Shown piece after piece: positions 1 through 64,000 of a stretch of 64,000 nt of DNA (its first letter is position 1; each line of letters starts with the position of its first letter). Below the pieces are notes generated by a model. It saw only the letters and a list, made by a program, of their open reading frames with translations, was not told the DNA's origin and made no database searches. The stretch is from Octopus vulgaris. Its lineage: Eukaryota. A program made the translations under genes and the position numbers. The stretch is from contig OX597826.1 in the NCBI GenBank assembly GCA_951406725.2, positions 24,552,001 to 24,616,000 of the forward strand. Direction: 5' to 3'.

Positions 1-530
1 GCGACAGACTGATTTGAGGAAGACTAAAGTGAAAGTATTCTGTCCATGACGCTGATAGATACATGAGTAAAATGTATGGGAAGCTAAGAGCTAAGAGTGA
101 GTGAAAATGTTCTTGGAAGAGAGTAATCTCTTATTATAAAAGGCAGATTTTATCTGCCTCCCTTTGGGAGTTATACAAATCTACAATATAGGATTTCTTC
201 AATTACAATTTACCTGGCATTTTTGAGAGTACAATGCATCGCGTCATGCCAGGTCCAGTTTTTAAAATTTAAACTCCAATTAAGCAAAATTTACAGAAAA
301 CTCACATTCTGGTGTGTGTGTCAAATGCTTTTCTTAGTCTGGTTTACACCACACGCAAACGCACACACACAGTGGGCAACGAATAAAATGAAAGTAAATA
401 GCGACAGAGTGATTTGAGGAAGACTAAAGTGAAAGTATTCTGTCTATGACGCTGATAGATATATGAGTAAAATGTATGGGAAGCTAAGAGCTAAGAGTGA
501 GTGAAAATGTTCTTGGAAGAGAGTAATTAG
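1..530 (+). repeat. 400-bp-period direct repeat, possibly a tandem Helitron-like unit
   Basis: 1-127 recurs at 401-527 with about 3 mismatches. The unit junction reads A|TCTCTTATTATAAAA, resembling a Helitron 5' TC end. Confidence 0.6.
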
Positions 531-542
531 TAATAAAGTAAA

Positions 543-574
543 CATACACTACATACATACATACATACATACAT

Positions 575-630
<56 letters not shown>

Positions 631-720
631 ACACACACATACATACATACATACATACATATATACATACATACATACATATACATACATACATACACAC
701 ACACACATACACACACACAC
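543..720. repeat. (ACAT)n/(AC)n compound microsatellite
   Basis: Directly visible in the sequence. Confidence 0.95.
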
Positions 721-879
721 AGTATTGAAGCTTGAGAACAATCAGATACATTTGCAACACATCTGTTGAAAATATTATTGTTCACACACATACATATACA
801 TATATACATACAGACAGACAGACAGATAGACACACACACACACACACACACATGATCCAGCATGGCCACAACCTCAAGG

Positions 880-1272
880 CTGAAACATATAAAAGAATAA
901 CAGAATATAAATGTGTGCAAAGTACAAGAAATATTAATGCAGTATATGGGGATTGGACAATAAGCGTAAGGCAGTGTCAATGGTGGTTCCAGAAATCCCG
1001 AGCCATAAACTACAGCCTAGAAGACGAGCCTCATCCGGAAAGATCTGTAGAACTCGACAAGGACATCCTGAAAACCCTGGTGGAACAAAATATCATCGTA
1101 ACTGTTGAGGAACTAGCAGAGAAGCTTGGATTTGGTCATTCAACCATTCATTGACACCTGTGTGCTATCGGAAAAGTCAGCAAATTGGGTCAATGGGTTC
1201 CTCATGAACTTTCCGAGTCTAATTGCATGCAGAGAGTGAATGTATGCTTTTCTTTGCTGTCATATCTCACCA
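880..1272 (+). mobile_element. mariner transposase N-terminal (HTH) remnant
   Basis: RNINAVYGDWTISVRQCQWWFQK..SLEDEPHPERS..TVEELAEKLG, followed after a stop by the KLGQWVPHEL motif. Truncated. Confidence 0.85.
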
Positions 1273-1289
1273 CTACTGCGCTATGTATA

Positions 1290-1915
1290 TCTATATATAT
1301 AAAACTGTAGTTGTGTGAGTGTCTGTCCCCTTCGATTTAGATTCCTAACTACTCCCACATTTTGCGGTACAGTTTAACCAAATTCGGGTAGCTTATAGTC
1401 GTGATTCATATCGAGCCCGTCTGAATATTAGCGCGCGTCTACGATGAGTCTACGATTTTAAAAATAATTTAACATCATTTTTTATTCCATTTTAATGCAT
1501 AATTTTTCGTGTGTCGATGGCGGCGGAGTTGGCGTCCACGCTCACACCTGCACCTGTGGGGAAGGGAGTGTAAGGAAATCAACGTCGTAATGCGTTGTCA
1601 AGGAGACCAGTGTTCTTTTAGAACAACGACTTCATGGCTTGAAGACACCAAAACAGAAATGGCTAAGAAAGCGTCTACATGAGTCTACGATTTAAAAAAA
1701 AATTTACCATCGTTTTTTTTCCATTTTAATGCATTTTTTCGCTATTATATAAGGGAAGTAACTCTCTAAAAATGTCTACGATGAGTCAACGATTTAAAAA
1801 AAAATTTACCATCATATTTTTTCCATTTTTAATGCATTTTTTGCTATAACTCTCTAAAAATGCTTATATAGTTATTTCCCTTACAAACCCGAGCAACGCC
1901 GGGCGATACTGCTAG
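1290..1915 (+). mobile_element. non-autonomous Helitron
   Basis: 5' A|TCTATATATATAAAA start. Subterminal hairpin CCCGagcaacgcCGGG (1888-1903). 3' CTAG|T end. Three internal copies of a ~70-bp unit. Confidence 0.85.
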
Positions 1916-1927
1916 TATATATATATA

Positions 1928-2006
<79 letters not shown>

Positions 2007-2073
2007 CTATATACCTATATATATATATACATCTATATATCTATATATATATATATACATCTATATATCTATA

Positions 2074-2107
<34 letters not shown>
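1916..2107. repeat. (TA)n microsatellite
   Basis: Directly visible in the sequence. Confidence 0.95.
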
Positions 2108-2108
<1 letters not shown>

Positions 2109-2443
2109 CAATTGTAGATAGAGAGAAACTCTATATATATATTGTCTGGACCTAGTTGTTTTCTATTTTCATGAATTTATATTCTCTGCTATGTCAGCTT
2201 GAACTAGCAGATAATTTGAATAAGAATAAAAGATAAAGTTTGCAGTAGAGACAGCTATAATCAATTGAATTGTTCTTGATATGTGACTGGTACTTATTTT
2301 ATGAAACCCTCAAAGAATGAAAGGCAAAAATTAACAAATCTGGTGAAGCTGAACTCAAAACATAATTAAACACTAGTTCCCCCCACATACTACAACCGCC
2401 ACTGCCACAGCAGCAACAACAACAATCTTATGCTTCAGTTTAC

Positions 2444-2544
2444 CTTTTTACATTGCCACTGTGGGGCAGCACAAGGTCGAATATCAGTCTCCTGACCACA
2501 CTGACACTTCTGCTGACTGGTTTTAGGACATGGTGGACAGTCCC
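2444..2544 (-). CDS. NFXL1: NFXL1 coding exon 7
   Basis: (G)[33 protein letters not shown]; AG/GT boundaries; phase 1 to 0. Confidence 0.9.
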
Positions 2545-5500
2545 CTAGAAGTATAAAGAATTATAAGTAAAATTAAATATTTTTATTACCAATTACGAGT
2601 CTACATGAAATGGTTTACAAATAACTACATACTGAAGCATTAATTCTACATAGCATATGTTGAGCTACCTTGTTTTGTTATTTTTATTATTGAAGTATAA
2701 TGAGGCAAGAGGATTTATAATTTCTCTGTAACCATTATGGTGTGTGCGCGATTTGAATATAAAGGCACCTACCTTCTCTTCCTCACGATGGAGACCCTCC
2801 AGTGGTAACTAGTCCTTCGACACAGCCCCGACACGAACACTAACGATAGCAGCTGCTAGCCCAAACCCTTAGCGACGTCCTCACACGTCTTGTCACCTGG
2901 ATGACCCACGTTGGAAAAAGCCCAATTGACCGCTGCCTGCGCACGCCTGACAGCTGCCCCTTCCAGTTGCACCCAGCTGCTGACGTCATCCCACACGCCA
3001 CCCTGATCTTAAAGATCACAATCTCTCCGCTCCATGTTGTAGTCCACCATCCAACCGGGAGAGCGCCTTGCTCGTCGAGATCTTCTCAAGCTGGGCACCT
3101 CGTTCTCCCCCTCTCCAGAATCGTCGTCCGTCAAAGCGATAAACCTGCGAAGGTCCAAGACGTGTCGTGGCGTTCCATCTATGGATACGTCGTTTCTGGA
3201 ATTGACCGCCGTCACCGTTCCTCTGCTCCATTGAGCGTGCCTTTGGTGGCTTGACCCAGACTTCCTCCCCTATTTTCACGCGAACGGGTCCCTTCTCTTC
3301 TTCGTGATCCTCCGGAGCTTTGCTCAGGTGTCTCCATTCATATTTGAACACAGCTCTCTGCGGCACAGATTCCTCAGCTTGTCCGGATCGGGGAGACAAG
3401 TTGTACCAAAAAACTGCTTCAAGCGGCGAAATGTGCCCTCTTTCCGCTATGGCCTTGACTGTCCAATGGTGCCTCTCCACGATCCCGTTACCGCTCGGCC
3501 TATACGCTGCTCTGAACAAGCGTCGCATATTCCACCAATCAAGCATAACCCTCAATGCTTCCGAACGAAACGCCGCTCCGTTGTCCATCAGTAGTTCTTC
3601 CACGGGACCTCTCTCTAAGAATATCCCATTCAGGATCTGCGCGATCTCGTCAGCAATGCCCGATCTCAACTCCCTCCAAATGGCCAGCCGACCCGGCCCG
3701 CAGTCGACCATGGACAGGTACATTCGCTGACGGTAGTGTGTCACATCCACAGCTAGCCTTTTCCAGTTCTGCTCCACGGAAAGGCTTCCCTGTTCATGCC
3801 CACACGGAGCAGGGTCGATGGACTGACACCTGTCGCAGCTCCCGACCACCTTCCGGATGCTTCTCCTAGTGACGTCAGCATCAATTTTCTTCGCCAGATA
3901 CAGGGTCCTGTCCACACCCAGGTGATGCATAGCATGCAGTTTCTTCAGTTCAGAGTCATCCAACCGACATGCCGCAGCTATCCCTTTCGGGGCCTCCTCC
4001 GGTTCTTCCAACCACGCTCTTTTCACCCAGGTCAGTACGTCCGCCCTGTTTTTCTCCGAAGGCACGAAAACCATGCTCAGCTTCAGTCCGAACTCGGCGA
4101 TCAATTCACCTAGAACTCCTAGACGGTGCTTCACTAACATCTCCGCAGCACCTTTCGTCCGTACTCTCCTTTCACTGGTGATCACCGATCCTACCCAGCC
4201 AAGCACAGTGGCCGAATCCGTCCGGATTTCAATCGTGCGCAGCCCTCATTTCAAGGCCAAGTTCACCCCTTTCAGCACCACGTCTAATTCGGTGACGTTG
4301 ATGTGGTTGAAATCATCTGCTTTCCGAAGCCAGGCTGCGTCCTCCACCGCAGCGCCTTTGATTGCCAACACCACCCCTATCGCTATACTGCTGGCATCAC
4401 ACCAGACGGTCCCGCATTCCGTCTTGGGCACGTACCAGTTCCCCCTGACCGGGTCTTCCGCTCTCATCCTCTCTAGGATTTCCTGCATCATCGCCACTGT
4501 CCCTTCTCCCACCTTGTCGCCCCACCTCTCCCCTTCTGCTTGTCTCTTGGTGTAACTACACGCCATGCGCAGCCATCCAGCGATCAGGTAGTGACTGACC
4601 AACTTCCCACACACCGAGAACAGCTCTCTCCTGCTGACGCTGGAACTCAGCTCTGGGATCTCATTTCCTCTCCGGAACACCAATTCACCCGATCCAGCTC
4701 TTCGCAGCTTCAGCCCCAGCGTGGCTCCCCTTTCAATTGACTCCGGTGGCTTAGCAATCAGTCCGAACTTCTCCAGATGACTAACTACCTCGTTGGCTGG
4801 CACTACAGTTTCGTCCACCAAAATGTCGTCAATGGTGGCTTTCTAATCTTGCCGTCTTTCCCTAGGACGGACCTAAACACTGCCGCCATGATCTTCGGTG
4901 CGGAATTCAGCCCGAAACCCAGCCTGGTTAGACAGTACGTCCGGCTCTTGTACCGCACCAGCTGATATCGCCACAGTTTGTCGATCACATGGAACTGCAT
5001 GTATGCCAATCTCAAGTCGACAATCGTCGCTGCCTCAGTCGACTGTCTCCACTTACGTAACGCCTCGCCACAAACGTCTGTCGCCTCACCTCTCGTGTGA
5101 CACGATATGTGCTGGTTTAGCTCCCTGAAGTCCAGCACCGGTCTGACTTTTCCCTTCGTAGGCTGCACCACCGCCATCAGGGGTAGCACTCCGCCCACTA
5201 CCTCTCCTTCCAAGGGACAAGGACCCCTTCCTCGATCCACCTCTCCACCTCGTCTTCAAACTCGACCCTGGCGTGGCCTTTCAGGGTATGCTGGTAACAG
5301 CTCACCCTGTTTTCCAGCGTCGGGGGCTCGTCCTTCCATCGCCACTCTATCATCCACCGCCGACCATCGAACGCCGCCTGAAAGTCTTTGTCCTCGATGG
5401 TGTAAGCGGCGCAGTCCCTCGCGGGGCTCTGCTCTCTCTGGCGATCCTGACTTGCAGTGCATGACGCCCCCACGCTTCCAAACATGACCTCATTTCCCAC

Positions 5501-8500
5501 AACACTGACGCCACCGAAGCAGTTGATGGCGTCCATCCCCATCACCTCCATCTATCACGCATTCGGCCACAATTGCCTGCAGCCTTAGTGTCGCGCCGCG
5601 CACCACTATCTTTACCTTGCTGCTGCCTCTGCAATGGATTTCGCTGCCGTCGACTGCCCGGACACTACTCACCCCGTTCCATTCCTTCGTCACCCTCGAA
5701 GTCACAAGGGTTGTCGTACAGCCCGTATCCACGAGGGCCTTGAACGTCTTCCCCTCGGCCTCCACGTCAATCAATGGCAGCGTCTCCAATAGTGCCTCTA
5801 CTCGTTTGCGGGGAAAGTTCGAGAGGCAGCAACTTCCCCACGGTCGTTTCCCTGGTCGCAATCACGGGCAATGTGCCCTGTCTGCCTGCATCGATAGCAA
5901 ACGGGACCCGGCTGCGTACAGTCCCGCGCCATGTGCGGTCCCTGGCATCTAAAACACCGTCCTGAGAACGGCCGCTCTCGTTGCATGGTAAGCTTCTGTA
6001 CGTCTTTCTCGGGACGTCGTCCGTCTTTACGCACCTCCGTCACCGCCATCGCTATCGCCTTCCGCCCAGAGTGTCTCGTCAACACACGAGCCTGAGCCAC
6101 AAGTTCGCTCAGCGGCATCTTTTTAATCTCGGGCAGTCGTTGTAGGTGAATCCCTACATCGTCGGGGAACCCATTCACAAACGCCAGCCGGGCTGCTCTC
6201 TCCAGCCCTTCTCCCGCAAACCCAGCCAGAGTCGCTAACCTTCTAACTTCTGATGCATAGTCATCCACTTGGCCTCCCGTCCACCTGATTGCACCTAGCT
6301 TAGCAAAAGCTGTGTATTTGCATTCCGTGTAGGCATCCCGCAAGCATCGCTCTATGTTCTCCTCGCTGAGCCGTTCCTCTTCATCCATCTCTAGGTATAG
6401 CGTTAAGGCGCTCCCTTCTAAATACAGCGCCATAAGACTCGCCACATCGCTTATACCTTGCAGTCTTGCCACCAGCCTGATTTTGCGAATCCAGGCCACT
6501 ACATTGCCTTCGCCATTAAAAGGTCTGACGACGTCGCTGGTGATCCTAATTTTTGCAGACATCGTGGCGACGAATCATGTTCAAATGTAAATGTTTAAGA
6601 ACGGCCAAAATAGCTTGTGGTGTGTGCGCGATTTGAATATAAAGGCACCTACCTTCTCTTCCTCGCGATGGAGACCCTCCAGTGGTAACTAGTCCTTCGA
6701 CACAGCCCTGACACGAACACTAACGATAGCAGCTGCTAGCCCAAACCCTTAGCGATGTCCTCACACGTCTTGTCACCTGGATGACCCACGTTGGAAAAAG
6801 CCCAATTGACCGCTGCCTGCGCACGCCTGACAGCTGCCCCTTCCGGTCAACGCACCCAGCTGCTGACGTCATCCCACAACCATAGAATACGTGTGTGTAT
6901 ATAATATCTCTGTAACTTCAGAGTTCAAAAAATCATTGTGTTGTGTCCTGTGTAAAAATTGTAACTAATTAATCAATAAAGTCATGTTTTATTCTTTCTT
7001 TACAGTTCAGTTATTAGCTGAAAGATAACCATCTAAACATCCAACTGAAAAAAACAATTGCTCCAACTAAAAAAAAAAAAAAAGCCATCCCACCAATGTG
7101 ATCTTATAAAAAATGTGAACAGGGAAAAAAACCCCAAGAAAATATGAATTATTACGAAATCCATTTCTTTGTGAAATGTTATTTTAATATGTGAAATATA
7201 CAGAAATTTGATAACCATATCTGCCTACCTTCATGACATGCTTGTTGACAGTAGTGTTGTTGACAGAGTAAAAGACGTCTACAAGGCTGCCCACATGACC
7301 ATACTTTGTCAGAGCAGCGTCGCATTTTTGCTGGAGACTGTTGGCAATGGCAGAGAGCTTTCAATATTTTAGGACATGGAGGGCAAGGACCTGAATATAA
7401 CCCAGCGACAAATTATAGTACAAATATATAATACATTTAAACAACACTAACATTTAACATTACTACCAAATGAAAAGTTTTTTAAATGGGAAGGGGGGAA
7501 TGCTATGAATTTACAACAAAAAAGAAAGATTTTACACTTTATTTTAAAAAAGAAACTAGTTTCTTCAACATATTATTACATAATTTTAATTGTTACACAA
7601 GTAAGTATAGAAGCAAACTGATTGAAGCATTATTATTATTGTTGTTGTTGAAAGGTTTAGGAAATTTTTGCCTATTATCAGTGAGTGTATATTTAGTAAA
7701 GATTGAAAATGGCTTTAGCAGATATGTAATTAATATATTAAATTACCTGGATGGCAGAGTAATAAACAACAATGTCCACAGAGGGGTATTAGTTGTTTTC
7801 CACATGTCTGTCCACAAGAATGTGGTACTAACCATGGATCAAAACGTGGGTCTTCGACTTGACCGCAAAAACATTTATAACGAACCGGACAGTCTTTTTG
7901 TTTATATTCGAATCTGCATTTTGGGCTAGAAGAGAAAAAGGAAACCTCATTTTTTTAAACATGTATTTCTATCTTAAATAGAAAATATGGAAACTTTTCT
8001 ATGATAAACAAGAGAAATTTTCATTTGAGGATTTAAAAATTAATAACTTCTATCCATTTTCTCTGTTCACTGTGCCTGAGAGAGTCATAGAGGCACAGTC
8101 TCAGGCACCACCCCCATGGGGTCCTATCAGTAGCAACTGTCATTACACTTTCCAGCTAGATTCTCAAGCACGACCAATGGAGATTATGGATATTATCCAA
8201 CCATCTCATTCTTGGTCTACTACTAGGTCTCCTGCAAGTTGCCTTGCAATTATTTCCTGTAACATTCTAATCCCATGTCCTTGGTACCCGAGCTACGATC
8301 TCTCAATGCTGAGAAGTAGTGGCACTGAGCAACACACCCTGATGAGTTACACCAAATCTTCTTTGGAAGAATCCAGTTTCAGCTGTTTGTATTCATAATT
8401 GTACTCTTTCAGTCATTACCCAACATTCATGACCATAGGTAAGGATAGGTAAGAAACCTAATTGAATTTTTTTTTTTATCAACATTTCCTCAACTGGGGA

Positions 8501-10245
8501 TTGAATGCTGGAACTGGCACATTATAATACCAGCACCTGCAAATCTAGCATCCAACTCAGGTTCTTGTTTCCCACTGTTTCATGTGGTACTTCAACTTCT
8601 CTTGACTTCAGTGTGAATTAATTAACTTCTAACGATTAATTCAAAACTGAAACTACATAAACTTTCTCAATTAGACAGAATGGTGTGTGTTGCATAACAA
8701 GGACTTGATATAATGAATGTAGTAGACTCATTCTAAATACAATAGAACAAAAATTCTTTCGGTATTGTAGCTATTATTATTATTATTCAATTAATACACT
8801 GTGTCATGTTGAGTCTGCCTGAAAATTATGTTATGGTTTATATGTCCATGGAATGTGTCTCCACTTACACATCGTTTTACAAGCAAGAAATTCAGTTGAT
8901 CAAACAGCTGAATTCCCATTATGAAAAGGCAGAAATCTTCCAATCAATCAAAATAAATTTTCAGAATGTCAGGTTACTAGAGACAAGACCATTTTTTTGT
9001 CTTTTTTTTATATAAAGATAGCAACAATCCTACTAATTATGTTACTATAACTTATTTACCAGATATAAATAATGCTAGTTAGAAAATCTCTATAAGAGAT
9101 GAAAGCAGTAATTATATTGAGAATGTGAGCTGAAGCAAACTACTGCTATCTCTAGTGGACGAGTATCCACCACTGAGGATGAGCACAAAACTGTATGGTC
9201 CTGTGGTTCTGTCGCTGGAAGTTGGTAGAGGTTCACTCCCCTGTTTGCAATATATACTGGGTGCAGATTGCATCAAGCAACCAGCTGGACGAGGTGTCTT
9301 CCTTGGGTTAAAATGGTAGTAATGTTGGTTCCTATGAAACAGCCATGCTGAAGTGATGATAAACATAAATAATGCTACAATGCAAAAAAATCATCCATTG
9401 TTTCATTTAATGATTTAAATGACCATGGGAGTCTACAGCAATTAAAAAAATGCCAGTATGGAAGGCGGACGTTAAACAACCAGACATTGATAAATATATC
9501 CAAACATAAATGTATGTATATACATATTTCTTTCTCTTTTAGTTTCAGTCCAAGGACTGTGGCCATGCTGGGGCACTGATATATATATATATATAAGTTA
9601 TTTGCTAACTACAAAACGAAATTAATATAGATGATTACACCTGTTTAAGTTGATATATTTTCAATATTACATATTTATGAACAAAGTCTGGAGAAAAATA
9701 TTTTTCTTGAAAATTCTGTATTATTTATTGTAGGAATCATCAGGAATTAGTAAATTGGTGCTAAGCACAAGATTAATTTTTAATTAGATTTATGGTTTTT
9801 TTTTATATGTACACTCAAACTGGGTGCTATTCATGTATTCTTGCTCTGCCATCCAACAGAAGGTTTAACACCACTTAAAGTTAGAAAGCTACACTTTTAA
9901 AAGGACTATAGCTGCATGATTAGAATATAACTAACAAACCTGATCACTGTAGCTTTGTAAAAGTGGCTACTCCATGCACCATAGGTAAAAAATAACTTGA
10001 AGGTATTAAACAAAAATGAGTTGGATGGCTTGACAAGGAACTGGCAAGGCCAGAGGCCACACAAAGTTCCATAATCTGTTTTGGTTTGGTTTCTACAGCT
10101 GGATACCCTTTCTAATGCCAACTATTTTAGAGTGTACTGGGTACTTTTTACATGGTACCATCACCAGTTCATTTTATGTGGCACCATCACCATCAAATAA
10201 TTTTGATATTTGTTCTTTTGTATTCCATCATGTTTTTCCATTATA

Positions 10246-10276
<31 letters not shown>

Positions 10277-11949
10277 CATCATCATCGTTTAACGTCCGCT
10301 TTCCATGCTAGCATGGGTTGGACGGTTCAACTGGGGTCTGGGGAGCCCGAAGGCTGCACGAGGCCAGTCAGATCTGGCAGTGCTTCTACAGCTGGATGCC
10401 CTTCCTAACGCCAACCACTCCGAGAGTGTAGTGGGTGATTTTATGTGCCACCGACACAGGTGCCAGACGAGGCTGGCGAACGGCCACGCTCGGATGGTGT
10501 TTTTTATGTGCCACCGACACAAGTGCCAGACGAGGCTGGCAGACGGCCATGCTCGGATGGTGTTTTTTATGTGCCACTGACACAAGTGCCAGACGAGGCT
10601 GGCGAACGGCCACGATCGGATGGTGTTTATTACGTTCCCACAGCACGGAGGCCAGTCGATGCGGTACTGGCTACGGCCACGTTCGGATGGTTTTTTTATG
10701 TGCCACCGGCACTGGTACCACAAAGATACAAATTCCATTGATGTTCATTTTGATTTGGTTTGATTTTGGTTTGATTTTCACTTGCCTCAACAGGTCTTCA
10801 CAAGTGTCACAAGAAGGAAGGTATGCACAGGTGGACTGACTACGTCCCAGGTAGGGGCCACGGGTTATGGCCTCACTAGTCTTGCCGGGTCTTCTCACGC
10901 ACAGCATACTTCCATAGGTCTCGGTCTCTAGTCATTTCCTTGGTGAGACCTAAAGTTCAAAGGTCGTGCTTCACCACCTCGTCCCAGGTTTTCCTGGGTC
11001 TACCTCTTCCACAGGTTCCCTCAACTGCTAGGGTGTAGCACTTTTGCACACAACTATCTTCAGCCATTCTCGTCACATGACCATACCAGCGCAGCCGTCT
11101 CTCTTGCACACCACAACTGATGCTTCTTAGGTTCAACTTTTCTCTCAAGGTACTTACACTCTGTCGATTATGAACACTGACATTACAGATCCATCGGAGC
11201 ATACTGGCTTCATTTCTTGCGAGCTTACGCATATCCTCAGCCGTCACGGCCCATGTTTCACTACCATGTAGCATGGCTGTACGTACACATGCATCATACA
11301 GTCTGCCTTTTACTCTGAGCGAGAGGCCTTTTGTCACCAGCAGGGGTAAGAGCTCTCTAAACTTTGCCCAGGCTATTCTACTCTAGCCGTTACACTTTCA
11401 GCACACCCACCCCCGCTACTGACTTGGTCACCTAGGTAGCGGAAGCTATCAACTACTTCTAGTTTGTCTCCCTGGAACATGGTAGAAGTTGGTCTCTGCA
11501 CATTTCCAGTGTTTATTGCTCCTGAGCATCTGCCACAGACAAAAACTATTTTCCTAGTTAGCCTTCCTTTGACATTGCTGCACCTCTTATGTGTCCATAG
11601 CTTACACTTGGTGCACCTTATAGAGTTTCTACCTACACCTTTTTTACAGATCGAGCAGGGCCATCTACCTGAAGTCGTTTGTGATTGGTCCACCTTCCTA
11701 CTTATAAGGACTTTGGTTTTGGCTAGGTTGATTCTAAGGCCCTTCGATTCTAATCCTTGTTTCCACACCTGAAACTTCTCCTGAAGGGCTTATTTTAATT
11801 TCCCTTGATCAAATCTACCCATAAGGTTTAGTTGGTACAAGGCTGTAGCATACGACACTTGTTCTGCAGTAGGACTAAATCCAGAACCATGTGTTTGGGA
11901 AGCAAACTTCTTAACCACACAGCCGTGCCTGCATACGCACATGCACTCA

Positions 11950-11989
<40 letters not shown>

Positions 11990-14900
11990 TTCCACATAGT
12001 TTCCACTCATATCCATTTACAAGGCACTGAAGCTGTTTAAAATAATAATTAAAAGAAAACAGTAAATGTTTATAATAAGGACACTTACCAATACCAAGGA
12101 ATATCCATTTCTTCAACATTTTCTTGTTTTAAGTTTTGTTGATGAACACCTTCACGTACCCACTTTTGGATACACTGAATGTGAAATATGCAGTAACATC
12201 CTTGACAGCACCAAATCTATAAAGGAAAGGCAATAGAACAATTGTGCAATGTAATATTGTGAATATAAGAGATTTAGGAAAATTAAGAAATCATCCTACT
12301 TCAAAATTATTGAGTGATAATTTTAATGATAAAGTGAAATAATGACAACTATATATTTTTTCTGGTTGAGAATACAGGAGTACTACCAAAATGAGAAAGC
12401 AGTCAGTTGCAGGGTTTACTGAGTGACTGAAATACTGTGAAATGAAGTACTATGCTTAAAGCTTGAGAACTGAACCTGTAACCTAATGATTGTGAATTCA
12501 ACTTCCAAAACAATATGCTATGCATCTTTATACAGATTAATGTAAGGAAGGAAAAGAAAAAAAAGCAAACGAGGGAGCCTGTAGGTGGTCACCCGAGTTG
12601 CTAGAAATAACAGCTAAATCTTTCAGATTAGTTCTTTTCCTCTTAGATATGGAAAGGATACATTAGGATGGAATGTCTTTGATTATAGGTTTGCTTAACA
12701 GTGTTGGCCCAAGACTATATTACTACTGTAACAACACTCATTGTGAGAGAATTTGCAGATATCATTAACAAATAAAAAATACCAATAAACCAAAAAAAAA
12801 AAAAAAAAAAAAAAACTTACAGCATCTGTCTTCTTAATAGATTCAATACAAACAAGACATGCTGAGGTGTTGGATCGAAATGAATGAAGTAAGTCTTCTT
12901 GTGCTTTAGTAACTTTATTTACTTCACCAGAACCTATAATATCAAAAACAAACTTACAGAAATTTTTTGAGACGACGACGATGATTCATACATACACATT
13001 TACACACATACACACACAATGTAATGTACATAAATACACACAAATACAATGTAAAATAATTAAATCTTAATAGCCTGAGTTAGTTGTTACTTTCATACTT
13101 TGTTGACTACATTAGATAAAACAATCTATAATGAGAGCATATAAGGTATAATGATTTGAAAATGTTCATGAATTCTTTATTTGTTTCACTCTAAAAGACA
13201 ATGAATACCCGTTCTTCGATAACTAACACCCCTGACCTCAAGCTAGATATACTATGGTGTGTTTTCTTGTTTCATTGATCCATGACAAATAAAGAAATCA
13301 GTTTTTCCTAGATGAGAATTGAAATTTATACAGAATTTATACACTCTATTGTACTAGCGTTATAATTCTAGGTCATCACCATTATTTGGTCGGAAGACAG
13401 CAAAAATGATAGATAGCTAACCTAGAAATACTTCATATTAGATTAATTAGTTCAGTGTTTCACTGTTCCCCATAAGCAACAAGAATATATGAATGAAGTG
13501 ATCAATACATATTCCCCATCTTGCTCTCCTCTACTAAAAAAAAAATCAGCTATGCAAAGTAAACTGTTATTTTAGTCAATATGTACACACACACACACAC
13601 ATCATAACCATTACTATCAGTTTGATTCTCATTTGGAACTTTTTCTTTTCTCCTTACAAATAAACATCAAAATTTTCTATTTCCCATTTTGTATATATCT
13701 TAATGCATTATCTTTATGTAAAAAAAAAGGTTAAAAACTACTACTACTACTACCATCACTACTTCATATTGGTAATCAAATAACAAACAATTCATAAAAC
13801 TGTGAAAGAGACTATTTTCAATTTAAAAAGATTATTTTACCATATGTTCCAGAATATCCTTTAAAAACAGTGTCTAACACATTATCAGCCAAATCATCTT
13901 CAGACGAATCACTTTCCTCAAAATGCTCAGGAGCTGACTGTAAATGTCTTTGAATTGATTCTTGCATTTGTGAACTAGCTTTTTGAAAGCGTTCTTCAGC
14001 ACTGTTTTCTAATCCATTTTTTTCAGTAACTAAAAAGAAAGAAAAACAAAAACAAAATTTGATCAATGAAGCCATTTAATGTTTATTGAAAGTGGAAAAT
14101 AAATCACTTAAAGAAATAGCCATCTATTCTAAACAACATACCTAAAGTATCTAGCCTTCTACATCATCTTATGTTGTATTTCAAAGAAAGACCACTCAAT
14201 ACTGCTTGCCCTAGTTGGCCAAGCTAAGAAATATATATCAGTGTGACATAACAAAGATCTTTAGCTTCATATGCTGTAAGCATGTTTCTTTACCTACAGA
14301 GATCAATGCTTTCAATTACAAATAAACTATATTTGTAAGATAGAAAAATATTATTTTACACCACTCAATAACTTAAAAGAGCACAGGCATGACTGTGTGG
14401 TTAAGAAGCTCACTTTGCAACCATGTGATTTCAGGTTTAGTCCCACTGCATGGCACCTTGGGTGAGTGTCGTCCATTATAGTGCTGGGCTGACCAATGCT
14501 TTGCGAGTGAGTTTGGTAGATGGAAACTGTACAGAAGCCCACTATATACATATATAAATGTGTGTGTGTGTGCATCTCTCCTACTGCTGCTTGACAGCCT
14601 GTGTTGGTTTGCTGATGTATCTGTAACTTAGACAATCAGCAAAAGAGACTGATAGAATAAGTGTCACACTTTAAAATATAAGTACAGAGTAAATTTGCTT
14701 GACTAAATTCTTCCAATGACTGAATCAAGTAAATCATAAAAGATGAAGACTAGCAAGTCCATTTCAAGACTTTTAAATTAGTGAGAAATACACAGAACAC
14801 TAATAGTTTAATGATCATTATTAAAGCTAAGAATAAGGTGGTGTGCTGGCAGAATTGTTAGTACACTGGGCGAAGTGCTTAGCTGTATTTCGTCTGCCAC

Positions 14901-16409
14901 AACATTCTGGGTTCAAATTCTGCTGAGGTCAGCTTTGCTTTTTGTCCTTTCAGAGTCAATAAAATAAGTATCAGTGGAGTACTGGGGTCGATGTGATTGA
15001 CTCATTCTTCTCTCCACAAAATCCAGGCTTTGTGCCTATAGTAGAAAGGATTATTATAGCCAACAGTATTAAATTTGAAGTTATCAAGCAGTAAGATCTC
15101 AAATGTAAATATTGTTCAATATAATATTATGAGTAGCAGCTCTAATTTAGCTTCCTTTATAATAATTAACAGCAACTATTTAAAATGAAATATACTATAG
15201 ATTGCACCAATCACTGAAAACCCTGTAATCCACTATATCAAATGCTTTAGATAAGTTCAGTTAGAAAAAAACATATAGAGAATCATGGAGGGGTTAGTCA
15301 ATATCATCATATAATCTGCTGAAAATTTTCTCATATCTATATCCACTCTTGGAAATTTCAAGTTATTGAATGAAAGGTGACCACTGAAACAATGTAGCAC
15401 AACTTTCTCATTTAGTGTCATCATGATCCATTGTTTCTAACAAAAGTAATTATTCTTGGAAGACTGAAATTTGGAAAAGTTTCCATATATTATTTTTGAT
15501 CTTTTCAGTTATTGGTAAGGCCATTCTAGAAACAAATTTTTTCGAAGAATTAAAAAAAAATTTAATTTGAATAGTGAATAGTGAAATATATCTTCTCAAA
15601 ATGCATGTTAGCATGCAAGGATTAGCTACTCAAGATAAAAAAAGAAATTTTATCAAGGCTTTTTTTCCCCTCCGAGACACATGATTAAATTTTTCTCTTT
15701 GTCCTGTTTATTGCACCTCAACAAACTTGCAATATATGGACTTGTATTAGCTGAGTCTAACATCTTTTATAAATGGACATCCTATTTCATTCTTAAATCA
15801 TGTCAAAATTCCCAAATTATTGATATTAATACAACTATAAAAATAATACCAGCCAAATAATAAAATTTGATTATCATAAAACAACAACAACAATACACTC
15901 TCCAAACAAGTTCCAAGCGATTTCATACAGAAATGTGTAAATATGTATGTGTCCATATAAGCGTACATGCCTCATAATATAAAATAAAAAAATATATTCA
16001 CTCTGACTGCTTCACTTCCAAGAGCCTAAGCTAACAGAACTGCATCCATTCTTATCAACATTTCTAACTAACTATTAACCCATACCTGTTCAAATGAGCA
16101 ACAGTTTTGTCCAGTCACATCTATTTCTCAGTATATGAGGATTTAACAGTAAAAAACACAATCAATAAATTATGAATTTAATTTCTATTTTTATTATTTT
16201 TTTTACATACCAGGAGGCTTTTTATGCCATGGATTAGGAGGAATGTTAGGTGAACAGGCAGCATTTACTTCAGGTTTGCTAGATTCATTGATTTGGTTAA
16301 ATCTTTTGCCTCGGCTCCCTCCATTTTCTTGTATATTTGCAGGTGGATTACTTGAAGCTCGCCCTCTCCCTCGACCATGTCCTTTCAAGAAAGCTGGCTT
16401 TTTATCCAT
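2444..16409 (-). CDS. NFXL1: NF-X1-type zinc finger protein NFXL1, 5' part, spliced; continues left of the window
   Basis: Exons 16409-16211, 14029-13841, 12933-12821, 12216-12089, 7925-7747, 7390-7229, 2544-2444. All are GT-AG and phase-consistent. They encode the RING CLVC..CQGC..HIQC..WYCPKC and NF-X1 fingers ([28 protein letters not shown]), closely matching vertebrate NFXL1 as recalled. Confidence 0.93.
2736..2995 (-). repeat. 3' LTR
   Basis: Near-identical to 6616-6878, with a handful of substitutions and one 3-bp indel. Confidence 0.95.
3010..5852 (-). pseudogene. pol (protease, RT, RNase H, integrase), disrupted
   Basis: [79 protein letters not shown]. Frameshifts near 5550, 5200, 4835 and 3235; TGA stop at 4246-4248. 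Confidence 0.92.
5793..5852 (-). promoter_or_regulatory. -1 programmed ribosomal frameshift signal (G GGA AAC plus predicted H-type pseudoknot)
   Basis: Slippery heptamer at 5852-5846 in the gag frame, with pol in the -1 frame. Stem 1 GUGGGGAAGUU/AACUUUCCCCGC. Stem 2 UGCCUCU/AGAGGCA. Confidence 0.8.
5798..6562 (-). CDS. Gag (254 aa) with two zinc knuckles
   Basis: Intact ORF inside the LTR element; [13 protein letters not shown] and [14 protein letters not shown]. Confidence 0.9.
   Translation of the reverse strand: MSAKIRITSDVVRPFNGEGNVVAWIRKIRLVARLQGISDVASLMALYLEGSALTLYLEMDEEERLSEENIERCLRDAYTECKYTAFAKLGAIRWTGGQVDDYASEVRRLATLAGFAGEGLERAARLAFVNGFPDDVGIHLQRLPEIKKMPLSELVAQARVLTRHSGRKAIAMAVTEVRKDGRRPEKDVQKLTMQRERPFSGRCFRCQGPHMARDCTQPGPVCYRCRQTGHIARDCDQGNDRGEVAASRTFPANE
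6616..6878 (-). repeat. 5' LTR
   Basis: TG...CA termini, followed by the TSD ACCAT. Confidence 0.95.
7229..7390 (-). CDS. NFXL1: NFXL1 coding exon 6
   Basis: [16 protein letters not shown]...CQQACHE; 162 bp; phase 1 to 1. Confidence 0.93.
7747..7925 (-). CDS. NFXL1: NFXL1 coding exon 5
   Basis: [60 protein letters not shown]; AG/GT boundaries. Confidence 0.93.
8060..8620 (-). mobile_element. old RTE-clade (Expander/Rex3-like) LINE 3' fragment
   Basis: The minus strand translates [23 protein letters not shown], typical of the RT C-terminus in RTE elements. Confidence 0.65.
10276..11782 (-). mobile_element. 5'-truncated RTE-clade LINE
   Basis: RT C-terminus ([31 protein letters not shown]), a 3' UTR with 63-bp repeats, and a (GAT)n tail. 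Confidence 0.92.
10439..10640. repeat. 3 x 63-bp tandem repeat in the RTE 3' UTR
   Basis: TTATGTGCCAC recurs at 10441, 10504 and 10567. Confidence 0.9.
12089..12216 (-). CDS. NFXL1: NFXL1 coding exon 4 (RING)
   Basis: [42 protein letters not shown]; 128 bp. Confidence 0.92.
12821..12933 (-). CDS. NFXL1: NFXL1 coding exon 3
   Basis: [38 protein letters not shown]; 113 bp. Confidence 0.9.
13841..14029 (-). CDS. NFXL1: NFXL1 coding exon 2
   Basis: [19 protein letters not shown]...[23 protein letters not shown]; 189 bp; phase 1 to 1. Confidence 0.88.
14385..15058 (+). mobile_element. two tRNA-derived SINEs (families A and B)
   Basis: 14385-14745 matches the family at 57412-57790. 14836-15058 matches the family clustered at 42860-46650. 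Confidence 0.75.
16211..16409 (-). CDS. NFXL1: NFXL1 first coding exon
   Basis: [17 protein letters not shown]... A splice acceptor 10 nt upstream of the ATG (16420-16421) implies an upstream 5'UTR exon. Donor GTATGT. Confidence 0.82.
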
Positions 16410-16708
16410 AATGGATTATCTAAAGAAAGAAATTAGGATCATTAAAGTCAAAGTAGATTATTTATACTCTTTAAACAAGATAATCAAAGGAACTTATTGA
16501 AATATTATCAACTAAAGGAAAGCTTACCTGATTTAACGTAATCCAAAAATATTTCTAGTAAAAAAGGGACTTCCTTTTCTCCATATAAACTTTTATATTC
16601 TCTTTGGATATTTTCTACTTCAGAAATTATACTAAAAACAAAATTAGAAATAAATAAAAATAAACATGTAAATATGAAATATAGCTATATGTAGCACCAA
16701 TTAAATTG

Positions 16709-17898
16709 TCAAGTTGTCAAGTATGAAATTTGTAGTAAGGTATATGGTAAACTTCGACAGCTGCTCATTTTGTGTCATTATTATATTTTGAAAATCTTTA
16801 TAAAGCTTATATAAATCGTTTTTTCTATTTTTGTTTAGAGATGGATAAGTCAGAAATTCATCGTTTTGAATAAGAGTTCTTTCTTGGAAATACAACATCA
16901 CAGGTAGCTCAGAATATTAATAGAGTATTTCATTCTAATGTTATTACACAGCAGAGAGTATCAAATTGGTTCGCAAACTTTCATTCTGGTAACTTTGACC
17001 TCACAAATGAGCAACGTGGTTGACCAGAAACAAAGGTAGATAATGACGAACTGAAAGCCACTGTTGAGTCAGATCCATTTCAATGTGCCTGTGAATTATT
17101 GTTGTTGCTTGGTGTTGACAAACAAACAATATTGACTCACCTAGTTCAAATCAGTAAAGTGAAAAAGTTGGATAAGTAGGTTCCACATGAACTCAATGAA
17201 AATCAGAAACAGCAACATTTGGAAGCTTGCATTATGCTACTTTCTCATCACAAAAATGAATAATTTTTGAATCAAATTGTAACATGTGATGAGAAATGGA
17301 TCCAATACAACAACCATAAATGTTCAGCACAATGGTTGGACAAAGATGAGCCACAACAACAGTCCAGAAAGCAAAATTCACCAAAAGAAGCTGATGGTAC
17401 ATGTTTGGTGGTCTGGTGCAGGTGTGATCCATTATGATTTCATTAAACCTGGCACATCAATCACAGCCAAAGTACACTGCAGCCAACTGGACCAAATGAT
17501 GTAGAAACTTACAAAGAAACAGCCTAGATTAAGCAACAGATTCACCCCTATTTTACAACACCAGACCACACATTGTGAAAATGACATTAGCGAAACTACA
17601 GGAGTTGGAGTTGGAAGTTCTCTATCATCCATCATACTCACCTGATCTTGCCTCCACTGACTACTACTTCTTCCAGGATTTGGATAACTTTTTGATAGGA
17701 AAAAAATTTAATTCTAAGATTTTATTGCCTCTAGATTGCCAGGCTTTTACAGTTCTGGGCTGGACAAGCTACCGCTGAAATGGCAAACGTGTATTGACAA
17801 TATGGGTGCATACTTTGATGACTAAAACTATTCCTTGTATTTATAAAACATTAGTAAACTTTTTTTCTTTTCTACAAATTTCATACTTGATGACCTAA
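16709..17898 (+). mobile_element. decayed full-length mariner transposon (~1.2 kb)
   Basis: The TIRs share TCAAGTATGAAATTTGTAG (16717-16735 and 17872-17890), with TA at 17899. Transposase motifs VPHEL, IVTCDEKW, MVHVWW and HPSYSPDLASTDY are present with stops and frameshifts. Confidence 0.9.
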
Positions 17899-18850
17899 TA
17901 ATAATCTCCACTGAAGTTGCTTGAAGAAAATAAATTTAAAACTAGAATTTTCAAATGGTGTTAGATATTTTTAAAGACAATTTTGAAATCAATATAGGTT
18001 CTTTTTTTACTAAGTGCAATGACAAAATTAGTAGAAGAGAAAAACATACATGTGTGAACGAAACCCAGTACTTTGTCACTACTTTTTTAGACCTAGGATG
18101 ATGATGTGATGAAGTAAAGTAAAATTATCATCATCGTTTTTACATCCAGTTTTCTATGCTGGCATGAGTTAGAAGAAAGTTATTGAGACAAATTTTCAAC
18201 AGCTGATACTCTTTCTGTCACCAACCTTCATTTATTTTTGAGTATTTTTCATCCCATTGCTCCCCACTTCTGTGGAGCTACAAGACATTTGTTTACTAAA
18301 GAATCTAAACAATGTCACTTATTTTATTGTTCAGAGGTTGTGTGTAACAACACACACAACAGCTTTCTGTACAGTTTCTGCCTACTAGTTTCACCCACAA
18401 AGCATATATCAGTGTAAGGTAATACCTGAAGACATGCCCAAGATGTCACAAAGAGGGACTAAGCTCAAAACCATGTTGCTGCAAAATGAATTTCATAACC
18501 ACTGAACTATGTCTGCATCAATATATCAAAGTGAATATTCTATGATATGATCTATCTCATTACAAGTCTCCCAAGAATTATCGATGTCTCATCTCAACTA
18601 TCAAGCTTGCAAGATTTAAATACAAAATTGAAAAAATAAATAAATATGATTCATTGAAATGCGTTATCTCAGTACCCCAGCACTTATTAAGGATGTGTTC
18701 AAAGAATAATATAAATTTTAAAAAAACTGTAATTCAAAGATTAAAAGGTTTGAAGCATGGTGTTTCATTGATAAATATCTATGTAGATTTATCTTTGCAT
18801 TCTTTTATAATTCAGATTAAATGTTAATCTTTCAATGATTAATAAATCTA

Positions 18851-21251
18851 AAAGACCAAAGACTGGAGGTGTTTCGTGTTGCAAGACAGTGTGTGAGAGA
18901 GAATTGTGATGTGGTAGGAGAGAAATGTGTTCGCATGGAAGATGGTTCACTTGCGCTAAATGAGGATGCAAAGAGAGAGGTTTGGAGACGCCACTATGAA
19001 AGGTTGCTGAATAAAGAAAATGAATGGGATAAAGAGAGTCTGCTGAATGTCGACCCAACAGAGGGACCAGCTATCCGAGTTGACAGTTCCTTGGTAGTTA
19101 AGGCGATTAGAAGCATGAAGACAGAGAAAGCCCCAGGCCCATCAGGAATCACTGCAGAGATGCTCAAAATATCTGGTAGTGTCGCCTATAGCCTAGTCAC
19201 CCGTATAGTTAATCAGGTGATACACGAAGGAGTCATACCCAATGACTGGTGTAGCAGCATAATAGTCAACTGCTACAAAGGTAAAGGTGATGCCCTAGAT
19301 ACAAATAATTACAGAGGTATCAAGCTGCTGGATCAGGTAATGAAGGTTACGGAGAGGGTCATAGCCCAACTAATTAGAGAGAGAGTTAGTTTAGATGAGA
19401 TGCAGTTTGGGTTTGTGCCAGGGAAAAGTACCACTGATGCTATATTCCTGGTAAGGCAGCTGCAGAAGAAATACCTAGCCAAAGATAAGCCCCTGTACCT
19501 GGCTTTTGTTGACATGGAGAAAGCCTTTGACAGGGTCCCCTGATCCCTTATCTGGTGGTCAATGGGGAAACTAGGGATAGATGAATGGTTAGTGAGAGCT
19601 GTGCGAGCCATGTACAGGGCCGCTGCTAGTAAGGTGAGGGTTGGCAACGAGTAGAGTGAAGAATTCCGGGTAGAGGTAGGGGTCCACCAAGGCTCAGTCC
19701 TCAGTCCCCTCCTATTTATCATAGTCCTCCAGGCAATAACAGAGGAATTCAAGACAGGATGCCCCTGGGAGCTCCTCTATGCTGATGACCTTGCTCTAAT
19801 TGCTGAGTCACTATCAGAACTGGAGGAGAAGTTTCAGGTGTGGAAGCAAGGATTAGAATCGAAGGGCCTTAGAGTCAATCTAGCTAAAACCAAAGTCCTA
19901 ATAAGTAGGATGGTAGACAAATCACAAACGCCTTCAGGTAGATGGCCCTGCTCGATCTGTAGTAGAGGTGTAGGTAGAAACTCTATAAGATGCACCAAGT
20001 GTAAGCTATGGACACATAAGAGGTGCAGCAATGTCAAAGGTAGGCTAACTAGAAAGATAGTTTTCGTATGTGGCAGATGCTCAGGAGCAATAAACACTGA
20101 AAATGCTCTGAGACCAACTTCTGCCACATTCCAGGGAGAAAAACTAGAAATGGTTGATAGCTTCCGTTACCTAGGTGACCAAGTCAGTAGCAGGGGTGGG
20201 TGTGCTGAAAGTGTAACTGCTAGAGTAAGAATAGCTTGGGCAAAGTTCAGAGAGCTCTTACCTCTGCTGGTGACAAAAGGCCTCTAGCTCAGAGTAAAAG
20301 GCAGACTGTATGACGCGTGTGTACGAACAGCCATGCTACATGGCAGTGAAACATGGGCCGTGACTGCTGAGGATATGTGTAAGCTCGCGAGAAATGAAGC
20401 CAGTATGCTCCGATGGATGTGCAATGTCAGTGTTCATACTCGACAGAGCGTAAGTACCTTGAGAGGAAAGTTGGACCTAAGAAGCATCAGTTGTGGAGTG
20501 CAAGAGAGATGTTTGCGCTGGTATGGTCATGTGGCGAGAATGGATGAAGATAGTTGTGTGAAAAAGTACCACACCCTAGCAGTTGAGGGAACCTGTGGAA
20601 GAGGTAGACCCAGGAAAACCTGGGACGAGGTGGTGAAGCACGACCTTCGAACTTTAGGTCTCACTGAGGAAATAACTAGAGACCAAGACCTTTGGAAGTA
20701 TGCTGTGCGTGAGAAGACACCGGCAGGACAAGTGAGACCATAACCCGTGGCCTCTACACGGGATGTAGCCAGTCCACTTATGCATACCGTTCCTCCTTGG
20801 GATACAAAACTCTACTTGTGAAGACCTGTTGAGGCAAGTGAGAATTGAAATCGATCAACATCAATGGAAATTGCAGCTGTGATACTAGTGCCAGTGGCAC
20901 GTAAGAGAACCATCCGAACGTGGCCGTTGCCAGCGCCGCCCCAACTGGCCTCGTGCTGGTGGCACGTAAAAAGCACCATCTGTCTGTGGCCGTTGCCAGC
21001 CTCACCTGGCCCCCATGCCGGTGGCACGTAAAAAGCACCATCCGATCGTGGCCGTTTGCCAGACTCGTCTGGCATGTAAAAAGCACCCACTACACTCACT
21101 GAGTGGTTGGCGTTAGGAAGGGCATCCAGCCGTAGAAACATTGCCAGATCAGACTGGGCCTGGTGCAGCCTTCTGGCTTCCCAGACCCCAGTTGAACCGT
21201 CCAACCCATGCTAGCATGGAAAGCGGACACTAAACGATGATGATGATGATG
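18851..21251 (+). mobile_element. 5'-truncated RTE-clade LINE with complete RT domain
   Basis: Single frame 18869-20743 with 3 nonsense codons. KAPGPSGI, NYRGIKLL, QFGF, FVDMEKAFDRV, GVHQGSVLSP, LYADDL. (GAT)n tail. Confidence 0.95.
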
Positions 21252-22189
21252 AAAAGAGCTATCTTCCACACACATGTATAATGGTTTCAGCAAGACAATT
21301 GAATTCCATACATAACTTCATCCTTCTAGAATTAAGAAGCAACAACAGGTTATCAAAATTATTATTATTATTAAGGAATTAACTCCATGGAAAGAACAAG
21401 AGAATATACAAATTCTGAATACAAACTGAAGTTAGAAACTGTAGTGGCGATTCAAAACTAAATCACTAGGTCACCAGTCAGATATCACAAGCAAGCTACA
21501 GTAGTATCATATGATCAATCTATTAACCAATCTGCATCAAGCCACCACGAGATTCAATCATCCAGAATCTTCTGCTTTTGGTGCCTAAATTCTTTGCAGA
21601 GTGTTGAAACCGGCTGACTCTTTCATGTCTCAATCTCTTGCAAGGCAGAATGTTGTGGCAGCTGTGCAATATGCCTCCATTTTGCCACATCAATTGGTTT
21701 CAGATATTTGTGCAGACATGTCCAGGTTCTTGGACAGATTGAACTAAACATTCACACAATGTCACACAAAGTAACTTCATTGATCACTGCACAGTTTTTC
21801 CTTCTCTCCCAGTATGTAATTACTGCTGTTACTATTTGTAAAATACCAACACATGAAATAATAAAATCTGTTAAATGTCAGGGTCACCAGCCAACAGCAG
21901 AACAACTACACTACAAGCCACAACAAAACAAAGCTACTACAGTGATCAGATCTACCTTGTATAACCCTAATGCAATTACCAACAAAGCCACTGGATAACA
22001 AAAATAATAGTTATAGCTGAACAACTACATTGAACTTCACACAGCCAAATTCTGCAGAATAGGTTGTGTATTCTCTCAGACCTGAAAGAAACAGTGTATA
22101 CCTGTTATGTACAGCCTATAAGTCTTTTAGAAATGTTCTGTCAGTTATCTTTTTATTCTGTAATTCAGGGACTATTCAAACAAAAGTAG

Positions 22190-22430
22190 TCCTAAATTTG
22201 AGATAAGTTCATGATCTTCCTTGTTCTTTGGGTTATTTTTTTCATCTGTGTCATTTGAAACAAGCCATTTCGATTTTGTCTTCTTAAGACAGTGTTTAAT
22301 AATAAGATCTCTCTCCTCTTAGCCTGGAGAGTTTTTAAACACTGGTGCTTAACCCCAGCTTTTCTTATTAAAGCCAATGAGATAAATCATCAACGGGAGA
22401 AGATATTTTAGATATAAATGGGCACCTGTT
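22190..22430 (-). mobile_element. highly degraded non-LTR RT fragment
   Basis: Weak SPLM..LALIRKAGVK similarity to the RT domain 4 region. Confidence 0.3.
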
Positions 22431-24941
22431 TCTAACAACAAATCTAAGTTGAAATAAACTGTTTGTCCTTGGTCAAGAAACACGATGAAAACGGGCAACA
22501 GTTAAGTTATTCACGACCTTGTTGCTTCCCTTGTCAAGTTGATATATAAAACAGTGCAAAATGACACTCTATAACAAGACCATAGACATATCTAGTTAGA
22601 GAGATTCTACACTAGACATGGGGCACTTTTCCGTGAAGCGGGTCACGAGATATGGTTCATCATTAGGCGGACCGCATTACTAAAAAAATTCAAGGTAATT
22701 TTTAGTCGTGCTACTCAGAAGTCCAGCGAACAGCAGGCTGCCCGTGACTGATCTACACAATTCACTCAATCTGTCAAAAATTACAGCCAAATCTCCATAT
22801 CATTTTAGATTTAAAAAAAAAAAAAAAGCGCATAATGTCATTCTGAGTGAACAATGTTTTCTGATACAAACGTGATTTTCTTGTTTGAAAAGTACATTTC
22901 TTTGATGACAAGTCTGCTCAATCAGGGTTGACTTGCGGCTAAACAACAACCACCATTGAGAAATTCGTTTGAAATAACCGTTTACATGACACATAGCAGC
23001 AGACACTGTTTCAAGTCCACAGGGCAAATGAAAGGGGGTTAAGAGGTTATGACGAAGAAAAAGTAACCAGGCCCTAGACTTTGAAAAAAAAAACCCCAAA
23101 AAACAAAGAAATGTTTAGGTGTGAGAGAATGAAGAAAAGCCATATTGCTACGACAGGGGATAAATAATGAAGAGACTAAAGGATGGATATTGTACAGCTG
23201 GGTATAAAAAATTGAACTAATTGAACAAATATTCTTACGTCGACACCACAGGGATTACGGTCATGCTGGAGCACTGCCATCTGGTTATTTGTTCGGACGA
23301 TAGGTTATAGTTTATTTTCTACGACTTAAAAGTACGTCACATGTTCTAGTTTCAACGTCAGATTAAAGTGAGTGGACCTGTAAATGTGTGCGCGCGCGTG
23401 TGTTTGAGAGGATTTCTTTTTTTAAGTACGTGTAAACGAAATGAAATTTTATTTACAATTTAAGAAACTATACCAGTATTTTGCATTTAAATAAAACATC
23501 AGAAAAACGTTGAAAACATGATTAGAACTTAACCATATTGTTTAATAAACAGGTGGGGTTGAGTTTCCAAATTACGATAAAATGTAATCGACAATATTGA
23601 AATTAACTAGATTAGTTAGATTATAAATGAATATCACAACTTTTAAAAAATAGATATAACACTAAAAGAAATACAAACAGACCCATGTCCGTCAGGTAGA
23701 GAACGTCTATTACAACCTAAAGTGCAAGAGATGTTCACAGAGTGGAAGAAATTATTTTACCGTTAAGAAGTGGACAAGTCCAACGTATCGGGAGAATCCT
23801 TCGCGAAAGAGAAAGAGAGAAATGAAAAGTTTACTGAAATAGCAAGCTAGAGAGAGAGATAGTGATTGGGGATGAAGGAAAAACAGTAAAGATTCAGTTG
23901 ATAAAAATAAACACACTTTTAGATCAATATATTCATTCACACACTTTCATGTGTGAATTACACGCTCAGCAAAATCTCAGCATATTGTCGATAAGGTTGT
24001 AAAAGTTTAGCCCAAGGTAAGCCCTCATCGAGTAATGATTTTTAACTGTTTCAGTTACAAACACTACTGTGTGCATGACAAGGGGCGTTTTCATTAGACA
24101 GTAGGATGTGAGGTTGTAATTTGAGGGATATTAGGTTGCATTTTTAGCAGTTCGAGAAACACGTAGACTCTCTCTCTCTCTCTCTCTCGTTGGCTTATAT
24201 CGGCCATGCGGTGTTTAGTTCTTGGTCAGCCCTGAACTAACAGAATAACAATCATTGACGTTCTAGCTTGTGTCCACCGTCTTCTTTATTGAGCCGTAAT
24301 GTATCCAGAACGATATTATTGAATATATTCTTACTTTTTAAGCTATTAGGATGTGGTTTGAGGGAAATCTGGAATCTATGGCGTTTTCCTTGGCTCGTAT
24401 TGTCTTGCGGTTGTTTAACTCCAGTTCAACCTTATCGAGCAAACTTATGATCAAAGACAGTCAAATCGTGACAATCCCGCCTTTTGTAGAAGAGTGTATC
24501 CATTATCCAGGGAATCTTTTCCCCCTTTTTTAGGGTACGACCCGAAGGAAATTTGGTTGTTAGTTCAAGTAGCTCAAGCGACTTAGCAGAGGTTCACTTC
24601 ATGTCTTCTAACATCCATCGGGGTTGTTTTCAACTGACAGGCGATGCCAACTTAACAACAGGGGTGACAGAAAAGTACCTAAGGAAAGCGAGTATTCTCC
24701 ATATACAGGGTAAGGTCTAATATACATTAAATAGCGGCTTAGAAAACTTTGATCAACTGAAATTATCTACATATCTAATCGATAAAACTTTTTAAAAATC
24801 CTTCTTCTGGAGGTGTTGCAAATTTATCCCAAACAAGTATGGGAGGTAACTCCAATAATATCAGCTAACCGAAATATTGAGGAAATAAACAACAGAAGTA
24901 AAAGTGGATCTTGTCTGTGAAAGGAACTAGTAAAAGCCAAG

Positions 24942-24973
24942 AACATGTTTCGGTATTATCAAACACCCATCAG
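24942..24973 (-). ncRNA. degenerate Penelope-type minimal hammerhead motif
   Basis: CUGAUG(-)GGUGUU ugau AAUACC GAAA CAUG UU. A9 is missing and stem I is lost. Confidence 0.45.
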
Positions 24974-25116
24974 CGAAGCATATTTTACTCAGTTGTTTCC
25001 ATCATTCTGTTTAACATCACCACCTTCCACGGCGTCCACTCTTATTTTAAAGTATTCGGGTTAGGTCACTTCCCTCCTTTCCGCGCCCTATTCTTGGTGT
25101 TCTTTAATGGTCCATG

Positions 25117-25216
25117 NNNNNNNNNNNNNNNNNNNNNNNNNNNNNNNNNNNNNNNNNNNNNNNNNNNNNNNNNNNNNNNNNNNNNNNNNNNNNNNNNNNN
25201 NNNNNNNNNNNNNNNN
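25117..25216. other. assembly gap (100 N)
   Basis: Run of exactly 100 N, a typical unknown-size scaffolding gap. Confidence 0.99.
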
Positions 25217-25217
25217 T

Positions 25218-26637
25218 CACCCACATACACGCGTACATATACGTCTCCAAGCCTATAAGCATACATACGCACTCGCGTGTAGACACGTACATAAACACAC
25301 ACGCACCCACACGCACGCGCGCACACACACATATATACATACAACAGAATATCCGCATATATAGACGGACATTACGCGCGTACACGCTCACATGTATATA
25401 CGCGCGCCCCTCACTACATACACACACGTATATGCCCACGCCTCTAGGTCTAGGTATAAGATATTAAAGGATGTGTATAAGAACGTATGTAAAGAATCCC
25501 GTACTCATGTTAATACGCGCACGCACACACGGCTGTGTGTCCGTATGTGCGTGCACATATACACTCATATACTCATATACACACACAGAGACACACGCGC
25601 ACATGGGTATAGCCATAAGATATCGAAGTATGCATGTACATATACGCGCGTGCACATGTATGTATGCGCATACACACGTACGCGGACGCTCGCATACTCA
25701 AAAGGCGGATCCATAGGTAAGTAAATAAACATATATAGAGGTGTAAAGCGATAAATTAGGGGTAAGAATGAGGGTAAGGGTAAAGATTAGAAATAAAAAA
25801 TACAGTATAAAATAAGAAATACAATGTAATAGTTAGAAATGAAATATAAGAATTATAAGGGTTATAAGAGTTAAGGTAAGGGATGAAAATGAAAATGAGA
25901 GTAAATGGAAGTAGAATAAAAGTAAAAATAAAATTAAAAATAAAAATAAATGGAAGTAGGATAAAGATAAAAATAAAAATAAAAATAAAAATAAAATAAA
26001 ATAAAGTAAAAAAATAAAAAAATAAGGTAAAAATATAGGGTAAAAATATAATTTTGTAAAGTTTAACATGAGATGGAGGTGGCACACATATATATATATG
26101 TATATGTACACATACGTACACGTATGTGCACATACACGCACACACACACACACACACACATACACACGCACACATAGGAAAGCGGGATGTGCTGGAGCCG
26201 ACAGGTTGCACCGGGTGGGAGGCATACTTCGATATCTTATGGCTATACCCATGTGCGCGTGTGTCTCTGTGTGTGTATATGAGTATATGAGTGTATATGT
26301 GCACGCACATACGGACACACAGCCGTGTGTGCGTGCGCGTATTAACATGAGTACGGGATTCTTTACATACGTTCTTATACACATCCTTTAATATCTTATA
26401 CCTAGACCTAGAGGCGTGGGCATATACGTGTGTGTATGTAGTGAGGGGCGCGCGTATATACATGTGAGCGTGTACGCGCGTAATGTCCGTCTATATATGC
26501 GGATATTCTGTTGTATGTATATATGTGTGTGTGCGCGCGTGCGTGTGGGTGCGTGTGTGTTTATGTACGTGTCTACACGCGAGTGCGTATGTATGCTTAT
26601 AGGCTTGGAGACGTATATGTACGCGTGTATGTGGGTG
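25218..26637. repeat. 416-bp inverted repeat (arms 25218-25633 and 26222-26637)
   Basis: The arms read as reverse complements, and the ORF track gives identical peptides on both strands. Confidence 0.92.
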
Positions 26638-27259
26638 TATGTATCCATGATGATATGTATGTACTGGAAGTCCATTTAATTCAAGGAACCAGATTAAATT
26701 CTCATCAGCTCTGATTTACGACGAAACTGTTAATTTACTGACAGTTCTACAACTAAGTTTTATCAATCTCCTGACCACCATGCTTGGTCCGCGACCTCTA
26801 TACATCCCTTATCTTTACATTCTTTTACACTTTTATCATGTTTTTATCAGGTTCTTTTACTTCTTTTACTATTATTTCCATTTCTATTTTTACTTTACAA
26901 CCTTATGCCTTTACATTTATTTATATTTCTTTATATTTCTTTATACCCCCTTTACATCTCCTTACAACTCTTTATATCTTTATCCTCTACATTTTTATAT
27001 TATTCTATACGTACATTTTTTATACATATTTTTTATCCCTCGTCCCGAACTCTCGCCCCTCCATCTTCACCTCTATATACGTATTTATTTATTTACATTA
27101 CCTCAACATCCAAGTTTCCTCATTCTACATTGAGAGAAGAAGGGGATGGACGCTTCAATTCTATGCTGCTGCCGCATTATGTCGTACGTGAACGAGAGGA
27201 TTTGCATCCCCAACCAAGAATTTTTGATGTAACACATGTCCTTGTGGAAGCTGTTGTGC

Positions 27260-27337
27260 GCGGCTGAAGAAGGCCACAGACACACATTATGCTTTGTTAT
27301 AAATCTGTCTAATAAAGGCCCGAAACATATGTACCGC
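27260..27337 (+). ncRNA. type I minimal hammerhead ribozyme (Penelope-like)
   Basis: GCGG-CUGAAGA-aGGCC...GGCCc-GAAA-CAUAUG-UA-CCGC. Stem I is 4 bp, stem III is the palindrome ACAUAUGU, and the cleavage triplet is GUA. Confidence 0.7.
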
Positions 27338-27377
27338 TGAATCCTTTGCCTCATGTTTTTATTTTTATTTTGATCAA

Positions 27378-30967
<3,590 letters not shown>

Positions 30968-31859
30968 AACGGGAAGCTTTATGAAAATAGACAAAAGACG
31001 AAGGCAGGTGGAAAACAAACAAACAATTGTATTAGTATGGCGCTCAGGAAATATAAATAAAACAAGTCTTTATATATATATACATACACACATATTCATA
31101 TGGGAAAGTCGATAGGTTATCGGTTCTGTTTGAGTGACTCTCAAGCAGTTAAAGGGTGCCTGTAATAATAATCCTCTTCATTGGTTTAACGTTCGCTTTT
31201 CCATACATGCTCACATGGGTCAGACAGAATTAGTTGAGGCAGATTTTCTATGTCTGAATCCCTTTCCACATGCCAACCCTCACCTGAATGTAATAAGCAA
31301 GATAATATATGCCCATATCCCATTGTTTTTTCACAAAAACTAGAAACAAACAGCCTTGGTTATATGAAGATAATACTCATTTACAACTATCACACACTGT
31401 CAAGACAAGGGCATCCATATTTACACATATACACACACATCACTGGCTTCTTTCAGTTTCCATCTACCAGATCCACTCTCAATGCTTTGGCTGGCCTGAA
31501 GGTTTTAGCAGCAGACCATCGAAGTGCTGTGCAGTGGACTGAACCCAATACCACATGGTTGGAAAGGCAAGCCTCTCAACTACACAGCCACACCTGCATC
31601 TAATAAAAGTAACAGAAACGATAAATATTTGCTAAGTTTAAATTTAGCACCTGAAGAGTTGTGCTTTAAGTTCAACACTAAAAATAAATCCTGGTGATAT
31701 ATTGCTTTATGCTGATATTCCACAATTATTAAACTTGCAGTGTTTGTCTAGAGAGTCGGGTCAGATTATATTTCCTGCTTCTCTGCTGCATTGTGGATCA
31801 TAGAGGTAACTCTAAAAAAAAAAAAGAATAAAAGACAAATGAACATCATAACTTATGTA

Positions 31860-32066
31860 TGAAGGGGTGCTGAAAAGTTCCTGGCTTTGGCTAAAAGAAA
31901 ATACAGAAGGATCAGTTAATTATGATTTTATTCAACATACTCCCTTCTTAGATTCACACACTTATTGCAGTGGTCCTTAAGCCCTGTAAAAAAAACTCTG
32001 AAGGTTGGGCCTCCAACCAGGCCTTTTGCGATACCCTTAAAACTAGGAACTTTGCAGCACCTCTTG
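31860..32066. mobile_element. mariner-type MITE
   Basis: TIR GGGGTGCTGAAAAGTTCCT / AGGAACTTTGCAGCACC with TA flanks. Second copy at 59979-60198. Confidence 0.8.
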
Positions 32067-32602
32067 TATGTCATGTCTGTACAGAACAGTGATATATATC
32101 ACTGGTTTGCTGACCACTGTAGCTCTGCCAGAATACTCAAAGCCATGTGAGTGTTCTAGTAATTAGAATAGAGAATACATTGGTGTTTATTTGCTATTGT
32201 GTAAAGCTGTAGAGAATCCCTAGCAATGTTACATTTAAGCCTGTTTATTTTAATTGACAAAAAATACCTAAGAAAGGAAGTTTGGATAAACCTCTTTGCC
32301 CCTCTCTCTTTCTCTCTCTCTCACATTTACTATTAATGGTTTATGTAAGGCAGCGGGCTGGCAGAATCGTAACCATGCAGGCCAAAATGCTTAGCATTTC
32401 TTTCAGCTTTACGTTCTGTGTTCAAATTCTGCCAATGTCAATTCTGCCTTTCATCCTTTCAGGGTGGATGAAATAAGCACCAGTTAAGTACTGGGATCAA
32501 TGGAATTAACTAACTGTTCTTCAAAAATTTCAGGCCTTGTGCGTTATTATGGTTTGTTTTTGTTAATGTTAAAGCTTACTTGTGTGTATGTATGTGTGTG
32601 TG

Positions 32603-32634
<32 letters not shown>

Positions 32635-32657
32635 ATGTTTTCTCTTATTTTCTCCAG

Positions 32658-32731
32658 CAATTTGATTTCCATGCTTTAGAGGAAGCTACTGAATATGATG
32701 GTGGGTTTACAAATGACTCTCCTACCATAAG
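32658..32731 (+). CDS. UBE3A: UBE3A antepenultimate exon
   Basis: [24 protein letters not shown](R); tctccag acceptor; GT donor. Confidence 0.9.
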
Positions 32732-35700
32732 GTTGGTGTAAATGTTTATCAGTTTGTTTTTTTTCTTCAGGGATGCACGCATACATACATATATTACATA
32801 CTTAAGAAGATTCCTGTCTGAAGTGGGACTGAACCTGAAACTGGGTGGGAAGCAAATTTCTTAACCACATAGCTGTGTGTGTGTGTGTATGTATGTGTAT
32901 GTGTAATTGTACATATCATTATTTAATGTCTGCTTTCCATGCTGGCATGGGTTGGACGGTTTGACTGAGATCTGGAAAGCCAGCAGCTGCACCAGGCTCC
33001 ATTCTGATCTGGCAATATTTCTACAGCTGGATGCCCTTACTAATGCCAACCACTCCAAGAATGTAGTGGGTGCATTTTACATAGCACTGGCACGGGGGCC
33101 AGTCGGGGTGTACTGGCATCGGCCATGTTTGGATGGTGCTTTTTACATGTCACCAGTACGGGAGCCAGCCAGGGGGTACTGGCATTGGCTACATTTGGAT
33201 TGTGCTTTTTATGTGCCACTGGCATGAGAGGTAGTCAGGTGGACCCTGGCATCGACCACGTTCAGATGGTGCTTTTTATGTACCACCAGCACGGGGCACT
33301 GGCCACAGCTACGATTTTGGTTTTGACTTAACAGGTCTTCTCAAGCATATCATATTGACTGATGCATCAGGTGTACTCTTAACTGGGCTGGACATGCAAT
33401 GCTGGCATTGGCTGCGATCTCACTTTAGTTGCTGGGTTTTCTCAATCACAGCATATCTCCAAAGGCCTCGGTCTCCTGTCACTGCCTCTGTGAGGCCTAA
33501 TTTTTGATGGTCATGCTTCACCACTTCATCCCATGTCTTCCTGGGTCTACCTCTTCCACAGTTAGTGAGTGACACCTTCTCACACAGCTGTCCTCATCCA
33601 TACGTAACATATGGCCATACCAGCACTGTTGTCGCTGTCTTGCACACCACATTTGATGCTTCTTATGCTCAACTATTCTCCCAGGACGCTTATACTCTGT
33701 CGTGTATGCACACTGACATTACACATCCAGCGGATCATACCAGCTTCATTTCTTTCAAGCCCACGCATGTTCTCAGCAGTCTGGCCGTGTAGCATGGCAG
33801 TATCTGTGTGTGTGTGTGTTACTGTCTCCTTGCCTTGACATCACATAAGTTACAAACAAGTGTCACTGTCATGAGGGAAATATTACCTTACTTGGAAACA
33901 GGTGAGAGTTGGCAACAAGAAGTGTACCCTGCCTTCAACAAATTGTCTGACCCCATGCAAGTATGGAAAAGTGGACATTAAAAAATGATGAAGAGTAACA
34001 TATATATACAAAAATACACACAAAGAATTATAAAAACAAGAGAAACTATATTTTAATTTCCAATATTTTTATTGTTATTATTATTATTATTCCTATATAT
34101 ATGTATTATATATAGAAACCAAGATAAAAATTTAAAAAAATAAGGCATTTCTCTGTTATTGTCTGATGTCTCTCTATCAAGCTTCCTGCTTGGCAAACAT
34201 GGAATGCCGCTGACCAAAGACAAATAGAAAACATTAAACTCTACTGGACTCTTTCAGACTTGACAACAACAGATCATTGCAGACAACACATAAATGATCA
34301 TGGAGTGTGCATTGGTGGTGGAGGTGGTGGTAGTATTGATGGGGAATGTGATGAGGACAACGACAATTATGATGATTTGAGTGTTGTTGGTTTGGGAATA
34401 TATATCTTGCCTCAGCTCCAGTCAGCTTTACTTAAATACTAAAATGACTAAATTAGCAATATGTAAGGGGAAAGAAAACAAATATTTATTGGATTTTTTT
34501 TAAAGCTTATTTAAGGGTTAGGCATGTTTTGATAAAAGAAAAAATTCTCTGACATTATGTACATATATATAAATATATATTGTAACCATGTTGGTTTGGG
34601 TTCAGTCCCACTGTGCAGCACCTTGGGCAAGTGTCTTCTATTATAGCCCCAGGAAAACCAATGCCTAATGAGTAAATTTGCCAACCACTCTGAGAGTGTA
34701 GTGGGTGCCTTTTACGTTCCACCAGCACAGGAGCCAGCCAGTCTGGCGGGCCTGGCATTGATCATGTTCTGATAGTGCTTTTTATGTGTATGTACATATG
34801 TACGTGCATATATATATATATAGATACACACACACACACATTCACAAATGCTTGCAATACATTATTTAAAAATAACCTATTTTCTCTCTTTACTTTTCCC
34901 TAAACACTAAATTTCTGCTACTGTATTTGTCAGCCATTCATACATGAATTAAATCTGAAATAAATGTTTTGTTTTGTCAACAGGAACTTCTGGTCTGTGG
35001 TACATGATTTCACTGAAGAACAACAGAGGAAATTATTACAGTTCACCACAGGGACGGACAGAGTTCCAATAGGTGGCCTCTCTAAAGTTAAGTTAATTAT
35101 TGCCCGCAATGGTCCAGATTCTGACCGGTGAGTCTTGGGAACACTCTTTTCTAAGATACTGTGTGTGTTTATGAGTGTATCATTCAAGTGTGTGTACGTG
35201 TGACATGCATATCAGTGCTCATGTGTTTCTGTCAGACTTGCTTTTGTCTTGATTGAAAAAAGTTTTTTTTTTTACTTTCATTGTGGTCTTTAACTTTCAC
35301 TGAGCTGATTAAATTTTTGCTGGGGTTTTTAATATACTAATTAATCATATGCAGATTAATTCTTACAACCTTTTTTTATTGACCAATAAAAATTAAAATG
35401 TGTATACTACATTCTGTGACTCTCACTTTCCTATCCTTCCTTGTCCTACTGGGGTAGCCAAGTATCTCCTCTTAGTATGATAACTATCTGTCCCTTTATC
35501 AGTGTGACAGCATGGGAGACCGGCATTAAATGAGTATGTGTGTGTGTGTGTATGAATGAATGAAATCTCCTGATGTTATCAACCAGGCTGTTGGATGTTA
35601 TACATCACTGGTCACAATGTGCTTTGCTGGTTAGGTGCTCAGGCCAGCATTCCACCTGATTGGAAAGCCAGTCTGCCACAGAGTTACCCATTCACAAGTG

Positions 35701-36263
35701 AGTGAACTGGAGCAGTGTGAAATGCAGTGTTTTGCCCAAGAACACATGTAGTTCAGGCCAGGAATTGAACCCACATCTAGCAATCGTGAGTGCAACACCC
35801 TAACCACTAGGTCATGACAGAAGTCTACACCAGGCTACTGTGTCAGTTTTGGCATGGCTTTTATAGCTGGATGCTCTTCCTAAAACCAACCACTCTGCAG
35901 AGATATATATCAAAAATAAACTCACATATGCTGTGTAATAACGATGTATAACAATTGATTTTTAGTGAAAGCATTAACATTCTAATTTTGATAGAATGTT
36001 TTCTAAGTTTTATAGTTTTGATGTTGGTATAGTCTGAATGAATGAAGTGATTTTTGAAATTATTTGTGACAAAAAAAGCAAACTTCTTTTTTCAAATTAT
36101 TTCCCATCAACAATCTATTTAAAAAAAATTTTTTTTTTTCAGACTCCCTACATCTCATACCTGTTTTAATGTTTTGTTACTACCTGACTATTCCAATCGG
36201 GAAAAACTGCAAGACCGACTCACGAAAGCCATTAACTATTCCAAAGGTTTTGGAATGCTGTGA
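32658..36263 (+). CDS. UBE3A: ubiquitin-protein ligase E3A (E6AP), last three exons (HECT C-terminus)
   Basis: Exons 32658-32731, 34984-35127 and 36143-36263 splice to [63 protein letters not shown]. This includes the catalytic HTCF and the E6AP-type GFGML end. Confidence 0.93.
32911..34680 (+). repeat. 1.75-kb direct duplication, copy 1 (in UBE3A intron)
   Basis: Near-identical to 47316-49034, including non-TE sequence. Confidence 0.92.
34984..35127 (+). CDS. UBE3A: UBE3A penultimate exon
   Basis: [47 protein letters not shown]; GTGAGT donor. Confidence 0.93.
36143..36263 (+). CDS. UBE3A: UBE3A last coding exon
   Basis: [39 protein letters not shown]. Confidence 0.95.
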
Positions 36264-37125
36264 AACAAACTATAAAAACAAACAAAAAAAAAAAGGACAA
36301 AGAACAAAAAGCAAACAAAAAAACAAAACAGAGCCAAAAATAAACCCTCCCTCCCCTCCATTTTTTTCTCCTCTCCCTGAAGTATTAACTTTCAGCAAGT
36401 GCAACTAGTTGAAACTACCACCACAACCAATGCTATCATACCGTCACCGCCATCACCACTATAACTACTACTACTACTACCATAACAGTTACTAATATAA
36501 TTACTACTACTACCTGAAGATCTTCAAGACCTGTTAATTCATTGTGGAGACCGAATTTCTAGCAGTGCTACCATTTTACAGTTCTGACGATGACGATGAT
36601 GACTACAACAACACAAGAAAACAAAGAAATGTGTTTTAATATCTCTTGGGAAAAAAAAAAATCTTTGTTGCAATGCATTCCCTCTCCTACCCCATCTCTT
36701 TGCTTTTTATTGCTGCTTAATATTCCAAAATATTTTTAGCTGCTTGTGTTTACACATTTCTGTTGATGTGTGTGTGTGTGTGTGTGTGAATGTGATAGCA
36801 TTTGTGTGGGTGGTTCAATCACAGTTGGTAGGAATTTGCTGTGAGTATGCTTTTCTGTATGCAAGGGAAAACAAGACTCAAAAAGTAAGCATCTGGATTA
36901 TTCAAGGTTTCCAATCAGCTCCAAATTCCTAGCATATGCCAAGCAGGTACTTTATTTTCATGTATGATTTTATATCTGCATGCACACGTGTGTATGTACG
37001 TATGTATGGCATTTTAAACAGGCAGTGTTACATATGTGCCTCAAAGAAGGGCTGAGATGTTCATGCATGGCATTTTTTACTTTCTGCTGATTAATGCATT
37101 CAAACACATACACACACTCATTTAT

Positions 37126-37157
<32 letters not shown>

Positions 37158-40100
37158 CTGTATATATATATTCATGTATTGAGATTTATCTTGTTTGTTT
37201 TACAAAATAGACATACATATATATATGTGTGTGTGTGTATGTGTGTGTATAATGTGGAAGAGGAGTAATAGTTCAGTTATTAATATTATTATGAATGACA
37301 CCATATAGCTCTTGTGTTGTCAAGTGCATGTTACAATTTTGATCCTGCATTAGAAGTCTATTTGTTTCCCTTAGGCACTGCCCCCCTCCTTCATAGGGGA
37401 ATGCAGGGACCTTATACAACTTCCCATTATCCACCCTTAAAAATGAAGGGTTATTTTGCCTGGTTAAAAGACACTATTATATTGATGATGATGATAATAA
37501 CGATGATGTTGCTATCAACTATAGCATGGGAATGAGGTTGAACTGGAGAAGCATTGTTGCCATTAAAAATAATTTATTAAAGATGAATTGGTAAAAGTAA
37601 ATGAATGAGTTGATAAATTACTAGCCTACCAAGTCATGGTTCACAGGTTCAGTTATTATTAGCTGTAGGTGTTTTTGTTCCTGAAGAGAACACTTCTGCA
37701 TGACTTCACTCGTTCACCTAACTGAGGGAATAACTACTGGATTGTTTATAGGAGAGTAAAAGTTATCTGCTGCAGACTTGCATCTTATTCTGGGAAGGGA
37801 GATCAGATTTCTGTCTTGTACACCTCGGGCTATAGAATCCAGAGTTAAACACAATACTTGTTACTCTGGAAAGGATTGCTTTTAATTTTTTATTTAAATA
37901 TCTGGAACTAGAGAGTATGGTGTGAACAGGATGAGTTTATCAGACATTATTGAAGAAGCCAAGAGAGGTTACCTGTAGTTGTTGTTTAGTCTCAGGTCAG
38001 AGATCTGAGCTGTTCAAAGGAATTCTAACCACAACATCTCGTGTTTTTATACACCCAGGTCTACATTATTGGATATAGAGGTTTTTTATTTTATTTGCTA
38101 AAGCTGATTGGGTTATGGCTTAGGGGAGTTTAGATAGTGTTTAGTTGGTCATACAACCATGTGGAAGATCTCTTGGAGGTTGGCAGCTGTTCAGAACTTG
38201 TCACAAGTGCTGCACTGTGTCAATAAGCAATGGCTTGATCCACCTCAAAAAATAGCTATGAAAGGCAGGGTTATCACAACAACCTCGCTGTAAGTAGTGG
38301 TTTGTTGGCATGAAGTGATGAGTTTGAGTTGTCTTCAGGTGCTGCAGCCAGGTAACAATCTGGATCTTACTGGTCACATGTAGGAGTCAATGGTGTGGTG
38401 GTGAAGGTCACCCTCTGATGGATACCACTGGCTCAGATTAAGTAACAGATCTGGAACCTGGAAGTTCTCTTGTAATTAAATCCCACACCCTAACATCCAC
38501 TGCTTGATTACTGCTATTACTACCATCACCACTCTCATCCTCTCACTGCCACCACCAATGTTGCTACTACTGTAGTCCTCATTACTGCTGCCCCTGCTTA
38601 ATGTGGTCACTGATATTTTATTCATGCTTCTCCCCCCCCCCACTCCTCACTTCCCCACATCTGGCCATATTACAGTGAATAGAAGACTTGGATTCCTGAC
38701 TAGTTGATATCAAGTTTGCAGTTTTTCACTTCCTAGTTGGGGGATGGTGGTGGGGTGAGGTACTTTATATTGTTTTTAATTTTCAGTTTAGTCATCCCCA
38801 CCCTGCCCCTTCACCCTACTCACATTGGAGAATGAACTAATGAATATCACAACATCACATTTCTCTTCCACCCACCACCACTACCACCACCCTGGAAATT
38901 TAAAGTTGTGTTGTGTGCTCATGTTCTTTAACCATTGTGGTCAAGACCATACTGGAGCACCTGTCAAATCCATTTCTGTTACAATTGCTGCTTGTTTCTT
39001 TGTTTTTATTTCTCTTCCTCCTCCCTTACATACTACACACACACATACACTCACAGAAAAACCTTCATAAAACCTAATTTAATGGCATGAACATCACAAC
39101 TGACCATTTCTTCCCCCTTGTCCTCCTCCTCTTTTTTTTCTTTTTTTTTTTAAATAAAATCTTTACCTTCATGCCTGTGTAAGAAATATTATTACTTCTT
39201 TTGCATGTGTATGCATGCAGTGAGCTTGATATAAATCAACTTTCTGACTCCTTGTGTTCCAATTTTCGGTTGGAGCTAACTGCAGTCAGATCTTTCAAGA
39301 AACCCATGAATGTTACAATTCCTCGTTTGCTCCAATTTCTGCAAAAATCTGTTTTGATGTGTGTGTGTTTGTGTGAAAGAAAAGATATTTCTGTAAGAGG
39401 AAAAGAAAATTTAACATTGCAAAGTGTGTAATGATGTCTTTTCTGTTTCTCTGCATCATGTTATGTGGAATACTTCATTAACTCTTTGTCAATCCTGATT
39501 CTAAAGAGCCCTTTTTATTTTTATTTAATGGTTTTTGCCTGTTGCTCTTTTTTTATTTGACTTGTAATATGCAAATACTCGTTATGACACTCTGATTTCA
39601 GTCCTTAAAAAAAAAACATGACTTTCTCTATCACACACACGTGTGAATTGATGCCTGGCCTAGAGAAGGCAACTGGAACATAATTTCATGTTCCTTTCCT
39701 TGAGATATTATGACAGTTGTAGCAAGTTATATCCCTAAGTGAATATGCTTTTTTTTTTGTATGATAAATAAAATAAGTAAAAAATTTCTTCTCATTAACT
39801 ACCGCCACAGCTACATCAGTGACATTTTCCCCACTGATCATGGATCCACTGCTGCGTCTATGACACCCATCTTTTACTGCTATCATCACCACCACTACTA
39901 CTACTGTATAACTTCTATTGCCACTGCCACCACCACCACCACTATTACAACTACAAACCACCACAACTACTTCTACTAACATGTGCAAACTTTCTTATTA
40001 CATACCATGTCCGACAGCTGCTATTAGACTGGAAATGTTGCTGCTTTTGATTCGTGGCAGTGTTAATAATTGAGACGAGGCGGGGTTTTAATAATTACAA

Positions 40101-40854
40101 ACTGAACCCACTCCAACTTAGTGGGGCTGTTTTAGTGGGGGTTTGGGGTCGGTTTTTTTTCTTTGCTAATTCTCAACTTCCTTCCTCCCACACAAAATTT
40201 CAGACTTCATATATATATACATTCATACACAATGGAAAACAGTCAATTTTATTACACATTGTGGCCAGAGACTATGGAATGTTTCTACAACCAGATTTTG
40301 ATGATTTGCCAATCACAGACCCACATACCCACTTCACTCTGTTACCTTTGGGGAAAGGCATGAACATTGCATTCATTGTAATTATTCCTGGTTTCCAAAC
40401 TCCTAAAAATAAAATAAAAATCTCTCTAGTTTCATTTTCTGTCTAAAGATAAATGACAATGTTTTCCCTTTTTTTTCTTTTTTTTTTTCTTTTGTTAAAC
40501 TTCCCACATGAAGTTAATGTTAATCAGTAAAGTGCCAAACTAGAAGATACTTAATAGTATCTAGCTTGTAGGCCTCATCTTTCTTGAGTTCAAATCTTCT
40601 CTCAGTCTGTATATGTTGAGCATGGAGGCAGGTGTAAGAATCGCTAAAATAAATACTGTTGATAAAATGGAATCGATTCATTTGACTATATTCCTCCAGA
40701 CCCTACCCTCACCCTTTCTCTTGTTTGAACTTGGGGCCCTTTTCCCCCAAAAAAATAGAGGCCGTATGGTATTTTATCTCTATATATATATTGAAATAGT
40801 GAATATCGAAGACAGAACTTCTTGCAGTTCAAAAAGTGAAAATCAAATAATCAT

Positions 40855-41585
40855 TATAGGTGTAGCTGTATGGTTAAGAAGCTTGCATCCCAACCATGTA
40901 GTCCTGGGTTCAGTCTCACTGTATAGCACCTTTGAAAGTTACTTCTACTATAACCCTAAGCTAATCAAAGCTTTGTGAGTTGAGGTAGTAGATGAAAATT
41001 GAAAGATGCTTTTTATATGTAGGCGTGGCTGTGTGTTCAGAAGCTTGCTTCCCAATCACATGGTTCCAAGTTCAGTCCCACTGCATGGCACCTGGGCAAG
41101 TGTCTTCTACTATAGCCTTGTGAGTGGATTTGATAGATGCTCATCACACACACACACACACATATTTATTCGTGTTTGTCATGCCCGCCATCACTTGACA
41201 AATGATGCTGGTGTGTTTATGTTCCTGTAACTTAGCAGTTGAGCAAAAGAGACCAATAGAATAAGTACTAGGCTTACAGGGGTTGAATTTTTTTTTTACT
41301 AAAATCCTTTAAGGCAGTGCTCCAGCATGGTTACAGTCATATGACTGAAACAAGTAAAGAATATCTGTGTCTTTGTGTTGCATTTGTCCCCCACCACTGA
41401 TTCACAACTGGTGTTGGTGTATTTACATCCCTGTAGCTTAGCAGTTCAGAAAAAGACGCTAATAGAATAAGTACCAGATTTAAAAAAAAAAAATCCTGAG
41501 GTCGTTTTTGCTTAGCTAGACCCTTCAAAGTGGTGCCTCAGCATGGCTGCAGTCTAATGACTGATACAGGAAAAAAATTAAAGAT
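40855..41585 (+). mobile_element. tandem family A tRNA-SINE copies and fragments
   Basis: GGCTGTGTG..GTTCAGTCCCACTGC..GGCAAGTGTCTTCTACTATAGCC heads with repeated 3' modules. Confidence 0.75.
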
Positions 41586-42019
41586 ATTTCAGGTTCAAAG
41601 ACCCCATTATCAGAATTGAACAGAGTAAAGAAATGTTAAAAGTTTATGTAGATCTGGCCAATAAGACGTGAAAGTTATAAAACTCCCTCTACCACTTGAA
41701 TTGGTAAAAAAATTCGATTAGGAAAGGGGAATAGTCATGCATGACTGCATCTGCATAAACTTCATTCACTTCTGTTGATTGGCTTTTGTGCTTGAAATGT
41801 ATAAAAGCTACTTTACTTACCTGTTTTGCATTGTAATAATATAAGCTCTCCCATCTTTGTTCTTTATTGTTTCACTTTTGTATCTCAATGCTTTGAGTTA
41901 AACTACAATGCTCCTTTTTGTACAATATTTCCCCTGCAAACCTCAAGTTTTAACTTCACTGGAAGTGGGGTGCGGGTTGGTCTTATCACTATGAAATTTT
42001 GAATAATCCCCTTCTGTCT

Positions 42020-42362
42020 GTAACAGAGAGAGTGACCCCCTTTGGTCATGAATGACCATGAGATTGGTCCTTGAAAGTTATCCTTCGAAGTACAAGTCTG
42101 GGCGAGGTTGTTTAAGGAAGACCAGCAGTCACCCATGCATACCAGCGTCCCCTCTCCACACCACCGATGTTATCCAAGGGAAAGGCGAAACACAATACAG
42201 CTTGGCACCAGCGACTGACTCGTTTCTACAGCTGAGTGAACTGGTGTCACATGAAATAAAGTGTCTTGCTCAAGAACACAACGCACAGCCTGGTCCAGGA
42301 ATCAAACTCACTACCTCGTGATTGTGAGCCCGACGCTTGAACCACTGAGCCATGCGCCTTCA
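42020..42362 (-). mobile_element. tRNA-derived SINE (family C)
   Basis: The minus strand begins GGCGCATGGCTCAGTGGTT..GAGTTTGATTCC (A/B boxes). A related copy lies at about 51441-51752 (+). Confidence 0.75.
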
Positions 42363-44547
42363 GTCTGTAACAACATACCAAGAAAATAGAGGTGTTGTTA
42401 TGGGCATTGACTTTATCATGAGAATCTTGAGGATTTTTTTTTCTTAAGAGCAAAACTAAGCTGATGATGTCAATTGCAGTCCGAACAATTTTCATAAGTT
42501 TCTGTGATTATTATTATTTTTTTTACATTTTCAAAATTTTTTTAAAAATTCTAACTTTGCTCTTTTGCATATCATCTCTGTAATCAATCTCCTGTAAAAT
42601 AATGAGACATGGATCTGGAAGTAAACCTCGTTAAAAGGTTGTTGATGTATTTAATTAAACCACTTAAGCCGATGACCCAAAATGCAGTTTCAAAAGGATT
42701 TTTTTTTTCACCCTTGCTTCAATTTGTTTTTCTTTTTCTTTTTTTTTTTTCTAATTAAATAATTTCTCCTGATGAAATATTCTGGTTTTAACGAGTGAGT
42801 AAGTAAACCATTTGTGTTGTGGAATTTGTTGTTATTAGTGAGGTTAAGCTAGAAAAAGTGGCAGGCTGGCATAATCATTAGCAAGACTTCTTTTTTTATG
42901 TTCTCAGTTCAAATCCAACAGACAGCTTTGCCTGTTATCCTTTCAGGGTCAATAGAATAAGTAGCAATTGAGCAGTGGGGTCAATGTAATATACTAACCC
43001 CCAAAATTTCATGCCTAGTGCCCATAGTGGAAAGAATTATTATTATTAGGTCGTAGGCTGGCAGAATTGTTAACATGCTAGGCGAAATGCTTAGTGGCAT
43101 TTTGTCTGTCTTTACATTCTGAGTTCAAACTCTGCCACGGGCAAATTTGTCTTTCATCCTTTGGGGGGTCAATAAATTAAGTACCAGTTGCATATTGGGG
43201 TCAATCTAATCGACTGGTACCTTTTTCCCCCCAAAATTTCAGGCCTTGTGCCTATAGTAGAAAGGATTATTATTAAAGCAGCGAGCTGGCAGAATCGCTA
43301 GCATGCTGGGTGAAATGCTTAGCAATATTTTGTGTGCTGCTATGTTCTGAGTTCAAATTCCGCCGTAGTTAACTTTGCTTTCATCCTTTCAGGGTCAATA
43401 AAGTACCAGTGAAACACTGGGTTTTGGGTGAAATGCTTAGAAATATTTTGTGTGCCGCTATGTTCTGAGTTCAAATTCCACCATAGTCAACTTTGATTTC
43501 ATCCTTTCGGGGTCAATAAATTAAGTACCAGTGAAACACTGGGTTCGATGTAATTGACTAGTTCCCTCCCACCAAATTTCAGGCCTTGTGTCTTTAGTAG
43601 AAAGGATTTTTACAGAAAAGGACAGTGAACTGGCAGAATCATTTGACATGCCAAACAAAATGCTTTGCAGCATTTATTCCAGCTTTTTAAGTTCTGGGTT
43701 TAAATTCTGCTGTAATCAACCTTGCCTTTCATCTTTTTGGACTCTATAAAATAGGTACCAGTCATGTATTGGAGATCGAGGTCAGTGTAATTGAGTACCC
43801 CCCCTCCCCATAACATTTCCAGCCTTGTGACTATAATAGAATAATTATTATTTGTAAGGGTGGTAAGGCAGCAAAGCTGGTAGATTTGTTAACGTGCTAG
43901 GCAATATGCTTAGCAGCAATATTTAGTCCGTCTTTACATTCAAAGCTCAAATTCCTCCAAGGTTGACTTTGCCCTTCATTCTTTCAGGGGTGGGGGTCAA
44001 TAAAATAAGTACCAGTTGAGCACTGGAGTCAATGTAATCAACTTAACTCCGTCCCCGAAATTGCTGGCCTTGTGCCAAAATTTGAAACCATTTTTTTTTA
44101 CTGCCCACAAGGAGCTAAACATAGAGGGGACAAACAAAGACAAGGGGATTAAGTCAATTACATCGACCCGAGTGTGTAACTGGTACTTATTTAATCAATC
44201 CCCCCAAAAAGATAAGTCGACCTCAGAGGAATTTGAACTCAGCTTGATATACTGGCAGACAAAATACTGCTAAGCATTTTGCCTGGTATGCTAGCTCGCT
44301 GCCCTATATTTTGAAACCATTATTATTTGTAAGGTTGGTGGATGAGTAGAATTGCTAGAGCATCAGACAAAATACTTTTGCAGTAATAAATTACAGATCT
44401 TTATATTCTGGGTTCAGATTTTGTTGAGATCACCTTCATCCTTCCAGGGTTGACAAAATAAACTACCAGTCAAATCTACTAAACATGCTCTGGTACCAAA
44501 GTTACTGGCCTTGTATCTAAATTAGAAACAGTATTATTATTGGTAGT

Positions 44548-44830
44548 GGAGGTGCAATGGCCCACAGGTTAGGGCAGCGGACTTGCGGTCAGAGGATCGT
44601 GCTTTTGATTCCCAGACCGGGCGTTGTGTGTGTTTATTTAGCGAAAACACCTAAAAGCTCCACGAGGCTGTTGTACTCTTTCGCCCCAACTTTCTCACTC
44701 TTTCTTCCTGTTTCTTGAGTAACGCTGCGATGGATTGGCGTCCCATCCAGCTGGGGGGAACACATATGCCACAGAAACCGGGAAACCAGGCCCATGAACC
44801 TGGCTAGTCTTGAAAAAGGCGCATGAAAAT
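44548..44830 (+). mobile_element. tRNA-derived SINE (family D)
   Basis: GGAGGTGCAATGGCCC..GGTTAGGGCAGCGGACTTGCGGTC..GATTCCC head with an A-rich tail. Confidence 0.6.
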
Positions 44831-45949
44831 AAAAAAAAATTATTATTGGTAAGGTAGTGAACTGGCAGAGTCATTAGCGTATCAGACAAAATGCTTAGTG
44901 GCATTTTCCCTATCTCTTTACATCCTGAGCTGAAAGTCTGCTGAAGTCAACTTTGCTGTTCATCCTTTTTGGAGTTGATGTAATTGACTTACCCTTTAAA
45001 ATTGTTGTTCTTGTGCCTGTAGTAAAAAAGAATGATTGTTATGAGTTTTCAATTGATAAAAAGATGCCATTTTGCTCTTAAAAAAATTGTTCCTCTGTGG
45101 ATTTGGAAAATACACTTTTCAGCTTGATTTTTTAATGATTGTTAATTAACTGGGTAAAAGACAGAATTAACAAACTAATAATTTTTGTTAGTAGGAGGAA
45201 ACATTTAATATAACTTAGAAAATTGACAAGTCTTGTATATTCTTTTCTACTCCTAGGCATGAGGCCTGAAATTTTTGAGGAGGGGCCCAGTTGATTAGAT
45301 CGATCCCCAGTAAGCAACTGGTACTTAATTTATCAACCCTGAAAAGATAAAAAGCAAAGTTGAACTCAGTACGTAACAACAGATGAAATGCCACTAAGCA
45401 TTTCGCCTGGTCTGCTAACGTTTCTTATTTGTTTATTGCCCACAAGGGGCTAAACAAGAACAAAGGTATTAAGTCAATTACATCGACCCCAGTGGTATTT
45501 AGTTTATTGACCCTGAAAGGATGAAAGGCAAAGTCAACCTCGACGGAATTTGAACTCAGAACGTAACGGCAGACGAAATACCTATTTCTTTACTACCCAC
45601 AAGGGGCTAAACAAGGACAGGCATAGGTATTAAGTCGATTACATCGACCCCAGTGCGTAACTGGTACTTAATTTATCGACCCCGAAAGGATGAAAGGCAA
45701 AGTTGACCTCGGCGGAATTTGAACTCAGAACGTAATGGCAGATGAAATACCGCTAAGCATTTCACCAGGTGTGCTAACGTTTCTGCCAGCTCACCACCTT
45801 GTATATTCTTGTATATTCTCTAAGGAAAAAAACTATTTTAAATTAAAAAAAAATTCATATTTATATTTAAAAACAAAGTTTATGCATATGTGATGGGATG
45901 GTTGTCAACAAAAATAGTGGTGGTGGGAGTAGTAGTAGTTGTAGTAAAG

Positions 45950-46200
45950 TCGAGAGGTAACAAAACTTAAGGTTGGAAGTGAAAAGTATTCATAGAGCCT
46001 CAAAAGTGAGTGTGGTACCTATTGTGATTGGTACACTTGGAAGCACCTCAAAGAGAGCAATATTCTGGCATTGAAAGCTGAAGATACCAAACTTTACAGG
46101 AAGTATTCAGCAGTAATGCTTGGAACAGCTCATGTGTTTAGATAGATGCTGTCTCAAACTGCAGGATGGAACAGAGACATGACATAGATAAATCAAAAGT
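45950..46200 (+). mobile_element. 3' fragment of an RLE-type (R4/Dong-like) non-LTR retrotransposon
   Basis: LRLEVK..KVSVVPIVIGTLGS..MLGTAHVFR resembles the restriction-like endonuclease C-terminus. Confidence 0.65.
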
Positions 46201-46687
46201 TAAATGAAAATAATAATATATTTATAATAATCCTTTCTAATGTATGCACAAGGCCTGAAATTTTGAGGGAAGGGGTAAGTCGATTACATTGACCCCAGTA
46301 TACAACTGGTTCTTATTTTGTTAACGATGAAAGGCAAAGTTGACCGTAGCAGAATTTGAACACAGAATGTAAAAATGGGTGAAATACTGCTAAGCATTTT
46401 GCGCGGCGAGCTAACAATTCTGCCTGCTCACCACCTTGATAATAATTATAATCTTTTCTACTATAGACACAAGGCCTGAAATTTGGGGTGAGGGGTTAAG
46501 TTGATTACATTGACTCCAGTGCATAACTAGTACTTTATTTAGTCAACCCCAAAAGGATGAAAGGCAAAGTTGACCTTAGCGGAATTTGAACAGATAAAAT
46601 GCCACTAAGCATTTTACCCAGTATGCTAACGATTCTGCCAGCTCAACAACAGCAACAATAATAATAATTTTTGTGAAAATTGAAATA

Positions 46688-47010
46688 GGCGTAGGAGTGG
46701 CTATGTGGTAAGTAGCTTGCTTACCAACCACATGGTTCAGGGTTCAAGTCCCCCTGTGCGGCACCTTGGGCAAGTGTCTTGTGAGTGGATTTGGTAGATG
46801 GAAACTGAAAGAAGCCTGTCATATGTGTGTGTGTGTGTATATTTTTGTGTCTGTCACCCCAACATCGCTTGACCGATGCTGTTGTGTTTACATCCCTGTA
46901 ACTTAGTGGTTCGGCAAAAGAGACCGATAGAATAAGTACTAGTTGATTTGCTCGACTAAAGGTAGTACTCCAGCATGGCCACAGTCAAATGACTGAAACA
47001 AGTAAAAGAG
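46688..47010 (+). mobile_element. family A tRNA-SINE
   Basis: Same head and body as 57412-57790. Confidence 0.8.
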
Positions 47011-47315
47011 TACTTTTAAGAGTTGGCAGCATAGTTTGGCTGCCTGTACAGTGATTTTTACATATTTTCTTCTGAAGCAGTTTATCCAGTGGACTCTGAT
47101 GATGGCATGGTTAATCTGGCTGTTTTGCACCCTCATTTTTAATGACTAAGCTGTTGCAAAACCACAACTTAATCATGTCTGTAAAATTTTAAAAAATGGA
47201 CAACTGGACTAGTAACAACAACTGAGTGTTTCTCATTACTTTAAATAAAATAAAAATTGGCTTTTGCTTTTTTTTTTTCCTTTTTAAATACCTTGTTTTC
47301 ATTTCTATGTAAGGT

Positions 47316-49034
47316 ACATCATCATCATTTAACGTCCGTTTTCCATGCTGGCATGGGTTGGACAGTTTGACTGAGATCTGGAGAGCCAGCAGTTGCACTA
47401 GGCTCCAGACTGATCTGGCAATATTTCTACTAATGCCAACCACTCCAAGAATGTAGTGGGTGCATTTTACATAGCACTGGCATCGGCCATGTTTGGATGG
47501 TGCTTTTTACATGTCACCAGTACGGGAGCCAGCCAGGGGGTACTGGCATTGGCTACATTTGGATTGTGCTTTTTATGTGCCACTGGCATGAGAGGCAGTC
47601 AGGTGGACCCTGGCATCGACCACGTTCAGATGGTGCTTTTTATGTACCACCAGCACGGGGCACTGGCCACAGCTACGATTTTGGTTTTGACTTAACAGTT
47701 CTTCTCAAGCATATCATATTGACTGATGCATCAGGTGTACTCTTAACTGGGCTGGACATGCAATGCTGGCATTGGCTGCGATCTCACTTTAGTTGCTGGG
47801 TTTTCTCAATCACAGCATATCTCCAAAGGCCTTGGTCTCCTGTCACTGCCTCTGTGAGGCCTAATTTTTGATGGTCATGCTTCACCACTTCATCCCATGT
47901 CTTCCTGGGTCTACCTCTTCCACAGTTAGTGAGTGACACCTTCTCACACAGCTGTCTTCATCCATACGTAACATATGGCCATACCAGCACAGTCGTCGCT
48001 GTCTTGCACACCACATTTGATGCTTCTTACGCTCAACTATTCTCCCAGGACGCTTATACTCTGTCGTGTATGCACACTGACATTACACATCCAGCGGATC
48101 ATACCAGCTTCATTTCTTTCAAGCCCACGCATGTTCTCAGCAGTCTGGCCGTGTAGCATGGCAGTATCTGTGTGTGTGTGTGTGTTACTGTCTCCTTGCC
48201 TTGACATCACATAAGTTACAAACAAGTGTCACTGTCATGAGGGAAATATTACCTTACTTGGAAACAGGTGAGAGTTGGCAACAAGAAGTGTACCCTGCCT
48301 TCAACAAATTGTCTGACCCCATGCAAGTATGGAAAAGTGGACATTAAAAAATGATGAAGAGTAACATATATATACAAAAATACACACAAAGAATTATAAA
48401 AACAAGAGAAACTATATTTTAATTTCCAATATTTTTATTGTTATTATTATTATTATTCCTATATATATGTATTATATATAGAAACCAAGATAAAAATTAA
48501 AAAAAATAAGGCATTTCTCTGTTATTGTCTGATGTCTCTCTATCAAGCTTCCTGCTTGGCAAACATGGAATGCCGCTGACCAAAGACAAATAGAAAACAT
48601 TAAACTCTACTGGACTCTTTCAGACTTGACAACAACAGATCATTGCAGACAACACATAAATGATCATGGAGCGTGCATTGGTGGTAGTATTGATGGGGAA
48701 TGTGATGAGGACAACGACAATTATGATGATTTGAGTGTTGTTGGTTTGGGAATATATATCTTGCCTCAGCTCCAGTCAGCTTTACTTAAATACTAAAATG
48801 ACTAAATTAGCAATATGTAAGGGGAAAGAAAACAAATATTTATTGGATTTTTTTTAAAGCTTATTTAAGGGTTAGGCATGTTTTGATAAAAGAAAAAATT
48901 CTCTGACATTATGTACATATATATAAATATATATTGTAACCATGTTGGTTTGGGTTCAGTCCCACTGTGCAGCACCTTGGGCAAGTGTCTTCTATTATAG
49001 CCCCAGGAAAACCAATGCCTAATGAGTAAATTTG
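47316..49034 (+). repeat. 1.75-kb direct duplication, copy 2
   Basis: Matches 32911-34680 (offset about 14.35 kb) with three small deletions. Confidence 0.92.
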
Positions 49035-51194
49035 ATAGATGGAAACTGTGAAAACTTGTCAGGTGTGTCTGTCTGTCTGTGTCCCCATAACCCAGCAGTC
49101 TGGCAAAAGAGACTGATAAAATACCAGGTTAAATTTGTTTAACTAAATCTTTGGCACACCAGCTTGGCCACAAGCCAATGACTGAAACAAGTGAAAAAAA
49201 AAAAAGATATGAATTTATTATTCAATTGGCAATAATCTGCAACAAATACCAAATATTCTCAAGATGAACTGTGTTCATTAGCTGCAGATTAAAGAGTTTA
49301 GCCAACCCTATACAATTCTGTGTTGAAATGGTATTGCTGGTGGTGGAATTTATTTTGAGGTTATAGATAGTAAATGGATGAACTATGTGAGCGGAGGAGG
49401 CATGAAGAAATGTAAAATGAAACCGCTGAGGAATATTGATAGTTCTAGAAGACATCATTTGCCACGACATGCTGACCACATTTTTTTTTAATTAATCAGC
49501 ATAAGTCATTTAATTAATACCAGAATGAACTGACAGAGAAAAGTGATGGTTTTTTTTTTTTTTTAACGAAGCTTGTCTAAGTACAGGGACAAATATTATT
49601 TTTTTATTAGGAAAAAGAAAAGTGATACAGGTCAATCAGATCAACCTCTAGAATACATTACTGCCATGTTCGGAGGAATGAAGACAAAAGGAAAAAACAA
49701 AACAAAAAAAAAATGACCCCGTGTATGTAACTGAACTCAGAAGCTCGATACTGAAAGAGATTTAGTCTGGTAGCATGCCACTAAAATTAATAAAACCTGA
49801 CATGGTTTTTCTTTCTTAAGCATGAAAACAAATCTTGTAAACGGAAAGAGACAGGAGTCAAACGTATCAAAGCTACAAATATTTCTTATATATTGTTTCT
49901 TACACAATCATGATGTTCAAGATGTTTAGTCCCCAGGATAATCCTGATCAATCAGAGCTAAAATCAAAGGCATTCCACATGTGACCATCCCATCTTTTTT
50001 TTTTTTTTTGTCTTTCTAGGTACAGTACACCTAAGACCACATTATCATCTAATGTCCTTTTTCTAAGACAGAGTATGATTTGAAGATAATTTGGTTGCTA
50101 ATTCTAAAAGGTGGTGCAACCATATAAAAGCTTCTTTGTTGGTTCAAAACCCAATATATTTTAAGAGGTATGGAGGAGGGGGGGACAAGAATTTGGTAGT
50201 ATCAGTCTTTCTCAAAAGAACTAGCTCAATTTGTCAAGAATTTTCTGTTTTACAACAGTGTGTCAATCAGATAATAATAATAATTATTATGATGATGATG
50301 ATGATTTGCATTCATTAGCCACAAGACCAGTTATGTGGTGGTGGCCACATACAGTCATTTTAACACTAACATCTAACTGATACTTAATTCCTTGCAAACC
50401 CTGAAGATGAAAGGTGAAGTCAATCGTAATATACTAATTAAAACATAAATAAATTTTTAAAAAATTATATATAATTAGACATTTATTAATGATAGAACTA
50501 AAGTGTAGATGTGAGTTAACTGGGTAGAAGAAAAAAAAGAAAAAAATTATAAAATGACAACGCAAACAATGATAGACAAAAGGATGTTTTACATTTAAAA
50601 AAAAAAGTTTAATTCTCTATAAAACAGCAAGCATCACATCACATTTTCTGCCACTCATGGAGAAGGAAAATTACGAGGGAATACCTGTCCCCTTTCCTTT
50701 AATATGCATCCCAGCTTTCTTAATAATGCATTATGGTTTGGGTGCAAAATGAACAAAAAAAAATAACAGAAGAGTCAAGGGTTTACTATTTAAGTTGCTT
50801 TTTCAATAGGTAAACCTCAATGATTCAGTTTTAAATATGAACACTAGCACACACGCTTACATACACACAGGCGTACTGTCAGACGTGCACAAAACATAAT
50901 AAAAAAAAAAAAAAAGAAACGTAAATCCTGAAGCTTTTTTTTGTTTTTCTTTTTTCTTTCTTTTTTGTTGTTGGCTACTCAGTCTATTGAAGTGAAAATG
51001 AAGAGATGGGAAGAAAAAACAGAAGGTAAATAATGGCTGGAAGCAGAGACGAATTTAACAGGAGATGGCACCAGAGGAATGGAGTAGATGTATATTCTTC
51101 AGTTAAATGCAACTGAAATGCCAGGAGTTGACGAATCCAAAAAGTTCATGTTTATCACCAACGAAAAAGAAACTGTTCTATTATTTTTTTCCCT

Positions 51195-63531
<12,337 letters not shown>

Positions 63532-64000
63532 CTGGATAAAAACAAATACAATAAAATATGAATAAATTACAAACTGAAAATTTAATAGTTGCAAAGGTTT
63601 TTGAATGAGGTTAAGCAAATGTTTATACGAATAACTTGAGACAACTTAGAGAATCAGAAAATAGAGTTCTTAGATTGTAAGTAATATCTTTGTGTTAATA
63701 ATCAAGCTTCACTTCATACAGGACTTAGAATCTAATCTAATTTCGTTGTGTCCTGGATGTATCAACCCATGATGTGAAATGCACAGTCAGTGCATTAACA
63801 TTATATGCTAAATTAAGTTTTGACTGAGGCTTGTTTTGGTTAATGGCTGGTTGATTAAATCATTAAGTGACACTTGGAATCACAGCCAAAATTGATTTTA
63901 TAACAAATTAGACTCCAATTTTAATACTGAGTCTCTTCCATCAGTAAATTTTCATGTTGTTAATCTTAAGATTCTTATAAAAGAACAATTAAAAGATTAA

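Follow-up and report, generated by a model that had tools for sequence, protein, structure and literature searches.

The 12 bases behind the 5′ LTR of a divergent octopus retrotransposon lineage complement the 5′ tip of host tRNA-Phe(GAA)

The primers of LTR retrotransposons fall into three types in a systematic survey, namely the whole tRNA, a tRNA half produced by cleavage in the anticodon stem, and a self-primer (PMC6317226, in its available text), and further cases of priming by the anticodon loop have been reported, all of them linked to Copia elements (PMC10886601, available text). Half-tRNA primers are used by Drosophila copia, yeast Ty5, the plant elements Osser, Bryco, Gymco-II and Bianca, fungal Copia elements and Helenus; in these systems the tRNA is cut in its anticodon stem-loop, the primer-binding site (PBS) corresponds to the anticodon arm, and the users named belong to the Copia superfamily (available text of PMC6317226 and PMC10886601). 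In Tf1/sushi elements, the extreme 5′ end of the RNA anneals to a short PBS adjacent to the LTR, and cleavage is needed to yield a 3′-OH (PMC4600332 and bioRxiv 10.1101/2022.12.06.519325, available portions). A 5′ fragment of tRNA-Asp has been linked to the Gypsy PBS region in Arabidopsis as well, but that case concerns chromatin binding and regulation at a site where the 3′ end of a tRNA serves as primer, and not priming by the fragment (PMC11962134, available text). Priming at tRNA nt 1–12 is not described in the available portions of PMC7472051, PMC7773854 and PMC11962134, and no description of priming by a tRNA 5′ tip was found in the accessible full-text literature.

The window analysed here, a stretch of 64,000 nucleotides of the Octopus vulgaris genome, contains a 4.1-kb LTR retrotransposon on the minus strand (Table 1). 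It has two LTRs with TG...CA ends, a target-site duplication, and the gene set of gag, protease, reverse transcriptase (RT), RNase H and DDE integrase, with a purine tract before the 3′ LTR, and its integrase lies downstream of RT-RNase H, which is the Ty3/gypsy (Metaviridae) order. The LTRs are identical at 254 of 260 aligned bases, and the 3′ LTR of other family copies ends in CA, unlike the TA of the window copy, whose pol is split over several frames. No tRNA gene or Rfam RNA was found within the element. All own-genome families have a short palindrome with a variable centre immediately ahead of the purine tract (window 3005–3020, minus strand, and L077–L096). Elsewhere in the window, a 63-nt tandem repeat occupies 10434–10720, and two segments of at least 188 nt, 90% identical and in inverted orientation, lie at 11606–11793 and 19813–20000, 8 kb apart.

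Table 1. Coordinates of the LTR element and its parts in the window.
Feature	Position	Strand	Remarks
5′ LTR	6616..6878	-	263 nt, TG...CA ends; contigs from other runs show flank break points at 6616 and 6878
3′ LTR	2736..2995	-	260 nt; final two bases TA, not CA
Target-site duplication, upstream copy	6879..6883	.	5 bp
Target-site duplication, downstream copy	2731..2735	.	5 bp
Primer-binding site (predicted)	6604..6615	-	complement of tRNA-Phe(GAA) nt 12 to 1; C-to-T change (G-U pair) at plus-strand 6607
Short purine-rich tract and 2-nt spacer (CG) before 3′ LTR	2996..3004	-	other families share the layout
gag ORF	5798..6562	-	254 aa, two CCHC knuckles; open
Aspartyl protease part of pol	5490..5861	-	one of several pieces in different frames; weak Pfam matches, below cut-off
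Reverse transcriptase, DUF7047 and first part of RNase H	4246..5551	-	three frames, terminal stop; domain identity from relatives
Rest of RNase H and DDE integrase (H2C2 and rve)	3016..4245	-	

Directly after the 5′ LTR come 12 bases complementary to nt 1–12 of the host tRNA-Phe(GAA). The site starts with the first base after the final CA of the 5′ LTR, and its plus strand reads as the initial annotation had given it. The tRNA-Phe start, which that annotation had given as the one of metazoan tRNA-Phe(GAA), was borne out in the host, with 94 matches in the 2.8-Gb genome versus 0 for the control, and ARAGORN called tRNA-Phe(GAA) at all 12 loci taken from these matches. The annotated 11/12 match with one G-U-compatible difference likewise held up: the 5′ end of host tRNA-Phe exactly complements the family's site, and the window copy pairs at 12 of 12 positions with one G-U, its single mismatch being a private C-to-T change. 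Comparison with 12 host anticodon types (51 sequences, a partial tRNA set) gave nt 1 of tRNA-Phe as the sole window matching at 12/12. The Phe-type duplex of site and tRNA was calculated at -18.7 kcal/mol. The pairing does not extend into the LTR, tRNA nt 13 onward being unable to pair, and local folding leaves the site no more exposed than the bases around it. Taken alone, one match with one mismatch somewhere in 64 kb does not exceed what shuffles produce by chance (mean 0.53), and the match stands above chance because of its fixed position at the LTR end and its conservation in the family. In the host genome, the LTR end joined to the perfect 12-mer gave 287 matches versus 14 for the control. 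A tandem array of tRNA-Phe starts with a 200-bp period and about 45 copies was seen at G000:C18:30147732-30157146.

The conservation of the site, on which the initial annotation had staked its reading, was found in the family and well beyond it. Among 108 own-genome loci, 105 had an LTR end, and these gave 72 distinct LTR-end contexts, of which 59 carry the perfect 12/12 site, four the G-U variant and six other changes of one or two bases; in the remaining three the script had selected the end of a 3′ or adjacent LTR, and their 5′ junctions are perfect. Part of this set had been fetched by a DNA query containing the motif; for the families fetched by Gag protein alone, and thus free of motif bias, 25 of 28 sites are perfect, in families with different LTRs and a Gag 47–53% identical to that of the window. 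LTR pairs, which are independent of the motif, placed the LTR end at the 12-mer or within a few chance-matching bases of it in 18 of 20 whole own-genome elements, the exceptions being L078 with a deleted LTR end and L086 without an LTR pair. The other end of the site is sharp as well. The base at position 13 varies freely (A 40, C 17, G 12 and T 3 in the 72 contexts) although position -1 is A in all 16 tRNA-Phe starts listed, which indicates that the match ends at the mature tRNA's 5′ end and does not run into the precursor leader. In contigs from runs with three other organism labels, the only change listed in the 12-mer restores a Watson-Crick pair, and the base just outside it varies. The annotated match from tRNA nt 1 up to the LTR thus stands, its position being set by the LTR pairs and its conservation ending at nt 1. 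In runs X1 and X2, a contig of a further subfamily matches the LTR and the 12-mer exactly as far as window position 6604 and then diverges, so that its likeness stops at tRNA nt 1.

The known priming routes were compared with this site. A TGG does occur in the window copy, eight bases inside the site, and ordinary priming there by the 3′-CCA end of another tRNA was considered as a rival explanation. This TGG arises from the private C-to-T change; it is present in only four of the 72 contexts, the mutated ones, and the bases after it vary, so that the family majority refutes this route and agrees with the annotated absence of a standard LTR-adjacent TGG site. In the window copy, the best CCA-anchored pairing within the partial tRNA set spanned 4 nt, and in three family copies it spanned 1 nt; the probability left to this explanation is close to nil. 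As a positive control, 12 canonical Gypsy elements from the host genome were inspected: nine have a TGG 0–2 nt after the LTR, and the other three gave no clear call; these canonical elements share with the clade the TG...CA LTRs, the 5-bp target duplication and the gag-PR-RT-RH-IN order, but carry, unlike the clade, the TGG sites and RT_RNaseH_2 domains. A PBS of the half-tRNA type facing the anticodon stem-loop was rejected, since the best window is at tRNA nt 1 and nt 13–73 gave no second site above shuffles. A second tRNA-Phe site elsewhere in the element, for example in the palindrome before the purine tract, was likewise rejected, the longest complements of 7–9 nt being reached by 27–100 of 100 shuffles. 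An antisense Pol III promoter was dismissed by eye, its sole B-box-like word being too close and absent from other families. No LTR-LTR circle joint was present among the joints listed in eight runs of contigs.

Self-priming was also rejected. As the initial annotation had remarked, the LTR offers no good self-complement: in 15 of 15 elements the best complement in the LTR region reached at most 10/12 with G-U, with duplexes of -7.7 to -12.9 kcal/mol versus -18.7 kcal/mol for the tRNA, and at six further, variant sites, one of them shared with the 15, the self-complement again did not exceed 10/12 with G-U and was weaker than the tRNA in all six. These values bear as well on a reading in which the site serves packaging or regulation by binding the tRNA or a 5′ tRNA fragment, with priming by another route such as a self-primer or a protein primer. 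The reported binding of the Arabidopsis 5′ tRNA-Asp fragment to the Gypsy PBS region for regulation (PMC11962134, available text) lends it some plausibility, but minus-strand DNA can start nowhere but at the position that the site occupies, selfish elements would presumably not keep a silencing target perfect across phyla, and the self-complement that a self-primer would use is the weaker one. We consider this reading improbable.

At larger distances, scans of metagenome and genome-bin contigs yielded 4 and 9 loci, respectively; L127 and L129 lack the 5′ junction and L132, L133 and L135 represent one contig and family, which leaves nine junctions. The RT of these distant elements is 47–61% identical to that of the window family (six measured). 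In nine of nine, the site opens with the complement of tRNA nt 12–8, and the changes between the elements are confined to the bases facing the acceptor stem. Phe-type sites occur in four of the nine (L073, L074, L075 and the L132 group). The L128 site is the exact complement of nt 1–12 of one host tRNA-Lys gene, and also of nt 1–12 of human tRNA-Lys3 (sequence from the available text of PMC8715211). For L076, L130 and L134, the sites complement 5′ ends of genuine tRNAs that occur in unrelated viral contigs, which speaks to the form of these sites and not to the host, and the L131 site matches tRNA-Lys(CUU) at 10 of 12 positions, missing tRNA nt 1–2. The LTR ends of L073, L074, L131 and L134 were judged from context and not from an LTR pair: in L073 and L074 the second LTR is not complete or is missing, and L134 has neither an LTR pair nor a Gag HMM match. 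In L128 the LTR ends in AA in place of CA. No tRNA start in the host genome matched the L076, L130 or L134 site, a search of five genome bins for tRNAs fitting the variant sites gave one match, which is not a tRNA, and the variant site types, without that of L134, gave 4 matches in the host genome versus 34 for the control. Judged from these sites, the predicted tRNA partner is different between lineages.

The distant sites also weigh on the explanation that the primer is a conserved small RNA of the host other than a tRNA, one that ends in the 12-mer. The host comparison covered 12 tRNA types only, which leaves it some room; but the distant variants keep the complement of tRNA nt 8–12 and match real tRNA 5′ ends, one of them exactly that of tRNA-Lys3, and the boundary of the site coincides with tRNA nt 1, making this explanation extremely unlikely. 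Regarding the sources scanned, three scans of viral contigs yielded no relatives, and searches across the family in 85 and 49 bacterial genomes yielded no new clade members, L282–L284 being ordinary Gypsy elements. The bacterial genome bins G001–G005 (L127–L135 and L282–L284) contain contigs with animal-type LTR retrotransposons, likely as host contamination. The 25-kb contig of L132, L133 and L135 is a tandem array with a period of about 8.2 kb and two copies of the LTR end and Phe-type site per unit, and it holds two tRNA-Ser-like calls (L132 1421–1502 and 3475–3556).

The arrangement of the site points to a priming mechanism. A mature host tRNA would anneal to the site by its nt 1–12, that is by its 5′ strand, which would open its acceptor and D stems, likely with the help of the CCHC Gag; the unpaired remainder of the tRNA would then be cut off after nt 12, or nt 10, to free a 3′-OH, from which RT would extend the very short RNA primer and so start minus-strand DNA. 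The cut would follow from the geometry: synthesis of minus-strand DNA has to begin across from the LTR end, at the place of tRNA nt 12, and nt 13 and beyond are unpaired, so the 3′-OH must be made there. The 12/12 pairing favours a 12-nt primer, and the 2-nt spacer before the 3′ LTR allows a 10-nt primer with a 2-nt DNA overhang, because the first two bases of the site may be spacer. Taken jointly, annealing, cutting and priming by the tRNA 5′ tip are considered probable, with good confidence, from the layout and conservation of the site. About half of this confidence goes to a cut at the duplex edge by the element's own RNase H, by analogy with the Tf1 self-primer but in trans; RNase H is reportedly named as the cutter for Tf1 in the title of a study by Levin from 1996. 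About equally open is a host-made 5′ tRNA fragment that is trimmed to fit.

Like half-tRNA priming, such a mechanism would use a 5′ piece of a host tRNA with a new 3′ end inside the tRNA (PMC6317226 and PMC10886601, available text, for the half-tRNA systems); it differs in that the match covers nt 1–12, i.e., the acceptor strand and D stem, and in that the integrase follows RT-RNase H. In Tf1 the annealing RNA is the element's own transcript, whereas here it would be a host tRNA acting in trans, and the element has no self-complement; Pfam scans of the elements gave no match to a chromodomain, in comparison with Tf1/sushi. The site is real, strongly conserved and outside the three listed priming types, and as a variant of cleaved-tRNA priming it may deserve a class of its own.

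By RT and RNase H sequence, the element does not appear to be a canonical Gypsy, despite its Gypsy-like domain order. Under the clade RT profile, canonical Gypsy RTs of the same genome scored at most 20 bits versus 155–326 bits for clade members, and under the RNase H profile canonical Gypsy elements scored at most 3 bits. With that RT score the canonical Gypsy RTs do no better than HIV-2 RT, which reached 25 bits under the whole-protein profile of the clade. Five of five clade polyproteins gave no RT_RNaseH or RT_RNaseH_2 match and DUF7047 is constant. On these comparisons the DUF7047-bearing RT-RNase H (window 3016–5861; L073, L074, L128, L130 and L132; P0038 and others) appears about equally far from canonical Gypsy and retroviral RTs, and its RNase H motif presumably resembles that of DIRS elements. 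The group comprises 892 proteins, and its named members come from molluscs, crustaceans and Trichuris; the closest named protein in the RT tree, whose rows are the clade and its sister group only, is from Argonauta, and a protein atlas returned RT clusters only, none of them named. The sister group (P0238, P0244, P0245, P0247 and P0250, with Sycon among its named hosts) shares PR-RT-RH at 39–42% RT identity and was not found in the host genome; RT_RNaseH-type matches appeared in two of its 10 proteins, only at E 0.02–0.05. Its integrase is more typical and the clade profile gives no match in the same stretch, a pattern compatible with a possible integrase exchange. The DUF7047-bearing group may represent an unnamed deep LTR lineage. 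It may also be one of the MolGy clades, for which the PBS is not mentioned in the available text of PMC6238403; no named Gypsy clade is assigned to it.

The divergence of this RT raises another way of using the 5′ pairing. An uncut tRNA might prime through an internal 2′-OH at nt 10–13, giving branched RNA-DNA as in retron RTs, which make such molecules from a 2′-OH; this would account for the 5′ pairing without a nuclease, and the RT is indeed highly divergent. A structural model of RT-RNase H (pLDDT 78) is nevertheless closest to caulimovirus, foamy-virus and lentivirus enzymes (13–18% identity), which extend 3′-OH primers, and the element has no conserved second tRNA site. Internal 2′-OH priming is considered very unlikely, and a cut tRNA 5′ tip is the preferred primer.

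Combining lineage and mechanism, we tentatively propose, at rather less than even confidence, that a deeply diverged, animal-wide LTR lineage may use a fourth class of priming, in which the 5′ tip of a mature tRNA would be cut by the element's own RNase H after 10–12 nt and the tRNA would be switched through the acceptor-facing bases only. If true, this fourth class would be a trans form of Tf1 self-priming and would link tRNA priming with self-priming. It would add to the primer types of LTR retrotransposons a tRNA 5′ tip of 10–12 nt, cut in the D stem, and it predicts that an RT-linked nuclease cuts tRNA and that 5′ tRNA fragments act as primers or competitors of these elements. It further predicts that a large group of animal elements escapes PBS finders designed around tRNA 3′ ends; this group would include the named relatives in molluscs, crustaceans and a nematode, with the sister group in a sponge.
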